This document shows, piece after piece, positions 1 to 51,549 of a DNA stretch of 51,549 bases; position 1 is the first letter of the stretch, and each line of letters opens with the position of its first letter. The position numbers were made by a program, and so were the translations under genes. The notes beneath the pieces are model-generated. The model was not told where the DNA came from. It worked only from the letters and a program-made list of their open reading frames with translations, and made no database searches. The stretch is from Burkholderiaceae bacterium. GTDB lineage: Bacteria; Pseudomonadota; Gammaproteobacteria; Burkholderiales; Burkholderiaceae_C. The stretch is from the NCBI GenBank assembly GCA_036568605.1, contig DATCSE010000038.1:1-51549 (forward strand), given 5' to 3'.

Positions 1-429
1 GTCCTAGGCTATACCACCGGCGTGTTCGACCTGTTCCACATCGGCCACGTGAACCTGCTGCGCAACGCGAAGTCGCTGTGCGACCGGCTGATCGTCGGCG
101 TCACGGTCGACGACCTGGTGCTGTACAAGAACAAGCATGCAGTGATCCCGTTCGACGAACGCATCGAGATCGTGCGAGCCTGCTCGTACGTGGACCTCGC
201 GGTTCCGCAGTTCACGATGGACAAGCTCGATGCCTGGCAGCGCTACAAGTTCAACGTGATGTTCGTCGGCGACGACTGGTACCAGAACGACCGCTGGAAG
301 GCGCTGGATGCCGAGTTCGGCGAGCGCGGCGTGCGCATCGTCTACTTCCCGTACACGAAGACGACCTCGTCGACGCTGATCAACGCGACGCTGGAGCGCC
401 TGCGCGGCCCCGCCGTCGCCGCGGCCTGA
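1..429 (+). CDS. Cytidylyltransferase-family protein (TagD / glycerol-3-phosphate cytidylyltransferase-like), 5' end cut by window edge
   Basis: Frame 1 is open from nt 1. Translation VLGYTTGVFDLFHIGHVNLLRNAK carries the HxGH nucleotidyltransferase signature of the cytidylyltransferase family. Stop TGA 427-429. Confidence 0.8.
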   Translation, partial: VLGYTTGVFDLFHIGHVNLLRNAKSLCDRLIVGVTVDDLVLYKNKHAVIPFDERIEIVRACSYVDLAVPQFTMDKLDAWQRYKFNVMFVGDDWYQNDRWKALDAEFGERGVRIVYFPYTKTTSSTLINATLERLRGPAVAAA

Positions 430-434
430 GACCG

Positions 435-473
435 CCTCCCTCTCCCTCTGGGAGAGGGCTGGGGAGGAGAGGG
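435..473. repeat. GC-rich REP-like hairpin (family A, single-hairpin variant) between convergent genes
   Basis: Perfect 9-bp stem CCCTCTCCC(438-446)/GGGAGAGGG(450-458) with a 3-nt loop, followed by CTGGGGAGGAGAGGG. It has the same stem sequence as the elements at 13778-13873 and 20978-21061. It lies between the stop at 429 (+) and the stop at 479 (-), so it may act as a bidirectional terminator. Confidence 0.7.
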
Positions 474-478
474 AACAT

Positions 479-1585
479 TCAGCGCAGCGCCTGAAGCAGC
501 CGCTCGACGGTCAACGGCTCGAGCTGCCAGCGATCCGCATCGGGCAGCGCCGTCGCCTGTTCGGCGAAGCGTGCCGGGTCGCGGTAGTCGCAGCGGCGCA
601 GCACCGATGCGTCGAACTCCCACCAGCGCGACGCGAGCAGCGCGTCGACGATCGCGGGCTCGAAGCGCATCCGGATCACGCGGGCCGGCACGCCGGCGAC
701 CACCGCATACGGCGGCACGTCGTGCGTGACGACCGCGCCGGCCGCGATCACCGCGCCGGTGCCGATGCGGATGCCGCGCGCCAACTGCACGTGCTGCCCG
801 ATCCAGACGTCGTGGCCGATCCGCGGCGCGGCCGCGAAACGGTTCGGCGGCTCGGTGGGCTCGAACGCGCCGGCGTTGAAGTCGCGGTGCGCCGCGACGA
901 ACGAACGGTAGCCGTCCAGCGCGTCGAAATCGTAGGTGATCGACGAGCTGGTCGCCCATTCGATCGGATGGCGGTCGCGAAACACATCGAAGCCCAGCGC
1001 GATCGAGCAGTAGCGCCCGATCTGCAGATCGGTCGGCAGCTCCGACTCGGCATACGAGAACGCGCCCAGCGTGCACAGCGACTGACCGGCCGGGAACGCC
1101 GCATACGGCTCGATCGCCGCGCCACGGCCGATCAGGATCTCGTCGTTGTCGACGAAGCGTTCGGCCTGGCGCCCGAAGTAGACATGGTGCTGCGCCAGCA
1201 CGGCCCGCACCCGTTCGCTGGTGTGCAGCCGCAGACCGTGCGCGTCGAAGCGCACGACCTCGGGCACCCCGATCGCGAGCGCCGCAGCGGGGTCGGATTG
1301 CTCGAGCACATGCCAGGTGGCGTCGCGGTCATCGGCCAAGCGGAACCGGCCGCGCAGCCGCACGCGGCCGGGCTCGGTGCGATCGGCATGGTCGAACACC
1401 GTGCTGCTGCGGCCGTCGTGCGTCAGGAAGTGCAGGCTGCCGTCGCGCACCGACCAGCGGGCTTCGTTGTGATGCGCATGGCCTTCGATGCTTCCGTCGG
1501 GCAGCAACCGCAGTGCCGGTGCGATCACCGAGCCGTCGGCGCGCAGGAACTGCCAGACCGGCGTTTCGCCGGTGCGTGCGTTCAT
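479..1585 (-). CDS. Hexapeptide-repeat (left-handed beta-helix) acetyltransferase, CatB/Vat-like C-terminal half, with an N-terminal domain of unknown function
   Basis: Start ATG (cat 1583-1585) gives MNARTGETPVWQF. The C-terminal half has typical xenobiotic/sugar O-acetyltransferase hexapeptide motifs (IGHDVWIGQHVQLARGIRIGTGAVIAAGAVVTHDVPPYAVVAGVPARVIR). The start overlaps the upstream gene's stop as ATGA (1582-1585). Confidence 0.75.
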   Translation of the reverse strand: MNARTGETPVWQFLRADGSVIAPALRLLPDGSIEGHAHHNEARWSVRDGSLHFLTHDGRSSTVFDHADRTEPGRVRLRGRFRLADDRDATWHVLEQSDPAAALAIGVPEVVRFDAHGLRLHTSERVRAVLAQHHVYFGRQAERFVDNDEILIGRGAAIEPYAAFPAGQSLCTLGAFSYAESELPTDLQIGRYCSIALGFDVFRDRHPIEWATSSSITYDFDALDGYRSFVAAHRDFNAGAFEPTEPPNRFAAAPRIGHDVWIGQHVQLARGIRIGTGAVIAAGAVVTHDVPPYAVVAGVPARVIRMRFEPAIVDALLASRWWEFDASVLRRCDYRDPARFAEQATALPDADRWQLEPLTVERLLQALR

Positions 1586-3618
1586 GCTGCCGCGCCTCCG
1601 GCGTTGTCGGCGCTCGCATCGGCCAGCACCTGCGCCGGCAGCGCTTCCGGCGGCAGGCCGACGCGCCAGCGCTCGACCATGCGCGTGAACAGCGCGCCGA
1701 GCTCGGCGCTGAAGCGCAAGTTGTCGAACAGCGGCAGCTCGAGCCGGCGCTGCGACAGATGCTCGCGAACGCCTTGCAGCGTCGCACGCTCGGCGGTGGC
1801 CAAGTCGACCGCGAGGCGCTCGTAGTCCTGCGCGTCGGCAACCGCGAGCTCGGGCAGGCCGACCGCATGCAGCAAGCTGGCGGCCACGCGCGCCGAGAAG
1901 CTGCGGCCGACTTGCGTCAGCACCGGCAACCCCATCCACAAGGCGTCGCTGCAGGTCGTGTGCGCACCGTACGGGAAGGTGTCCAGGAACAGATCGGCCA
2001 GCGGCAGCCGCGCGAGGTGTTCGGTAGGCTTGACGAACGGCGCGAAGATCAGACGCTCGGCCGCGATGCCGCGCTGGGCCGCCTGCTCGCGCAACGCGGC
2101 CTGGATGTGTTCCTGCGGCACCAGCAGCCACAGCACGCTGTTCGGCACTCGCTGCAGGATGCGGCACCAGCGCGAGAACACCGGCTCGGTGATCTTGTAG
2201 CTCTGGTTGAAGCAGGCATAGACGAATGCGTCCTCGGGCAGCCCGGCCTCGGCGCGGGTCGAGGTCGGCGGGTGCTCGCGCAGTTCGTCGGTGGGCTCGT
2301 AGCACACCGGCAGCTGCGCGATCTTCTCGGTGAAGTCGTCGGCATGCGCGAGCGGCGTCAGTACCGGATCGCCAATCACGTAGTCGATGAAGTCCGAGCC
2401 GGTGGTGCTCGGGTACGCGAGCCACAGCACCTGGATGGGCGCGGGCCGCAGCGCGAACACCGCGAGCCGCGAGGCCGCGGTGAAGCCGCTCATGTCCACC
2501 AGGATCGCGACGCCGTCGTCGCGGATGCGCCGGGCCTGCTGCGTCGTCGACATCTCGCGGCACTCGACGAAGCGGTCGACCGCGGCGACCAGCCGCTGGC
2601 GCAACGCGCTGCCGTCGTCCTGGCCGTGCGAATACAGGATGACCTCGAAGCGCGAGCGATCGAGGCGCTCCAGCGTGCGCACCAGCAGCATGCTGGTCGC
2701 GTGGGTGCGGAAGTCGGCCGAGACGAAGCCGATGCGGCAGCGCGCCGACGCGGCCACCGCCGGATAGCCCTCGGGGCCCGGCGCCGGTGCACTCCAGCCG
2801 CCTTCGAACTGGCTGCTCCGAGCCTGGCTTGCGAGATGGCGAGCCGCGACCTCAGCGGCCCTGCGGTGCATCGCCGCATCGTCGTTCAGCGACAGCAGGC
2901 AGAACGGGCTGTACCCCGGTGCTGCGCCGCCTTCGCCGAGCCGCGCCATCGCCTCGGCCAGGCGCGGCTCGTCCTCGGCCACCGATTTCCAGTCGCAGGC
3001 CCAGGCGCTGTAGTGGGCGCTGTAGACCGCCGAGCCGATCTGCGGCTCGAGGATCGCGACGGTGCGGAAGCATTCCGACGCATCCGAATGCCGCGACAGG
3101 TTCGCGAGCGCGAAACCGAGTTGCTGATAGGCCTCGATGTGCGCCGGCTTCATGCCCAGCAGCTTCAGGAAGGTCTGCGCCGCGGCCTGCCATTGGCCCA
3201 GCGCCATCTGCAGCGTGCCCTCGAGCAGGCAGTGCTGCTCGTCGCGTGCGACGTCCGGGTGCAGCGTCTGCAGCACGCGCAGCGCCTGGGTGTTGCGGTT
3301 GCCGTTGCGCAGCAGCTCGGCCCACAGATGGCACGCGAGGATGTTGTGCGTGTCGAGCTCGAACGCACGCTGCGCGCAGCGCAGCGCATCGTCGAGCAGG
3401 CGCTGGCGGCGCCGCACGCTGGCCAGGTTCAGCCAGTACAGGGAGTTGTTCGGTGCCTTGCGGATCGCCCGCTCCAGCGATGCGGCGGCCTCGGCCAGGC
3501 GCCCTTCGCGCGCCAGCGCAACGCCGCGCTGCCAGTGGTTGTGGCCGGGTGCCGTGGCCTGGACGGCGTGGTGCAGCGAGGCGGTCCGGGCCCGGCCCGC
3601 AGGTGCGGCAAGAGTCAT
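1582..3618 (-). CDS. TPR-repeat / GT41 (O-GlcNAc transferase, SPINDLY-like) glycosyltransferase; candidate flagellin glycosyltransferase
   Basis: N-terminal TPR-like repeats (WQRGVALAREGRLAEAAASLERAIRKAPNN...). The C-terminal half has the pattern of bacterial OGT/SPY-like proteins (RIGFVSADFRTHA...YACFNQSYKITEPVF..W..IL..VPNSVLWLL...DLFLDTFPYGAHTTCSDALWMGLPVLT). Start taken as M37 of the ORF (MTLAAP, cat 3616-3618); the alternative upstream start is at 3726. Confidence 0.8.
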   Translation of the reverse strand: MTLAAPAGRARTASLHHAVQATAPGHNHWQRGVALAREGRLAEAAASLERAIRKAPNNSLYWLNLASVRRRQRLLDDALRCAQRAFELDTHNILACHLWAELLRNGNRNTQALRVLQTLHPDVARDEQHCLLEGTLQMALGQWQAAAQTFLKLLGMKPAHIEAYQQLGFALANLSRHSDASECFRTVAILEPQIGSAVYSAHYSAWACDWKSVAEDEPRLAEAMARLGEGGAAPGYSPFCLLSLNDDAAMHRRAAEVAARHLASQARSSQFEGGWSAPAPGPEGYPAVAASARCRIGFVSADFRTHATSMLLVRTLERLDRSRFEVILYSHGQDDGSALRQRLVAAVDRFVECREMSTTQQARRIRDDGVAILVDMSGFTAASRLAVFALRPAPIQVLWLAYPSTTGSDFIDYVIGDPVLTPLAHADDFTEKIAQLPVCYEPTDELREHPPTSTRAEAGLPEDAFVYACFNQSYKITEPVFSRWCRILQRVPNSVLWLLVPQEHIQAALREQAAQRGIAAERLIFAPFVKPTEHLARLPLADLFLDTFPYGAHTTCSDALWMGLPVLTQVGRSFSARVAASLLHAVGLPELAVADAQDYERLAVDLATAERATLQGVREHLSQRRLELPLFDNLRFSAELGALFTRMVERWRVGLPPEALPAQVLADASADNAGGAAA

Positions 3619-3851
3619 GAGCGAAGGCCTGTGGTCAGGCACGGATGGGCGGTGGGTCAGTCTAGGAGTGGCGCAGGGCGCGCGATCCGCGGAATTGGGA
3701 CGGGATGTCGCGACTCTTTTCGCCAACTGGTTGCGCGCTCCTCAACAAGCGGGCCGCGCTGCCGAAATCCCGACGTTGGTGTCGGCAATTTCCTGATCAA
3801 TTCGGTGAAGAGAACTGGAAATAGTCCGCAAATTCAACTTGACATCAGTCC

Positions 3852-3879
3852 TCAAGTTCCTCGGCGGGCACTCCGATAA
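3852..3879 (+). promoter_or_regulatory. FliA (sigma-28)-type promoter upstream of fliC copy 1
   Basis: TCAA(3852-3855)-N16-TCCGATAA(3872-3879) compared with consensus TAAA-N15-GCCGATAA. It shares the CTCAAGTTC -35 context with three other sites in this window. Confidence 0.65.
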
Positions 3880-4073
3880 GCAAACCAACGGCAACGAGCA
3901 ATCGGAACCGGGGTCCGGAGTAAGCGGCCAATGTTGTGCGAGAGGCGTCACTGATTCAGCCTCCTGCAAAAACAAAGGATGACTCGCGCCGGGCGCAGCA
4001 AGCCAGAGGCTTCGGCCGCTGGCCCGGCGTCCAAAGCCGGATAGTCATTCATTAACCGTATGGAGAGTCTCAA

Positions 4074-4913
4074 ATGACCATTTCCGTCAACACCAACCTG
4101 TTCTCGCTGAACGCCCAGCGCAAGCTGGCGGGCACGGAATCCTCCCTCGCGACCTCGATGCAGCGCCTGTCCTCGGGCCTGCGGATCAACTCCGCAGCCG
4201 ACGACGCCGCCGGCCTCGCGATCTCTCAGCGCATGAGCGCCCAAGTCCGCGGCATGAACGTCGCGATCCGCAATGCCAACGACGGCATCTCGCTGGCGCA
4301 GACCGCCGACGGCGCGCTGGCTTCGGTCGGCGACTCGCTGCAGCGCATGCGTGAACTGGCGGTGCAGGCGCGCAACTCGACCAACAGCGACTCGGACAAG
4401 GACTCGCTGAACCTCGAGTTCCAGCAGCTCAGCTCGGAAATCGGCCGCGTGCTCGGCGGCACCACGTTCAACGGCAAGGCGATCCTGGGCGCCGACGCAG
4501 GCACGCTGACCTTCCAGGTCGGTGCCAACGTCACGACCAACGACTCGATCGACATCACGACGACCAACCTGACCACCGACGCGAAGATCACGACCGTGAC
4601 CGGCGCCTCGATCGGCAGCGCGGCCAACACCAGCGCAATCGCGACGGTGATCACCGACATCGACACGGCGATCGACGACATCAACAGCCAGCGCGCCACG
4701 TTCGGTGCCTCGCAGAACCGCTTCAACTCGGTGGTCTCGAACCTGCAGAGCTCGGTCGAGAACCAGTCGGCCGCGTCCAGCCGGATCACGGATGCCGACT
4801 TCGCGACGGAAACCGCGAACATGTCGCGCGCCCAGATCCTGCAACAGGCTGGCACCGCGATGGTCGCGCAAGCGAACCAGCTGCCGCAAAGCGTGCTGCG
4901 ACTGCTGCAGTAA
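4074..4913 (+). CDS. fliC: Flagellin (short, 279 aa), copy 1
   Basis: MTISVNTNLFSLNAQRKL...LQRLSSGLRINSAADDAAGLAISQRM N-terminus and ...SRITDADFATETANMSRAQILQQAGTAMVAQANQLPQSVLRLLQ C-terminus are canonical flagellin D0/D1 segments. SD GGAGAG lies 6 nt upstream. Confidence 0.97.
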   Translation: MTISVNTNLFSLNAQRKLAGTESSLATSMQRLSSGLRINSAADDAAGLAISQRMSAQVRGMNVAIRNANDGISLAQTADGALASVGDSLQRMRELAVQARNSTNSDSDKDSLNLEFQQLSSEIGRVLGGTTFNGKAILGADAGTLTFQVGANVTTNDSIDITTTNLTTDAKITTVTGASIGSAANTSAIATVITDIDTAIDDINSQRATFGASQNRFNSVVSNLQSSVENQSAASSRITDADFATETANMSRAQILQQAGTAMVAQANQLPQSVLRLLQ

Positions 4914-4958
4914 ACGCGTCCGATCCCGCGGCGCCAGTGCGCCGCGGTCGGCTCGCCA

Positions 4959-5001
4959 CGAGGCCCCGCACCGGGTAACCGGTCGGGGCCTCGTGTCGTT
5001 C
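4959..5001 (+). terminator. Rho-independent terminator after fliC copy 1
   Basis: CGAGGCCCCG(4959-4968)/CGGGGCCTCG(4984-4993) plus inner ACCGG/CCGGT around a GTAA loop. It is followed by the T-rich tract TGTCGTTCTC. A second hairpin, CCGCGGCGC-cagt-GCGCCGCGG, lies at 4926-4947. Confidence 0.7.
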
Positions 5002-5161
5002 TCGGCACCGAATTGAGCCGTCTAGTCGCCGCATTTCGGGCGTTTGTCGGCCTGGTGACTACAGAACAATGCCACCACGCCTCACCGCTTTCTGTCAGGG
5101 GCGTGTGGTCCGGAATCCGGCACAGCCGGCCGGGAGCCCCTGATTCTGTGGAGTGCCCATC

Positions 5162-6001
5162 ATGCCGATGACGATCAACACCAACCTCATATCGCTGAAT
5201 GCCCAGCGCAACTTGAACGGCTCGCAGTCTTCGCTGGCGACGTCGATGCAGCGCCTGTCCTCGGGCCTGCGGGTGAATTCGGCGAAGGACGACGCGGCGG
5301 GCCTGGCCATCGCCGAGCGCATGAACGCGCAGGTTCGCGGCATGAACGTCGCGATCCGCAATGCCAACGACGGCATCTCGCTGGCGCAGACCGCCGACGG
5401 CGCGCTCTCTTCGATCGGCGACTCGCTGCAGCGCATGCGCGAACTCGCGGTGCAGGCACGCAATGCGACCAACAGCGATTCGGACAAGGACTCGCTGAAC
5501 CTCGAGTTCCAGCAGCTCAGCTCCGAAATCGGTCGCGTGCTGGCCGGCACGACCTTCAACGGCAAGTACATCCTCGGCGCCGACGCCGGCACGCTGACCT
5601 TCCAGGTCGGTGCCAACGTCACGACCAACGACTCGATCGACATCACGACGACCAACCTGACCACCGACGCGAAGATCACGACGGTGACCAGTGCCTCGAT
5701 CGGCAGCACCGCCAACACGGCCGCGATCGCGACCGTGATCCAGGACATCGACACCGCGCTGGACGACATCAACAGCCAGCGCGCGATCTACGGCGCCTCG
5801 CAGAACCGCTTCTCGGCGGTGATCACGAACCTGCAGACCTCGGTCGAGAACCAGTCCGCATCGCGCAGCCGCATCATGGACGCCGACTTCGCGCAGGAAA
5901 CCGCGAACATGTCACGCGCACAGATCCTGCAGCAGGCCGGCACCGCGATGGTCGCGCAGGCGAACCAGCTGCCGCAGATGGTCCTGAAGCTGCTGGGCTG
6001 A
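5162..6001 (+). CDS. fliC: Flagellin (short, about 279 aa), copy 2 (tandem paralog)
   Basis: MPMTINTNLISLNAQRNL...; same architecture as copy 1. GGAG (5150-5153) lies 8 nt before ATG 5162. Alternative starts are GTG 5153 and ATG 5168. Confidence 0.95.
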   Translation: MPMTINTNLISLNAQRNLNGSQSSLATSMQRLSSGLRVNSAKDDAAGLAIAERMNAQVRGMNVAIRNANDGISLAQTADGALSSIGDSLQRMRELAVQARNATNSDSDKDSLNLEFQQLSSEIGRVLAGTTFNGKYILGADAGTLTFQVGANVTTNDSIDITTTNLTTDAKITTVTSASIGSTANTAAIATVIQDIDTALDDINSQRAIYGASQNRFSAVITNLQTSVENQSASRSRIMDADFAQETANMSRAQILQQAGTAMVAQANQLPQMVLKLLG

Positions 6002-6025
6002 CGAAAAATTCTTCGCCGAACACCC

Positions 6026-6052
6026 TCAAGTTCGGCGCGACAACGCCGACAA
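6026..6052 (+). promoter_or_regulatory. FliA (sigma-28)-type promoter upstream of fliD
   Basis: TCAA(6026-6029)-N15-GCCGACAA(6045-6052), in the context CCTCAAGTTCGG. Confidence 0.6.
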
Positions 6053-6098
6053 ACGGGATATTCGGGCTCACGTCCCGGGTATCCCGTTTCTCATTTTC
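6051..6098 (+). terminator. Rho-independent terminator after fliC copy 2
   Basis: 10-bp stem AAACGGGATA(6051-6060)/TATCCCGTTT(6080-6089), followed by CTCATTTTCG. The left arm overlaps the -10 box of the putative fliD promoter. Confidence 0.65.
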
Positions 6099-6157
6099 GC
6101 GAACGATGAACGCGCCGCAGGGCCTCGCCGGGCCGCCGCGGCGCAGAGGTAGGTGAC

Positions 6158-7615
6158 ATGTCCACTTCGATCAGCGGCACCGGTTCGGTCAGCTCTGCCG
6201 GCATCGGCAGCGGCCTGGACGTCAGCTCGATCATCAGCAAGCTGATGGAGGTCGAGAAGGCACCGCTGACGGCGCTGCAGACCAAGGAGACGTCGATCCA
6301 ATCGACGATCTCGACCTACGGCACGCTGAAGTCGGACGTCTCCGACCTGCGCGACGCGGCCCGCACGCTGATCAAGCCCAGCACCTGGTCGGCGACGACC
6401 GGCACCTCGTCCGATGCGACCTCGGTCAGCGTCGCGACCGGCACCAACGCCGCAACCGGCAACTACTCGGTGCAGGTGCAGAGCCTCGCGGCGGCGCAGT
6501 CGACGGTCAGCGGGACGTTCTCGTCGGCCGACGCGCTGGTCGGCTCGGGCACCCTGCACATCGACCTGGGCACCTGGGCGACCGGCAACGCGTCGTTCAC
6601 CGCGAAGAGCGGCAGCAGCGGCGTCGACATCACGGTCAGTGCGACCGACACGCTGACGACGCTCGCCGACAAGATCACCGCGTCGAGCGCCGGCGTCAAC
6701 GCGTCGGTCGTGACCGATGCGAGCGGCTCGCGGCTGGTGCTGACCTCGAAGACCACCGGCGTCGACAATGCATTTCGCATCACCGCGGTCGACAGCGACG
6801 GTGCGAACACCGATGCGAGCGGGCTGTCGGCGCTGGCCTACGACCCGGCCGGCGGCACGACCGCGACCACCTCGACGCAGAGCGCCGCAAACGCGAAGGC
6901 CACGATCAACGGCCTGAGCGTGACCTCGGCGACCAACACGCTGACCGACGTGATCAAGGGCCTGACGCTGACGCTGAACAAGGTCACGACCGGCCCGGTG
7001 CAGATCGGCATCGCGCAGGACACCAGTTCGATCAAGACCGCGGTGCAGAGCTTCGTCACCGCATACAACGCCTTGTCGTCGCTGCTGTCGACCGACCTCA
7101 AGTACGACAGCAGCACCTCCACCGCCGGCCCGCTGCAGGGCGATGCGAGCGCCCAGTCGCTGCAGCGCCAGCTGCGCAACCTGATCAGCGGCTCGTCGGG
7201 CGGCTCGTCGACCTTCGCGACGCTGTCCTCCATGGGTCTCGAGATCCAGACCGACGGCACGCTGAAGGTCAACGACACCAAGCTGACCGCTGCGCTGGCC
7301 AACCCGGCCGAGATGAAGAAGGCGTTCGCGAACGCCGACCTGAACAACGCCAGCAACAACGGTTTCGCCCAGCAGCTCAACCTGTTCGGCAATTCGGTGC
7401 TGGGCGGCGAAGGCCTGCTGACCACGCGCATCGCCGGATTGAACGCGAGCCTGACGCGCAACCAGGCCGACCAGGACAAGCTGCAGGCGCGGCTGGACGC
7501 CACGCAGGCCCGGCTGACGAAGCAGTACAACGCGCTGGACACCAAGATGGCCTCGCTGACGACGCTGAGCAACTACGTCACCCAGCAGATCGCGAACTGG
7601 AACAAGAGCAGCTGA
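6158..7615 (+). CDS. fliD: Flagellar filament cap protein FliD (hook-associated protein 2)
   Basis: N-terminus ISGTGSVSSAGIGSGLDVSSIISKLMEVEKAPLTALQTK and C-terminus ...RLTKQYNALDTKMASLTTLSNYVTQQIANW are typical of FliD. Confidence 0.95.
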   Translation: MSTSISGTGSVSSAGIGSGLDVSSIISKLMEVEKAPLTALQTKETSIQSTISTYGTLKSDVSDLRDAARTLIKPSTWSATTGTSSDATSVSVATGTNAATGNYSVQVQSLAAAQSTVSGTFSSADALVGSGTLHIDLGTWATGNASFTAKSGSSGVDITVSATDTLTTLADKITASSAGVNASVVTDASGSRLVLTSKTTGVDNAFRITAVDSDGANTDASGLSALAYDPAGGTTATTSTQSAANAKATINGLSVTSATNTLTDVIKGLTLTLNKVTTGPVQIGIAQDTSSIKTAVQSFVTAYNALSSLLSTDLKYDSSTSTAGPLQGDASAQSLQRQLRNLISGSSGGSSTFATLSSMGLEIQTDGTLKVNDTKLTAALANPAEMKKAFANADLNNASNNGFAQQLNLFGNSVLGGEGLLTTRIAGLNASLTRNQADQDKLQARLDATQARLTKQYNALDTKMASLTTLSNYVTQQIANWNKSS

Positions 7616-7683
7616 CCCGCGCATCCGGCGCCGATCGACGGAACAGACCCGTCGCAGGCCCGAAGACGCGGCGAATGTCGCGC

Positions 7684-7710
7684 TCAAGCCCCGGGACCGC
7701 GGGCCGATAA
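7684..7710 (+). promoter_or_regulatory. FliA (sigma-28)-type promoter upstream of fliS
   Basis: TCAA(7684-7687)-N15-GCCGATAA(7703-7710), a perfect -10 box. The -10 box is also the left arm of the inverted repeat CGATAAC(7705-7711)/GTTATCG(7722-7728). Confidence 0.7.
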
Positions 7711-7745
7711 CAAAGCATCGCGTTATCGCAGAAAGATCGGTCCTC

Positions 7746-8159
7746 ATGTTCAACGCCTCTGCCAGTTTCGTCGGACGCCGCCAGGCCGGCGCCTACCAGC
7801 AGGTGCACGTGGCCACCGGGGTCGACGGCGCCACGCCGCACAAGCTGGTCAGCATGCTGTTCGACGGCGCGCTGGCCGCGATCGCCGAAGCGCGCGGCGC
7901 GATGCGCAGCCGCAACATCCAGGCCAAGGGCCAGGCGATCGGCCGCGCCGTCCGCATCGTCGACGAAGGCCTGAGCGCGCCGCTGAACCTGGCCGAGGGC
8001 GGCAAGCTCGCCGCCGACCTGCGCGACCTCTACAGCTACGTCACGCTGCGGCTGACGCAGGCCAACCTGCACAACGACGAGGCCGGCCTCGACGAATGCG
8101 CACGCCTGATCGAGACGCTGCGCAGCGCCTGGTCGAACATGACGCCCGAGCAGCCCTGA
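7746..8159 (+). CDS. fliS: Flagellin-specific chaperone FliS
   Basis: 137 aa. AYQQV...TPHKLVSMLFDGAL...A..A......I..KGQAIGRAVRIVDEGL...L......LA..L..LY.Y....L..AN matches the FliS four-helix pattern. It sits directly after fliD. Confidence 0.9.
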   Translation: MFNASASFVGRRQAGAYQQVHVATGVDGATPHKLVSMLFDGALAAIAEARGAMRSRNIQAKGQAIGRAVRIVDEGLSAPLNLAEGGKLAADLRDLYSYVTLRLTQANLHNDEAGLDECARLIETLRSAWSNMTPEQP

Positions 8160-8209
8160 CCATGCGCCGCCCCCACAGCCCCATCCCCGTCCCCGATTCG
8201 AGAGACGCC

Positions 8210-8509
8210 ATGAACACCGCCCTGCTGCACTACTACGAAGCCATCGAGAAGGCGAGCCAGGACATGCTGGAAGCCGCGCGCGCCGGCAACTGGGACCACG
8301 TGCTCAAGCTCGAAGGCGCGTGCGCGCTGCTGATCTCGCAGCTCAAGAGCAGCGCCGCGAAACAGCCGCTGGCCGAGGATGAGATCCAGTTCAAGTCGCG
8401 CATCATGCAGCGCATCCTGATCAACGACGCCGAGATCCGCCAGCTCGCCGAGCCCTGGCTCGAGGACCTGGACCAATTGCTGGCCGGCCGGCCCAAGACC
8501 GTGCACTGA
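8210..8509 (+). CDS. fliT: Flagellar export chaperone FliT (probable)
   Basis: 99-aa helical protein (MNTALLHYYEAIEKASQDMLEAARAGNWDHVLKLEGACALLISQLK...) at the canonical position after fliS. Start ATG 8210 chosen inside ORF 8096-8509. Confidence 0.7.
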   Translation: MNTALLHYYEAIEKASQDMLEAARAGNWDHVLKLEGACALLISQLKSSAAKQPLAEDEIQFKSRIMQRILINDAEIRQLAEPWLEDLDQLLAGRPKTVH

Positions 8510-8555
8510 GCCCGCGACACGAGCCCGCGCCCCGCAAACGCCGCCGCCCGCCGCC

Positions 8556-9308
8556 ATGGAAACCAGGCCGATGCCGCTGGACCAGATCCACGCGGGCGCG
8601 TTCGCCGAGTTCCGCGTCGATTCGCCGCGCGAGGTCGCATCGCTGCTGCGCCAGCTGGCCGACGGCAACATCGCGCTGAACCTGAACGCGAGCGACGGCC
8701 ACGTGGTCAGCGCGACGCTGTGGACGGTCGACGCCGACCGCGGCAGCATCGGCCTCGCGGTGGACCCCACCGACCCCGCGCTGGCGCCGCTGCTCGAGAC
8801 CGAGGAGGCCGTCGCGGTCGGTTATCTGGACAGCGTGAAGCTGCAGTTCGACGTGCAGGACCCGGTGCTGGTGCGCGGCACGAACGCGAGCGTGCTCAGC
8901 TGCCGCTACCCGCGCGAGGTGTACCGCTTTCAGCGCCGCAATGCGTTTCGCGTGCGCCCGCTGCTGCGCAACTCGCCGGTCGCGCGGCTGCGCCACACGC
9001 AGATCGCCGAGATGCAGCTCGCCTTGCGCGTGCTGGACATCAGCATCGGCGGCTGCGCGCTGTTCCTGCCGGAGGACTTCCCGCCGATGCAGCCGGGCGT
9101 CGAGCTGAACCAGGTGCAGATCGAACTGGACGCCGACACCCAATTCCGCGTCGACCTGCGGCTGCAGCATGTGACCTCGCTGGGCCCCGACGCGAAGGGC
9201 GTGCGGCTGGGCTGCGAGTTCATGCGCCCCGACCCGGGGACGCTGCGGGCGCTGCAGCGCTACATCGACCAGACCCAGAAACGCGGCAAGCTGCTCTCGC
9301 TGAGCTGA
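8556..9308 (+). CDS. ycgR: Flagellar brake protein YcgR (YcgR-N + PilZ domain, c-di-GMP receptor)
   Basis: PilZ motifs RFQRRNAFR (RxxxR) and DISIGGCAL (DxSxxG) are present. The size of 250 aa and the N-terminal YcgR-type domain also fit. Confidence 0.85.
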   Translation: METRPMPLDQIHAGAFAEFRVDSPREVASLLRQLADGNIALNLNASDGHVVSATLWTVDADRGSIGLAVDPTDPALAPLLETEEAVAVGYLDSVKLQFDVQDPVLVRGTNASVLSCRYPREVYRFQRRNAFRVRPLLRNSPVARLRHTQIAEMQLALRVLDISIGGCALFLPEDFPPMQPGVELNQVQIELDADTQFRVDLRLQHVTSLGPDAKGVRLGCEFMRPDPGTLRALQRYIDQTQKRGKLLSLS

Positions 9309-9368
9309 TCCCTTCCGCCCGGCAGCGCAGTGCGGCACGAAAGTGCGGCACGCGTCACGCTTGGCGGC

Positions 9369-9395
9369 TCAAGTTCCGCCGTCGACTGCCGATAG
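9369..9395 (+). promoter_or_regulatory. FliA (sigma-28)-type promoter upstream of the 96-aa ORF
   Basis: TCAA(9369-9372)-N15-GCCGATAG(9388-9395), in the context GCTCAAGTTCC, which is nearly identical to the fliC copy-1 promoter context. Confidence 0.6.
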
Positions 9396-9437
9396 GAGGC
9401 CCACAGGCCCTGTTTTCGGGTCTGGGAGGGAGCTCAG

Positions 9438-9728
9438 ATGAGCACGAGCGGCATAAGCGGCGTCAGCGCCGTCACATCGCTCAAGACGGATCGGGCCGAT
9501 GTGGCCGAAGCACGCAGCAGCGGCTCGACCACGAGCGACGCGGCGGCGCAGCAGCGCAAGCTCGACAGCACGCCGCAGGTGAAGCTCGACGAGGTCACGC
9601 AGCAGCCCGTGCCGCCGCGCTTTCCATGGCTGAGCCGGCTCGCGGCGCAGCTCGAAGCCGCATCGAAGCAGCGCTCGACCTTCCCGGCCGCGCCAGTGCT
9701 GGGCGACAACCTCGACAAGACCGCTTAG
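9438..9728 (+). CDS. Hypothetical 96-aa protein, predicted disordered, Ser/Thr/Ala/Gln-rich; candidate class III flagellar gene
   Basis: Strong SD GGGAGGGAG ends 6 nt before ATG 9438. A sigma-28-type promoter lies 43 nt upstream. G/C-rich third positions fit the local coding bias. I recognise no family. Confidence 0.6.
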   Translation: MSTSGISGVSAVTSLKTDRADVAEARSSGSTTSDAAAQQRKLDSTPQVKLDEVTQQPVPPRFPWLSRLAAQLEAASKQRSTFPAAPVLGDNLDKTA

Positions 9729-9740
9729 CCGCAGCGCCGG

Positions 9741-10064
9741 CTACACCTGCATCTGCATGATCTCGGAGTACGCCTGCACCAGCTTGTTGCGTACCGCCAG
9801 CGTCGCCTGAAAGCCGATCTGCGCCTTCTGCATCGCGACCATCGTCTGCTCGAGGCTGACGGTCGGGTTGTCGAGCTGGACTTCGCGCTGCAGGCTGGCC
9901 GCGTCCGACTGTGACTTGCTCACGGAGCCCAGCGCGTTGGTGAGCGCCTGCTGGAATCCCGCGCCCTGCACCGCCTTGCTCTTGTCCAGCGGCTGGCCGT
10001 TCGTCGCCAGGCCGGCACGGGCTACGGCCTGGGCGAAGTCGAAGGGCTTGAGGGTCAGGTTCAT
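9741..10064 (-). CDS. fliE: Flagellar hook-basal body complex protein FliE
   Basis: MNLTLKPFDF...FQQALTNALGSVSKSQSDAASLQREVQLDNPTVSLEQTMVAMQKAQIGFQATLAVRNKLVQAYSEIMQMQV is the canonical FliE C-terminus. Start ATG taken at cat 10062-10064 inside a longer ORF. Confidence 0.92.
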   Translation of the reverse strand: MNLTLKPFDFAQAVARAGLATNGQPLDKSKAVQGAGFQQALTNALGSVSKSQSDAASLQREVQLDNPTVSLEQTMVAMQKAQIGFQATLAVRNKLVQAYSEIMQMQV

Positions 10065-10247
10065 GGCGTCATCGTATGGAGACGCCGCGGCGATGGTGGG
10101 CCGAACTGACGCCTCTTTGACCACCTGTTCGCTGCATCTGCTTACGGCGTGTTTCCCGATACTCGTTTCCGAATCGGGGGTGAGCCGTGCCTGCCGATTC
10201 GCGATCCGATCGCCCATCGAACACGAATCACAACCGCCTCGTCAGCC

Positions 10248-11924
10248 ATGGACAACGCCATCGCCGCCAACCCAGCCGCCCTGCCGCTCGTGGAGCCGGG
10301 GACCTTCGGCGGCCGCCTCGCCGCGATGCCGCTGCGCAGCAAGCTGAGCCTGGGGCTGGGCATCGCCGCGCTGGCCGCGACCGTGCTCGCGATGACGCTG
10401 TGGAGCAGCCAGGGCGACTACAAGGTGCTGTACGCGAACCTGTCCGACAAGGACGGCGGCGCCGTCATTGCCCAGCTCTCGCAGCTGAACGTGCCGTACA
10501 AGCATGCCGAAGGCGGCACGGCGATCCTCGTGCCGGCGGCACAAGTTCACGACCTGCGGCTGAAGCTCGCGACCGCCGGGCTGCCCAAGGGCTCGGTAAC
10601 CGGCTACGAGCTGATGGACAACGCGCGCTTCGGCCAGACCCAGTTCCAGGAGCGGCTGACCTTCCAGCGCGGACTCGAAGGCGAGCTGACCCGCACGATC
10701 ACGTCGCTGGCCGCGGTGCAGAACGCCCGCGTGCACCTGGCGCTGCCGAACCAGAACGGCTTCTTCCGCGAACAGCAGAAACCCAGCGCCTCGGTGATGC
10801 TGACGATCCACCCGGGCCGCGTGCTGGACCGCGCGCAGGTCGCCGGCATCGTGCACCTGGTCTCGTCGAGCGTCCCCGAGCTGGACCCGAAGGCGGTCAG
10901 CGTCGTCGACCAGAGCGGCGCGCTGCTGACCAGCGCCGCCGACGGCGCCACGCCGAACGCCGGACTGGATGCGCAACAGCTGCAGTACGTGAACCAGATC
11001 GAGAGCCATCTCTCGAAGCGCATCGCCGATCTGCTCGAGCCCATCGTCGGGCGCGACAACCTGCGCGCGACCGTCGCCGCCGACGTCGACTTCTCGCAGA
11101 GCGAAGCGACCTCCGAGGAGTTCAGGCCCAACCAGGGTGCCGACGCGAGCATCTCGATCCGCAGCCAGCAGGTCAGCGAGAACGGCGGCAACAGCGCAGC
11201 CCAACCCAGCGGCGTGCCGGGCGCGGCGTCGAACCAGCCGCCGGTCGCGGCGACGGCGCCGCTGACCGGCGCCTCGCAGCCGCTGCAGACCGCGCAGGGC
11301 GGCGTCACCGGCAGCGGCGGCCGCCGCGAAGCGACGACCAACTACGAGATCGACAAGACCGTGCGCGTCACGCGCAACGCGAGCGGCACCGTGAAGCGGC
11401 TGAACGCCGCGGTCGTCGTCAACAACCGCGCGGTCACCGACGCGCGGGGCAAGACCACCTACGTGCCGCTGACCAGCGAGGAGCTCGACAAGCTGACCGC
11501 GCTGGTGCGCGAGAGCATAGGCTTCAAGCAGGAGCGCGGCGACTCGGTCAAGGTGATCAACGCGCCGTTCAAGGTCGATCCGGCCGCCACCAAGGTCGAC
11601 GTCCCGCTGTGGAAGCAGCCCGAGGTGATCGACATGCTGCGCGCCGCCGCGGTGCCCGCCGCGCTCGCGTTCGTCGCGCTGCTGGTGGTGTTCGGGCTGA
11701 TCCGCCCGGCGATGAAGGCGACGCTGAAGCCCAAGCCGGCGCCGGCCCCCGGCGCGACGCTGCAGGCCGTGGTCGACGACCCGCAGGATCTGCCGGCACT
11801 GCCGATGCCCAAGAGCGTCGAGCACCTGAACAGCGCGAAGGCGCTGGCGCGCGACAACCCGGCGGCAGTCGCCGGCATCGTGCGCGGCTGGGTCAGCGGC
11901 GAAGCCGTTGCGGCGAAGAGCTGA
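10248..11924 (+). CDS. fliF: Flagellar M-ring protein FliF
   Basis: ...DYKVLYANLSDKDGGAVIAQLSQLNVPYKH...GTAILVPAAQVHDLRLKLATAGLPKG...FQERLTFQRGLEGELTRTI are typical FliF motifs. Start ATG 10248 (MDNAIAANP) lies inside ORF 10149-11924. Confidence 0.95.
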   Translation: MDNAIAANPAALPLVEPGTFGGRLAAMPLRSKLSLGLGIAALAATVLAMTLWSSQGDYKVLYANLSDKDGGAVIAQLSQLNVPYKHAEGGTAILVPAAQVHDLRLKLATAGLPKGSVTGYELMDNARFGQTQFQERLTFQRGLEGELTRTITSLAAVQNARVHLALPNQNGFFREQQKPSASVMLTIHPGRVLDRAQVAGIVHLVSSSVPELDPKAVSVVDQSGALLTSAADGATPNAGLDAQQLQYVNQIESHLSKRIADLLEPIVGRDNLRATVAADVDFSQSEATSEEFRPNQGADASISIRSQQVSENGGNSAAQPSGVPGAASNQPPVAATAPLTGASQPLQTAQGGVTGSGGRREATTNYEIDKTVRVTRNASGTVKRLNAAVVVNNRAVTDARGKTTYVPLTSEELDKLTALVRESIGFKQERGDSVKVINAPFKVDPAATKVDVPLWKQPEVIDMLRAAAVPAALAFVALLVVFGLIRPAMKATLKPKPAPAPGATLQAVVDDPQDLPALPMPKSVEHLNSAKALARDNPAAVAGIVRGWVSGEAVAAKS

Positions 11925-11978
11925 CGCCGCCGCACCGCGCACCGACGAATACGAACGACGAATCGAACGAGGCCGCCC

Positions 11979-12974
11979 GTGGACGACCAAGGTTTGGAAA
12001 ACGCCGCGATCCTGCTGATGTCGCTGGGCGAGGAGGACGCCGCGAACGTGTTCAAGCACCTGACGCCGAAGGAGGTGCAGGGCCTGGGCGAGACGATCGC
12101 GAAGCTGAAGACGATTCCGCGCGACCGGGTCGACAACGTGCTCGAGATGTTCCACACGGTCTCGCAGGAGCAGAGCGTGCTGGTCGGCGACACCGACGAG
12201 TACGTCAAGAGCGTGCTGCGCAAGGCACTGGGCGACGACAAGGCGAACCTCCTGATCGACCGCATCCTGCAGGGCGGCGACACCTCGGGCATCGAGAGCC
12301 TGAAGTGGATGGACCCGGTCTCGGTCGGCGAGCTGCTGCGCAACGAACATCCGCAGATCGTCGCGGCGATCCTGGTGCACCTGGACTTCGACCAGGCCGC
12401 CTCGGTGCTGAAGACCTTCGGCGAGCGCCAGCGCAACGAGGTGCTGGTGCGCATCGCGACGCTGGACGGCATCCAGCCCTCGGCGCTGAAGGACCTGAAC
12501 GAGGTGATGGGCAAGGTGCTGGCCGGCGGCGAGAAGATGCGCAAGACCTCGCTCGGCGGCGTGAAGCCGGCCGCCGAGATCATCAACATGATGGGCTCCA
12601 GCGTCGAGACCGCGGTGCTGGACTACATCCGCGAGACCGACAACGACCTGGCGCAGCGCATCATGGACAACATGTTCACGTTCGACGACCTCGAGACGGT
12701 CGACGACAAGGGCATCCAGGCGCTGCTGAAGGAGATCCAGTCGGAGTCGCTGATCATCGCGCTGAAGGGTGCGAAGCCCGAGATGCGCGAGAAGATCTTC
12801 AGGAACATGTCCACGCGCGCCGCCGAGGCGCTGCGCGAGGACCTGGATTCGCGCGGCCCGGTGCGCGTCTCCGAAGTCGAAGCCGAGCAGAAGGAACTGC
12901 TGAAGGTGGTCCGCCGCCTGGCCGACGAGGGCCAGATCGTGCTGAGCGGCGGAGGCGACGATGACTTCGTCTAA
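11979..12974 (+). CDS. fliG: Flagellar motor switch protein FliG
   Basis: 331 aa, with GLENAAILLMSLGEEDAANVFKHL...EHPQIVAAILVHL...MFTFDDL...IQALLKEI. Confidence 0.97.
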   Translation: MDDQGLENAAILLMSLGEEDAANVFKHLTPKEVQGLGETIAKLKTIPRDRVDNVLEMFHTVSQEQSVLVGDTDEYVKSVLRKALGDDKANLLIDRILQGGDTSGIESLKWMDPVSVGELLRNEHPQIVAAILVHLDFDQAASVLKTFGERQRNEVLVRIATLDGIQPSALKDLNEVMGKVLAGGEKMRKTSLGGVKPAAEIINMMGSSVETAVLDYIRETDNDLAQRIMDNMFTFDDLETVDDKGIQALLKEIQSESLIIALKGAKPEMREKIFRNMSTRAAEALREDLDSRGPVRVSEVEAEQKELLKVVRRLADEGQIVLSGGGDDDFV

Positions 12975-13770
12975 TCCGTCCCTGAAGACCAAGAACATCC
13001 CCTCGCCGAACGACGCCAAGGCCAATGCCTACGCCCGCTTCATTCCGCGCGAGGAGCTGAGCTCGTTCGCCGCGTGGAGCCCCGGCGACATCGGCGATGC
13101 CGGCGCGACGCCGCACCCGCTGCGCCGCGCGACCGACGAGGCTGCGAAGCGCAATGCCGCCGCGGGCGCGGCCGATGTCGCCGAGCAGATCGCGGCGCAG
13201 ATGCGCGCGGCGCGCCAGTCCGGCTACCAGGACGGCTACCGCGACGGCCTGGCCGCGCTCGAGGGCTTCAAGCAGAGCTACACGAGCCAGACCACCGCAC
13301 AGGTCGGCGCGCTGCTCGCGTCGTTCGGCGACGAGCTTGCCGGGCTGCAGCAGGAGATGGCGCGCACGCTGGCGATCGCCGCGACGCAGCTCGCGCACCG
13401 CATCGTGCGCAGCGAGATCGGCACGCGGCCCGAGCTGATCGCGCATGTCGCGCAGGAGGCGCTGGACACGCTGATGCTCAGCGCGAAGCACATCACGCTG
13501 CGCGTGCACCCGGACGACCACGCGCTGGTCCTGCAAGGCGCGGCCGAGACGCTGCAGACGCGCGGCGCGCGGCTGCTCGCCGACGCGTCGATGGCGCGCG
13601 GCGGCTGCCTGGTCGAATCCGACATCGGCATCATCGACGCGACCATCGAGACGCGCTGGCGCCGTGCGGCCGCCGCGCTGGGCATCGACGAGCCGTGGGA
13701 TGCGGGGCATGCCGTGCCGGTGGCCGACACGTCAGCAACGGCATCCGACGGATCGGACGACATCGCATGA
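12961..13770 (+). CDS. fliH: Flagellar assembly protein FliH
   Basis: 269 aa, overlapping fliG by 14 nt. ...[19 protein letters not shown]... and ...[20 protein letters not shown] are typical of FliH. Confidence 0.88.
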
Positions 13771-13777
13771 GCAACTT

Positions 13778-13873
13778 CCCCTCACCCCTGGCCCTCTCCC
13801 GCAAGCGGGAGAGGGAGAGGACCACATCGGCTTGCTCCCTCTCCCGCTTGCGGGAGAGGGTTGGGGTGAGGGG
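13778..13873. repeat. Compound REP-like palindromic element (family A), fills the fliH-fliI gap
   Basis: Outer arms CCCCTCACCCC(13778-13788)/GGGGTGAGGGG(13863-13873) enclose two 24-nt hairpins: CCCTCTCCCGCAAGCGGGAGAGGG (13792-13815) and CCCTCTCCCGCTTGCGGGAGAGGG (13837-13860). Confidence 0.9.
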
Positions 13874-13879
13874 AGTCCA

Positions 13880-15310
13880 GTGAACACCACGGCACCGCAA
13901 CATCCGCGCACGACCGAGCCCATGCAGGCGCAGTGGCAGCGCTATCTCGGCGACATGCGCAGCTTCAGCGCCGACAAGATCGCGCTCGAGACCCAGGGGC
14001 TGCTGGTGCGCGTGACCGGCCTGGTGCTCGAGGCAGCCGGCATCCGCGTGCCGGTCGGCTCGGTCTGCGAAGTGCGGATGGAAGGCCAGGCGCCGGTGAT
14101 CGCCGAAGTCGTCGGCTTCGCCGGCGACCGCGCGTACCTGATGCCCACCGGCGACATCCATGGCCTGGCGAGCGGCGCGCGCGTCGTGCCGCGGCCGTCG
14201 CCCATCGTGCCGCTGAAGCTGGGCGCCGCACACCACCCGTGGCGGCGCAACGAGGACCGCACGCTGCACCTGCCGGTCGGCGACGGGCTGCTCGGCCGCG
14301 TCGTCGATTCGCACGGCCACCCGATGGACCGGCGCGGTCCCATCGAGCAGGTTCACACCGAGCCGCTGACGCGCCGCCCGATCAACGCGATGGACCGCGA
14401 CCCGGTGCGTACGCCGCTGGACACCGGCGTGCGCGCGATCAACGCGATGCTGACCGTGGGCCGCGGCCAGCGCATCGGCTTGTTCGCCGGCACCGGCGTC
14501 GGCAAGTCGGTGCTGCTGGGCATGATGGCGCGCTACACCGCCGCCGACGTGATCGTCGTCGGGCTGATCGGCGAGCGCGGCCGCGAAGTCAAGGAGTTCA
14601 TCGAGGACATCCTCGGCGAAGAGGGCATGCGGCGCTCGGTCGTCGTCGCCGCGCCGGCCGACTCGCCGCCGCTGGTGCGCATGCAGGGCGCGAGTTACGC
14701 GACCGTGATCGCCGAGCACTTCCGCGACCGCGGCCTGAACGTGCTGCTGCTGATGGATTCGCTGACCCGCTATGCGATGGCGCAGCGCGAGATCGCGCTG
14801 GCGATCGGCGAGCCGCCGGCGACCAAGGGCTATCCGCCGAGCTGCTTCGCGAAGCTGCCGCAGCTCGTCGAGCGCAGCGGCAACGGCGTGGCCGGCGGCG
14901 GCTCGATCACCGCGTTCTACACGGTGCTGTCCGAAGGCGACGACCAGAACGACCCGATCGCCGACGCGGCACGCGGCATCCTGGACGGCCACATCGTGCT
15001 GTCGCGCGAGCTCGCCGAGGCCGGCCACTACCCGGCGATCGACATCGAACGCTCGATCTCGCGCGTGATGACCAGCGTGGCCGAGCCGGCGCACATCGAA
15101 GCGGCGCGGCGCTTCCGCCAGCTGCATGCGCGCCACAACAAGGCGCGCGACCTGATCCAGCTCGGCGCCTACCTGCCGGGCCAGGACGCCGAGCTCGACA
15201 CCGCGGTGCGGCTGCATGGCGGCATGACCGCGCTGCTGCAGCAGAACATGCACGAGCCGGCGACGCTGGCCGCGAGCGTCGCCGCGCTGCGCGGCGTGAC
15301 AAACGCTTGA
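13880..15310 (+). CDS. fliI: Flagellum-specific ATP synthase FliI
   Basis: Walker [40 protein letters not shown]. Start is either GTG 13880 (GAGG/GGAG supplied by the repeat arm) or ATG 13922 (MQAQWQRYL). The ORF upstream of 13880 reads through the repeat and is not credible. Confidence 0.95.
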
Positions 15311-15341
15311 ACCACCCCAAGACCCGACACGAAAGCACGCG

Positions 15342-15812
15342 ATGAACGCAATGCAACCGCTCGCCGCCCTGCTCGCGCAAAGCGAGCGCGAGCGCGACCT
15401 CGCGCTGGCCGAACAGCAGCGCGCGCAGGCCAGCTGCGATGCCGCGCAGGCGCAGGCGCAGCAGCTGCTCGACTACCGACGCGAGTACCAGCAGCGCTGG
15501 AACGCGCAGTTCAGCCGTGCCGGCCAGATCGAGCTGGTGCGCTGCTACCAGAGCTTCGTCGAACGCCTGACGGAGGCGGTCGATCAGCAAGGGCACATCG
15601 CCGAGCGCGCGAAGCAGCAGCTCGCGAACGCGGTCGTCGCGGTGCGTGCCGCGGAGACGCGCTGCGCGTCGGTGCGCAAGCTGATCGAGCGGCGCACCGC
15701 CGAGCTGCGCCAGGCCGCCGGCCGCCGGGAGCAGCAGCAGACCGACGAGGCGGCGGCGCGTGCCGCATGGGGCCGGCTCGGTCCGAACGGCCGGCCGCCG
15801 GCGGCCGGTTGA
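15342..15812 (+). CDS. fliJ: Flagellar export protein FliJ
   Basis: 156-aa coiled-coil protein (...LLDYRREYQQRW...) at the canonical position after fliI. Confidence 0.8.
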   Translation: MNAMQPLAALLAQSERERDLALAEQQRAQASCDAAQAQAQQLLDYRREYQQRWNAQFSRAGQIELVRCYQSFVERLTEAVDQQGHIAERAKQQLANAVVAVRAAETRCASVRKLIERRTAELRQAAGRREQQQTDEAAARAAWGRLGPNGRPPAAG

Positions 15813-15851
15813 CGCGCGGCGACAAGAACAGAACACACACAGACCAGCACC

Positions 15852-17222
15852 ATGAAGATCGGAAGCCACGAACTCCTGACCACGATGCCGGCCGCCGCGA
15901 ACGCGAACGCGAACGGCAATGGCCCCAGCATGGCCTCGAGCTCGAACTTCGCCGCGCTGCTGCAGCAGCAACAGAACCGTGCCCCGGTGGTCGCGCCAGC
16001 GCCGTCAGCGATGCCGACGCCGCAGGCCCGTCCCTCGCAGGCTCACGCGGCAATCGAAGAACCGGAGCCGGCGACGAACGAGGCGGCCGCCAAGCCGGAA
16101 TCCGACGCGACCGACGACACGACGCCCAGCGACGCCGCCGCCCCGCAGACCCGCCCCGCGGCCAAGCCGCGCATGCGCGGCAACGACGCGCCGACGGCAA
16201 GCCGCACCGCTCGCGACGCTCGCAACGACGGCTCCGGCACCGAATCGGCCGATTCGGCGCGCCGCGATCACACTGCCGTGCGCGAGGGCATGACCGACAC
16301 GGCGACGACGAACGACCCGAAGACCGGCACTGCCGAGGGCAACAGCACGCTGCCGAACTGGCTGGCGGGGCTGCTGCCGTCGCCTGCGCAACCGACGACC
16401 GCGGGCAGCGCCTCCGGCACTGCGGCCGACGCGGCCGCCGAGCTCGACGCGGCCGACGCGCCGAACGCGGGCGGCAGTCGCGGCCGCGGGCTGTCGCTGG
16501 CTGCCGGCCGCAAAGCCGGCGCGCACGACACCGCCGCGAGCACCGAGCTCGATACGCTCGCCGCAGCGACGAGGGACAACAACGGCGCTGCGTCAGCAAC
16601 GTCCAACTTCACGACGCTGCTCGCCGAGCAGCAGAGCCGCGCCGAGCCCGCCGGTGCGCGTGGCGACGCGAGCCAGCACGACCGGATCGACGCAAGTACG
16701 GCGCTGGCCCACGGCGCGACGGCCGCAGCCGCGACAGCGACCCCCAGCGGCACCGCTGCTGCGGACGCGAGCGGCACCAGCGCTGCGCATGTGCGCGCCG
16801 CCGTCGGCTCGCCCGAGTTCCCGCAGGAACTCGGCGTGCAGCTCAGCGTGCTCGCACGCGACGGCGTGCAGCAGGCCGAGCTGCACCTGAACCCGGCCGA
16901 GATGGGGCCGGTGTCGGTGCAGATCGTGATGGATGGCACACAGGCGCGCATCGACTTCGGCGCCGACGTCGCCGCGACGCGCCAGGCGATCGAGGCCGGG
17001 CTGCCCGAGCTCGCGAGCGCACTGCGCGATGCCGGCTTCACCCTCGCCGGCGGTGGCGTGTCGCAGCACGCCGGCGGCCGCCAAGGGTCGGACGGCGACA
17101 CGAGCCGCCGCGATGGCGGCAGTACGCGCCGCATCGGCGGCAGCGCGGCCGACGAAGGCGGCAGCACCGCACGCGTGATGCGCACGCGCGTCTCGGCCGG
17201 CGGCGTCGACCTGTACGCCTGA
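15852..17222 (+). CDS. fliK: Flagellar hook-length control protein FliK
   Basis: Ala/Pro/Thr-rich disordered N-terminal part. Conserved C-terminal domain: EFPQELGVQLSVLARDGVQQAELHLNPAEMGPVSVQIVMDGTQARIDFGADVAATRQAIEAGLPELASALRDAGFTL. Confidence 0.88.
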   Translation: MKIGSHELLTTMPAAANANANGNGPSMASSSNFAALLQQQQNRAPVVAPAPSAMPTPQARPSQAHAAIEEPEPATNEAAAKPESDATDDTTPSDAAAPQTRPAAKPRMRGNDAPTASRTARDARNDGSGTESADSARRDHTAVREGMTDTATTNDPKTGTAEGNSTLPNWLAGLLPSPAQPTTAGSASGTAADAAAELDAADAPNAGGSRGRGLSLAAGRKAGAHDTAASTELDTLAAATRDNNGAASATSNFTTLLAEQQSRAEPAGARGDASQHDRIDASTALAHGATAAAATATPSGTAAADASGTSAAHVRAAVGSPEFPQELGVQLSVLARDGVQQAELHLNPAEMGPVSVQIVMDGTQARIDFGADVAATRQAIEAGLPELASALRDAGFTLAGGGVSQHAGGRQGSDGDTSRRDGGSTRRIGGSAADEGGSTARVMRTRVSAGGVDLYA

Positions 17223-17402
17223 CGGTTCGCGAGGGGCTGACTGCCCCCTTCGCGGCCTGCCGGACTGGCCGCGAAATCCCCTGCTTATCGCTGCTTCTGC
17301 CGCGCCCCCCACTTTGACAATGCCTTCCATGGCGAAGGCTGTGCGCGCTTGGGCGCGGCATCTCCTTCGCAAGAACCGACAACGAAGACCAAGGAGTGAC
17401 CC

Positions 17403-18068
17403 GTGGCTGCTGCCGCTGCTGTTCCCGCTGCCGATGCCAACGTCGCCGCACCGGCGAAGAAGGGCAAGAAGAAGCTCTTCATCATGCTCGCGATCGGCGT
17501 GCTGGTGCTGCTGCTGGCCGGCGCCGGCGCGGTCCTGGTCCTGAAGAAGAAGGCGGCCGCGCAGGACGCCGACGACGGCGAAGACGGTAGTACCGCCGCC
17601 GCAGCCACCCACAAGGTCGAGAAGCCCGACCTGAAGCACCCGCCGGTGTTCCTGCCGCTGGACCCGTTCGTCGTGAACCTGGCCGACAAGGAAACCGACC
17701 GCTACGCGCAGATCGGCATCACGCTCGAGGTCGAGGACCCGAAGTTCGGCGAGCTGCTGAAGACCTACATGCCGGCGATCCGCAACGCGATCCTGCTGAT
17801 CCTGGCGCAGAAGTCGTCGGCCGACCTGCTCGACCGCCCCGGCAAGGAGAAGCTTGCCGGCGAGATCCAGCGCGAAGCGGCGCGGGTCATGGGCTACGAG
17901 GTCGACGAACCCGAAGCGCCCAAGGCCGCAGCCAAGGAAGAGGCGAAGGCCGACGGTGCGAAGACCGGTGACGACGACGAGAAGCCCAAGGCGAAGAAGA
18001 AGCGCCGCGCGAACGTCGAGCCCAACCCGATCAAGCACGTGCACTTCTCGAACTTCATCATTCAGTGA
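17403..18068 (+). CDS. fliL: Flagellar basal-body-associated protein FliL (with a charged C-terminal insertion)
   Basis: GTG start, 6 nt after AAGGAG. Single TM (LFIMLAIGVLVLLLAGAGAVLVL). FliL core VFLPLDPFVVNLAD....RYAQIGITLEV....... and the ending HVHFSNFIIQ. Confidence 0.88.
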   Translation: MAAAAAVPAADANVAAPAKKGKKKLFIMLAIGVLVLLLAGAGAVLVLKKKAAAQDADDGEDGSTAAAATHKVEKPDLKHPPVFLPLDPFVVNLADKETDRYAQIGITLEVEDPKFGELLKTYMPAIRNAILLILAQKSSADLLDRPGKEKLAGEIQREAARVMGYEVDEPEAPKAAAKEEAKADGAKTGDDDEKPKAKKKRRANVEPNPIKHVHFSNFIIQ

Positions 18069-18122
18069 TCATGACTGCAGCCATCGCCAACGCGCGGGCC
18101 GAGCGCCGGGCCGCTCACAAGC

Positions 18123-18172
18123 CGGCCCGCATCCCCTCGGGGGATCGACCGACGTACTCGTCGGGCGAGGGG
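18123..18172 (+). repeat. Structured intercistronic element (family B), copy 1, directly upstream of fliM
   Basis: CGGCCCGC + hairpin ATCCCC-TCG-GGGGAT + hairpin CCGACG-TACT-CGTCGG + CGAGGGG. It matches the reverse complement of 46765-46814 at 46 of 50 positions. Confidence 0.85.
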
Positions 18173-18177
18173 CTCAC

Positions 18178-19182
18178 ATGAATCAGCAGATCCTCTCGCA
18201 AGACGAAGTCGACGCGCTGCTGCAAGGCATCACCGGCGAGAGCCAGAAGCTCGAGCCGGAAGAGGTCGAAGCCGGCGCGATCCGCACGTATGACATCTCC
18301 AGCCAGGAGCGCATCGTCCGCGGCCGCATGCCGACGATGGAGATCATCAACGAGCGCTTCGCCCGCAACATCCGCATCGGCCTGTTCAACTTCATCCGCA
18401 AGAGCCCGGAGATCGCGATCGGCAGCATCAAGGTGCAGAAGTACAGCGCCTTCCTGCGCGAGATCGTCGTGCCGACCAACTTCAACATCGTCAGCGTGCG
18501 GCCGCTGCGCGGCTCGGGGCTGATCGTCTGCGACCCGACGCTGGTGTTCGCGGTGATCGATGCCCTCTTCGGCGGCGCCGGCAAGTACCACACGCGCATC
18601 GAGGGCCGCGACTTCTCGGCCACCGAGCAGCGCATCATCACGCGGCTGGTCGAGGTGATCACCGCCGAGTACAAGAAGGCCTGGCACGGCATCTACCCGC
18701 TGGAGCTGGAGTACCAGCGCTCGGAGATGCAGCCGCAGTTCGCGAACATCGCGACGCCCAGCGAGATCGTCGTCGCGACCAGCTTCACGCTGGAGATCGG
18801 CGACACCAGCGGCACGATCCACTTCTGCATTCCGTACGCGACGCTGGAGCCTATCCGCGACGTGCTGTATTCGACGATCCAGGGCGACGCGTCCGAGCCC
18901 GACCGGCGCTGGGTCAACCTGATGAAGCAGCAGATCCAGGCGGCCGAGGTCGAGCTGATCGCCGAGCTCGCGACCGCGCCGGCCACCGTCGAGCAGCTGC
19001 TCGCGTTCAAGGTCGGCGACTTCGTCGAGCTCGACCTGGCGCAGACGATCGAGGCCAAGGTCGCCGGCGTGCCGGTGCTGGACTGCAGCTACGGCACATC
19101 GAACGGACGCTATGCGCTGAAGGTCAATCAATTGCTTGCCAGCTCGCCGCAGACCTGGCTGGGAGAATCGCATGTCAACTGA
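18178..19182 (+). CDS. fliM: Flagellar motor switch protein FliM
   Basis: MNQQILSQDEVDALLQG is the CheY-P binding N-terminus. ...ERFARNIRIGLFNFIRK... Start ATG 18178 lies inside a longer ORF. Confidence 0.96.
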   Translation: MNQQILSQDEVDALLQGITGESQKLEPEEVEAGAIRTYDISSQERIVRGRMPTMEIINERFARNIRIGLFNFIRKSPEIAIGSIKVQKYSAFLREIVVPTNFNIVSVRPLRGSGLIVCDPTLVFAVIDALFGGAGKYHTRIEGRDFSATEQRIITRLVEVITAEYKKAWHGIYPLELEYQRSEMQPQFANIATPSEIVVATSFTLEIGDTSGTIHFCIPYATLEPIRDVLYSTIQGDASEPDRRWVNLMKQQIQAAEVELIAELATAPATVEQLLAFKVGDFVELDLAQTIEAKVAGVPVLDCSYGTSNGRYALKVNQLLASSPQTWLGESHVN

Positions 19183-19606
19183 CAAGAACAGCAGCACGCA
19201 ATCGGCCGAGGACGCGATGGCCGCCGAATGGGCCGCCGCGCTCGCCGAGTCCAAGCCCGAGACCGCCTCCGAGGTGCAGACCGACCAGATCGCGCCGGCC
19301 TCGTTCCAGAACTTCGCGCCGACCGGTGCGGCCGGTGCCGGCAACGACATCAGCATGATCCTCGACATCCCGGTGCAGCTCACCGTGGAGCTGGGGCGCA
19401 CGCGGATCCCGATCAAGCACATCCTGCAGCTCGCGCAGGGCTCGGTCGTCGAGCTCGACGCGCTGGCCGGCGAACCGATGGACGTGCTGGTCAACGGCTA
19501 CCTGATCGCGCAGGGCGAGGTCGTCGTCGTCAACGACAAGTTCGGCATCCGGCTGACCGACATCGTCACGCCCAGCGAACGCATGCGCCGGCTGAGCCGC
19601 GGCTGA
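19172..19606 (+). CDS. fliN: Flagellar motor switch protein FliN
   Basis: C-terminal SpoA domain ILDIPVQLTVELGRTRIPIKHILQLAQGSVVELDALAGEPMDVLVNGYLIAQGEVVVVNDKFGIRLTDIV. Overlaps fliM by 11 nt. Confidence 0.95.
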   Translation: MSTDKNSSTQSAEDAMAAEWAAALAESKPETASEVQTDQIAPASFQNFAPTGAAGAGNDISMILDIPVQLTVELGRTRIPIKHILQLAQGSVVELDALAGEPMDVLVNGYLIAQGEVVVVNDKFGIRLTDIVTPSERMRRLSRG

Positions 19607-19608
19607 TC

Positions 19609-20004
19609 GTGAATGCCGCCAGTGGTTTGACCTCGCTGGTCTGGTTCATCGCGATCATCGCGCTGATCCCGGTCGCGCTGTGGCTGCTGAAGCGCACGCC
19701 GATGGGCGGCGGCGCAGGCCACCAGCACCTGCGCAGCATCGCGGCGCTGCCGCTGTCGACGAACCAGCGCATCGTGACCGTCGAGGTCGGCCAGGGCGAA
19801 TCGCGCCGCTGGCTGGTGCTGGGCGTGACGGCGCAGAGCATCACGACTCTGCACACGATGGAACCGCAGGACGACTTCCGGGCTGACGTATCGAAGCCCC
19901 TCGCGCCCTTCGATACCTCGGTGCGAACGGGTGCAGCTGGCTCCGTGTTCTCCCAACTGCTCAACAAGCTGCACCGCGATCGAGGCAACGACGATGGCCG
20001 CTGA
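19609..20004 (+). CDS. fliO: Flagellar biosynthesis protein FliO
   Basis: GTG start, 2 nt after the fliN stop. Single TM ([18 protein letters not shown]), followed by [44 protein letters not shown]. Confidence 0.8.
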
Positions 20005-20671
20005 CCTGCCCCTCGTGGTCGCGCAGAGCGCCGGCGGCACCAGCTACTCGGTGCCGATCCAGACGCTGCTGTTCTTCACGGCCCTGAGCTTCCTGCCCGC
20101 GGTGCTGCTGCTGATGACCGGCTTCACGCGCATCGTGATCGTGCTAAGCCTGCTGCGCCAGGCGCTGGGCACGCAGGCGGCGCCGCCGAACCAGGTCGTC
20201 ATCGGGCTGAGCCTGTTCCTGACCTTCTTCGTGATGGGGCCGACGATCGACAAGGTCTACACCGAGGCCTACCAGCCGTATGCCGAGAACAAGATCCAGT
20301 TCGACGAGGCCTTGAGGCGCGGCGAAGTGCCAATGCGCGCGTTCATGCTGAAGCAGACGCGCCAGGCCGACGTGATGCTGTTCGCCAAGCTCGCGAAGAT
20401 CGACGCCTCGGTCAAGACCGAGAACGTGCCGTTCAAGGTGCTGGTGCCGGCGTTCGTCACCAGCGAGCTGAAGAGCGCGTTCCAGATCGGCTTCCTGATC
20501 TTCATCCCGTTCCTGATCATCGACATGATCGTCGCGAGCGTGCTGATGAGCCTGGGGATGATGATGCTGAGCCCGGTGCTGATCGCACTGCCGTTCAAGC
20601 TGATGCTGTTCGTGCTGGCCGATGGCTGGAACCTGCTGCTGGGTTCGCTGGCGGCGAGCTTCGTCACGTAG
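19994..20671 (+). CDS. fliP: Flagellar type III export gate protein FliP
   Basis: [56 protein letters not shown] and the rest are canonical. Overlaps fliO by 11 nt. Confidence 0.96.
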
Positions 20672-20700
20672 ACATCGAGATCCAGAACAAAGCGCACACC

Positions 20701-20970
20701 ATGGACTCCCAACAAGTCTTCACCGCCGGCCAGCAAGGCCTGTACATGCTGCTGATGGTCTCGGCGCCCATCCTGCTGACCGTGCTGGTCGTCGGCCTGG
20801 TGGTCAGCATCTTCCAGGCCGCGACGCAGATCCACGAGGCGACGCTGTCGTTCGTGCCGAAGATCGTCGCCGCGGTCGCGGTGCTCGCGATCGCCGGGCC
20901 GTGGATGCTGACCAGCCTGGTCGAGTACATCCAGCGCACGCTGCAGTCGATTCCGACGGTGGTCGGCTGA
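20701..20970 (+). CDS. fliQ: Flagellar export gate protein FliQ
   Basis: 89 aa, with LLMVSAPILLTVLVVGLVVSIFQAATQIHEATLSFVPKI. Confidence 0.96.
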   Translation: MDSQQVFTAGQQGLYMLLMVSAPILLTVLVVGLVVSIFQAATQIHEATLSFVPKIVAAVAVLAIAGPWMLTSLVEYIQRTLQSIPTVVG

Positions 20971-20977
20971 TGCAGGC

Positions 20978-21061
20978 CCTCACCCCGGCCCTCTCCCGCA
21001 AGCGGGAGAGGGAGTGCGACTTGTCCCCTCTCCCGCTTGCGGGAGAGGGCTAGGGTGAGGG
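20978..21061. repeat. Compound REP-like palindromic element (family A), fills the fliQ-fliR gap
   Basis: Outer arms CCCTCACCCC(20978-20987)/GGGTGAGGG(21053-21061). Inner hairpins are 20989-21012 (loop-side CAAG) and 21026-21049 (loop-side CTTG), the same architecture as 13778-13873. Confidence 0.9.
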
Positions 21062-21068
21062 TCGTCGC

Positions 21069-21830
21069 GTGCTCACGTTCACCGATACCCAGGTCCTCGC
21101 CTGGATCACGCCGCTGCTGTGGCCGTTCTTGCGCGTGCTCGCGCTGTTCGGCGCGCTGCCGGTGTTCGCCCAGCGCAGCGTGCCGATGCGCGTGCGCGTC
21201 GCGCTCGCGTTCCTGATCGCGTTCTGCGCGCAGGCGTCGCTGCCGGCGATGCCGGCGATCCCGCTGGACTCGGCCGCCGCAGTGCTGGCCGTGCTTCAGC
21301 AGGTGCTGATCGGCGTCTCGCTGGGTTTCGCGGTTCGGCTCGTGTTCGCCGCGGTCGAGTTCGCCGGCGAAATCATCGGCTTGCAGATGGGCCTGAACTT
21401 CGCCGGGTTCTTCGACCCGATGAGCGGCGGCCAGACCACCGCGGCCAGCCGCTTCTTCGGCGTCTCGGTGAGCTGGCTGTTCATCGTGATGGGCGGGCAC
21501 CTGCTGCTGATCGGTGCGGTCGTCAAGAGCTTCGACGCGTTCCCGGTCGGCCCGGACCCGTTTGCGTTCCTGCGCACCGTGCAGCCGCAGGTCTGGGGCG
21601 CGGAGGTGTTTCGCCTCGGGCTGTGGATCGCGCTGCCGCTGGTCGCGATGCTGCTGTTCGTGAACCTGGTGCTGGGGATCATCTCCCGCGTCGCGTCGCA
21701 GATGAACATCTTCGCGATCGGCTTCCCGATCACCGTCTCGATCGGCCTGATCGGCATGCTGCTGACGCTGCCGATGATGCAGGTGCCGTTCACGATGGCG
21801 CTGGAGCGCATGCTCGCGTATTTCCAGTAG
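21069..21830 (+). CDS. fliR: Flagellar export gate protein FliR
   Basis: 253-aa polytopic protein, with ...WPFLRVLALFGALPVF.....P.RVRVALAFLIA... GTG start, 7 nt after the repeat arm GGGTGAGGG. Confidence 0.93.
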   Translation: MLTFTDTQVLAWITPLLWPFLRVLALFGALPVFAQRSVPMRVRVALAFLIAFCAQASLPAMPAIPLDSAAAVLAVLQQVLIGVSLGFAVRLVFAAVEFAGEIIGLQMGLNFAGFFDPMSGGQTTAASRFFGVSVSWLFIVMGGHLLLIGAVVKSFDAFPVGPDPFAFLRTVQPQVWGAEVFRLGLWIALPLVAMLLFVNLVLGIISRVASQMNIFAIGFPITVSIGLIGMLLTLPMMQVPFTMALERMLAYFQ

Positions 21831-21954
21831 CGCCGGCAGTGGCGTCAGCGAGACGTCAGCAACAGGCCCTCGAATCGGCCGGCGCGCCGGACCTGCACTT
21901 GTTGTTGTCGTCGTCGCGCTGGCACAGCAGGCGATTTCCGAAAGGAGCCCCCCG

Positions 21955-22443
21955 ATGGCAGCGCTCACGACTCTCGGCATCGTGCACACCGCGATCAGCA
22001 TCGTCGCGCTGGTCAGCGGCGTCGTCGTGCTGATGCGCGACAGGCGGATCACCTCGGGCAGCGGCCTCGGTAAGCTGTACCTGATCTCGACCGTGCTGAC
22101 CGCGCTGACCGGGCTCGGCATCTTCCAGCACGGCGGGTTCGGGCCGCCGCACGTGCTCGCGATCCTGACCTTGCTGGCGATCAGCTTCGGCATCTTCGCC
22201 GAGCGCAGCCCGTTCTTCGGCGGCTGGGCGAAGTACCTGGTCGCGGTCGCCTACTCGGCGACCGTGCTGTTCCACTTCATTCCCGGCGTGACCGAGACCT
22301 CGACGCGGTTGCCGGTCGGCTCGCCGCTGCTCGCATCGGCCGAGGACCCGATCCTGCAGAAGGTCTACGGCGTGCTGTTCGTCGTCTTCGCGATCGGCCT
22401 GGTGCTGCAGCTGCGCTGGCTGCGCGCCGGGCCGGCGCGCTGA
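21955..22443 (+). CDS. Hypothetical integral membrane protein (4-5 predicted TM helices)
   Basis: 162 aa and strongly hydrophobic (IVHTAISIVALVSGVVVL, LYLISTVLTALTGLGIF, HVLAILTLLAISFGIF...). AAGGAG lies 7 nt upstream of the ATG. Confidence 0.7.
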   Translation: MAALTTLGIVHTAISIVALVSGVVVLMRDRRITSGSGLGKLYLISTVLTALTGLGIFQHGGFGPPHVLAILTLLAISFGIFAERSPFFGGWAKYLVAVAYSATVLFHFIPGVTETSTRLPVGSPLLASAEDPILQKVYGVLFVVFAIGLVLQLRWLRAGPAR

Positions 22444-22455
22444 GGAGGCGCGGCG

Positions 22456-23070
22456 GTGGCCACCACCACGCGCGGTTTCGGCGGGCGCCGCCCCGGTGCG
22501 CAAGAAGCGCAGCGGCTGCCGCCGGGCCAGCACGAGACGCACGACTTTCCGGTGCTCTCGCACGGGCCTACGCCGTTCGTCGACCTCTCGAGCTGGCGCT
22601 TCACGCTGAGTCACGGCCCGAGGCCGCTCGCGAGCTGGAGCTGGACCGAGTTCAACGCGCTGCCGCAGACGCGCTGGCAGGGCGACATCCATTGCGTGAC
22701 GACCTGGTCGAAGTTCGACACGCGCTGGCAAGGCGTGACGGTCGACGATCTCCTCGCGGTAGCCGGCGTCGCGGCGCCGACGCCGTATGCCCTCGCGCTC
22801 TCGCATGACGGCTACGACACCAACCTGCCCTGGGCCGACCTGCAAGGGGGCCGCGCGATGATCGCGACCCGCTACGACGGCGAGCCGCTTGCACCCGAGC
22901 ACGGCGGCCCGGCGCGCCTGCTGGTGCCGCACCTGTACTTCTGGAAGAGCGCAAAATGGATCGCCGGCCTGCGCTTCACCGAGCGCGACGAGGCCGGCTT
23001 CTGGGAACTGCGCGGCTACCACATGCGCGGCGACCCGTGGCGCGAGCAGCGCTACACGAACGATCCGTGA
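22456..23070 (+). CDS. Sulfite-oxidase-like molybdopterin-binding oxidoreductase
   Basis: PPGQHETHDFPVLSHGPTP...W.F....G......W.EF..LP......DIHCVTTWSK.DT.W.GV...D.........GYDTNLP......G......DGEPL..EHGGPARLLVPHLYFWKSAKW is typical of the Oxidored_molyb (YedY/SUOX-like) fold. Confidence 0.8.
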   Translation: MATTTRGFGGRRPGAQEAQRLPPGQHETHDFPVLSHGPTPFVDLSSWRFTLSHGPRPLASWSWTEFNALPQTRWQGDIHCVTTWSKFDTRWQGVTVDDLLAVAGVAAPTPYALALSHDGYDTNLPWADLQGGRAMIATRYDGEPLAPEHGGPARLLVPHLYFWKSAKWIAGLRFTERDEAGFWELRGYHMRGDPWREQRYTNDP

Positions 23071-23816
23071 GCGTCTCGACGAACGCCGCGCGGTGGCAGA
23101 CAGCGACGATCGCCGCGATCGAACCGCGCACGCCGCGCATCAAGAGCTTCTTCCTGCGCACGCCGCACCCCGTGGCTCACATCGCCGGGCAGCACGTCGA
23201 TGTGCGGCTGACCGCCGACGACGGCTATCAGGCGCGGCGCAGCTACTCCATCGCGTCGGCACCGGGCGTGGTGCCGATCGAGCTGGCGATCGACCGGCTG
23301 GACGACGGCGAGGTCTCGACCTACTTTCACGACACAGCCCAACCCGGCGACGCGTTCGAGCTGCTCGGCCCGATCGGCGGCCATTTCATCTGGCGCGCCG
23401 CGGAAGACGGCGGCCCGCTGCTGCTGGTGGCCGGCGGCTCGGGCATCGTGCCGCTGCTTGCGATGCTGCGCGAGCGCGCGCGGCAACGCGCGACCCTGCC
23501 GACGCTGCTCGTCTACTCGGCGCGCAGCTGGCCCGATATGGCGTTCGGCAACGAGTTGCTGGAGCTGGAAATGAACGACCCGAGCCTGCGGCTGCTGTTC
23601 GTGACGACCCGTGGCCCGCGACGTCGACCGCAGGACCGTGAGCAGCGACTCGATGCCGCGGCACTCGTCGAAGTCCTGGCCGCGTGGGGCTCCACGCCGC
23701 GCCATGCGTACCTGTGCGGCGCGACCCGCTTCGTCGAGGCCATGGCCGATGCACTGGTGCGCGCCGGCGTCGATGCGCCGGCCATTCGCGCTGAGCGCTA
23801 CGGCGGCGCGAGCTGA
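23067..23816 (+). CDS. FNR-like FAD/NAD(P)-binding oxidoreductase (ferredoxin reductase-type)
   Basis: RRSYSIAS (RxYS FAD motif) and LLLVAGGSGIVPLLAML (NAD motif). The GTG start overlaps the previous stop (GTGA at 23067-23070). Confidence 0.8.
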   Translation: MSVSTNAARWQTATIAAIEPRTPRIKSFFLRTPHPVAHIAGQHVDVRLTADDGYQARRSYSIASAPGVVPIELAIDRLDDGEVSTYFHDTAQPGDAFELLGPIGGHFIWRAAEDGGPLLLVAGGSGIVPLLAMLRERARQRATLPTLLVYSARSWPDMAFGNELLELEMNDPSLRLLFVTTRGPRRRPQDREQRLDAAALVEVLAAWGSTPRHAYLCGATRFVEAMADALVRAGVDAPAIRAERYGGAS

Positions 23817-23852
23817 CGACGGTCCAGTCGGTCAGCTCGCGCGAATCTCACG

Positions 23853-25436
23853 TCACTTGATCGAAACCCAGGCCCACTCGAGCCAGTTGTCGGCTCGGTG
23901 CACCACTTCCACGTTGCTGCGCATCGCCCACGGGATGAACTGGCGGTGCAGCGGGATGTGGTGGACCATGTCGTTGTGTTCCTTGATCGCCGCCTTGATC
24001 AGCGCCTCGCGCTTCTTCGGATCGGGCTCCTTGCTCGACGCGGCGGCCAGCTCGTCCAGCTTCGGGTTGTTGACCTGCCCGTAGTTGAACTGGCCGATGC
24101 CGCCGGGCGCGCGCGTGCGGTAGATCGGGGTCAGCGTCGTTTCCGCGTCGGTCACCGAACCGCCCCAGCCCAGCATGTACATCGAGGTGTCGAGGTTGCC
24201 TAGCTTGGCGAAGTACACCGAACGCGGCATCGTGTTGACCTTGACCTTCATGCCGATCTTGGCCCACATCGACGCGAGCGTCTTGCAGATGTCTTCGTCG
24301 TTGATGTAGCGGTCGTTCGGGCAGTCCAGCGTCACCTCGAAGCCGTCGGGATAGCCGGCGGCAACCAGCAGCTTCTTCGCGGCGTCCACGTCGAACGGAC
24401 GGCGCTTCTCCAGCTCCGGATCGTTGAACGTGCCCTTGGGCGAGACCATGGTCGCGCCGGTCGGCGCCGCGAGGCCGCGCATCAGCTTGTTCTTGATCAG
24501 CTCCTCGTCGACCGCCTGGTACAGCGCCTGGCGCACGCGCTGGTCCTTGAACGGGTTCTTGCCCTTGACGCTGCTGTACAGCAGCTCGTCGCGGCCCTGG
24601 TCCATGCCGATGAAGATCACGCGGTTCTCGGGGCCGTCGATCACCTTGATGCCGTTCGTGCTGCGCAGCCGCGGCGTGTCGGGCGGCGGCGGGTCGAGCA
24701 CGAAGTCGAGTTCGCCCGAGATCAGCGCGGCCACGCGGGTCGCGTTGTTCTTGATCGGCGTGTAGATCACGTCCTGCACGTTGCCGTCGAACTTGCCCCA
24801 CCAGTTCGGGTTGCGCTTGTAGACCGTCTTCACGTCGGGCTGGCGGCTCACGACCATGAACGGGCCGGTGCCGTTCGCATGCAGCGCCGCGTAACTCTGC
24901 TCGCCGGCGTTGAAGTCCTGCGTCTTGACGACGTTGTTCTTCTCGCACCAGGCCTTGCTCATGATGAAGACCGAGTTCGCGTGCTCGAGGAAGATCGGGT
25001 TGACCTCCTTCAGGTTGAACTCCACCGTCAGGTCGTCGATCTTCTTCGGCTCGCCCATCGCCGTGGCGTAGACCTTGATGTCCGAACTCGGCTGCTGCGC
25101 GCGCTTGATCGAGAACACCACGTCGTCCGCGGTGAACGGCGTGCCGTCGTGGAACTTGACGTTCGCTCGCAGCTTCATGCGCCACTGCAGCGGGCTGGTC
25201 TGCTGCCATTCGGTCGCGAGCTGCGGCGCGACGTTGAGCTTCTTGTCGCGCCCGACCAGGTACTCGTAGACCTGGCCGTTCAGCGAGTTGGTCAGCGACT
25301 CGTTGCGCGAGTCCGGGTCCAGCGTCTGCAGATCGCCCTGCGACGCCCAGCGCAGCGTCTGCGCCTGCGCACCACCGGCCAGTGCCAGCAGCGCGGTGAG
25401 CGCCCAGGCCGCAGCCGAGAGAAATCGTCTTGTCAT
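23853..25436 (-). CDS. ABC transporter substrate-binding protein, family 5 (peptide/nickel/opine type), orphan
   Basis: Signal peptide MTRRFLSAAAWALTALLALAGGAQA. ...LRWASQGDLQTLDP....E.....L...VYE.LV..D....V.P.LA..W......W.F.LR..VKFHDG.PFTADDVVFS. Confidence 0.88.
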   Translation of the reverse strand: MTRRFLSAAAWALTALLALAGGAQAQTLRWASQGDLQTLDPDSRNESLTNSLNGQVYEYLVGRDKKLNVAPQLATEWQQTSPLQWRMKLRANVKFHDGTPFTADDVVFSIKRAQQPSSDIKVYATAMGEPKKIDDLTVEFNLKEVNPIFLEHANSVFIMSKAWCEKNNVVKTQDFNAGEQSYAALHANGTGPFMVVSRQPDVKTVYKRNPNWWGKFDGNVQDVIYTPIKNNATRVAALISGELDFVLDPPPPDTPRLRSTNGIKVIDGPENRVIFIGMDQGRDELLYSSVKGKNPFKDQRVRQALYQAVDEELIKNKLMRGLAAPTGATMVSPKGTFNDPELEKRRPFDVDAAKKLLVAAGYPDGFEVTLDCPNDRYINDEDICKTLASMWAKIGMKVKVNTMPRSVYFAKLGNLDTSMYMLGWGGSVTDAETTLTPIYRTRAPGGIGQFNYGQVNNPKLDELAAASSKEPDPKKREALIKAAIKEHNDMVHHIPLHRQFIPWAMRSNVEVVHRADNWLEWAWVSIK

Positions 25437-25577
25437 CGTTTCCTCCGGGATTCTCGAAAGGCGGCCAGTGTAGGCCCGCGAAATCGCACGGCCTGGTCAG
25501 GGAAAACCTGAAAGGTTTCGCCAAAACCCGGGCGCGGCGCCGCGATGCGTCAGCAAGTTCCGGGCCGCGGCGGACAC

Positions 25578-25605
25578 AAAAAAGCCGCTGCGATGCAGCG
25601 GCTTT
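25578..25605 (-). terminator. Rho-independent terminator after the cytochrome c4 gene
   Basis: On the minus strand: AAAGCCGCTGC-atc-GCAGCGGCTTTTTT. A 9-bp GC stem is followed by T6, 22 nt after the stop. Confidence 0.85.
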
Positions 25606-25627
25606 CGATGGAGGCGCAGCGCCCGGA

Positions 25628-26314
25628 TCAGCGGAAGCGCGATTGCGGCACCGTTGCGAGCTGGCCCGGCAGCGACGACAGGTACGCCGACAGCGCCTTC
25701 AGCTCGGCATGGTTGAACGGCCGCGCCATGCCCATCATCACCGGGTTGTTGCGGCCGACCTGCGGGTTGTTGTCGGTCTGGTAGGCCTTCAGCGCCTGGT
25801 ACAGGTAGTCCGCATGCTGGCCCGCGAGCTTGGGGTACGACGCATCGATGGGCTTGCTGAAGTTCTCGCCGTGGCACGAGGCGCAGTTGCCCTTCTTCAG
25901 CAGCTCGGCCACCGTGGGCGGCGGCACCGGCGTGCCGGCGCCGGCCGGGTCCGCGGCCTTGTACTCGGTCTCGTAGAACGCGGCGAGGTCGGCCATGTCC
26001 TGGTCGGTCAGCGACGCGGCGATCCCGCGCATCGTCGGGTGCTTGCGATCGCCCTTCTTGTAGGCGGTCAGCGCGCCCACGATGTACTTGGCGTTCTGGC
26101 CCGCGATCATCGGCACCTGGTAGACCTCGGGGAAGCTGGCCTTGTAGCCCGGGATGCCGTGGCAGCCTATGCACATCGCCGCCTTCTTCTCGCCTGCCGC
26201 CGCGCTGCCGCCCTGCGGGGCGCCGGCGGCCGGCGCGCTAGCCGCCTGGGCATGCGCCGCAACTCCGACGAAACAGGCGGCCAGGGCGATCGACAGACGA
26301 TGGAGCTTGTTCAT
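25628..26314 (-). CDS. Di-heme cytochrome c4-type protein
   Basis: Signal peptide plus two CxxCH heme motifs (CIGCH, CASCH), each followed by a distal Met segment. Confidence 0.88.
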   Translation of the reverse strand: MNKLHRLSIALAACFVGVAAHAQAASAPAAGAPQGGSAAAGEKKAAMCIGCHGIPGYKASFPEVYQVPMIAGQNAKYIVGALTAYKKGDRKHPTMRGIAASLTDQDMADLAAFYETEYKAADPAGAGTPVPPPTVAELLKKGNCASCHGENFSKPIDASYPKLAGQHADYLYQALKAYQTDNNPQVGRNNPVMMGMARPFNHAELKALSAYLSSLPGQLATVPQSRFR

Positions 26315-26414
26315 GGGTTGCGAGCAGGCGGTGTTTGCAGGTCAGCGGGCGATTATAGGGGGGCCCTTATACTGCCTCGCGACCCCTCCATCACCCGAAA
26401 CGAACGACAGCGCC

Positions 26415-27269
26415 ATGAAGTTCCAAGGCTCGGACAACTACGTCGCCACCCCCGACCTGATGCTCGCGGTCAATGCGGCGGCGACGCTGAAGCGGCCGCT
26501 GCTGATCAAGGGCGAGCCCGGCACCGGCAAGACGATGCTGGCCGAGGAAGTGGCCCAGGCGCTGGGCATGCCGCTGCTGCAGTGGCACATCAAGAGCACG
26601 ACCAAGGCGCAGCAGGGCCTGTACGAGTACGACGCGGTCAGCCGTCTGCGCGACAGCCAGCTCGCCGACGTGGACGGCGGCCAGCGCGTCAAGGACATCC
26701 ACAACTACATCGTCAAGGGCGTGCTGTGGCAGGCCTTCACGGCCGAGCAGCCGGTGGTGCTGCTGATCGACGAGATCGACAAGGCCGACATCGAATTCCC
26801 GAACGACCTGCTGCGCGAGATCGACCGGATGGAGTTCTACGTCTACGAGACGCGCGAGCTGGTCAAGGCGAAGCACCGGCCGCTGGTCTTCATCACGTCG
26901 AACAACGAGAAGGAGCTGCCCGATGCGTTCCTGCGCCGCTGCTTCTTCCACTACATCAAGTTTCCCGACGCCGAGACGATGAAGAGCATCGTCGGCGTGC
27001 ACTTCCCGAACCTGAAGAAGGAGCTGCTCGCGTCGGCGCTGAAGAACTTCTACGACGTGCGCAACCTGCCGGGGCTGAAGAAGAAGCCGTCGACCTCGGA
27101 GCTGCTGGACTGGCTCAAGCTGCTGGTGGCCGAGGACATCCCGCTCGAGGCGCTGCAGAGCAAGGACGACAAGGTCGTCGTGCCGCCGCTGGTCGGCGCG
27201 CTCCTGAAGAACGAGCAGGACGTGTCGCTGTTCGAGAAGCTGGTGTTCATGCAGCGGCACAACCGGTGA
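26415..27269 (+). CDS. MoxR-family AAA+ ATPase
   Basis: Walker A LLIKGEPGTGKTMLA, Walker B VVLLIDEIDKA, and ...LPDAFLRRCFFHYI. Start ATG 26415 lies inside a longer ORF. Confidence 0.9.
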   Translation: MKFQGSDNYVATPDLMLAVNAAATLKRPLLIKGEPGTGKTMLAEEVAQALGMPLLQWHIKSTTKAQQGLYEYDAVSRLRDSQLADVDGGQRVKDIHNYIVKGVLWQAFTAEQPVVLLIDEIDKADIEFPNDLLREIDRMEFYVYETRELVKAKHRPLVFITSNNEKELPDAFLRRCFFHYIKFPDAETMKSIVGVHFPNLKKELLASALKNFYDVRNLPGLKKKPSTSELLDWLKLLVAEDIPLEALQSKDDKVVVPPLVGALLKNEQDVSLFEKLVFMQRHNR

Positions 27270-27302
27270 CGGCACGCGCCGGTGGCGGCACGGGCCACCC
27301 GT

Positions 27303-27327
27303 CGTATATACTTCGCGTATATCTTCG
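27303..27327 (+). promoter_or_regulatory. Putative vapBC promoter/operator (AT-rich tandem direct repeat)
   Basis: CGTATATACTTCG (27303-27315) is immediately followed by CGTATAT-CTTCG (27316-27327), 12 nt upstream of vapB. This is the only AT-rich patch in the GC-rich gap, and TATATA/TATAT could serve as a -10 box. Confidence 0.45.
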
Positions 27328-27339
27328 CTCGGTGTTGCG

Positions 27340-27624
27340 ATGGCCCGAACCACCGTCTTTCAGTCCGGCAACAGTCAAGCCGTTCGCTTGCCCAAGGCGT
27401 TTCGCTTCAAGTCGGCCACGGTCGAGATCTTTCGGCGCGGCGACGAGGTCGTTCTGCGCGAGCGCGCTCGCACGCTAGGCGAAGCGCTGGCGGCGCTGCC
27501 GCCGCTGGACCCGTCGGACGCGGAGGTTCTTGATCTGATCCGCGAAAGCCGGCCCGCCGAGGAACGCGACTGGTCGGCGCTGCATGGCGGCACGGCAGTG
27601 CGCCGCCCGCGGCGCGGCCCATGA
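27340..27624 (+). CDS. vapB: Type II antitoxin VapB (AbrB/SpoVT-fold)
   Basis: MARTTVFQSGNSQAVRLPKAFRF....VEI.R.GDEVVL is the canonical SpoVT/AbrB-type antitoxin N-terminus. Overlaps vapC by 4 nt. Confidence 0.88.
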   Translation: MARTTVFQSGNSQAVRLPKAFRFKSATVEIFRRGDEVVLRERARTLGEALAALPPLDPSDAEVLDLIRESRPAEERDWSALHGGTAVRRPRRGP

Positions 27625-28022
27625 AATTCCTGCTCGACACCGACACCTGCAGCTTCCTGATTCGCGGCGATGCAGCGTTGAGCACGCGGCTCGCGGCGCA
27701 ACCTCTTGATGCCGTGCGCATGTCGGTGGTGACCCTGGGCGAGCTGGCATACGGCTGTGCCTTGAAGCCGCAGTCGCAGCGCCTGCGCGAGCGTGTCACC
27801 GCGTTCGTCCAAGCTGTCGAACCGGTGCCGCTGGACGCCAGCGCGGCGGAGCACTACGCCGACATTCGGGCGACGCTGCGTGCAGCCGGGACGCCCATCG
27901 GGCCGAACGACATCTGGATCGCCGCCCACGCCCGCTCGCTGGGCATGACGCTGGTGAGCCACAATCTGCGCGAATTCAAGCGCGTGTTGCGCCTAAAGGT
28001 AGAGGACTGGACGCACGCATGA
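27621..28022 (+). CDS. vapC: Type II toxin VapC (PIN-domain ribonuclease)
   Basis: MKFLLDTDTCSFLIRG (first acidic PIN residue in LDT), ...GELAYG..., ...GPNDIWIAAHA......LVSHNLREF. Confidence 0.9.
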   Translation: MKFLLDTDTCSFLIRGDAALSTRLAAQPLDAVRMSVVTLGELAYGCALKPQSQRLRERVTAFVQAVEPVPLDASAAEHYADIRATLRAAGTPIGPNDIWIAAHARSLGMTLVSHNLREFKRVLRLKVEDWTHA

Positions 28023-28609
28023 CCTGGCCGATCCCCATCATTTTGAAGGGCGAGCACGCGACCCTCGTCCCGCTCGCACCCGAACACGAGTCCGCGCTGA
28101 TCGATGCGGCGCGCGACGGCGAGCTGTGGAATCTCTGGTACACGAGCGTCCCGGCACCCGAGAAGATGGCCGCCGACATCCAGCGCCGCCTCGGGCTGCA
28201 GGCGAGCGGCTCGATGCTGCCGTTCGCGGTGCTCGATGCGAGCGGCGCAGTCGTCGGCGAGACGACCTACATGAACATCGACGCGGTCCACAAGCGCGTC
28301 GAGATCGGCAGCACCTGGTATGCCGCGCGCGTGCAGCGCACGCCGCTGAACACGGAGTGCAAGCTGATGCTGCTGACCCATGCGTTCGAAACGCTGGCCT
28401 GCATCGCGGTCGAGTTCCGCACGCACCGCCTGAACACGCAGAGCCGGCGCGCGATCGAACGCCTGGGCGCCCAGCTCGACGGCATCCTGCGTGCGCACCA
28501 GCGCAGCCCCGACGGCAGCCTGCGCGACACCGCGGTCTACAGCATCACCGCGGCCGAGTGGCCGACGGTGCGCCAGCACCTGCGCTGGCAGCTGGAGCGG
28601 CCGCGCTGA
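28019..28609 (+). CDS. GNAT-family N-acetyltransferase (RimJ/RimL-like)
   Basis: 196 aa, with L.PL...H...L..A......W.......P.........VEIGSTWYA...QRT..NTECKLMLLTHAFE.L....VEF.TH..N..SRRAIERLGA..DGILR. ATGA overlap with the vapC stop (28019-28022). Confidence 0.8.
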   Translation: MTWPIPIILKGEHATLVPLAPEHESALIDAARDGELWNLWYTSVPAPEKMAADIQRRLGLQASGSMLPFAVLDASGAVVGETTYMNIDAVHKRVEIGSTWYAARVQRTPLNTECKLMLLTHAFETLACIAVEFRTHRLNTQSRRAIERLGAQLDGILRAHQRSPDGSLRDTAVYSITAAEWPTVRQHLRWQLERPR

Positions 28610-28635
28610 GCGGCTCTCGCCCCGCCTTCTTTCTT

Positions 28636-29826
28636 CTACGCCGGCTGCAATTCGCTGCCGCGAGGCGGCTCGGCGAGCACGATCTGGTTGCGCCCGGCCC
28701 GCTTGGCCCGGTACAGCGCCTGGTCGGCGCGCGCGAGCACGGCCTGCGGCGACTCGTCGGGCGACTGGGCGACCGCCACGCCGACGCTGATCGTCACCGA
28801 CCGGTCGAACTCGTCCCACGCCGTGTCGCGCACCGCGAGATGCACGCGCTCGGCCAGGCGCATCGCGCCGTCGAGATCGGCGTGCGGCAGCAGGATGCAG
28901 AACTCCTCGCCGCCGAGCCGCGCGATGTGGTCGACCTCGCGGGCCGCGTCGCGCAGCACGTCGGCCAGCTTGCGCAGCGCGGCATCGCCGGCGGCGTGGC
29001 CGTGCTCGTCGTTGAGGCTCTTGAAGTGATCGACGTCGATCATCATCAGCGAGTAGGTTTCGCCGTAGCGGCGCAACCGCCCGGCCTCGCGCTGCAGCAG
29101 CGGCGCGAGCGCGCGGCGGTTCAGCAGGCCGGTCAGCGCGTCGCGCTCCGACAGCTGCTGCAGCTGCGTCACGAGGCGCCCGACCACCATCAGCGCGAGC
29201 ACGAGGTTGACCATCAGGCCCACCAGCATGAACGCGAACACGACTCCGCTGTTGAACGCGTTCGGCTCGTGCAGCGGCCGCGCCGCGACCTCCGGGGCGA
29301 ACACACCGGCGATCGAGCGCACCGCGAACAGCAAGCCGAGCAGCGCGAGCGGCGTCGCGACGACGCGGGCCGTCGCGACGGCGCCCTCGCGGTACAGCGC
29401 CTGATGGCTTTCGTATGCGGCGCGCAGCAAGGTCCACGCGATCGGCACCGACGAGCCGATCACCGCCACCGCGCTGTGCTCCTCCGTCAGGCCGAGGAAG
29501 ATGATCAGCAAGGCCGCATCCAGGCCGAACAGCGTCGCATGCTCGGCGTCGGTCACCGGCACGCGCAGGAAGATCTGCATCCCGCGCCGCATCGCGAGCA
29601 CGCCGGCCATGATCGCGAGGTTCGCCACGACCAGCGTCAGAAACGGCGGCCAGATGCCGCGCAGCAGGATCAGCGAGAGCCCGGCGGCGGTCGCCAGCGC
29701 CGCGCCCATCCAGTGCGCCGAGACGCGCCTGGACAATCCCAACCACCAGCCGCCCACCCACCAGCTGAAGGCGCACAGGCCTTGCTGCAGCGTGATGAGC
29801 ACCAGGACAGTCTGGATGTCTTTCAC
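28636..29826 (-). CDS. Membrane-anchored diguanylate cyclase (polytopic N-terminal domain + GGDEF)
   Basis: C-terminal DALTGLLNRRAL....E.......Y.LMMIDVDHFKSLNDEHGHAAGDAALR..A......R..D..ARLGGEEFCILLP...YRAKRAGRN, with an intact GGEEF active site. About 6 TM helices lie before it. GTG start 29826, with GGAGG 9 nt upstream. Confidence 0.88.
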   Translation of the reverse strand: MKDIQTVLVLITLQQGLCAFSWWVGGWWLGLSRRVSAHWMGAALATAAGLSLILLRGIWPPFLTLVVANLAIMAGVLAMRRGMQIFLRVPVTDAEHATLFGLDAALLIIFLGLTEEHSAVAVIGSSVPIAWTLLRAAYESHQALYREGAVATARVVATPLALLGLLFAVRSIAGVFAPEVAARPLHEPNAFNSGVVFAFMLVGLMVNLVLALMVVGRLVTQLQQLSERDALTGLLNRRALAPLLQREAGRLRRYGETYSLMMIDVDHFKSLNDEHGHAAGDAALRKLADVLRDAAREVDHIARLGGEEFCILLPHADLDGAMRLAERVHLAVRDTAWDEFDRSVTISVGVAVAQSPDESPQAVLARADQALYRAKRAGRNQIVLAEPPRGSELQPA

Positions 29827-29939
29827 CGGCTTCGGCCTCCGCGAGCTGGTACGGCAAGCGCGCGCGTGTATGTTCGCGCCGGCGCTGCGGCGCGAACATG
29901 GCCATAACCCTGATGGACGCGCCCGCCTGGGCGCGGTTG

Positions 29940-30344
29940 CTAGCGCTTTGTCCTGCGGCCCAGACGCTTCGCGTTCGCGGTCGCGGTGCGGTGCACCGGC
30001 GCGAGCCCCTTGCTGAGCACGCCCAGCGCGGCACTTTGCAGCAGCGCCGCATTCATCGAGAGCTGGGCCAGGGTCAACGGGGACCATGCCGTGCGCCAGA
30101 AGTTCGCCGCCAGCGCCTGGTTCGCGCGAGCGGCCTGCTGCGCCATCGCGGTCCATGATTCGGCGAAGGCAGCCGCCTTCTCGGCGCCCATGCGGTGGAA
30201 CTCGCGCCGATCGCGCGCCGAGGGCTTCGTGCCGGCCACGGCCATGCGCGCGAGACGCTGCGCCACGACCTGTGGCGCGGCAAGCGCGAGCTCGGCCGCC
30301 TGGGTCGCGAGTTGATGAGCATGATGACGGCGGCGTGCGGCCAT
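29940..30344 (-). CDS. Phasin-like / PHA-granule-associated-region family protein (tentative)
   Basis: 134-aa helical protein. The segment APQVVAQRLARMAVAGTKPSARDRREFHRMGAEKAAAFAESWTAMAQQ resembles what I recall of the PHA granule-associated protein family. This rests on memory only and is not verified. Confidence 0.5.
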   Translation of the reverse strand: MAARRRHHAHQLATQAAELALAAPQVVAQRLARMAVAGTKPSARDRREFHRMGAEKAAAFAESWTAMAQQAARANQALAANFWRTAWSPLTLAQLSMNAALLQSAALGVLSKGLAPVHRTATANAKRLGRRTKR

Positions 30345-30359
30345 GGCAATGGGTTCCCT

Positions 30360-30899
30360 TCAAGCGGACGCCACGACCTTACACCATCGCTCTGTCAGGA
30401 CACTGACAACCACCGCGAGCGCCGTCGCGGTCCACAGCCAGCCGTTCAACAGCACCGGCCCGATCGAGCGATAGAGGACGGCATCGACCTGGTGCAGCGA
30501 AACGGTCTCGACTGCAAAATCGAGCAGCGCGGCAAAGGTCGCGAATTCGGCGGCGCGAGCGTATTGGGACTCGTACGCTGCCGCCCAGCGGCGCACGACG
30601 AGCCAGCCAGCCAGCAGCGCCACGATCGCGAGCAACACCAGTTGGATCGGCCGGCGCGATTCGTACACGCCGAACGCCGACAACGTCCTATCGATCGCAT
30701 CATGCGCCAGGTAACGCAGATCCAGCATCACCTCGGCAGCCAGCATCAACTGGATCGCCGCGATCCAGCCCCAATGGCGGCGTGTCGCCGGGTTCGACGC
30801 GAATCGCGCGGCCAGACCCGCCGCGATCGCTGCAGCGAAGAACGACGTGAAGCCCGCGAGCTGTGTGGGATTGTGGAACGGTCCGAACCACGCTGTCAT
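30360..30899 (-). CDS. Hypothetical integral membrane protein
   Basis: About 5 hydrophobic segments. Start ATG (MTAWFGPF) has GGGAG 6 nt upstream; an alternative GTG start is at 30926. It lies 15 nt upstream of the phasin-like gene on the same strand. Confidence 0.6.
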   Translation of the reverse strand: MTAWFGPFHNPTQLAGFTSFFAAAIAAGLAARFASNPATRRHWGWIAAIQLMLAAEVMLDLRYLAHDAIDRTLSAFGVYESRRPIQLVLLAIVALLAGWLVVRRWAAAYESQYARAAEFATFAALLDFAVETVSLHQVDAVLYRSIGPVLLNGWLWTATALAVVVSVLTERWCKVVASA

Positions 30900-30928
30900 C
30901 AACTGCTCCCTCGAATGCACACGCACCG

Positions 30929-32284
30929 ATGATGCTCGTCGCGATCAGTTACCTCGTCTTCGCAGTCGCGGGCCTCGCGGCCTTTCGCTTCTGGCCGCCG
31001 CGTACGGCGGCGCTGGTCGTTTTCTTCGGCGGCTGGGTGATTCTGCCGGTCGGAGACTTTCCGCCGCCGTCCGCACCGGACACATTCGCGTACTGGATCG
31101 TCGGCCTCGCGCTGCCGTCGGACATGCTGGTCAGCAAGGCCTGGGTCGCGCCCTGCACCGCGCTGGCAGGATCCATGCTGACCGCGGCCGGCCGCGGCCG
31201 CTTGCGTGCACTCGAGCTCACGTGGTTGGACGCGCCAGTCGCGCTGTGGTGCCTGTGGCCGCTGCTGCAATGGGCCATCGGCCGCGACGGCAATCCGGCC
31301 GGTCCGCTGGCCTGTGCCTACCTGATCGGCAGCTGGGGCGCGACGTGGCTGCTCGGGCGCTTGTACGGCGGCGATGCCACGGGGCGGCGCGCAATCGTCA
31401 CGGCGGTCGCGTATTCGGCGCTGGCGTGCCTGCCCTTCAGCCTGCTCGAGGGTTCGGTCGGACCTTTCATCTACGACGCGCTGTACGGCACACATCCGCT
31501 GCGATTCGTCGGCGCCCATCGTTACGTCGGTTTCCGCCCCGTGGGGTTTTTCGAGGATGGCAACCAATTCGGACTGTGGATCGCGATCGGCGCCGTGGCC
31601 GCTCTCTGGCTCGCCTGGTCCGCGGCCGGACGCACACGCACTCGTGCGTGGCTGGTCGCGGCGGTGCTGATTGCGATGGTACTGGCCGCGCAATCCGTTG
31701 GCGCGGCGCTGCTTGCATTGCTCGCGGTGGCGCTGCTTGCAGCGGCGCGCATCGTCGACCTGCGCCCCGTGTTCATCGGCGCGTTCGCATTGGTCGTGCT
31801 GGCCGGCGCGGTGATGTTGTCGGGGCGCGTGCCGATCCGGCAAATCGCGACCGAGACCGCGATCGGTCGCGGCGCGGTCGACGCATTCCGCGCCGTCGGC
31901 CGCGATTCGCTGCCGTGGCGCATTGCCCAGGAGCAGCGGCTGCTGCGCCCGGCGTTCGCGCACCCGCTGGCCGGCAGCGCCCAGTGGGACTGGTGGCGCG
32001 ACGAGCATCGGCGGCCCTGGGGCATGGTGCTGCTGGTGATCGGCCAGTTCGGCTTGATCGGTTTGGCCGCGGGGCTCGCAACACCGCTCGCGCCAGCCGG
32101 CCAGGCACTGCTGCGCCGCGCGCCGCCGGATCGGCGCCGTGCCGAGCCGGCGGTGACCACGCTGATCGCGGTCCTGATCGGCGTCGCGCTGCTCGACGCG
32201 CTGCTGAACAGTTTCATCTATTTCCCAGCCATCCTCCTGGCTGGGGCACTCGCGAGTCGCGGCCCGGGAACGCCATCACAATAG
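30929..32284 (+). CDS. O-antigen ligase / Wzy_C-like polytopic membrane protein (tentative)
   Basis: 451 aa with at least 10 hydrophobic segments. A large loop (...GRDSLPWRIAQEQRLLRPAFAHPLAGSAQWDWW...) is followed by GMVLLVIGQFGLIGLAAG, resembling the Wzy_C periplasmic loop/helix arrangement. Divergent from 30360-30899. Confidence 0.5.
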   Translation: MMLVAISYLVFAVAGLAAFRFWPPRTAALVVFFGGWVILPVGDFPPPSAPDTFAYWIVGLALPSDMLVSKAWVAPCTALAGSMLTAAGRGRLRALELTWLDAPVALWCLWPLLQWAIGRDGNPAGPLACAYLIGSWGATWLLGRLYGGDATGRRAIVTAVAYSALACLPFSLLEGSVGPFIYDALYGTHPLRFVGAHRYVGFRPVGFFEDGNQFGLWIAIGAVAALWLAWSAAGRTRTRAWLVAAVLIAMVLAAQSVGAALLALLAVALLAAARIVDLRPVFIGAFALVVLAGAVMLSGRVPIRQIATETAIGRGAVDAFRAVGRDSLPWRIAQEQRLLRPAFAHPLAGSAQWDWWRDEHRRPWGMVLLVIGQFGLIGLAAGLATPLAPAGQALLRRAPPDRRRAEPAVTTLIAVLIGVALLDALLNSFIYFPAILLAGALASRGPGTPSQ

Positions 32285-32324
32285 CGCTGTCGCGACGAGT
32301 CGCCGCCTCGCCAGGGCCGATGCC

Positions 32325-33509
32325 ATGCTGATCAACTTCTTCTTCACGCTGCGCGCCGCCAAGCTCAAGGTCTCGGTCAAGGAGTACCTGATGCTGCTCG
32401 AGGCGATCAAGTCCGGCGTCATCGACGACGAGGGCGGCCCCAGTGTCGACAAGTTCTACTACCTCGCCCGCACCTCGCTCGTGAAGGACGAGGCGAACTA
32501 CGACAAGTTCGACCGCGCGTTCGCCGCGTACTTCAAAGGCGTCGAGCTGCTGACCGACTTCACGCAGGACATCCCGCTCGAGTGGCTGCAGAAGAAGCTC
32601 GAGCTCGAGCTCAGCCCCGAGGAGAAGGCCGCGATCGAGAAGATGGGCTGGGACGAGCTGATGGAGACGCTGAAGAAGCGCTTCGAGGAGCAGAAGGAGC
32701 GCCACGAAGGCGGCAACCGCATGATAGGCACCGGCGGCACCAGCCCGTTCGGCGCCTACGGCTACAACCCCCAGGGCATCCGCATCGGCCAGGACAAGGG
32801 CCGCAACAAGAGCGCCGTGAAGGTCTGGGACCAGCGCGCCTACAAGGACTACGACGACACGCTGGAGCTCGGCACACGCAACATCAAGGTCGCGCTGCGC
32901 CGGTTGCGCCGCTTCGCACGCGAGGGCTCGGACCTCGAGCTGGATCTCGACGACACGATCCACAGCACCGCGGCGAACGCCGGACTGCTGGACATCAAGA
33001 TGATCCCCGAGCGGCACAACAAGGTGAAGGTGCTGCTGCTGATGGACGTGGGTGGCACGATGGACGAGCACATCCATCGCGTCGAGGAACTGTTCAGTGC
33101 GGCCAAGTCCGAGTTCAAGCACCTCGAGTTCTATTACTTCCACAACTGCGTCTACGACTTCATGTGGAAGAACAACCGGCGCCGCTACAGCGAGAAGTTC
33201 CCGACCTGGGACGTGATCCGCAAGTACAACAAGGACTACAAGCTGATCTTCGTCGGCGACGCGACGATGAGCCCGTACGAGATCCTGCAGCCCGGCGGCA
33301 GCGTCGAATACAACAACGAGGAGCCGGGTGCCGAGTGGCTCGGCCGGCTGACCCACGCGTTTCCGAAGTTCGCATGGATCAACCCGGAGCCGCAAGGCGT
33401 TTGGGGTTATCGGCAGAGCATTGCGGTGATCCAGCAGCTGATGAACCAGCGCATGTTCCCGCTGACCCTCGCCGGGCTCGAAGGAGCGATGCGCCTGCTG
33501 AGCAAATGA
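32325..33509 (+). CDS. VWA-domain protein, CoxE-like (expected partner of a MoxR ATPase)
   Basis: MLINFFFTLRAAKLKVSVKEYLMLLEA... N-terminus. The later segment VLLLMDVGGTMDEH looks like a MIDAS-like DxGGT motif, followed by ...KLIFVGDATMSPYE. Confidence 0.85.
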   Translation: MLINFFFTLRAAKLKVSVKEYLMLLEAIKSGVIDDEGGPSVDKFYYLARTSLVKDEANYDKFDRAFAAYFKGVELLTDFTQDIPLEWLQKKLELELSPEEKAAIEKMGWDELMETLKKRFEEQKERHEGGNRMIGTGGTSPFGAYGYNPQGIRIGQDKGRNKSAVKVWDQRAYKDYDDTLELGTRNIKVALRRLRRFAREGSDLELDLDDTIHSTAANAGLLDIKMIPERHNKVKVLLLMDVGGTMDEHIHRVEELFSAAKSEFKHLEFYYFHNCVYDFMWKNNRRRYSEKFPTWDVIRKYNKDYKLIFVGDATMSPYEILQPGGSVEYNNEEPGAEWLGRLTHAFPKFAWINPEPQGVWGYRQSIAVIQQLMNQRMFPLTLAGLEGAMRLLSK

Positions 33510-35443
33510 TCGCAGCGCGCGCCGTCACGGCGCGCGTCCGTGCGAGCTGCGCCGCGATGGCCCACGTCCGTGCGTTCCGTGCCGCGACGCTGCTGCTGTC
33601 GACTCTGCTGCTGGCCGGCTGCGGCAGTCTCTCGGCCCTGCTGTCGGGCTCCGACGACGGCAAGCAAAAGGCCGACAGCGCAGCCAGCGCCGCCTCCGAA
33701 CCCGCGATCAACACCGACCGCGCCGACTACCGCATCGAGGTGCAGGCGCCGGACGAGCTGCGTCGCCTGCTGCTGAACTACCTGGACCTCGCGCGCTTCC
33801 AGGATGCGCCGGCGACCGAGCGCATCACCGGCGCCGAGCTCGCGCGTCTGGAGCGCGGCGCGCCCGCGCAGGCGCGCGGCCTGCTCGAGACCGAGGGTTA
33901 TTTCAACGCCGACGTGGCGATCACGCGCGAGAACGGCCCGAACGGGCTGCCGCTGCTGCGCGTGCGGGTCGATCCGGGGCCGCGCACGACGATCGCCGCG
34001 TTCACGATCGAGGCCGATTCCGGCGGCAGCGTCGCCGATGCCGCCGAGCTCGAAGCCTTGCGGGCCCAGTGGGCCATGCCGCCGGGTACGCCGTTTCGCC
34101 AATCGCTGTGGGCCAGTGCCAAGAACGCGACGCTCGCGCGGCTGCGCGCCGACGGCTATGCGGCCGCGAACTGGCGCGACACGGCAGCCACCGTCGACGC
34201 CGCGCACAACACCGCGACGCTCGCGCTGGTCGCCGAGACCGGGCCGCGCTACCGGCTCGGCGAGTTGCGCATCGAGGGCCTGAGCCGATACCAGGCCGAC
34301 ACGGTGCGGCGCCTCGCGACCTTCGAGCCCGGCGAGGCGTACACCGAGAAGCAACTGCTCGACTTCCAGGAACGGCTGCAGAAGGTCGGTCTGTTCGAAG
34401 GCGCCTCGGTCGAGCTCGATCCGGCGGTCGAGACGCACGACGCGGCACCGGTGCTGGTGCGGGTCAAGGAGCTGCCGCTGCAGCAGGCGACGATCGGCAT
34501 CGGCTACAGCGCGAACACGGGGCCACGCGTCTCGCTCGAGCACTACCACCGAAGGCTGTTCCGCTTCGGGGGCGACGACTGGGTCGCGAAGAACAAGTTC
34601 GAGCTCGGCCCGTCACTGAAGTCATGGGAAGGCCAACTCACGTCGCACCCGCTGCCCGACCTGTACCGCAACCTGATCGCCGGCACCGCGTCTCGGCTGC
34701 GCACCGACGATCAGATCCAGTCCTCGTGGTCGGCGCGCGTCGGCCGCACGCAGGACTCGCCGCGCTTCGAGCGCCTGTACTACGCGGAGTTGAGCCACGC
34801 ACGGGTCGACAGCGACACGGTGGTCAGCAGCGCCGAAGCGGTGACCGCGAACTACCAGTGGATACGCCGCGACCTCGACAACGTGCTGCTGCCCACGCGC
34901 GGCAACTCGTTGTCGCTGCAAGGCGCGGTCGGCTACGGCCGCGGCACGCAGACCACGGGCGGCGTCACCGAGGAGGGCCGCGGCCCGTTCACGCGCGTCT
35001 ACGCCCGCTACACCTGGTACCGCCCGTTCGGCAAGGACTGGTACGCGACGCTGCGTGCCGAAGCCGGCGAGGTCTTCGCGAAGCAGGTGCTGGGCGTGCC
35101 CGACACCTTGCTGTTCCGCGCCGGCGGCGACAACTCGGTGCGCGGCTACGGCTACCGCACGCTGGGGCCGGAAGTGAACGGTGCCGTCACCAGCGGCCGC
35201 ACGCTGCTGACCGGCAGCGCCGAGATTGCACGGCCGATCTCGCCGAAATACCCGGCGTTCTGGTGGGCGGCGTTCGTCGATGCCGGCAATGCCGCGGACC
35301 GGTGGCGCGATCTGCACCCGGTGTTCGGCTACGGCGTCGGACTGCGCTGGCGCAGCCCGGTCGGGCCGCTGCGCGTGGACTTTGCATATGGCGAGGCCGT
35401 GCGGCAGTTTCGCGTGCACCTGAGTGTCGGCATCGCGTTCTGA
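33506..35443 (+). CDS. tamA: TamA-like Omp85-family outer-membrane protein (translocation and assembly module subunit A)
   Basis: POTRA-like repeats followed by a C-terminal beta-barrel (...LFRAGGDNSVRGYGYRTLGP....G.....GS.E...P......W.AFVDAGNA......GYGVGLRWRSPVGPLRVDFAYG). ATGA overlap with the VWA gene. An alternative start at ATG 33557 gives a cleaner signal peptide. Confidence 0.85.
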   Translation: MIAARAVTARVRASCAAMAHVRAFRAATLLLSTLLLAGCGSLSALLSGSDDGKQKADSAASAASEPAINTDRADYRIEVQAPDELRRLLLNYLDLARFQDAPATERITGAELARLERGAPAQARGLLETEGYFNADVAITRENGPNGLPLLRVRVDPGPRTTIAAFTIEADSGGSVADAAELEALRAQWAMPPGTPFRQSLWASAKNATLARLRADGYAAANWRDTAATVDAAHNTATLALVAETGPRYRLGELRIEGLSRYQADTVRRLATFEPGEAYTEKQLLDFQERLQKVGLFEGASVELDPAVETHDAAPVLVRVKELPLQQATIGIGYSANTGPRVSLEHYHRRLFRFGGDDWVAKNKFELGPSLKSWEGQLTSHPLPDLYRNLIAGTASRLRTDDQIQSSWSARVGRTQDSPRFERLYYAELSHARVDSDTVVSSAEAVTANYQWIRRDLDNVLLPTRGNSLSLQGAVGYGRGTQTTGGVTEEGRGPFTRVYARYTWYRPFGKDWYATLRAEAGEVFAKQVLGVPDTLLFRAGGDNSVRGYGYRTLGPEVNGAVTSGRTLLTGSAEIARPISPKYPAFWWAAFVDAGNAADRWRDLHPVFGYGVGLRWRSPVGPLRVDFAYGEAVRQFRVHLSVGIAF

Positions 35444-35444
35444 T

Positions 35445-38400
35445 ATGGCCCCCCCCGTAGCGCCTTCGGCGCTCCCCCCAGGGGGCGCCCCCAGTGGACC
35501 GGCGAAGCCGGATCCACGGCGTCCGCTTGGCCTGCTGCGGTGGATCGGTATCTTGCTATGCGTCGTCGCCTTCCTCATGGCGATCGCGGCTGGCGGCGCA
35601 TGGTGGGCGCTGCGGACGGAACCGGGCACGGCGCGCGTGCTCGCGCTGCTGCCCGGTGTCGAAGTCGAGACGCCGAAAGGATCGCTGCTGGGCGACTTCG
35701 AAGCGCGCCGCCTCGCGATCCGATTGCCGGCCAGCCAGGATCGCATCGAGATCGCCGAACTGGTGTCGCGCGGCTTGCGCATCGAGCGCGCGAGCGGCCC
35801 GGCCTGGCTGCGCATCGTCAGCGACGAACTGCGGGCGCGGCGCGTCGACGTCAAGCTCGCGCCGGGTCCGGCGAAGAGCGAGCCACTGCAGCCGCCCCGC
35901 GACCTCGCGCCGCCGGTCGAGCTGGACCTGCGCGCGCTGCGCGTCGGCGAGCTGTTCGTCAGTTCGTTGGGCACGACGCCCTTGCGCGAGCTGCAGGCGC
36001 ATGTGCAGCTCGGCGCGCAAGCGGGCGGCCTGCACCGCGTCGACAACCTGCGCGTCGCCTGGGATCGCCTGCAGCTCGAAGGCCGCGCGCAGATCGCGAG
36101 CCGCGCACCGCTCGCACTCGAAGTGCAAGTCGCGGCCCGGCAAGACGCCGAACAGGCCCGTGCACTGGGCCTGCCGGCCTGGAACGCGCAGGCGACGCTG
36201 GCCGGCCCGCTCACCGAGCCCGCGTTGCAGGCGACGCTGCGCGCCAACGCCCAGCCTGGGCGCGAAGCCCAGTCGCTGGACGCACGCGCGACGCTGCACC
36301 CATTCGCCGCCTGGCCGCTCGGCGAGCTGCGCGCAACGCTGCACGCGTTGGACCTGGCCGCGTTCGCGAGCGCCGCGCCGAGCACCGCGCTGAGCGGCGA
36401 CGCGAGCGCCGCCAGCCGCGGCGTCGACCAGCCCGCGAACCTCAAGCTGACGCTCGCGAACGCGCTGCCCGGACGCTGGAACGAGGCGCGGCTGCCGCTG
36501 GCGAGCATCGCGCTCGAGCTCGCCGCGGTGCCGAACGATCCGAGCACGCTGGAGCTGACGACCTTCGACGCGCAACTGGCAAGCGCCGATCCCGGCGCAG
36601 CCGCTACGCCCGCATCGGTCGCGGGTCCGGCCGGCCGCATCACCGGCCGCGGCCGCTGGACCCGCGAGCGCTGGAACCTCGACGCGGTGCTCACCGAGCT
36701 GCAACCGAGCCGGCTCGACGCACGCGCCCCGGCGATGCAGTTGAGCGGCCCGCTGCGCCTGAGCGGCAGCGGCTTCGGCGGCGGTCCGTCGCAGCTGCCG
36801 ACCCTCGACGTGCAAACCGAGCTGCAAGGCCGGCTCGCCGACCGCGGCCCGGCACGCGCGGCAGTACTGAAGCTGGACGGCAGCGCGAACGAACGCCGCC
36901 TCGAGCTGCGCAGCGCCGAGGCCTCGGCCGGCGCGGCCCGCGCGACGCTGAGCGGCAGCGCCGAGCGCGGCACCGCGGCCGATGCGCCGTGGGCCGTGAA
37001 GGCGAACGCAAGACTCGTCGACTTCGATCCCGCGCCGTGGTGGCCCGGTTGGGCCGACTCGCCGGCGCGGCGCCGCACGACCAGCCGGCTCAACGCGACC
37101 GCGCAGGTCGACCTGCAGGTCCCGTCCACCGCCGCACCAGGGCCCGCGGCAGCGCCGTGGCTCGCCACGCTGCGCGGCCAGGCCGACATCGTGATCGCGA
37201 ACGGCAGCCTGCTCGCCGGCGTGCCGCTGGCCGGCGAGACGCATCTGAAGAACAGCGACGGCACGCAGCTCGTTGCCGCACTGAAGCTGGACGCCGGCGG
37301 CAACGCACTGCGTGTTGACGGCCGTTTCGCCACGCGCGGCACCGGCGCGAACGACGCCTGGACCGTGCAGCTCGATGGCCCGGCCCTGGACCGCCTGGCC
37401 CCGCTGCTCGCGCTGGCGCAACCGGCCGGTGCCGACGCGCGGCTCGCCGGCCGGCTGAACGTCAACGCGCAGATCGCCGGCCGCTGGCCATCCGTGACGA
37501 CACAGGGGCAGCTCGCCGCCAGCGGCCTGCGCGTCGGAACGGCGCGCCTCGACAACGCCCAAGGGCAATGGCAGGCCGGCAGCGCCGCCGATGCGCCGCT
37601 GACCGCGCAGCTGGCCGTGAGCCAGCTCGCGCTGGTGGCCGCGGACGGCGCGCCGGGGCCGTCGCTCGAGTCCGCGCAGTTGCAGCTGAAGGGCAGCGCC
37701 CGGGCGCACACGCTGGAGCTGCGCGCCCAATCGAAGGCGTTGCCGCCGGCCTGGACCGACTCGCTGCAGAGTGCTGCACCGCCCGGTACGGCCGGCGCCA
37801 CGACCGCCGCCACGACCGCCGGCACGGCGCGCACGCAGGCGCTGCTGCAGGCCCACGGCGGCCTGCTGAGCCGCAGCGCGGCCGCCGGTGCCGTGCCGAC
37901 CGGCTGGGGCGGCGCGGTCGATCGCGTCGAGCTGCGCAGCACCGGCTACGCGCCGATGCTGCAGGCGCAGAACGTCGCGTTCGAGATCGGCTGGGGCCCC
38001 AGCGGTCCGGCGCGTGCGCTGGTGCAGCCGGGCCGCGCCGAGATCCTCGGCGGCGCGCTGCGCTGGAGCCGCATCGCGTGGCAAGGCAGCGCAAGCCCCG
38101 GCGCGCCGGCGCAGATCGACGCCGATGCCGAGCTCGAGCCCATGCGCATCGCCCCGCTGCTGGCGCGCGCGCAACCCGACTTCGGCTGGGGCGGCGACCT
38201 GACCGTCGCCGGCACGCTGGCCGTGCACAGCGCGCCCAGCTTCAAGGCCGACGTCGTGATCGAACGCCGCAGCGGCGATCTCACGGTGACCGAAGAGCTG
38301 GGCACGCAGGCGCTGGGCCTGACCGATCTGCGCCTGGGGCTGGCCGCAAGCGACGGCGTCTGGAGCTTCACGCAGGCGCTGGCCGGCAAGACGCTGGGCG

Positions 38401-39773
38401 TCGCAGCGGGTGCGATCGTCGCGCGCACGACACCGCAAGCCACTTGGCCCGGCGCCGACACGCCGATCGAAGGCGTGCTCGAACTGCAGGTCGCGAGCCT
38501 GGGCACCTGGGGTCCGTGGGTGCCCCCGGGCTGGCGGCTCGATGGCCGGGTGCACGCCAGCGCCAGCATCGGCGGGCGCTTCGGCGCGCCGCAGTACACG
38601 GGGCAGGTGCTGGGCTCGCAGATCTCGGTGCGCAATTTCCTGCAAGGCGTGGACGTGCATGACGGCGATGTCGCGATCCGCCTGCAAGGCGAAAGCGCGC
38701 GCATCGAGCGCTTCACCGCGAAGGCCGGCAACGGCAGCGTCAAGCTCGACGGCGATGCGGAACTCGGCGAGGCGCCGAAGGCCACGCTGCGGCTGATCGC
38801 CGAGCGGTTCCAGCTGCTCGGCCGGGTCGACCGGCGCATCGTCGCGAGCGGCCAGGCGCAGCTGCGGCTGGACCGCCAGGCGCTCGCGCTGGACGGCAAG
38901 TTCGATGTCGACGAAGGCCTGATCGACTTCACGCGCAGCGATGCGCCGACCCTGGCCAGCGACGTGCAGGTGATACGCCCGGGGCAGGCGCCCTCGCCGG
39001 CCGCCGCGGCATCGGCGGCGGCCTCGCCCCGCGGCGCCGCGCCGGTCGTGGCGCCGCCGACCAGCCGCGACGTCGCGCTCGACCTGCGCGTGGGCCTGGG
39101 CGAGAAACTGCGCGTGCGCGGCCGCGGCCTGGACACCGGGCTGCGCGGCGAGCTGCACATCACGTCGCCGGGCGGGCGCCTCGCGGTCAACGGCACGGTG
39201 CAGGCGGTCGACGGCACCTATGCGGCATACAGCCAGAAGCTGGCGATAGACCGCGGCCAGATCACGTTCAACGGCCCGGTCGACACGCCGCGGCTGGACA
39301 TCGAGGCGACGCGGCCGAACCTGGACGTGCGCGTCGGCGTCGCGATCAGCGGCACGCCGATCAACCCGCGCGTGCGGCTGTTCTCCGAGCCCGAGATGTC
39401 GGAGATCGACAAGCTGAGCTGGCTCGTGATGGGCCGCGCGAGCGACGGCCTGGGCCGCACCGACACCGCGCTGCTGCAGCGCGCCGCGCTCGCCTTGTTG
39501 GCCGGCGAAGGTGGCGGCCCCACCGATCAGCTGACCAAGGCGATCGGCCTGGACGAGCTGTCGGTGCGCCAGAGCGACGGCGAGGTCCGCGAGACCGTGA
39601 TCTCGCTGGGCAAGCAGCTCTCGCGGCGCTGGTACGTGGGCTACGAGCGCGGCCTGAACGCGACCGCCGGCAACTGGCAGCTGATCTACCGACTCGCCCG
39701 GCGCTTCACGCTGCGCGCGCAGTCGGGCCAGGACAATTCGCTGGACGTGATCTGGACCTGGCGCTGGCAGTGA
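35445..39773 (+). CDS. tamB: TamB (translocation and assembly module subunit B, DUF490/AsmA-like)
   Basis: About 1440 aa with an N-terminal TM anchor (LLRWIGILLCVVAFLMAIAAGGAWWAL). Conserved C-terminal DUF490-type segment ...RPNLDVRVGVAISGTPINPRVRLFSEPEMSEIDKLSWLVMGR...LSVRQS....ETVISLGKQLSRRWYVGYE. ATG is 1 nt after the tamA stop. Confidence 0.9.
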   Translation: MAPPVAPSALPPGGAPSGPAKPDPRRPLGLLRWIGILLCVVAFLMAIAAGGAWWALRTEPGTARVLALLPGVEVETPKGSLLGDFEARRLAIRLPASQDRIEIAELVSRGLRIERASGPAWLRIVSDELRARRVDVKLAPGPAKSEPLQPPRDLAPPVELDLRALRVGELFVSSLGTTPLRELQAHVQLGAQAGGLHRVDNLRVAWDRLQLEGRAQIASRAPLALEVQVAARQDAEQARALGLPAWNAQATLAGPLTEPALQATLRANAQPGREAQSLDARATLHPFAAWPLGELRATLHALDLAAFASAAPSTALSGDASAASRGVDQPANLKLTLANALPGRWNEARLPLASIALELAAVPNDPSTLELTTFDAQLASADPGAAATPASVAGPAGRITGRGRWTRERWNLDAVLTELQPSRLDARAPAMQLSGPLRLSGSGFGGGPSQLPTLDVQTELQGRLADRGPARAAVLKLDGSANERRLELRSAEASAGAARATLSGSAERGTAADAPWAVKANARLVDFDPAPWWPGWADSPARRRTTSRLNATAQVDLQVPSTAAPGPAAAPWLATLRGQADIVIANGSLLAGVPLAGETHLKNSDGTQLVAALKLDAGGNALRVDGRFATRGTGANDAWTVQLDGPALDRLAPLLALAQPAGADARLAGRLNVNAQIAGRWPSVTTQGQLAASGLRVGTARLDNAQGQWQAGSAADAPLTAQLAVSQLALVAADGAPGPSLESAQLQLKGSARAHTLELRAQSKALPPAWTDSLQSAAPPGTAGATTAATTAGTARTQALLQAHGGLLSRSAAAGAVPTGWGGAVDRVELRSTGYAPMLQAQNVAFEIGWGPSGPARALVQPGRAEILGGALRWSRIAWQGSASPGAPAQIDADAELEPMRIAPLLARAQPDFGWGGDLTVAGTLAVHSAPSFKADVVIERRSGDLTVTEELGTQALGLTDLRLGLAASDGVWSFTQALAGKTLGVAAGAIVARTTPQATWPGADTPIEGVLELQVASLGTWGPWVPPGWRLDGRVHASASIGGRFGAPQYTGQVLGSQISVRNFLQGVDVHDGDVAIRLQGESARIERFTAKAGNGSVKLDGDAELGEAPKATLRLIAERFQLLGRVDRRIVASGQAQLRLDRQALALDGKFDVDEGLIDFTRSDAPTLASDVQVIRPGQAPSPAAAASAAASPRGAAPVVAPPTSRDVALDLRVGLGEKLRVRGRGLDTGLRGELHITSPGGRLAVNGTVQAVDGTYAAYSQKLAIDRGQITFNGPVDTPRLDIEATRPNLDVRVGVAISGTPINPRVRLFSEPEMSEIDKLSWLVMGRASDGLGRTDTALLQRAALALLAGEGGGPTDQLTKAIGLDELSVRQSDGEVRETVISLGKQLSRRWYVGYERGLNATAGNWQLIYRLARRFTLRAQSGQDNSLDVIWTWRWQ

Positions 39774-39830
39774 GGCCACCGCCGCGCGGGCCCGGCGCGT
39801 GCCCGCCCCATGCGAGAATCCGCGCCGCTT

Positions 39831-39905
39831 CCCGCCGTAGTTCAATGGATAGAACGGCCGCCTCCTAAGCGGCAAATACAGGTTCGATTCCTGTCGGAGG
39901 GACCA
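39831..39905 (+). tRNA. tRNA-Arg (anticodon CCT)
   Basis: Manual cloverleaf: acceptor CCCGCCG / CGGAGGG; D-arm GTTC-AATGGATA-GAAC; anticodon arm GCCGC-CTCCTAA-GCGGC; T-arm ACAGG-TTCGATT-CCTGT; discriminator A and an encoded CCA. There is one G4:A69 mismatch in the acceptor stem. Confidence 0.85.
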
Positions 39906-40000
39906 GCGAGACGGCTCTGCAGCTCGCCGATTCCCAGTCCCAAATTCCCCATTCTCCGAGGCTCGCGGCGGTCACACCCGCACACGCAGCCTGCGATCGC

Positions 40001-40029
40001 TTGACATGCAGGTATTTGCCTGCATATTA
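40001..40029 (+). promoter_or_regulatory. Sigma-70 promoter with embedded ArsR-type operator
   Basis: TTGACA(40001-40006)-N17-ATATTA(40024-40029). The inverted repeat ATGCAGG(40006-40012)-N6-CCTGCAT(40019-40025) occupies the spacer, 24 nt upstream of the ArsR-family gene. Confidence 0.65.
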
Positions 40030-40052
40030 TCCCTCACGCACCCACACGACGG

Positions 40053-40367
40053 ATGGACGCTGACAAGGTATTCAAGGCGCTGGCCGACCCGACACGCAGA
40101 AAGCTGCTCGATTTGCTGTGCGAGCAGAACGGGCAGACGCTGGGCCAGCTCTGCGAGCACCTGGACATGGCGCGGCAATCGGCCACGCAGCACATCGGGA
40201 TCCTCGAGGCGGCGAACCTGGTCAGCACGGTCCGGCGCGGCCGGGAGAAGCTGCATTTCATCAACCCGGTGCCGCTGCATGAGGTCTACGAGCGGTGGGT
40301 GCGCAAGTTCGAACGGCAGCGACTCAGCCTGCTGCATGACCTGAAGAAGGAACTCGAAGGAGAGTGA
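40053..40367 (+). CDS. ArsR/SmtB-family transcriptional regulator
   Basis: VFKALADPTRRKLLDLL....GQTLGQLCEHLDM.RQS.TQHIGILEAANLV is a winged-HTH of ArsR type. Confidence 0.9.
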   Translation: MDADKVFKALADPTRRKLLDLLCEQNGQTLGQLCEHLDMARQSATQHIGILEAANLVSTVRRGREKLHFINPVPLHEVYERWVRKFERQRLSLLHDLKKELEGE

Positions 40368-40369
40368 CG

Positions 40370-40834
40370 ATGAGCCAACAGAAGACCAGCTTCGTCTACG
40401 TGACCTACATCCGCTCGACGCCGGAGAAGGTCTTCGAGGCGATCACGAAACCGGAGATCGCGCGCCGTTACTGGGGCCACGAGAACGTCTCGGACTGGAA
40501 GCCGGGATCGAGCTGGCAACACGTGCGCGCCGACGAGCAGCGTACGGTCCAGGTGGTCGGCGAGGTGGTCGAGGTCCAGCCGCCCACGCGCCTGGTCATC
40601 ACGTGGGCGAGCCCTTCGCAGGCCGACGACCCGGCCAGCGTCAGCCGCGTGAGCTTCGACGTCGAGCCGTACGAGGAGATGGTGCGGCTGACCGTCACCC
40701 ACGACGAACTGGAGGCCGGCAGCGGGATGGCCAAGGGCATTCAGCGCGGCTGGCCTATCGTCCTTTCCAGCCTGAAGTCGCTGCTGGAAACGGGCCAGGG
40801 CATCGATGTCTTCGCGGTGCCGAAGGCGGCTTGA
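40370..40834 (+). CDS. SRPBCC-superfamily protein (AHSA1/START-like), usual partner of ArsR regulators
   Basis: F.Y..YIRSTPEKVFEAIT.PE...RYW.........W..GS.W.........V.GEV.E..PP.RLV.TW... Confidence 0.8.
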   Translation: MSQQKTSFVYVTYIRSTPEKVFEAITKPEIARRYWGHENVSDWKPGSSWQHVRADEQRTVQVVGEVVEVQPPTRLVITWASPSQADDPASVSRVSFDVEPYEEMVRLTVTHDELEAGSGMAKGIQRGWPIVLSSLKSLLETGQGIDVFAVPKAA

Positions 40835-40850
40835 ACCGGGAGTCGTTCTG

Positions 40851-41267
40851 ATGACCCAGCCCTACACCGGCGGATGCGCGTGCGGCGCGATCCGCTACGC
40901 CACCCGGCACGCCCCCATCTTCCAAAACCACTGCCAGTGCCGCGATTGCCAGCGGCGCAGCGGCACCGGGCATGGGTCCTGGCTGACCTTTCCGGCGCGA
41001 GCCGAGATGGCAATCACCGGTGAGGCGACGCATTGGGAGGTCGCCAGCGACAGCGGCAACGTGAAGATCCACGCCTTCTGCCCGGTTTGCGGGACGCCGG
41101 TCTACCTGCGCTTCGCCGCGATGCCGGAGCTGATCGCCGTCCCCGCGGCCAGCCTGGACGAGCCGAGCCGCTTCGCGCCGCAGGTGCTCACCTACAGCGT
41201 CCGTGCGCTGGCATGGGACGCCATCGACCCATCATTGCAGACCTTCGAGCGTATGCCGTCCGTCTGA
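40851..41267 (+). CDS. GFA-family (glutathione-dependent formaldehyde-activating / CENP-V-like) zinc protein
   Basis: GGCACGAIRY......CQCRDCQRRSGTGH......FCPVCGTPV are the characteristic Cys clusters. Confidence 0.85.
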   Translation: MTQPYTGGCACGAIRYATRHAPIFQNHCQCRDCQRRSGTGHGSWLTFPARAEMAITGEATHWEVASDSGNVKIHAFCPVCGTPVYLRFAAMPELIAVPAASLDEPSRFAPQVLTYSVRALAWDAIDPSLQTFERMPSV

Positions 41268-41402
41268 CCTGCGCCGCGGCCTGGTTTGGCGAGGGCCGGT
41301 CGGGTGCAGCGTGGGCGTGTCGAAATCGGCCGGCCTCGCTCGTCGTGGAGATGAGACGACGACCGCCGTCCATGCCCCATCTCCCAACCCAGGAGTCCTC
41401 CC

Positions 41403-42071
41403 ATGAGAAAGCTCATCGCCACCACCATGGTCTCCCTCGACGGCGTCCTGCAGGCGCCGGGCGGCCCCGACGAAGATCCCACCGGCGGATTCGCCTTCGG
41501 CGGCTGGTCGTTTCCCTACTGGGACGACGCCCCGGGCCGCGACATGAGGGGCCTGGACGGCAAGGACCGCGAGCTCCTGCTCGGCCGCAGGACCTACGAG
41601 ATCTTCGAGGCCTACTGGCCGTACCAGCCGGCCGACAGCCCGATTGCGAAGACGCTCAACGCGGCGCGCAAGCACGTGGCCTCGCGCACGCTGAAGTCGG
41701 TCGGCTGGAACAACTCGACGCTGCTGGGCGGCGACGTCGTCGCGGCGGTCGCCGCGCTCAAGCTCGAGGACGGGCTCGATCTGCAGATCATCGGCAGCGG
41801 CAACCTGATCCAGACGTTACAGGCAGCATCGCTGATCGACGAGTACAACGTATGGACCTTCCCGATCGTGCTCGGGCGCGGCAAGCGGCTGTTCGAAGCC
41901 GGGGCCAAGGGCGGCGCGCTGCGGCTCGTCGCGACGCAGACCTCGGCCACCGGTGTCGTGATGAGCACGTACGTGCCGGCCGGCGAGATCCCGTCCGGAT
42001 CGTTCGTGCAGGGCGAGCCTGGCGCGAAGGAACTCGAGAGGCGCGCGAAGCTGGCCCGCGAGACGGGTTGA
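41403..42071 (+). CDS. Dihydrofolate-reductase-family protein (RibD C-terminal domain-like)
   Basis: MRKLIATTMVSLDGVLQAPGGPDED..GGF..GGW..PY.D........LLLGRRTYEIF..YWP... Confidence 0.8.
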   Translation: MRKLIATTMVSLDGVLQAPGGPDEDPTGGFAFGGWSFPYWDDAPGRDMRGLDGKDRELLLGRRTYEIFEAYWPYQPADSPIAKTLNAARKHVASRTLKSVGWNNSTLLGGDVVAAVAALKLEDGLDLQIIGSGNLIQTLQAASLIDEYNVWTFPIVLGRGKRLFEAGAKGGALRLVATQTSATGVVMSTYVPAGEIPSGSFVQGEPGAKELERRAKLARETG

Positions 42072-42120
42072 CGGCGTGCCCGTGTCGCGCGCTTCGCCTC
42101 TCGATGGAGTACAAGCTCAC

Positions 42121-42399
42121 GTGGCCACGGTCCTCGACAAACAACTCAAGCGGCAAGTCACCGTCGATGGCGTGGAGTACACCGTCGCCCTCGATCCCGA
42201 TGGCTTTCGGTTGACCGGCAAAGGCAAGAGACGGCCTCAAGTCGAACTGCGCTGGCGCGATCTGTTGAGCGGCGACGCCGCCATGGCCGTCGCCCTGAAC
42301 GCTTCTCTGTCGACGAAGCGGCCGCCCGCCGCCAAGCCGGTGACCGAACCGCCGCCCGATCGAGCGCGCCAGCGTGCGCCCAAGAAACCGCCGCGCTAG
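42121..42399 (+). CDS. Hypothetical small basic protein
   Basis: ORF 42076-42399; the most plausible start is GTG 42121. No recognisable domain. Codon usage is somewhat less GC3-biased than in its neighbours. Confidence 0.35.
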   Translation: MATVLDKQLKRQVTVDGVEYTVALDPDGFRLTGKGKRRPQVELRWRDLLSGDAAMAVALNASLSTKRPPAAKPVTEPPPDRARQRAPKKPPR

Positions 42400-42435
42400 C
42401 CCGCGTTGCCCACCGATACCCCGACACACTCGCCC

Positions 42436-42993
42436 ATGCCGTTGCCAACCCCGACGCTGCACACCGCTCGCCTGCTGTTGCGACCGTGCACGCAAGCCGA
42501 CACGGACGCCCTCTTCCTGCTGCACACCAACCCGCGCGTTCTGCGCTACTGGGACTCACCGCCCTGGAAGGAACGCGCGCGAGCGGAGCGCTTCATCGCG
42601 TCTTGCCGGCAACTCGAGCAGGAAGGCAGCGGCGCGCGGCTGGCCATCGAGCGTGCCGCCGATCGCACGTTCATCGGCTGGTGCTGCCTGGTCAAATGGA
42701 ATGCCGACTATCGCAGCGCGACGATGGGCTACTGCCTCGACGATGCGGCCTGGGGCCAAGGCTTTGCCACCGAAGCCGCAGGCGCCTTGTTGCAGTGGGG
42801 CTTCGACACGCTGGACCTGAACCGGGTTCAGGCCGAGACCGACACCCGCAACACCGCTTCGAGCCGCGTGCTGGAAAAGCTCCGCTTCGTCCGCGAGGGC
42901 ACGCTGCGCGAAGACTGCATCGTCGATGGCGAGGTATCGGACTCCTGGGTGTACGGGCTTCTGCGGCGGGAATGGGCGCCGCAGTCGCCCTGA
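42436..42993 (+). CDS. GNAT-family N-acetyltransferase (RimJ/RimL-like)
   Basis: L.T.RLLLRP....D...L..L..NP.V.RYW........A..FI........G...R.AI........IGWC.L......Y.SA.MGY.L....WGQG.ATEAA.ALL.WGF..L.LNRV.AETD.RN..S.RVLEKL.F..EG.LRE. Confidence 0.85.
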   Translation: MPLPTPTLHTARLLLRPCTQADTDALFLLHTNPRVLRYWDSPPWKERARAERFIASCRQLEQEGSGARLAIERAADRTFIGWCCLVKWNADYRSATMGYCLDDAAWGQGFATEAAGALLQWGFDTLDLNRVQAETDTRNTASSRVLEKLRFVREGTLREDCIVDGEVSDSWVYGLLRREWAPQSP

Positions 42994-42996
42994 TCG

Positions 42997-43752
42997 TCAC
43001 GACGCCTTGCGCTGCTGCGCGAGCCAGCTCTCGAAGCGCACCGCGCCGATGCGCGCACCGCTGGCCGGCACCAGCGACTGGTCGTCGACCTCGACACCGA
43101 AGTACAGGGCCTTCGGATCGGACACCACTCGTCGCGGGTCGCCCACGGCTTCGAGATAGCGCCGCACGATCGTCGCCATCGGCAGTCGCTCCGGCCCCGC
43201 GACCTCGACCGTGCCGTTCACCGGTGCAGCCAGCGCCGCATCCGCGACGGCGGCCACCACGTCGTCCGACGAGATCGGCTGCATCAACGCATCGGAGAGA
43301 TGGATCGCATCGCCCTTCGCCCCCGACTGCGCGATCGCGCCCGTGAACTCGAAGAACTGGGTGGCGTGGACGATGGTGTAGGGAATGCCGGATGCCTTGA
43401 TCAACCGCTCCTGCGCCATCTTGCCGCGAAAGTAGCCGCTGCCTTGCAGCCGCTCGGTGCCCACCACCGACAGCGCCACGTGGTGCTGCACGTCGGCGGC
43501 CTGCTCGGCCGCGAGCAAATTGCGGCCCGAGGTCTCGAAGAATTCGAGCACCGCCTTGTCCTCGAACGAGGGCGAGTTGGCGACGTCGACCACGACGCGG
43601 GCACCGGCCAGCGCTTCGCGCAGGCCTTCGCCGGTGATCGTGTTGACGCCGGTGCTGGGGGAGGCGGCGACGACGTCGTGGCCGCGGTGGCGCAAGGTGT
43701 TGACGAGCTTCGAGCCGATCAGGCCGGAGCCTCCGATGACAACGATCTTCAT
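42997..43752 (-). CDS. NmrA-like / SDR-family NAD(P)-binding oxidoreductase
   Basis: MKIVVIGGSGLIGSKLV is a Rossmann GxxGxxG motif; 251 aa. Confidence 0.85.
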   Translation of the reverse strand: MKIVVIGGSGLIGSKLVNTLRHRGHDVVAASPSTGVNTITGEGLREALAGARVVVDVANSPSFEDKAVLEFFETSGRNLLAAEQAADVQHHVALSVVGTERLQGSGYFRGKMAQERLIKASGIPYTIVHATQFFEFTGAIAQSGAKGDAIHLSDALMQPISSDDVVAAVADAALAAPVNGTVEVAGPERLPMATIVRRYLEAVGDPRRVVSDPKALYFGVEVDDQSLVPASGARIGAVRFESWLAQQRKAS

Positions 43753-43769
43753 CGCAATCTCCTTCTTCG

Positions 43770-43925
43770 TCAGCGAACAGGCGCGACCGGTTTAAGGATA
43801 GGCGCTCCCTTGTCCTTCACAAGGAAGACGACGAACTTCGCAGGCTGGGTGCTGCTCGCGTTGCGCCCGACGACATGCACGTCGTCGGGCCCTTCGTAGA
43901 AGGTCTGGCCCGGCGTGAGCGTCAC
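43770..43925 (-). pseudogene. 5'-truncated cupin-domain gene remnant
   Basis: Only the last 51 codons (VTLTPGQTFYEGPDDVHVVGRNASSTQPAKFVVFLVKDKGAPILKPV...) look like the C-terminal strands of a small cupin. The metal-binding N-terminal two thirds are absent. The upstream part of ORF 43770-44009 is non-cupin and overlaps the EEP gene on the other strand. Confidence 0.55.
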
Positions 43926-43972
43926 GGCCGCGCACAAGAAAAAGCGGAGCGCGATTGCGGCAAACTCGCCTG

Positions 43973-44671
43973 ATGCGCATCGTCGCCTGGAACTGCTGCC
44001 GCGGCCCATTCGAGAAGAAGCTGGCGGCGCTGGCGCAACTGGCGCCCGACGTGGCCATCATCAGCGAGGCGCTGGCACCCACCAGGGAGACGGACCAGTT
44101 GCGCTGGTTCCCTTCCAACGCCTCGCGCCTCGGCATCCAGGTGCGCGCATTCAACGGCCATCGCCTGAAGCGCCTGAGGATCGTGCCCGAGCTTCCGCAC
44201 TGCGTGGTCCCGCTGCGCGTCACGGGCGGCCTCGTCGACTTCAATCTCCTGGCGGTGTGGACCTGGCCCGCGCCGAGCTACACCCAGGCCTTCCTGAACG
44301 GCCTCAGGGCCTACGCGAAGCTGCTGGGACGCGGCCCGACCGTCGTCGCCGGCGACTTCAACGGCAACCCGGTGTTCGACAAGCCCACGGCGCGGGTGAA
44401 GTGGTGGAGCCAGGGCTTCGGGCTGCTGCATGACGCCGGCCTCGTCAGCGCGTACCACTGTTTTCACGATGTCGCGTACGGCCGCGAGCCGCACGCCACC
44501 CACCATTTCCTGCGCAAGCCCGATCGGCCCTTCCACATCGACTTCTGCTTCGTGCCCGCGGCCTGGGCCGACGCCAGGCTCGACGTGCACCTGCCCGCGG
44601 CAGCCGAGTGGCAAGCCTTGAGCGACCACTTTCCGCTGGTCGTCGATACGCTGGCCCCCGGCGTTGCGTGA
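43973..44671 (+). CDS. Endonuclease/exonuclease/phosphatase (EEP)-family protein
   Basis: MRIVAWNCC...PDVAIISE...LLAVW......VVAGDFN....F.........SDHFPLVVD; the terminal SDH motif is typical of the EEP fold. Confidence 0.75.
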   Translation: MRIVAWNCCRGPFEKKLAALAQLAPDVAIISEALAPTRETDQLRWFPSNASRLGIQVRAFNGHRLKRLRIVPELPHCVVPLRVTGGLVDFNLLAVWTWPAPSYTQAFLNGLRAYAKLLGRGPTVVAGDFNGNPVFDKPTARVKWWSQGFGLLHDAGLVSAYHCFHDVAYGREPHATHHFLRKPDRPFHIDFCFVPAAWADARLDVHLPAAAEWQALSDHFPLVVDTLAPGVA

Positions 44672-44690
44672 ACCGCCGCGCGCGTGTTGC

Positions 44691-45482
44691 TCAAGCAGGA
44701 GCCGCCGCCTGTCGGGCGGCGCGCCCTTGCAGCCAGTGCACCAGGGCGAGCAGCAGGACAGACGCGACGATCAGCAGCGTGGCGACCGCGGTGATCGTCG
44801 GGCTGATCGACTCACGCACGCCGCTCCACATCTGGCGTGGCAAGGTGCGCTGCTCGGATCCCGCGAGGAAGAGCGCGACCACCACCTCGTCGAACGACGT
44901 GATGAACGCGAACAACGCACCCGAGGCGACGCCCGGCGAGATCACCGGCAGCATGACGCGAAAGAACGCGCGCACCGGGCTCGCACCGAGGCTCGCGGCA
45001 GCGCGCATCAGGTTGTGGTCGAAGCCCGACAGCGTGGCCATCACCGTGATCACGACGAAGGGTGCGCCCAGCGCCGTGTGCGCGATCACCAGACCGGTCA
45101 GCGTGTTCGCCAGGCCCACGCGCGCGAAGCAGTAGTAGATGCCCACCGCGCTGACGATCACCGGAATGATCATCGGCGAAATCAGGAGCGCCATGATGCT
45201 GGCACGCCAGGGGCAATCGCGGCGCGACAGGCCCAGCGCCGCGAGCGTGCCCAGCACCGTGGACGCGAGCGTCGCGAAGAACGCCACGATGAGGCTGTTG
45301 CGCAGCGCGAGCTGCCACACGTCGGAGTGGATGAACTCGCGGTACCACTGCAGCGACAGCCCCGGCATCGGGTAGGTGAAGAACGGCTCGGCGTTGAACG
45401 ACAGCGGCACGATCGCGACGATCGGCGCCACGAGAAACAGCATCACGGCGATGCCGAAGGCACGCAGCAGCATGGTCGTCAC
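44691..45482 (-). CDS. ABC transporter permease (PotC/PotI-like)
   Basis: 6-TM binding-protein-dependent permease with an EAA-type loop (NLMRAAASLGASPVRAFFRVMLP). The GTG start overlaps the upstream stop (GTGA, 45479-45482); an alternative ATG is at 45473. Confidence 0.88.
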   Translation of the reverse strand: MTTMLLRAFGIAVMLFLVAPIVAIVPLSFNAEPFFTYPMPGLSLQWYREFIHSDVWQLALRNSLIVAFFATLASTVLGTLAALGLSRRDCPWRASIMALLISPMIIPVIVSAVGIYYCFARVGLANTLTGLVIAHTALGAPFVVITVMATLSGFDHNLMRAAASLGASPVRAFFRVMLPVISPGVASGALFAFITSFDEVVVALFLAGSEQRTLPRQMWSGVRESISPTITAVATLLIVASVLLLALVHWLQGRAARQAAAPA

Positions 45483-46759
45483 CCCATTCGCAGCTTGTCG
45501 ATGCCCACCAGGCGGTGGTACAGCGCATACAGCACGAGCACCAGCGCCAGCAGCGTGGCGCTCAGCGCGGCGGCCATGCCCCAATTGGTGACCTGGCTCG
45601 CGAAGTACGCGATGAAGTAGCTCAGCATCTGGTCCTGCGGGCCGCCCACCAGCGCCGGCGTGATGTAGTAGCCGAGCGCGAGGATGAACACCAGCAGCGC
45701 CCCGGCGCTGACGCCGGGCAGGCTCAGCGGCAGGTACACGCGCAGGAAGGCCGACACCGGCGGCGCGCCCAGCGACGCCGCCGCGCGCATGTAGTTGGGC
45801 GGGATGCTCTTCATCACGCTGTAGATCGGCAGCACCATGAAGGGCAGCAGGATGTGCGTCATCGCGATCAGCACGCCGATGCGGTTGTGGATCAGCTCCA
45901 GCGGATGCTGCGGATCGACGAGCCCGAGCCAGCCCAGCACGCTGTTGACCACGCCGCCGCTCTGCAGCACGACCACCCAGGCCGTCGTGCGCACCAGCAG
46001 CGAGGTCCAGAACGGCAGCAGCACCATCAGCAGCAGCAGGCGTGCGGTGCGCGCCGGCGCCGTCGCGATCCAGTACGCGAGCGGATAGCCCAGCAGCAGG
46101 CAGATCAGCGTCACCGACAGGCTGATCGCGAAGGTGCGCAGGATCACGTCGCGGTAGATCGCGTTGTCGTCCTGCGCGGTCGCGATGTCGCCGTGCGCGT
46201 CGCGCCGCAGGTCGACCGACGCGAGCAGGTAGAAGTCGGTGGCCGTCGGCAGCGCGCGGCGGATCACGCTCCAGGTGACCGGCTCGCCCCAGCGCTCGTC
46301 GATCTCCTTCAGGCGCTGCAGCCCCGTGCCCGCCGGCACCGGCTCGCGGTTCACCTCGCGTGCCGTCTTCAGCACCATCGAGCGCAGGCCCGACTGGTAG
46401 TAGTTCAGTCGCTTCGCGACCTCGGCCACGCCCTCGCGCGGGCTGTCGCGCAGGTCGGCGACCAGCGCATCGCCGAGCGCGGCGCTCGGTGCGTTGTCCG
46501 CGGTCCAGGCCTTCATCGCCCGCGCGGTCGCCGGCAACATGGCGGAGACCTCGCGGTTGTCGACGGCGCGCGTGAGCAGCATGCCGATCGGCACGACGAA
46601 CACGAGCAGCAGGAACAGCAGCAGCGGCGCGATCAGCGCGATCGCCTTCCAGCGGCTCACGCGCTGCAGCCGCGCGATCTGGCGGCGCAGCACGGCGCGA
46701 TCGCCGTCGCTCGTGTCGGACACCGCGTGCGCGGTGTCCGTGGCCAGGGCCAGGCTCAT
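45479..46759 (-). CDS. ABC transporter permease (PotB/PotH-like) with a large extra loop after TM1
   Basis: C-terminal 230 aa is a typical PotB-type permease (NYMRAAASLGAPPVSAFLRVYLP). The N-terminal 190 aa has one TM followed by a soluble segment of about 145 aa. Confidence 0.88.
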   Translation of the reverse strand: MSLALATDTAHAVSDTSDGDRAVLRRQIARLQRVSRWKAIALIAPLLLFLLLVFVVPIGMLLTRAVDNREVSAMLPATARAMKAWTADNAPSAALGDALVADLRDSPREGVAEVAKRLNYYQSGLRSMVLKTAREVNREPVPAGTGLQRLKEIDERWGEPVTWSVIRRALPTATDFYLLASVDLRRDAHGDIATAQDDNAIYRDVILRTFAISLSVTLICLLLGYPLAYWIATAPARTARLLLLMVLLPFWTSLLVRTTAWVVVLQSGGVVNSVLGWLGLVDPQHPLELIHNRIGVLIAMTHILLPFMVLPIYSVMKSIPPNYMRAAASLGAPPVSAFLRVYLPLSLPGVSAGALLVFILALGYYITPALVGGPQDQMLSYFIAYFASQVTNWGMAAALSATLLALVLVLYALYHRLVGIDKLRMG

Positions 46760-46764
46760 GACAG

Positions 46765-46814
46765 CCCCTCGTCCGATGAGTACATCGGCCGATCCCCCGA
46801 GGGGATGCGGGCCG
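46765..46814 (-). repeat. Structured intercistronic element (family B), copy 2, directly upstream of the permease gene
   Basis: Its reverse complement is CGGCCCGCATCCCCTCGGGGGATCGGCCGATGTACTCATCGGACGAGGGG, identical to 18123-18172 at 46 of 50 positions. It has the same 5-nt spacing from GAGGGG to the ATG. Confidence 0.85.
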
Positions 46815-46849
46815 CATGGGCCACGAAGTGGGCCACTTCGTGGCCCATG
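46815..46849. repeat. Perfect 35-bp palindrome (17-bp arms, 1-nt centre)
   Basis: CATGGGCCACGAAGTGG-G-CCACTTCGTGGCCCATG, located between the SBP gene stop (46923) and the permease start (46759). Confidence 0.9.
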
Positions 46850-46922
46850 GGAGCGGCCCGGCGCTCGGCCCTCGGAAGCAAGGTCGACACAGGGTGTCCC
46901 ATGGCAATCGCCTAGCGGTGGA

Positions 46923-47978
46923 TCAACGCGCGAGCCACTTGTTGAAGCGCTCGGTGAGCTCTTCTTCGTGGTCCGCCCAGAACTGCGGCGACACGACGAA
47001 GGCCGTCTTCACGTTCGCCGGCGCGTTCGGCAGGTCGGCCTGGATCGCGGCCGGCACCTTGTTCATCGCGGCCTTCAGCGTCGGGCCGTACGAGATGTAC
47101 TGCGACTGCATGGCCATCACGTCGGGCTTGGCGCTGAAGGCGACGAACTGCTGCGCCAGCGCCAGGTTCTTCGAGCCCTTGGGAATGGCCCACAGGTTGA
47201 AGTCCAGGCCCTGGCCGTCCCACACGATCTTGAAGTGCTTGCCGCTGTTCTTCACCGCGTCGTAGATGCGGCCGTTCCAGGCGGTGGTCATCACGACCTC
47301 GCCGTCGGCGAGCAGCTGCGGCGGCTGCGCGCCCGCGGTCCACCACACCTTCACGTAGGGGCGCAGCTGCTCGAGCTTGTTGAACGCGCGGTCGGCGCCG
47401 GCCTTGGTGCCGAGCACCTTGTAGACGTCCTTGGGCGCGACGCCGTCGGCGATCAGCGCGAACTCCAGCGTCGTCTTCGGCGACTTGCGCAACGCGCGCG
47501 GGCCGGGAAACTTCTTCACGTCCCACAGGTCGGCCATGGTCTGCGGGCCGCCCTGCGGGAACTTGTCGACGTTGTAGGCGTAGATCGTGCCGAAGACGAT
47601 GGTGCCCAGCGCGCAGTCGTAGGCGGCGCCGTCGATGAACTTGTCCTTGCCGCCGAGCTTGCTGTAGTCGATCTTCTCGAGCCAGCCTTCGTCGCAGCCC
47701 TGCAGCGCATGGCTGGGCTCGACGTCCACCACGTCCCAGGTCACCTGCTTGGTCTCGACCATGCCCTTGATCTTGGCGACCGAGCCGTCCCACTCGTCCT
47801 GCAGCACCTTGGTGCCGGTGGCCTTGGCGAAGGGCTCCATGTAGGTCTTCTCCTGGCTCTTGGTGTAGGCGCCGCCCCAGGATGTGACGGTCAGCGTGGA
47901 CTGCGCGAGCGCAGGCGCCGCGATCGATGTCGCAGCGATCACCATGACGGCCTGGAGGGCGAGGGACTTGCGGTTCAT
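46923..47978 (-). CDS. ABC transporter substrate-binding protein (PotD/PotF-like polyamine/amine type)
   Basis: Signal peptide MNRKSLALQAVMVIAATSIAAPALA, then LTVTSWGGAYTKSQ... AGGAG lies 6 nt upstream of ATG 47978. Confidence 0.88.
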   Translation of the reverse strand: MNRKSLALQAVMVIAATSIAAPALAQSTLTVTSWGGAYTKSQEKTYMEPFAKATGTKVLQDEWDGSVAKIKGMVETKQVTWDVVDVEPSHALQGCDEGWLEKIDYSKLGGKDKFIDGAAYDCALGTIVFGTIYAYNVDKFPQGGPQTMADLWDVKKFPGPRALRKSPKTTLEFALIADGVAPKDVYKVLGTKAGADRAFNKLEQLRPYVKVWWTAGAQPPQLLADGEVVMTTAWNGRIYDAVKNSGKHFKIVWDGQGLDFNLWAIPKGSKNLALAQQFVAFSAKPDVMAMQSQYISYGPTLKAAMNKVPAAIQADLPNAPANVKTAFVVSPQFWADHEEELTERFNKWLAR

Positions 47979-48027
47979 GAACGACTCCTGCAGGGAAGTG
48001 AGGGAAGAGAACGAGGGCCAGGACGCG

Positions 48028-49125
48028 TCACTGCAGCGGCAGTGCGCGGCAACGGTCGGCCTCCCAGCCGACGGTGACCTGCATGCCGGCCGCGAGCCGC
48101 GGCAGCGGCGCATCGTGAGGCAGCTTCACGAGGAACTCGGGTGCGCCGCAGGCGTGCAGGCTGAGCCGCGTGTGGTCGCCGTGGTAGACGAGGTCGGCCA
48201 CGCGGGCGGACACGGCATTGAGGCGATCGCTGGCCTCCTGCCCGTCCGGCAGCAGGCGCACCTTCTCGGGCCGCAGCGACAGCGCCGCTTCCCGCCCGAC
48301 GGCCAGGCCGGGGCCGCTGCGCGCCTTCACCACCGTGCCATCGCCGCAGCGCAGCGTGCAGTGCTCGTCGCCCAGGTCGTGCACGCTGCCGCGCACCGTG
48401 TTGTTCTCGCCGATGAACTGCGCGACGAACAGGTTGGCCGGCGATTCGTAGAGCTCGTCGGGCGGCGCGAGCTGCTGCATCACGCCCTGATCGAACACGC
48501 CGACGCGGTCGGACATCGTCAGCGCCTCGGACTGGTCGTGCGTGACATAGACGACGTTGATGCCCAGGCGCCGGTGCAGCGCCTTGATCTCGAGCTGCAT
48601 GTGCTCGCGCAGCTGCTTGTCCAGCGCGCCCAGCGGCTCGTCCATCAGCACCAGCTTGGGCTCGAACACCATCGCACGCGCCAACGCGACGCGCTGCTGC
48701 TGACCGCCCGAGAGCTGCGCCGGGCGCCGCTGTTCCAGGCCGCCCAGGCGCACCATGTCGACCGCGCGCTTCACGCGAGCCTGGATGTCCGAGCTGCCCA
48801 TGCCGCGCATGCGCAGCGGGAACGCGACGTTGTCCGCGACGCTCATGTGCGGGAACAGCGCGTAGTTCTGGAACACCACGCCGATGTTGCGGTGGTGCGC
48901 CGGCACCTGGTCGATGCGCCGGCCGTCCAGGTGGATCTCGCCGGCACTCGGCGCCTCGAAGCCGGCGAGCATCATCAGGCTCGTGGTCTTGCCCGAGCCG
49001 GACGGCCCCAGCAGCGTGAGGAACTCGCCTTGCGGCACGCTCAGGTCCAGCGAGCGCACCACGTAGCTGTTGCCGTCGTAGGACTTGCGGACCGAGTCGA
49101 AGCGGATGAATTCGGCGGCGCTCAT
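48028..49125 (-). CDS. ABC transporter ATP-binding protein (PotA/PotG-like)
   Basis: Walker A GPSGSGKTT, signature LSGGQQQRVALARA, Walker B LVLMDEPLGALD, and a C-terminal TOBE-like domain. Confidence 0.93.
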   Translation of the reverse strand: MSAAEFIRFDSVRKSYDGNSYVVRSLDLSVPQGEFLTLLGPSGSGKTTSLMMLAGFEAPSAGEIHLDGRRIDQVPAHHRNIGVVFQNYALFPHMSVADNVAFPLRMRGMGSSDIQARVKRAVDMVRLGGLEQRRPAQLSGGQQQRVALARAMVFEPKLVLMDEPLGALDKQLREHMQLEIKALHRRLGINVVYVTHDQSEALTMSDRVGVFDQGVMQQLAPPDELYESPANLFVAQFIGENNTVRGSVHDLGDEHCTLRCGDGTVVKARSGPGLAVGREAALSLRPEKVRLLPDGQEASDRLNAVSARVADLVYHGDHTRLSLHACGAPEFLVKLPHDAPLPRLAAGMQVTVGWEADRCRALPLQ

Positions 49126-49166
49126 GACTTCCCTTCAGCGACGAGAGACGGTTGGCGTGCCACTAC

Positions 49167-49180
49167 TGTATGACCATACA
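49167..49180. promoter_or_regulatory. Candidate GntR/MocR operator in the divergent promoter region
   Basis: TGTAT-GACC-ATACA inverted repeat with the GT..AC core typical of GntR-family sites. It lies in the only AT-rich stretch (about 49160-49260) between the ABC operon and the MocR gene. Confidence 0.35.
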
Positions 49181-49330
49181 ATCAACAAATCAACGCAATT
49201 TAATGACTTATCGTGTGGTACAAACCCGCATGGCGTTTGACCTGTAGCAGACAACAATCGACTTCGACGCTTGCGCGACGCCCGGCCTGGAACAGCTCCG
49301 ACCCGTCGAAGTCATACAAGTGAGACAACA

Positions 49331-50719
49331 ATGCAGCCATTTGCGGACTTCCACCCCGCCGACGACGGCGGCGCCATCTACCAGCAGCTGGCCGACGAGA
49401 TCCAGCGTCGCGTCGCGTCGGGCGAGCTGAAGGCCGGCGACCGCCTGCCGCCGCAGCGCGAGTTCGCGCGCATGCTGGGCGTGAACCTCACGACCGTGAC
49501 GCGCGCCTTCGCCGCGCTGCAGCGACGCGGCGTGGTGGCCAGCCGCCCCGGCCGCGGCTCGGTGGTCAAGGGCAGCACCAAGGAGCTCGCCTTCGCTTCG
49601 GCGCCCGAGCGCGACGCGAGCCTGATCGACCTGAGCGTCAACCGCCCCGCCACGACCGAGTACCTCGAGGCGCTCGCGCGCCTCATGGCGCGTCTGCCGA
49701 AAGACCCGCGCTACGCGGAGCTGCAGGACTTCCATGCGCCCGAAGGCCCGGCCTGGGCCCGCGAGGCAGTGGCGCGCTGGCTCGCGCCGGTACTGGGCGT
49801 CGAGGACGCCCAGCGCGTCGTCGTGACGCACGGCGCGCAGAGCGCGCTCGGCTGCGTGCTGGGCGCCATCGCGCGCGCGGGCGACGTGGTGCTGGCCGAC
49901 GCCATCACCTACCAGGGCATCGCCGCGTTGTGCCGCACGCTGGACATCGACCTGCGTCCGGTCGACATGGACGACGAAGGACTGAACCCCGGGGCGCTCG
50001 AGGCCGCGTGTCTCGAGCACGAGCCGCGCGCGCTCTTCGTCGTGCCTTGCCTGCACAACCCGACCGCCATCACCTTGTCCGCGGCGCGGCGCTCGCGCAT
50101 CGCCGAGATCGCGACGCGGCACGACCTGCTGGTCGTCGAGGACGACGTCTACCGGCCGCTGGTGGCCGATGCGCCGCCCGCGTTCGCGCGCCTCGTGCCC
50201 GAGCGCACGGTGTACGTCACCAGCCTGTCGAAGACCGTCGCGCCGGGCCTGCGCTTCGGCGCCGCGATCGCGCCGCCCGCGCTGGTCGCCGACATCGCGG
50301 CGATGCAGCGCGTGGCCTGCTGGAGCATCGGCCCGTTGAACGCGCTCGTCGCCACCCGGCTGATCGAGGACGGCACGCTGGACCGCATCATCGAGGCGCA
50401 GACCGCCGAGCTGCGCATGCGCCAGGCGCTGCTGCGCGAGGTGCTCGCCGGCTTCGAGGTGCACACCGGCGATGCATCCACGCATGCGTGGCTGAAGCTG
50501 CCCTCGCCGTGGCGCGCAAACGCCTTCGTGACCGTGGCGCGCCAGCGCGGCGTGGCCGTGCTGGCGGCCGACGCCTTCGCGATCGGCCAGCATGCGGTGC
50601 CGCACGCGGTGCGCATCAACGTGGCCGCGGCGCGCTCGCGCGACGATTTGAAGCGCGGGCTCGAGCTGCTGGTCAGCGTGATGCGCAGTGCCGAGCGCCA
50701 CGTCTCCAGCCTGGTCTGA
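49331..50719 (+). CDS. MocR-type regulator (GntR wHTH + PLP-dependent aminotransferase-fold domain)
   Basis: N-terminus IYQQLADEIQRRVASGELKAGDRLPPQREFARMLGVNLTTVTRAFAALQRRGVV is a GntR HTH. It is followed by an aminotransferase class I/II-like domain (...VYVTSLSKTVAPGLRFG..., putative PLP Lys in SLSK). Confidence 0.88.
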   Translation: MQPFADFHPADDGGAIYQQLADEIQRRVASGELKAGDRLPPQREFARMLGVNLTTVTRAFAALQRRGVVASRPGRGSVVKGSTKELAFASAPERDASLIDLSVNRPATTEYLEALARLMARLPKDPRYAELQDFHAPEGPAWAREAVARWLAPVLGVEDAQRVVVTHGAQSALGCVLGAIARAGDVVLADAITYQGIAALCRTLDIDLRPVDMDDEGLNPGALEAACLEHEPRALFVVPCLHNPTAITLSAARRSRIAEIATRHDLLVVEDDVYRPLVADAPPAFARLVPERTVYVTSLSKTVAPGLRFGAAIAPPALVADIAAMQRVACWSIGPLNALVATRLIEDGTLDRIIEAQTAELRMRQALLREVLAGFEVHTGDASTHAWLKLPSPWRANAFVTVARQRGVAVLAADAFAIGQHAVPHAVRINVAAARSRDDLKRGLELLVSVMRSAERHVSSLV

Positions 50720-50728
50720 GGATGGCCC

Positions 50729-51549
50729 ATGCGTACCGATCATGGCCCGGTCGTGATCATCGGCGCGGGCGTGATCGGCCTGGCGACGGCGCAGCGCCTG
50801 CTCGACGATGGCCGCGAGGTCGTGCTGATCGATCCGGGCGAGCCGGGCGCCGGCGCGTCGTTCGGCAACGCCGGCACGATCGCCGGCTACGGCTGCGTGC
50901 CGGTGGGCACGCCCGCGGTGCTGCGCGCCATCCCGCGCCTGCTGCTCGCGCGCGACAGCCCGTTCGCGATGCCGCCGGCGGCGCTGCCCGCGATGCTGCC
51001 GTGGCTGTGGCGCTTCGTGCGCGCCTCGACGCCGGCCGCGGCGCGTGAGAACGCCGCGGCGCTGGCCGCACTGCTCGCGCAAGCGGGGCCGGCGTGGGAG
51101 CGACGCTGGGCCGCGCTCGGCTGCGAGGACCTGGTCCGCCGCGCGGGCTGCCTGTACGTCTCGCGCGAGGCGCCGGATCGGCAGGCCTTCGACTTCCAGC
51201 TGCGATCGCAGCACGGCGTTCGGCAGGAGGTGCTTTTGCCGGCCGACGTCGCGGCACTCGAACCGGCGCTCGCGGACAGCCGCCGCCACGGCGTTTTCTT
51301 TCCCGATGCGGTGCACCTGTCGTGCCCCGCGACGCTGATGAAGCGCATGGCCGACGATGCGCTGCGCCGCGGCGCGCGGCTGATGCGGGCAAGCGCGACC
51401 GGCCTGCGCCGCGACGGCAGCGCGGCCGTGATCGAGCTCGACGACGCTGGGCGCCGCGACTCGCTGCGCGCCGCGGGCGTGGTGCTCGCCGCCGGCGCTC
51501 ACTCGCGCGCGCTCGCGCGGCAGGCGGGCGAGCGCGTGCCGCTGGACAC
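50729..51549 (+). CDS. FAD-dependent oxidoreductase (DadA / D-amino-acid dehydrogenase-like), 3' end cut by window edge
   Basis: Not in the ORF track because no stop is reached. Frame 2 is open from ATG 50729 to the window end. MRTDHGPVVIIGAGVIGLATAQRLLDDGREVVLID is a classic GxGxxG FAD fold. Confidence 0.8.
   Translation, partial: MRTDHGPVVIIGAGVIGLATAQRLLDDGREVVLIDPGEPGAGASFGNAGTIAGYGCVPVGTPAVLRAIPRLLLARDSPFAMPPAALPAMLPWLWRFVRASTPAAARENAAALAALLAQAGPAWERRWAALGCEDLVRRAGCLYVSREAPDRQAFDFQLRSQHGVRQEVLLPADVAALEPALADSRRHGVFFPDAVHLSCPATLMKRMADDALRRGARLMRASATGLRRDGSAAVIELDDAGRRDSLRAAGVVLAAGAHSRALARQAGERVPLD

Follow-up and report, generated by a model that had tools for sequence, protein, structure and literature searches.

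The fliH-fliI junction and its palindrome

The window, meaning the whole stretch of 51,549 nt that was analysed, carries a flagellar operon in which fliF, fliG, fliH, fliI and fliJ were all confirmed by NCBIfam models. The fliH match lies below the curated cut-off (E = 6.5e-35), and the fliH reading frame has a GC3 of 0.90. A palindromic element fills the space between fliH and fliI, and a second element of the same family is located further downstream. The features are as follows.

12961..13770, + strand: fliH (NCBIfam FliH, E = 6.5e-35), its stop TGA 13768-13770 lying inside the ATGA at 13767-13770
13767..13883, + strand: full repeat unit, bounded by ATGA and GTGA and conserved across a 12-copy subfamily
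13767..13883, + strand: mini-ORF, opening at the ancestral fliI ATG (overlapping the fliH stop) and closing at a TGA that shares bases with GTG 13880
13771..13883, + strand: the inserted 113 nt, missing from the empty ATGA site of a same-genus genome (G001)
13777..13788, + strand: left outer arm TCCCCTCACCCC, an inverted repeat that complements the third, G-rich block of BoxC/TMECO (Table 1, PMC4666352)
13792..13817, + strand: hairpin 1, CCCTCTCCCGC-AA-GCGGGAGAGGG(AG)
13818..13834, + strand: central spacer, variable in the family and partly conserved in the subfamily (consensus AGACGATCGCATCGGCTTGCT, 12-copy alignment)
13835..13860, + strand: hairpin 2, (CT)CCCTCTCCCGC-TT-GCGGGAGAGGG
13863..13876, + strand: right outer arm GGGGTGAGGGGAGT, SD-like for GTG 13880 and paired with the left arm in modelled free mRNA
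13880..15310, + strand: fliI read from GTG 13880, 476 aa (TIGR03496 FliI_clade1, 634 bits, cut-off 619)
13922..13924, + strand: alternative in-frame ATG, conserved in G001, with a weak SD (GAG)
20978..21060, + strand: second family copy, between fliQ (stop 20968-20970) and fliR (GTG 21069, 8 nt past the arm)

An earlier note on this DNA had described a palindrome after the fliH stop, with outer arms enclosing two inverted hairpins, and every sequence statement in that description holds. The outer arms (13777-13788 and 13863-13874) are 12 nt long and 100% complementary. The inner hairpins (13792-13815 and 13837-13860) form inverted repeats of 26 nt, which are likewise 100% complementary and stand 17 nt apart. 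The RNA of the element folds into one long stem of -101.8 kcal/mol (z = -11.1), and none of 200 shuffled sequences was as stable. The 24-nt hairpin occurs four times in the window against an expectation of zero, a recurrence that far exceeds chance. The conserved unit extends past the arms, from ATGA 13767 to GTGA 13883, and is an open frame of 38 codons throughout. No Pfam family matched this mini-ORF, a search for terminators and promoters in and around the element returned none, and the Rfam search gave only sub-threshold matches to eukaryotic miRNA hairpins and no curated RNA family.

A dispersed repeat family at stop/start overlaps

Relatives of the palindrome are spread through the host genome, an uncultured MAG (G000) that is 87% complete. 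A total of 91 hairpins were found at no fewer than 56-57 loci, of which 36 are doublets. Their sequences indicate that the palindrome at fliI is a single member of a dispersed repeat family with recent activity. The half-unit of this family is the published BoxC/PIT/TMECO motif, CCCTCTCCC-loop-GGGAGAGGG-NN-GGGTGAGGG, and two half-units in inverted orientation make up the hairpin doublet, which is REPIN-like. The exact 36-nt unit is present in alpha-, beta- and gammaproteobacteria.

The copy at fliI belongs to a subfamily of 12-13 members, 12 copies of which are bounded by ATGA and RTGA, with flanks that are unique exactly beyond these bounds. In all 12, the upstream frame ends at the TGA and the downstream frame starts at the RTG. 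The copies are co-oriented with the flanking genes in 12/12 cases, and the coding GC3 of these genes is 0.76-0.98. A codon log-likelihood model, with 613 long ORFs as its training set, was used to call the coding strand, GC3 alone being misleading. Stop/start junctions account for only 1.4% of the 21,248 ATGA sites of the genome, which gives this placement a P of about 7e-20, or about 7e-14 if non-coding ATGA sites are also counted as tolerated; target preference and survivorship cannot be separated in these values, as insertions elsewhere would be lost. A literal 4-bp duplication of ATGA was considered and rejected because the right copy is GTGA in 8 of the 12, which makes the R likelier to be the last base of the element and the duplication TGA; the length of the target duplication is ambiguous between TGA (3 bp) and 4 bp. 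At fliI, TGA stands at both ends of the 113-nt insertion, so that the exact cut is ambiguous by 0-3 nt leftward.

The spacing between arm and start codon is also recurrent. Of 159 arms, 31 have an RTG exactly 7 nt past GGGTGAGGG (P = 1.5e-17; background 2.8% per position) and 21 have an RTGA there. G001 has 24 instances of this arm-N7-RTG arrangement, and G080 has 19. For the annotation of GC-rich proteobacteria, this means that a start codon found 7 nt past GGGTGAGGG is probably genuine. In some cases a host gene reads through the element (C82, C88, C234). A mini-ORF runs in frame from RTG(A) to (R)TGA in 17 of the 19 loci that have RTGA at both ends, and these mini-ORFs span 11 distinct lengths, from 108 to 174 nt. 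The naive binomial P for the in-frame rule is 6e-7, or 8e-5 by length class, on counts that are inflated by the common descent of the copies, several of the length changes being duplications of a 6-nt-periodic tract. The frame is broken in two of the 12 subfamily copies (C309 and C564), where it ends at the TGA of the arm, 13 nt short of the start, and these copies are evidently tolerated.

These regularities bear on the idea that the repeat matters only at the DNA level, as an intrastrand triplex or cruciform causing local instability, placed by accident and with no translational consequence. The composition of the blocks would allow a purine-motif intrastrand triplex in DNA. BoxC/TMECO is known to form triplexes in vitro and to mark variable regions of E. 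coli, where no role in expression was found (PMC4666352). An accident would, however, leave the 12/12 copies at ATGA junctions, the fixed distance from arm to start and the in-frame mini-ORFs unexplained, and we consider this idea very improbable.

The junction was compared with that of one same-genus genome, G001, and of nine other genera. fliH and fliI overlap in all ten relatives (ATGA in seven, GTGA in one, and overlaps of 8 nt and 11 nt in the remaining two), which agrees with the earlier statement that this junction is normally tight. The synteny comparison proposed in the earlier note showed the element to be absent from the congener and from the nine other genera. G001 is the closest sequenced congener, with a FliI that is 97% identical. 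Its fliH-fliI site is empty (...cctcATGAgcgcc...), and the joined flanks give a single continuous BLAST match. The alignments indicate that fliH and fliI overlapped by ATGA in the ancestor, and that a 113-nt copy landed exactly in this overlap after the split from the closest sequenced congener.

Nine of the 12 subfamily sites were found in G001; all nine are empty, eight of them with a plain ATGA. Three other family copies are common to the host genome and G001. The shared copies, taken together with the empty sites, imply that the family was active both before and after the split. The copy at 20978-21060, where the identities of FliQ and FliR were confirmed, is also present in G001 and is therefore an older insertion. 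Logan contigs from two root-metagenome runs carried both junctions in identical form, X1 covering 13500-13804 and X2 covering 13843-14200; the assembly may derive from the samples behind these runs. The contigs of four metagenome runs contained filled junctions and no precise empty-site joint; one joint that "skips 413", with sides of 21 nt, was set aside as most likely coming from another organism.

The likely start of fliI and its proposed coupling to fliH

GTG 13880 and ATG 13922 both lie in the fliI frame. The arm GGGGTGAGGGGAG ends 4-8 nt upstream of GTG 13880, and the GA/G-rich SD of this codon comes from the right arm. The most likely start of fliI is GTG 13880, for which the right arm would act as SD, a proposal of the earlier note that is strengthened by the position of the codon, which is that of the ancestral ATG, and by the recurrence of arm-N7-RTG across the genome. 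Because the element sits exactly in the ancestral ATGA overlap, GTG 13880 is the positional heir of the ancestral overlapping fliI start, and the 14-codon N-terminal extension of FliI is ancestral, with the element contributing only the GTG and the SD-like arm. The fliI of G001 has a homologous 13-codon extension, MSAATHRTHTAEP-MQAQW, read from the ATGA overlap, and this contradicts the suggestion that the element had created a new extension of 14 codons.

ATG 13922 could serve instead of or beside GTG 13880. At its furthest, this would make the element a tolerated spacer, with fliI translated independently from ATG 13922 and with GTG 13880 and the mini-ORF incidental. The conservation of the codon in G001 argues for such a start, as does its being about 50% unpaired in every modelled state, and the resulting N-terminus would presumably be colinear with Salmonella FliI. 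Relatives such as G009, G002 and G004 have no Met at this position and must therefore start at the overlap; the SD of ATG 13922 is weak (GAG), and both the genome-wide arm-N7-RTG peak and the fliI frame, open from the GTG, favour GTG 13880. An independent start at ATG 13922 is, on balance, rather unlikely.

The predicted fold places the SD within the stem. In the modelled free mRNA, the SD core has a P(unpaired) of 0.01, in line with the earlier suggestion that pairing of the arms would sequester the SD, and this rises to 0.60 in the model once a ribosome footprint is placed at the fliH stop. This copy carries GGGGAGTCCA just upstream of the start, where the subfamily consensus is GGGTCGTCCA, a change that lengthens the pairing of the arms to 12 bp and gives rise to GGAG. 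The runs holding the locus were DNA runs only, with no RNA run among them; one soil metatranscriptome shares 8% of the words of the locus.

A buried SD and GTG, together with a change in this copy that lengthens the arm pairing, could be taken to mean that the element is an evolved structural control point, in which sequestration of the SD tunes FliI against its regulator FliH, for example through temperature, a protein or an sRNA. A dozen unrelated junctions hold the same type of element, however, and the fliH-fliI junction lacks it in the congener and in the nine other genera. No site for a trans-acting factor or alternative conserved fold is evident, and FliI synthesis would already be tied to FliH by the ancestral ATGA coupling. 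The control point of FliI synthesis suggested in the earlier note is thus judged unlikely, and clearly so.

We instead favour, with a probability of roughly 0.65, a selfish, MIRU-like mobile insertion that preserves coupling and is near-neutral at operon junctions, that is not a flagellar regulator and whose mobiliser is not a RAYT. The occurrence of the same element at a dozen unrelated junctions, and its absence from the closest relative, suggest a selfish insertion that preserves coupling rather than a regulator specific to the flagellum. The insertion left fliH its own TGA at 13768-70, while the old fliI ATG at 13767 now opens the 38-codon mini-ORF that crosses the whole palindrome. This frame terminates at TGA 13881-83, overlapping the new GTG 13880 at the point where the old start joined the fliI coding sequence. 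FliI would then be made from GTG 13880 with an essentially ancestral N-terminus.

Translation of fliI would still be coupled to that of fliH, by two additive routes. In the first, ribosomes ending fliH would restart at the overlapping ATG and open the hairpin as they translate the mini-ORF; a stop at GTGA would be followed by a new start on fliI. Such a relay, across two -4 overlaps, has been proposed for MIRUs. On this model the internal ORF would be translated and would drive downstream translation, as expected of the MIRU-like class. The copy that G001 carries between fliQ and fliR has no overlapping start for such a relay ORF. In the second route, a ribosome at the end of fliH would cover the left arm and so free the right arm with its SD. 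In untranslated mRNA, the SD and the GTG would remain buried.

The stem, of -100 kcal/mol, could stall ribosomes instead of being melted by them. A related explanation places the main effect of the element on the RNA, either as a site at which RNase III separates the fliFGH message from that of fliIJ or as a stem that stalls terminating ribosomes and lowers FliH. The perfect stem is a long duplex of ~45 bp, and its left arm begins 7 nt past the fliH stop. Cleavage by RNase III has been reported for Neisseria Correia/NEMIS repeats, and stalling of terminating ribosomes for REPs of E. coli that lie no more than 15 nt from a stop codon. Against such an effect, harm would be expected at many other junctions, yet the copies persist, and we regard it as unlikely to be the main consequence. 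Such an effect on the RNA is compatible with the relay model.

For the flagellar operon, the favoured reading of a coupling-preserving insertion is deflationary: the palindrome would be an insertion and not a regulator, and the N-terminus of FliI would be ancestral.

Candidate mobilisers and comparison with known repeats

The element resembles a classical REPIN in its two inverted REP-like units that form a hairpin and in its many copies, and it might accordingly be copied by a RAYT, a Y1 transposase, through single-stranded hairpin intermediates. The Y1 transposase domain (PF01797) is absent from G000, G001, G076, G116 and G149, that is, from the host genome and from four of the five other high-copy genomes, despite 34-94 hairpins in each. 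Overall, 95 of the 151 genomes contain this domain, and its presence shows no association with hairpin load across the 151 genera. As REPINs are moreover described as random in extragenic space and not at start codons (PMC3116915), a RAYT was rejected as the mobiliser, and the element is most improbable as a REPIN of this kind.

The single DUF559 gene of the host genome lies at C605:11199-11695. At its 5' end the gene reads through a BoxC doublet, and at its 3' end through a half-unit; the BoxC units around it face the opposite way from those of the doublet, and the nuclease adjoins the doublet and is not inside it. DUF559 and the hairpin co-occur across the 151 genera with an odds ratio of 19.7 (Fisher P = 3e-8), in genomes that are phylogenetically related. 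Among 12 DUF559 loci of other genera, 4 are bracketed by the exact motif, against 0 of 28 control loci. G001 has 94 hairpins and no DUF559 match in a genome that is 86% complete. The best candidate for the mobiliser is the DUF559 (Vsr-like) nuclease, the link being correlative. More tentatively, and with some doubt on our part, BoxC/TMECO repeats may be the non-autonomous ends or derivatives of a cassette driven by this nuclease and homing to RTGA operon overlaps, with the doublets having evolved an SD, a start and a relay ORF that keep the coupling of the host genes. If true, this would provide a proteobacterial counterpart of the MIRUs and a general rule by which selfish DNA settles at operon junctions.

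BoxC/TMECO repeats have gone 30 years without a function or a known means of spread. For repeats of this type, the analysis adds clean empty and filled sites, a defined target in the ATGA overlap and a fixed start-codon geometry, as well as a testable route to harmlessness (the two-step translational relay and the unmasking of the SD) and a candidate mobilising enzyme. It also carries a warning for the annotation of GC-rich proteobacteria, where "hypothetical proteins" called from such mini-ORFs would be relay ORFs and not genes.

Repeats of the BoxC/PIT/TMECO type are known from E. coli and from further proteobacteria (Holder et al., 2015, PMC4666352, which cites earlier studies by Bergler, Bachellier, and Hoyne and Maher). 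Their motif consists of a 9-nt C-rich block, a short loop, a complementary G-rich block, a 2-3-nt linker and a second G-rich block, GGGTGAGGG, as in TMECO no. 1, CCCTCTCCC-TGTG-GGAGAGGG-CC-GGGGTGAGGGC (PMC4666352). The same blocks are found here in the same order (CCCTCTCCC, loop, GGGAGAGGG, 2-3-nt linker, GGGTGAGGG), with positions 13837-13874 reading CCCTCTCCC-GCTTGC-GGGAGAGGG-TT-GGGGTGAGGGG. Both are dispersed in multiple copies (36 doublets here), partly as tandem inverted pairs, and occur proteobacteria-wide. The stem here is 2 bp longer (GC..GC). In E. coli, BoxC/TMECO is described as always intergenic, at no fixed distance from ORFs, and as having no link to mobile elements and no function (PMC4666352), whereas the doublet here shows clean presence or absence at ATGA junctions, a 7-nt peak in start spacing, a mini-ORF that reads through it and host genes that do the same.

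The REPIN/RAYT system shares the two inverted REP-like units with a spacer that form a long hairpin, as well as a non-autonomous, high-copy state (Bertels and Rainey, 2011, PMC3116915). The cognate RAYT of that system is a single-copy gene that REPs usually flank. The system differs in that high-copy genomes here lack a RAYT (no cognate RAYT was found in G000, 87% complete), the extragenic distribution is non-random and the candidate partner is a DUF559 nuclease. As in MITEs, there is a target duplication, with TGA at both ends, and there are clean empty sites, nine of them in G001; the longer autonomous relative expected of that class may correspond to the DUF559 gene bracketed by BoxC units, although these are reversed relative to the doublet. 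The Correia/NEMIS elements of Neisseria and the RPEs of Rickettsia are likewise palindromic, MITE-like repeats that are co-transcribed with genes. RPEs lie inside genes and are read in frame as peptide, while Correia elements target TA and bring promoters and RNase III sites with them. Neither kind is known to target overlaps of stop and start codons.

MIRUs insert at start codons and have an internal ORF coupled at -4 nt (Supply et al., 1997, summarised in PMC12548453), and their 4-nt overlaps are thought to keep the downstream gene translated (PMC12548453). The likeness to the present element lies in small repeats at the start codons of operon genes, seen in 12/12 subfamily copies, and in an internal ORF that overlaps the neighbouring stop and start by 4 nt, seen at 13767-13883 and in 17/19 junction loci. 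The two kinds of repeat share neither sequence nor phylum: a MIRU is a direct, often tandem (VNTR) unit of 40-100 bp and not a long palindrome, whereas the element here is palindromic and BoxC-type, has no direct tandem units and adds an SD that is masked by its own stem.

Layout of the fliH|fliI element and the start of fliI

The flagellar genes fliF, fliG, fliH, fliI and fliJ are contiguous in the window in this order, and a palindromic element fills the fliH|fliI junction. Its arms, its hairpins, the fliH stop and both starts in the fliI frame were confirmed as the earlier note had described them.

Features of the fliH|fliI junction (window coordinates)
13768-13770: TGA ending the fliH frame
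13777-13788 and 13863-13874: outer arms, 12 nt, 100% complementary
13792-13815 and 13837-13860: inner hairpins, inside the outer arms, perfect inverted copies over 26 nt
13880: GTG, in-frame fliI start codon
13922: ATG, in-frame fliI start codon

The computed fold of the RNA of this stretch was a single long stem (-101.8 kcal/mol, z = -11.1).

Comparison of the junction in relatives revealed that the element is an insertion. In G001, a genome of the same genus whose FliI is 97% identical to that of the window, the junction reads ...tcggcctcATGAgcgccgccacccatcgcacccacaccgccgagcccATGcaggcgcagtgg..., the fliH stop overlaps an ATG, and fliI continues from there as MSAATHRTHTAEP-MQAQW. The corresponding window sequence is ...atcgcATGA[113 nt]..., where the last bases of the insert are GTGA, followed by acaccacggcaccgcaacatccgcgcacgaccgagcccATGcaggcgcagtgg; the 19-residue N-terminal sequence read from GTG 13880 was compared with that of G001. 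Overlapping fliH and fliI were also found in nine further genera: six share the ATGA, one has GTGA, and two overlap by 8 or 11 nt. Several of these lack an internal Met and must therefore start at the overlap. Because these ten relatives have the overlap without the element, sequence comparison identifies the empty junction as the ancestral state and GTG 13880 as the exact place of the ancestral fliI start. FliI may alternatively be translated from ATG 13922. The proposal that GTG 13880 and the Shine-Dalgarno (SD) sequence in the arm serve fliI is supported, as this is the ancestral start position and the arm-N7-RTG arrangement recurs genome-wide. The 14 codons that had been considered a new extension are old, since G001 reads their counterpart from its ATGA overlap, and the element supplies only the start codon and SD.

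A dispersed BoxC repeat

The window contains four copies of the 24-nt hairpin where none is expected; the second pair lies between fliQ and fliR. The assembly of the window's own genome (5.45 Mb, 617 contigs, 87% complete, 69% G+C) contained 91 hairpins (≤1 mismatch) in 56-57 loci, mostly doublets built alike. An Rfam search returned no family matching the element. By its sequence, the element is a dispersed repeat of an already known type, as its half-unit, CCCTCTCCC-loop-GGGAGAGGG-NN-GGGTGAGGG, is the BoxC/PIT/'TMECO' intrastrand-triplex motif. This motif has been reported 3610 times across 262 proteobacterial genomes, in some cases as tandem inverted pairs (Holder et al. 2015, PMC4666352); it was described as always intergenic, without a particular ORF distance, and was assigned neither a function nor a link to mobile elements (PMC4666352).

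A search of named genomes for the exact 36-37-nt unit gave many genera; among the matches listed are Roseateles, Mitsuaria, Ideonella, Variovorax, Cupriavidus, Ralstonia, Lysobacter, Stenotrophomonas, Bradyrhizobium and Rhodopseudomonas. Exact copies of this proteobacterial 36-nt unit were also among the matches listed for MAGs labelled as Dehalococcoidia and Elusimicrobia (L051, L113), where either horizontal transfer or contamination during binning could account for them. The hairpin is spread very patchily through the window's own family, in 26/151 genera; G001 has 94 copies, against 74, 57 and 35 in genomes of three other genera. At three loci of the own genome (contigs C82:328-490, C88:2290-2425 and C234:11302-11425), the frame of the upstream gene crosses a multi-hairpin BoxC array and meets its first stop at the right-arm TGA, 16 nt upstream of the next gene's start, which gives these proteins repeat-encoded C-terminal tails.

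Insertion at stop/start junctions

Twelve copies are conserved beyond the arms as ATGA-RCACCTTC-CCCTCACCCC...GGGGTGAGGG-TCGTCCA-RTGA, and their flanks turn unique exactly outside the two tetranucleotides, so that the true unit is ATGA...RTGA. In all 12, a coding-like upstream frame ends at the TGA, a coding-like downstream frame begins at the RTG (GC3 0.76-0.98), and the copy is co-oriented with the neighbouring genes. Only 307 of the 21,248 ATGA sites of the genome (1.4%) look like stop/start junctions, and the presence of at least 11 of the 12 copies at such junctions has a P of about 7e-20, or about 7e-14 if the 5,716 ATGA sites that look non-coding are taken to tolerate insertion just as well. 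The unit is a junction specialist. Survivorship surely contributes to this placement, because a 113-nt insert within a gene shifts the frame, but it does not by itself explain the avoidance of ordinary intergenic ATGA sites.

G001 was searched with the joined flanks, as one query, of the 12 subfamily sites and of fliQ|fliR. Nine of the 12 sites were located and all nine were empty, with a plain ATGA in eight; at one of these, corresponding to contig C202, no upstream gene overlaps the start codon. Both genomes have filled sites at fliQ|fliR and at two other loci, which, together with the nine empty sites, places activity of the family on both sides of the species split. Subfamily copies are ~90% identical to one another, and the coding flanks of the sites are 75-89% identical between the genomes. 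In five subfamily copies (C202, C290, C379, C508, C564), a palindromic insertion of 27 nt, ACGGGCCACGAAGGGGCCCTTGGTGGCCCC, is nested in the hairpin-2 loop; this length is divisible by three, and the insertion is similar to the palindrome GGGCCACGAAGTGGGCCACTTCGTGGCCC of window 46815-46849.

Start-codon offsets were read outward from all 159 arms of the own genome. At 31/159 arms, GGGTGAGGG is followed by an ATG or GTG at a distance of exactly 7 nt (background 2.8% per position, P = 1.5e-17), and at 21/159 by RTGA (background 0.49%); no other offset around these arms stood out. G001 has 24 instances of the arrangement and G080, a genome of another genus of the family, has 19; two further high-copy genera have few, which makes it a subfamily trait. 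The 19 G080 copies (e.g. C85:3234-3264) form a distinct subfamily with a conserved GGGTGAGGG-AYGGCGC-ATG, and this spacer implies that the arrangement arose or was kept with a different spacer. An unrelated second repeat (window 18123-18183 and 46765-46814) ends in SD-like GAGGGG, with CTCAC and then ATGA following at the start of fliM; the junction habit is therefore common to two repeat families of the genome.

The element itself is an open 38-codon frame (13767-13883), from the old ATG overlapping the fliH stop to a TGA overlapping GTG 13880. This mini-ORF is intact in 17/19 loci of the own genome with RTGA at both ends, across eleven lengths (108-174 nt) that include the five copies with the nested insertion; the two exceptions stop 13 nt upstream of the start, at a TGA that belongs to the arm. 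The naive binomial P is 6e-7, or 8e-5 by length class, both of which overstate independence because the copies share ancestry. At fliQ|fliR (window 20968-21071), an ATG overlapping the fliQ stop (TGATG, 20968-20972) opens a 27-codon frame through the element, ending at TAG 21051-21053, 15 nt ahead of the fliR GTG 21069; the G001 copy has no overlapping ATG.

Proposed translational coupling and a candidate mobiliser

Modelled as free mRNA, the junction had an SD core that was 1% unpaired and a GTG that was 7% unpaired; once a ribosome footprint on the fliH stop codon covered the left arm, the value for the SD core rose to 60%. No terminator-like or promoter-like site was found at the element. 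From the modelled unmasking and this absence, we read the element as most likely preserving the ancestral fliH/fliI coupling, by two additive routes. Ribosomes could be relayed through the mini-ORF by two -4 overlaps, the mechanism given for MIRUs in a 2025 review of translational coupling (PMC12548453), and those completing fliH would unmask the arm SD. The suggestion of a control point on FliI synthesis was not upheld. An effect on mRNA processing or on FliH termination is also possible in this host, an uncultured root-metagenome organism.

The sole DUF559 (PF04480) nuclease gene of the own genome (C605:11199-11695, domain at residues 37-143 of 165) reads through a complete BoxC doublet in its first 36 codons and through a half-unit in its last 22. 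It is flanked by two co-directional genes, one ending ...GKPVRN* and one, thiolase-like as judged by eye, beginning MSKQVQDAYIVAATRTPIGK. Strong DUF559 matches and the hairpin co-occur over 151 genera (14/7/12/118, odds ratio 19.7, Fisher P = 3e-8, a statistic that ignores phylogeny), and the nuclease domain has the exact motif on both sides in 4/12 loci of other genera, versus 0/28 control loci. Against the link, the units around the C605 gene are arranged opposite to the doublet, and G001 (only 86% complete) has many hairpins and no DUF559 match. These sequence associations make DUF559 a candidate mobiliser of BoxC, not a demonstrated one.

The wider interest lies in BoxC repeats, for which the element suggests a target, a geometry, a means of doing no harm and a candidate enzyme; each of these is testable. 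The element shares a REPIN-like architecture (PMC3116915); unlike in REPIN/RAYT systems, its genome is without the Y1 transposase, which is present in 95/151 genomes of the family and was not found in the own genome (87% complete) or in 4/5 other high-copy genomes. By sequence, the element can be classed as a BoxC/TMECO doublet, and it behaves like a MIRU, as a junction insertion that would preserve coupling.

What the first reader, a model, noticed from the sequence alone, without database searches (positions are those of the whole stretch)
18123..18180. Conserved two-hairpin intercistronic leader shared by fliM and an unrelated ABC permease gene, with compensatory base changes
The 50 nt at 18123-18172 (fliL|fliM gap) and the reverse complement of 46765-46814 (SBP|permease gap) match at 46 of 50 positions. 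Both copies have the same orientation relative to the downstream gene. Both end in CGAGGGG followed by exactly 5 nt and the ATG, so the element supplies the Shine-Dalgarno sequence in each case.

The element contains two hairpins: ATCCCC-TCG-GGGGAT and CCGACG-TACT-CGTCGG. All four differences between the copies fall on two opposing position pairs of the second hairpin. One pair is a C:G to T:A compensatory change (CCGACG/CGTCGG versus CCGATG/CATCGG). The other is an A.G to G.A swap at the stem base.

This pattern is what selection on a folded RNA or DNA would produce, not what a neutral repeat would show. A portable structured leader plus RBS module that links a flagellar switch gene and a transporter gene is not something I can assign to a named family.
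Basis: seen in the sequence. Interest (0 to 1): 0.72.

Follow-up and report, generated by a model that had tools for sequence, protein, structure and literature searches.

The report
Gene-junction repeat carrying a ribosome-relay ORF
The two matching stretches are copies of a roughly 90-base repeat scattered through one family of freshwater and soil bacteria; it sits between genes of the same operon and carries its own ribosome-binding site, start codon and a tiny through-reading frame, apparently so that ribosomes pass from one gene to the next, much like the MIRU repeats of mycobacteria.

Summary
In detail: 46/50 identity, the same orientation, CGAGGGG-N5-ATG, and one C:G to U:A compensatory pair. 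The unit is larger than reported, with an 88-nt core at 18094-18181 (+) and 46756-46873 (-).

It belongs to a dispersed repeat family: at least 117 loci, almost all Sphaerotilaceae, sometimes in tandem arrays of 87-90 nt. Three helices are present. Two covary strongly, and the third covaries in diverged copies.

The element is not a random REP. Flanking genes are co-oriented in 59 cases against 3, and 61 of 113 copies supply the start codon of the downstream gene.

Its ATG usually overlaps or abuts the upstream stop, and its TGA overlaps the downstream ATG (ATGA). The frame is kept in 28 of 35 cases (p=2e-8) despite variable lengths, 1-nt indels, nested inserts and tandem arrays. Some copies are fused as N-terminal extensions of rsmA and rsmH.

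Close relatives have empty sites at both window junctions. There is no Rfam or Pfam match.

The closest known analogues are the MIRUs of mycobacteria (same architecture) and possibly the ~90-bp betaproteobacterial BRE (two shared motifs). Verdict: a new member of a known kind, most likely relaying ribosomes between genes. The role of the hairpins is unresolved.

The parts
18071..18181 (+). Relay mini-ORF of copy A: 36 codons, MTAAIANARAERRAAHKPARIPSGDRPTYSSGEGLT*. Its ATG lies 2 nt after the fliL stop (18066-18068). Its TGA (18179-18181) overlaps the fliM ATG (18178-18180).
   Evidence: family-wide frame conservation
18094..18181 (+). Copy A, conserved 88-nt core of the repeat (GCGGGCCG ... 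CATGA)
   Evidence: nhmmer E=5e-25; covariance model 108.5 bits; alignment A1
18094..18130 (+). Helix 1 of copy A. The arms GCGGGCCG (18094-18101) and CGGCCCGC (18123-18130) enclose a nearly invariant 21-nt loop, AGCGCCGGGCCGCTCACAAGC.
   Evidence: 7 of 8 pairs show changes on both sides across the family
18131..18145 (+). Hairpin 1 of copy A, ATCCCC-TCG-GGGGAT. Its 5' arm CCCCTCG is also complementary to the SD region CGAGGGG.
   Evidence: Invariant in the sampled set by search design. Compensated variants occur in diverged copies: L143, L040, L110, L092. Alternative pairing appears in the MFE fold of the consensus.
18146..18167 (+). Hairpin 2 of copy A, CGACCGACG-TACT-CGTCGGGCG
   Evidence: 6 pairs covary, with 12-25 double changes per pair
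18167..18181 (+). Shine-Dalgarno GAGGGG (18167-18172), a 5-nt spacer, then ATGA (18178-18181), which holds the fliM start and the relay-ORF stop
46756..46902 (-). Relay mini-ORF of copy B: 48 codons, MGHPVSTLLPRAERRAAPMGHEVAHFVAHAARIPSGDRPMYSSDEGLS*. Its ATG (46902) lies 20 nt after the stop of the solute-binding-protein gene (46923-46925). Its TGA overlaps the permease ATG (46759-46757).
46756..46873 (-). Copy B core. Helix 1 arms at 46873-46866 and 46814-46807; hairpin 1 at 46806-46792; hairpin 2 at 46791-46770; SD at 46770-46765; ATGA at 46759-46756.
   Evidence: nhmmer E=1e-19; covariance model 69.3 bits
46815..46849 (-). Nested 35-nt palindrome CATGGGCCACGAAGTGGCCCACTTCGTGGCCCATG in the helix-1 loop of copy B. 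It replaces 5 nt, a net gain of 30 nt, so the frame is kept.
   Evidence: The same kind of insert occurs in L031, L051 and L091 with a net gain of 27 or 30 nt.
46886..46902 (-). 5' extension of the 'long' form in copy B (ATGGGACACCCTGTGTC), including a small hairpin GACAC-CCT-GTGTC (46898-46886). It is shared by a subfamily with the form ATGAGACACCCTGTGTCAACC.

Best explanation
What it is. The two stretches are copies of a dispersed, orientation-specific intercistronic repeat of Sphaerotilaceae (Burkholderiales). The core is 88-90 nt. A 'long' form carries about 21-24 extra nt at the 5' end.

Where it sits. The element lies between co-directional genes of an operon. It brings three GC-rich helices, a Shine-Dalgarno sequence (GAGGGG), a start codon 5 nt downstream of the SD, and an open frame that runs through the whole element.

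Proposed mechanism (inferred).
1. Ribosomes finishing the upstream gene restart at an ATG that overlaps or abuts its stop codon (typically ATGA).
2. They translate through the element, melting its hairpins.
3. They terminate at the TGA of the terminal ATGA.
4. They reinitiate on the overlapping ATG of the downstream gene, helped by the element's SD.

In this way about 90-160 nt of inserted, highly structured RNA does not break translational coupling. The architecture is the same as that of mycobacterial MIRUs.

Shown:
- family membership and orientation bias;
- fixed SD-to-ATG geometry;
- covariation in the helices;
- conservation of the relay frame;
- filled sites in the window against empty sites in relatives.

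Inferred:
- that the relay ORF is translated and mediates coupling;
- that the element spread by insertion at (C)ATG(A) sites;
- that the hairpins act at the RNA level, for example by masking the SD so that downstream initiation depends on relay translation, or by stabilising the mRNA.
For: Family. They are almost all Roseateles, Rhizobacter, Pelomonas, Ideonella, Aquabacterium, Piscinibacter, Methylibium, Leptothrix or unclassified Burkholderiales MAGs (taxonomy). A profile search of these loci found 143 copies.

Orientation. Flanking genes are (+,+) in 59 cases and (-,-) in 3, p=2e-14.

Geometry. Of 113 copies, 61 supply the start of a long high-GC3 ORF at the canonical position: 54 ATG, 5 GTG, 2 TTG.

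Relay frame.
- The nearest upstream ATG is in the frame that ends at the terminal ATGA in 28 cases, against 3 and 4 for the other two frames (p=2e-8).
- For upstream ATGA alone the counts are 22:1:1.
- In many copies that ATG overlaps the stop of the upstream gene.
- Relay ORFs cluster at 30 and 37-38 codons.
- The 1-nt indel GCCGC(T)CCCAAG is compensated upstream, for example L033 against L094.

Nested inserts and arrays.
- Nested inserts add 27 or 30 nt.
- Arrays with an 89-nt period keep ATGA. Arrays with 87- or 90-nt periods read through. The four units in L045 form one 128-codon ORF running from the upstream stop to the downstream ATG.

Fusions. In L083 (RsmA), L101 and L110 (RsmH), L103 and others, the terminal ATG is lost. 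The only in-frame ATG, GTG or TTG is the relay ATG, so the element must be translated there.

Independent support.
- In relatives, unrelated fliL-fliM spacers of at least 25 nt that have an ATG at the fliL stop bridge to the fliM ATG in 18 of 20 cases, p=2e-7.
- A different repeat in the fliH|fliI gap of this window lies in a 38-codon ATGA...GTGA ORF.

Structure. 93.7% of cells are paired. There are 133 double-change cells against 25 in shuffles (0 of 500 shuffles reach the observed value), and slid controls give 7-34.

Filled and empty sites.
- FliM relatives at 95% identity (L118, L120) have 16-18-nt gaps without the element. L143 has the element.
- Permease relatives at 82-87% identity have 9-40-nt gaps (sequences read for three of them), against 163 nt in the window.

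Precedent. MIRUs are described as inserting at start codons with an internal ORF coupled at -4 spacing (PMC12548453). They have ORFs whose ends overlap the adjacent genes, tetranucleotide direct repeats, and filled and empty sites (PMC3184786).
Against: - No expression, ribosome-profiling or reporter data exist, so translation of the relay ORF and coupling are inferred from frame statistics and fusion cases.
- Not all copies fit. About 10 abut the stop of a convergent gene, 15 gene-start copies have no ATG within 45 nt upstream, and copy B's relay ATG is 20 nt from the upstream stop.
- Part of the frame bias could be inherited from master copies of length 3n-1 rather than selected at each site.
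- The element has its own good SD, so initiation independent of coupling is possible.
- RNA-level action of the helices is not established. G.U exceeds A.C in hairpin 2 (21:7, p=0.0125) but not in helix 1 (7:9 once the outermost pair is excluded).
- The sample was seeded with an exact 18-mer from one genome per species, so hairpin 1 variation and true copy number per genome are unknown.
- No transposase was identified.
Confidence: 0.68

Rival explanations
1. A purely selfish mobile element of the MITE, PATE or MIRU type. It targets (C)ATG(A) at gene boundaries. The hairpins are DNA-level signals for its transposase or recombinase. The SD, ATG and open frame exist only because insertions that lack them are lethal or counter-selected, so there is no benefit to the host. 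This overlaps with the best explanation. It differs on why the helices covary and on whether the host gains anything.
For: - Both window sites are filled where relatives have empty sites.
- Direct repeats CATG(A), and in some copies up to 7 nt (L094 CATGAAG, L004 CATGACG), flank the element.
- The 3' CAT abuts either a gene start or the stop of a convergent gene: 10 copies lie within 0-6 nt of such a stop. This fits a target of ATGA/TCAT in either orientation.
- Tandem arrays and subfamilies exist.
- Helix 1 shows no G.U over A.C excess, as expected for a DNA-level palindrome.
Against: - No transposase or RAYT-like motif was found in about 1.2 Mb of flanks, though only by a crude regex.
- No clear terminal inverted repeats were seen. 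The 5' end of the long form matches the reverse complement of the 3' end at only about 10 of 16 positions (read by eye).
- The direct repeats coincide with functionally required ATGA sequences, so they are not clean target-site duplications.
- The 59:3 orientation bias and the relay frames in unrelated fliL-fliM spacers need selection at the level of translation.
Confidence: 0.4
2. A cis-regulatory structured mRNA leader. The hairpins would regulate downstream translation or mark an RNase processing or stabilising site in response to a signal or factor. The nearly invariant helix-1 loop and hairpin 1 would serve as a binding site.
For: - Covarying helices in the sense orientation.
- The 21-nt helix-1 loop and the hairpin 1 sequence are nearly invariant across genera.
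- The SD is predicted to be mostly paired: mean unpaired probability 0.24, against 0.59 for the ATG and 0.35 overall. The MFE fold of the consensus pairs CCCCUCG with CGAGGGG.
- G.U exceeds A.C in hairpin 2.
Against: - It sits in front of functionally unrelated genes, including flagellar, transport, rRNA methylase and dehydrogenase genes. A common regulatory logic is therefore unlikely.
- Close relatives do without it at the same junctions.
- It occurs in tandem arrays and as N-terminal protein fusions.
- It has no Rfam match.
- Hairpin 1 invariance is partly an artefact of the exact-match search.
Confidence: 0.2
3. A real small-protein gene of about 30-48 aa, (M..)RAERRAAPKPARIPSGDRPxYxSDEGL[ST], whose peptide has a function.
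For: - The frame is open and conserved.
- Gene callers have predicted 42 related 'hypothetical proteins' of 36-84 aa.
- The N-terminal MRHPVST motif recurs with codon-sized indels.
Against: - Hairpin 2 changes keep base pairs but scramble residues, for example PTYPSD, PMYSSD, RTYSFA.
- The 1-nt indel makes the 5' half read in two different frames, RAERRAA against GRAPGRP.
- Start positions vary from 3 to 29 nt upstream.
- Units concatenate or fuse to other proteins.
- No Pfam or NCBIfam family matches.
Confidence: 0.05
4. An ordinary REP/BIME-type extragenic palindrome or an intrinsic terminator, placed near the two start codons by chance.
For: GC-rich hairpins, intergenic location and many copies.
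Against: - Strong orientation bias and fixed SD-ATG geometry.
- No T-run, and no terminator-like or promoter-like site.
- Copies form direct tandem arrays rather than inverted pairs.
- No GT[AG]G head.
Confidence: 0.03

Closest known systems
MIRU (mycobacterial interspersed repetitive units; Supply et al. 1997, as summarised in PMC12548453 and PMC3184786)
   Same: - A 40-100-bp dispersed repeat inside operons, co-transcribed with them.
- Contains a small ORF whose ends overlap the stop and start codons of the flanking genes (-4 spacing, ATGA).
- GC-rich internal inverted repeats.
- Short flanking direct repeats.
- Filled sites against empty sites in relatives.
- Variable-number tandem arrays.
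- Thought to insert at start codons with minimal effect on expression.
   Different: - The host phylum is unrelated (Actinomycetota against Betaproteobacteria), and no sequence relationship was tested or is expected.
- This element has three helices with demonstrated covariation, its own strong SD at a fixed 5-nt spacing, and a potential anti-SD/SD alternative pairing.
- The frame statistics, compensated indels and N-terminal fusion cases were established here. They are not taken from the MIRU literature.
BRE, Beta-proteobacterial repeat element (Hot et al. 2011, PMC3110155)
   Same: - The same bacterial order and a ~90-bp unit.
- GC-rich, mostly intergenic, with some copies overlapping ORF ends.
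- Tandem VNTR-like arrays; function unknown.
- Shares two motifs in the same order and at similar spacing (CGGGCCGC.CCAAG, then a CCCCTYGGGGG hairpin), followed by a second hairpin and a G-run. A combined regex hits 6 of 8 BRE sequences, 91 copies here, and none in shuffles.
   Different: - The profile HMM of this family does not detect Bordetella BREs, and the global alignment score is only about 1.3 sd above shuffles.
- Bordetella BRE is bounded by T- and A-runs, not by ATGA and an SD.
- BRE array periods of 83-86 nt are not frame-preserving (PMC3110155 supplement).
- No relay ORF or orientation rule was reported for BRE, and Sphaerotilaceae were not among its hosts.
Neisseria REP2 and Borrelia IR elements (reviewed in PMC3184786)
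   Same: [quoted passage not shown]
   Different: - Those elements also carry a promoter. No promoter-like site is found here, and the element sits inside operons.
- No relay ORF with overlaps at both ends has been described for them.
REP/BIME/REPIN elements with RAYT transposases
   Same: Short GC-rich palindromes, present in hundreds of copies, intergenic, and maintained by compensatory change.
   Different: - No GT[AG]G head and no inverted doublets.
- Strong co-orientation with genes.
- Carries an SD, a start codon and an open frame.
- No RAYT motif was seen in the flanks, though the test was crude.
Rickettsia palindromic elements (RPE) and other repeats fused in frame to genes (PMC3184786)
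   Same: Some copies are translated as part of a host protein, here as N-terminal extensions of RsmA, RsmH and others.
   Different: Fusion is the minority state here (about 10 of 113 copies). The usual state is a separate mini-ORF between genes.

Membership tests
MIRU-like intercistronic repeats (architecture) | Short (40-100 bp) dispersed repeat, many copies per genome | tested here: met
   88-90-nt core. At least 117 loci across genomes, with 143 copies in the fetched loci. Two copies in the 51.5-kb window.
MIRU-like intercistronic repeats (architecture) | Lies between co-directional genes and is co-oriented with them | tested here: met
   (+,+) 59 against (-,-) 3; upstream gene + in 79 and - in 12
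MIRU-like intercistronic repeats (architecture) | Internal ORF whose start and stop overlap the stop and start codons of the flanking genes | tested here: met
   Relay frame in 28 of 35 copies (p=2e-8). Upstream ATGA overlaps the upstream stop in many copies. The terminal ATGA is the downstream start. Window copies.
MIRU-like intercistronic repeats (architecture) | Filled sites against empty sites in relatives, with short flanking direct repeats | tested here: inconclusive
   Filled and empty sites are shown at both window junctions. Direct repeats CATG(A) are present, but they coincide with functionally required codons, so target duplication is not proven.
MIRU-like intercistronic repeats (architecture) | Variable-number tandem arrays | tested here: met
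   Arrays of 2-5 units with periods of 87, 89 and 90 nt in L011, L037, L045, L062, L072 and L108
MIRU (the mycobacterial family itself) | Sequence homology to MIRU types I-III; mycobacterial host | not tested
The host here is Sphaerotilaceae, so membership in the family proper is not claimed.
BRE (Hot et al. 2011) | Detectable sequence similarity to the BRE consensus (the authors used >70% identity) | tested here: inconclusive
   No nhmmer hit, and the global alignment is about 1.3 sd above shuffles. Two ordered motifs are shared (regex hits 6 of 8 BRE, 91 copies here, 0 in shuffles).
BRE (Hot et al. 2011) | ~90-bp unit, betaproteobacterial, tandem arrays | tested here: met
   PMC3110155
REP/REPIN-RAYT | Palindrome with a conserved GT[AG]G head, inverted doublets and an associated RAYT gene | tested here: not met
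   No such head. Arrays are direct, not inverted. No RAYT-like motif in six-frame translations of all loci, though the regex was crude.
MITE | Terminal inverted repeats plus target-site duplication | tested here: inconclusive
   The core ends are not inverted repeats. The 5' end of the long form matches the reverse complement of the 3' end at about 10 of 16 positions by eye. Flanking CATG(A) repeats are ambiguous.
Curated RNA families (Rfam 15) | Score at or above the gathering threshold of any family | tested here: not met
   Only a tRNA in the window. Best E-value hits on the element are 0.29-2, far below threshold.
Intrinsic terminator / promoter-bearing repeat (Neisseria REP2 type) | GC hairpin plus T-run, or -35/-10 hexamers inside the element | tested here: not met
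   No terminator-like and no promoter-like sites around either copy
Small-protein family | Match to a Pfam or NCBIfam model, with residues conserved rather than base pairs | tested here: not met
   No family matches. Hairpin 2 changes preserve pairing rather than residues, and the 5' half is read in two frames.

The most novel reading that the evidence does not exclude
Ribosome relay may be a general, selected solution in these high-GC bacteria. Under this reading, any sizeable insertion between translationally coupled genes survives only if an ORF bridges the upstream stop to the downstream start.

This repeat family would then be a mobile element that evolved to exploit the rule. It would target ATGA stop-start overlaps and carry a complete coupling cassette: an open frame in a length class of 3n-1, an SD, an ATGA, and an anti-SD/SD hairpin that makes downstream initiation depend on relay translation.

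If this is correct, it would be the first such system outside mycobacteria. It would come with covariation-supported RNA structure, and it would explain why it is tolerated even in front of flagellar and essential rRNA-methylase genes.
Probability: 0.3. Interest if true: 0.75.

Novelty: new member of a known kind. Interest (0 to 1): 0.5.

Why it matters
- It shows how a bacterial genome can absorb hundreds of structured 90-nt insertions inside operons without uncoupling gene expression. It also extends the MIRU principle from mycobacteria to Betaproteobacteria.
- The frame statistics, compensated frameshifts, frame-preserving arrays and N-terminal fusions make 'translation for its own sake' (a ribosome-delivery ORF) directly testable with simple reporters or ribosome profiling.
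- For annotation, many 30-50-aa 'hypothetical proteins' and odd N-terminal extensions in Sphaerotilaceae genomes are probably this element. Start codons of downstream genes can be placed with confidence at the element's ATG.
- The tandem arrays are potential VNTR typing markers, as MIRUs and BREs are.

Tried and rejected
- Rfam at gathering thresholds on the window and at E-value thresholds on the element: nothing relevant.
- blastn of the element against plasmids: no match.
- Exact look-up of the window's FliM protein: not on record.
- Pfam and NCBIfam searches on the mini-ORF peptides: none.
- Protein search with the 48-aa peptide: only unnamed small hypothetical proteins.
- Literature search for the sequence itself: no relevant paper. 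Search for repeats in Rubrivivax, Leptothrix and Methylibium: nothing.
- RAYT-like motif regex on all loci: none, but the test is crude.
- G.U against A.C asymmetry to decide between RNA-level and DNA-level selection: hairpin 2 gives 21:7 but helix 1 shows no excess, so the result is inconclusive.
- Homology to Bordetella BRE by profile HMM and by global alignment: not significant. Only the two-motif pattern is shared.
- The idea that the variable 5' spacer is a relic of the downstream gene's N-terminus was rejected for fliM. My recollection of E. coli FliM is that its N-terminus resembles the window FliM start at the element ATG (MNQQILSQDEVDALL). Relatives' FliM proteins begin with the same MNQQILS at the same point.
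- A covariation test of the anti-SD:SD alternative pairing was not informative, because all of its columns are invariant in the sample.
Full report
**1. The observation**

The two stretches are as described. The region 18123-18172 (+) and the reverse complement of 46765-46814 differ at 4 of 50 positions. The repeat finder reports 59 nt at 90% identity (I1). The 18-mer CATCCCCTCGGGGGATCG occurs exactly twice in the window, against 0.11 expected even with three mismatches allowed.

Both copies end in CGAGGGG, 5 nt, then ATG. Pfam confirms the flanking genes:
- Copy A: FliL (17403-18068) and FliM (ATG at 18178).
- Copy B, on the minus strand: an SBP_bac_8 solute-binding protein (stop at 46923-46925) and a BPD_transp_1 permease (ATG at 46759), with an ABC ATPase further upstream.

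Of the four differences, one pair is a true C:G to U:A compensation. The other (A.G against G.A) is a purine-purine mismatch at a position that is unpaired in 57 of 101 family members.

The shared unit is longer than reported. A block GGGCCGAGCGCCGGGCCGCTC is also shared, at 18096-18116 (+) and 46851-46871 (-). Copy B has a 35-nt palindrome (46815-46849) where copy A has 5 nt.

**2. It is a dispersed repeat family**

Nearly all come from Sphaerotilaceae genera or from unclassified Burkholderiales MAGs. The genera are Roseateles, Pelomonas, Paucibacter, Rhizobacter, Ideonella, Aquabacterium, Piscinibacter, Aquincola, Methylibium, Leptothrix and Rubrivivax (taxonomy). A handful of hits (Palleronia, Halomonas, a planctomycete) share only the 18-mer and are chance matches.

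The consensus core is:

GCGGGCCGAGCGCCGGGCCGC(T)CCCAAGCCGGCCCGCATCCCCTCGGGGGATCGnCCGACGTACyCGTCGGnCGAGGGGCTGnCATGA

A profile built from the copies finds 143 copies in the fetched loci and only the two in the window. A covariance model agrees: 108.5 and 69.3 bits, with the next hit at 16.5 bits.

Several loci carry direct tandem arrays of 2-5 units with periods of 87, 89 or 90 nt. Subfamilies exist:
- a 'long' form with a 5' extension (ATGAGACACCCTGTGTCAACC...), as in copy B;
- forms with palindromes nested in the first loop, as in copy B;
- a larger form with extra hairpins.

**3. Structure**

RNAalifold on 101 distinct copies predicts three helices. I tested an extended version of 23 pairs:
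- 93.7% of cells are paired.
- 133 cells have changes on both sides, against 25 ± 4 in shuffles (0 of 500 shuffles reach the observed value). Slid controls give 7-34.
- Helix 1 (GCGGGCCG/CGGCCCGC, enclosing a nearly invariant 21-nt loop) has 7 covarying pairs.
- Hairpin 2 has 6 covarying pairs, with 12-25 double changes each.

Hairpin 1 is invariant in this set because the search required it. Diverged copies found by the profile do show compensated variants: GTCCCC..GGGGAC in L143 and L040, ACCCTC..GAGGGT in L110, and GCCCCC..GGGGGC in L092.

The data do not settle whether selection acts on RNA or on DNA. G.U outnumbers A.C by 21:7 in hairpin 2 (p=0.0125), but not in helix 1.

There is no Rfam match. 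Neither copy has promoter-like or terminator-like sites around it.

**4. Position and orientation are not random**

I called flanking genes by open frame and third-position GC. The element is co-oriented with both neighbours in 59 cases and anti-oriented to both in 3 (p=2e-14).

The 113 well-aligned copies fall into these classes:
- 61 supply the start codon of a long high-GC3 ORF at the canonical position (54 ATG, 5 GTG, 2 TTG).
- 10 are internal to arrays.
- About 10 run on in the relay frame into the downstream gene.
- 10 have the stop codon of a convergent gene within 0-6 nt of the terminal CAT.
- The remaining 22 comprise 10 in which another frame runs on into a long ORF (some with displaced starts), 3 with a more distant convergent stop, 7 unclassified and 2 cut by the end of the locus.

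The SD-ATG spacer is 5 nt in 71 of 81 copies that have an ATG.

**5. The relay ORF**

In both window copies a small ORF runs through the element.
- Copy A: 18071-18181, 36 codons. The ATG is 2 nt after the fliL stop, and the TGA overlaps the fliM ATG.
- Copy B: 46902-46756, 48 codons. The TGA overlaps the permease ATG.

Family-wide, the nearest ATG within 45 nt upstream of the core is in the frame that terminates at the terminal ATGA in 28 copies. The other two frames have 3 and 4 (p=2e-8). For upstream ATGA motifs the split is 22:1:1. In many copies that ATG overlaps the stop codon of the upstream gene, so the junction reads gene A-ATGA-mini-ORF-ATGA-gene B. Relay ORFs cluster at 30 codons (ATG-to-ATG distance 89 nt) and at 37-38 codons for the long form.

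The frame survives every kind of length change I could find:
- The common 1-nt indel GCCGC(T)CCCAAG is offset by 1 nt upstream, for example L033 against L094.
- Nested palindromes add 27 or 30 nt.
- Arrays with an 89-nt period keep ATGA at each junction.
- Arrays with 87- or 90-nt periods lose the TGA and read through. The four units in L045 form one 128-codon ORF, and the five units in L062 form one 157-codon ORF. Each runs from the upstream stop region to the downstream ATG.

The peptide itself is not conserved where base pairs are. Hairpin 2 variants scramble residues, and the 5' half is read in two frames. No Pfam or NCBIfam family matches. The large protein collection holds only 42 unnamed small 'hypothetical proteins' of this kind. 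I conclude that the act of translation is what is conserved, not the product.

**6. Evidence that the frame is actually read**

In about ten copies the terminal ATG/TGA is lost and the relay frame continues into the downstream gene. Examples:
- L083: RsmA, ...ARIPSGDRPAYPPVEGL-HQARKRFGQHFL
- L101 and L110: RsmH, ...EGL(H/S)HTTVLLNEA
- L103

In these, the only in-frame ATG, GTG or TTG is the relay ATG near the upstream stop. These housekeeping proteins must therefore be made with an element-encoded N-terminal extension. L101 and L110 are orthologous, yet they read the 5' half of the element in different frames and still stay open.

**7. Independent support for a relay rule**

Eighty metagenomic FliM loci were fetched. 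After removing duplicates, 37 distinct fliL-fliM junctions have spacers of at least 25 nt. Of these, 20 have an ATG within -4 to +12 of the fliL stop. In 18 of those 20, that ATG opens an ORF ending exactly at the fliM ATGA (p=2e-7), although the spacers are unrelated in sequence.

In the window itself, two gaps hold a different REP-like repeat:
- fliH|fliI: the repeat lies inside a 38-codon ORF from ATGA (13767) to GTGA (13880-13883).
- fliQ|fliR: the same repeat has an ORF starting at TGATG (20970) and stopping 15 nt before the fliR GTG.

**8. Insertion**

Both window sites are filled relative to close relatives.
- FliM relatives at 95% identity (L118, L120) have 16-18-nt fliL-fliM gaps without the element. 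L143 (93%) has it.
- Permease relatives at 82-87% identity have 9-40-nt SBP-permease gaps and start at (A/G)TGAGC. I read the junction sequences for three of them. The window has 163 nt.

The element is flanked by direct repeats of CATG(A), occasionally up to 7 nt. Its 3' CAT abuts gene starts or convergent stops. This is consistent with insertion at (C)ATG(A), as proposed for MIRUs. It is not proven, because those bases are also functionally required. No transposase was found, though the search was crude.

**9. Mechanism**

*Best supported.* The element is a MIRU-like intercistronic repeat whose internal ORF relays ribosomes from the upstream stop to the downstream start, with its own SD. Insertion therefore does not break translational coupling.

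*Inference on the hairpins.* The SD is predicted to be mostly paired: mean unpaired probability 0.24, against 0.59 for the ATG. In the consensus fold, the 5' arm of hairpin 1 (CCCCUCG) pairs with CGAGGGG. This would make downstream initiation depend on a ribosome translating through the element. The alternative pairing cannot be tested by covariation in this sample. The helices could equally be DNA-level signals for mobilisation, or mRNA stabilisers.

**10. Comparison with known elements**

| Element | What is shared | What differs | Source |
|---|---|---|---|
| MIRU | Short operon-internal repeat; ORF ends overlap flanking genes at -4 spacing; GC-rich inverted repeats; tetranucleotide direct repeats; filled and empty sites; VNTR arrays | Different phylum; family membership proper not claimed | PMC12548453, PMC3184786 |
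| BRE (betaproteobacterial repeat) | ~90-bp unit; tandem arrays; function unknown; two motifs in the same order | Not detected by the profile; bounded by T-runs; array periods not frame-preserving | PMC3110155 |
| Neisseria REP2 | Supplies an RBS and an ATG, with two stem-loops | Also carries a promoter | PMC3184786 |

For BRE, a distant relationship is possible but unproven. I found no description of this Sphaerotilaceae family or of its relay-frame properties.

**11. Verdict**

- The element is a new member of a known kind (MIRU-like coupling-preserving repeats).
- Interest is moderate. It is not a specific fliM-transporter regulatory link. It is a clean, statistically strong case of frame-conserved 'ribosome relay' through a structured repeat, and it can be tested directly.

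Noticed in passing
window 13767-13883 (+): The fliH|fliI gap holds a different REP-like inverted doublet (CCCTCTCCCGCAAGCGGGAGAGGG, twice). It lies inside a 38-codon [41 protein letters not shown]. The ORF's ATG overlaps the fliH stop (ATGA), and its TGA overlaps the fliI GTG start (GTGA). This is the same relay arrangement with an unrelated repeat.
   Followed up: partly
window 20968-21071 (+): The fliQ|fliR gap holds the same second repeat family (20977-21061). An ORF starts at ATG 20970, overlapping the fliQ stop (TGATG), and ends at TAG 21051-21053, 15 nt before the fliR GTG (21069). This is a near-relay rather than an exact overlap.
   Followed up: partly
L119, L123, L127, L133, L143-L145, L149, L153, L155, L156, L160, L174, L177-L179, L185, L192 (upstream of the FliM match): In metagenomic relatives, fliL-fliM spacers of 25-190 nt with unrelated sequences carry an ORF from an ATG at the fliL stop to the TGA overlapping the fliM ATG. 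This holds in 18 of the 20 spacers that have such an ATG. It suggests a general selected relay at this junction.
   Followed up: partly
L083, L101, L110, L103, L081, L106 (element copies): The terminal ATG/TGA of the element is lost and the relay frame runs into the downstream gene (RsmA, RsmH and others). The result is a predicted element-encoded N-terminal extension of about 30-40 aa.
   Followed up: partly
L038 about 190-330 (-) and L098 about 6750-6880 (-): About 36 nt encoding the C-terminus of the upstream gene (QVISVNGGMVG*) is present on both sides of the element. The ORF through the element ends at a TGA that overlaps the GTG of the next gene. This is a long flanking duplication, unlike a simple 4-nt target repeat.
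   Followed up: no
window 46815-46849; L031, L051, L091; proteins P0001, P0008, P0038: Secondary palindromes are nested in the loop of helix 1. One type is GGGCCACGAAGTGGCCCACTTCGTGGCCC. Another type translates as PVLSLVEGP. In the DNA copies read (the window copy, L031, L051 and L091) they add 27 or 30 nt.
   Followed up: partly
L014, L032, L036, L041, L057, L040 (4877-5016): A larger subfamily of about 140 nt has an extra hairpin (GGCGATGTGCTCGCGGC...GCCGCGAGCATCGCC) between helix 1 and hairpin 1, and an extended hairpin 2.
   Followed up: no
window 4061-4360 and 5149-5448: A 300-nt direct repeat at 83% identity, 1088 nt apart, plus a 61-nt repeat at 98% identity (4492-4552 and 5580-5640). 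These may be tandem paralogous genes; they were not examined.
   Followed up: no
window 39831-39902 (+): A tRNA gene, the only Rfam match at gathering threshold in the window (65.3 bits).
   Followed up: no
Bordetella BRE sequences (PMC3110155, supplementary list S1): The published ~90-bp betaproteobacterial repeat BRE shares the motifs CGGGCCGC.CCAAG and CCCCTYGGGGG with this element, in the same order. It has T- and A-runs where this family has a GC helix and the SD/ATGA. It may be a distant relative with a different lifestyle.
   Followed up: partly
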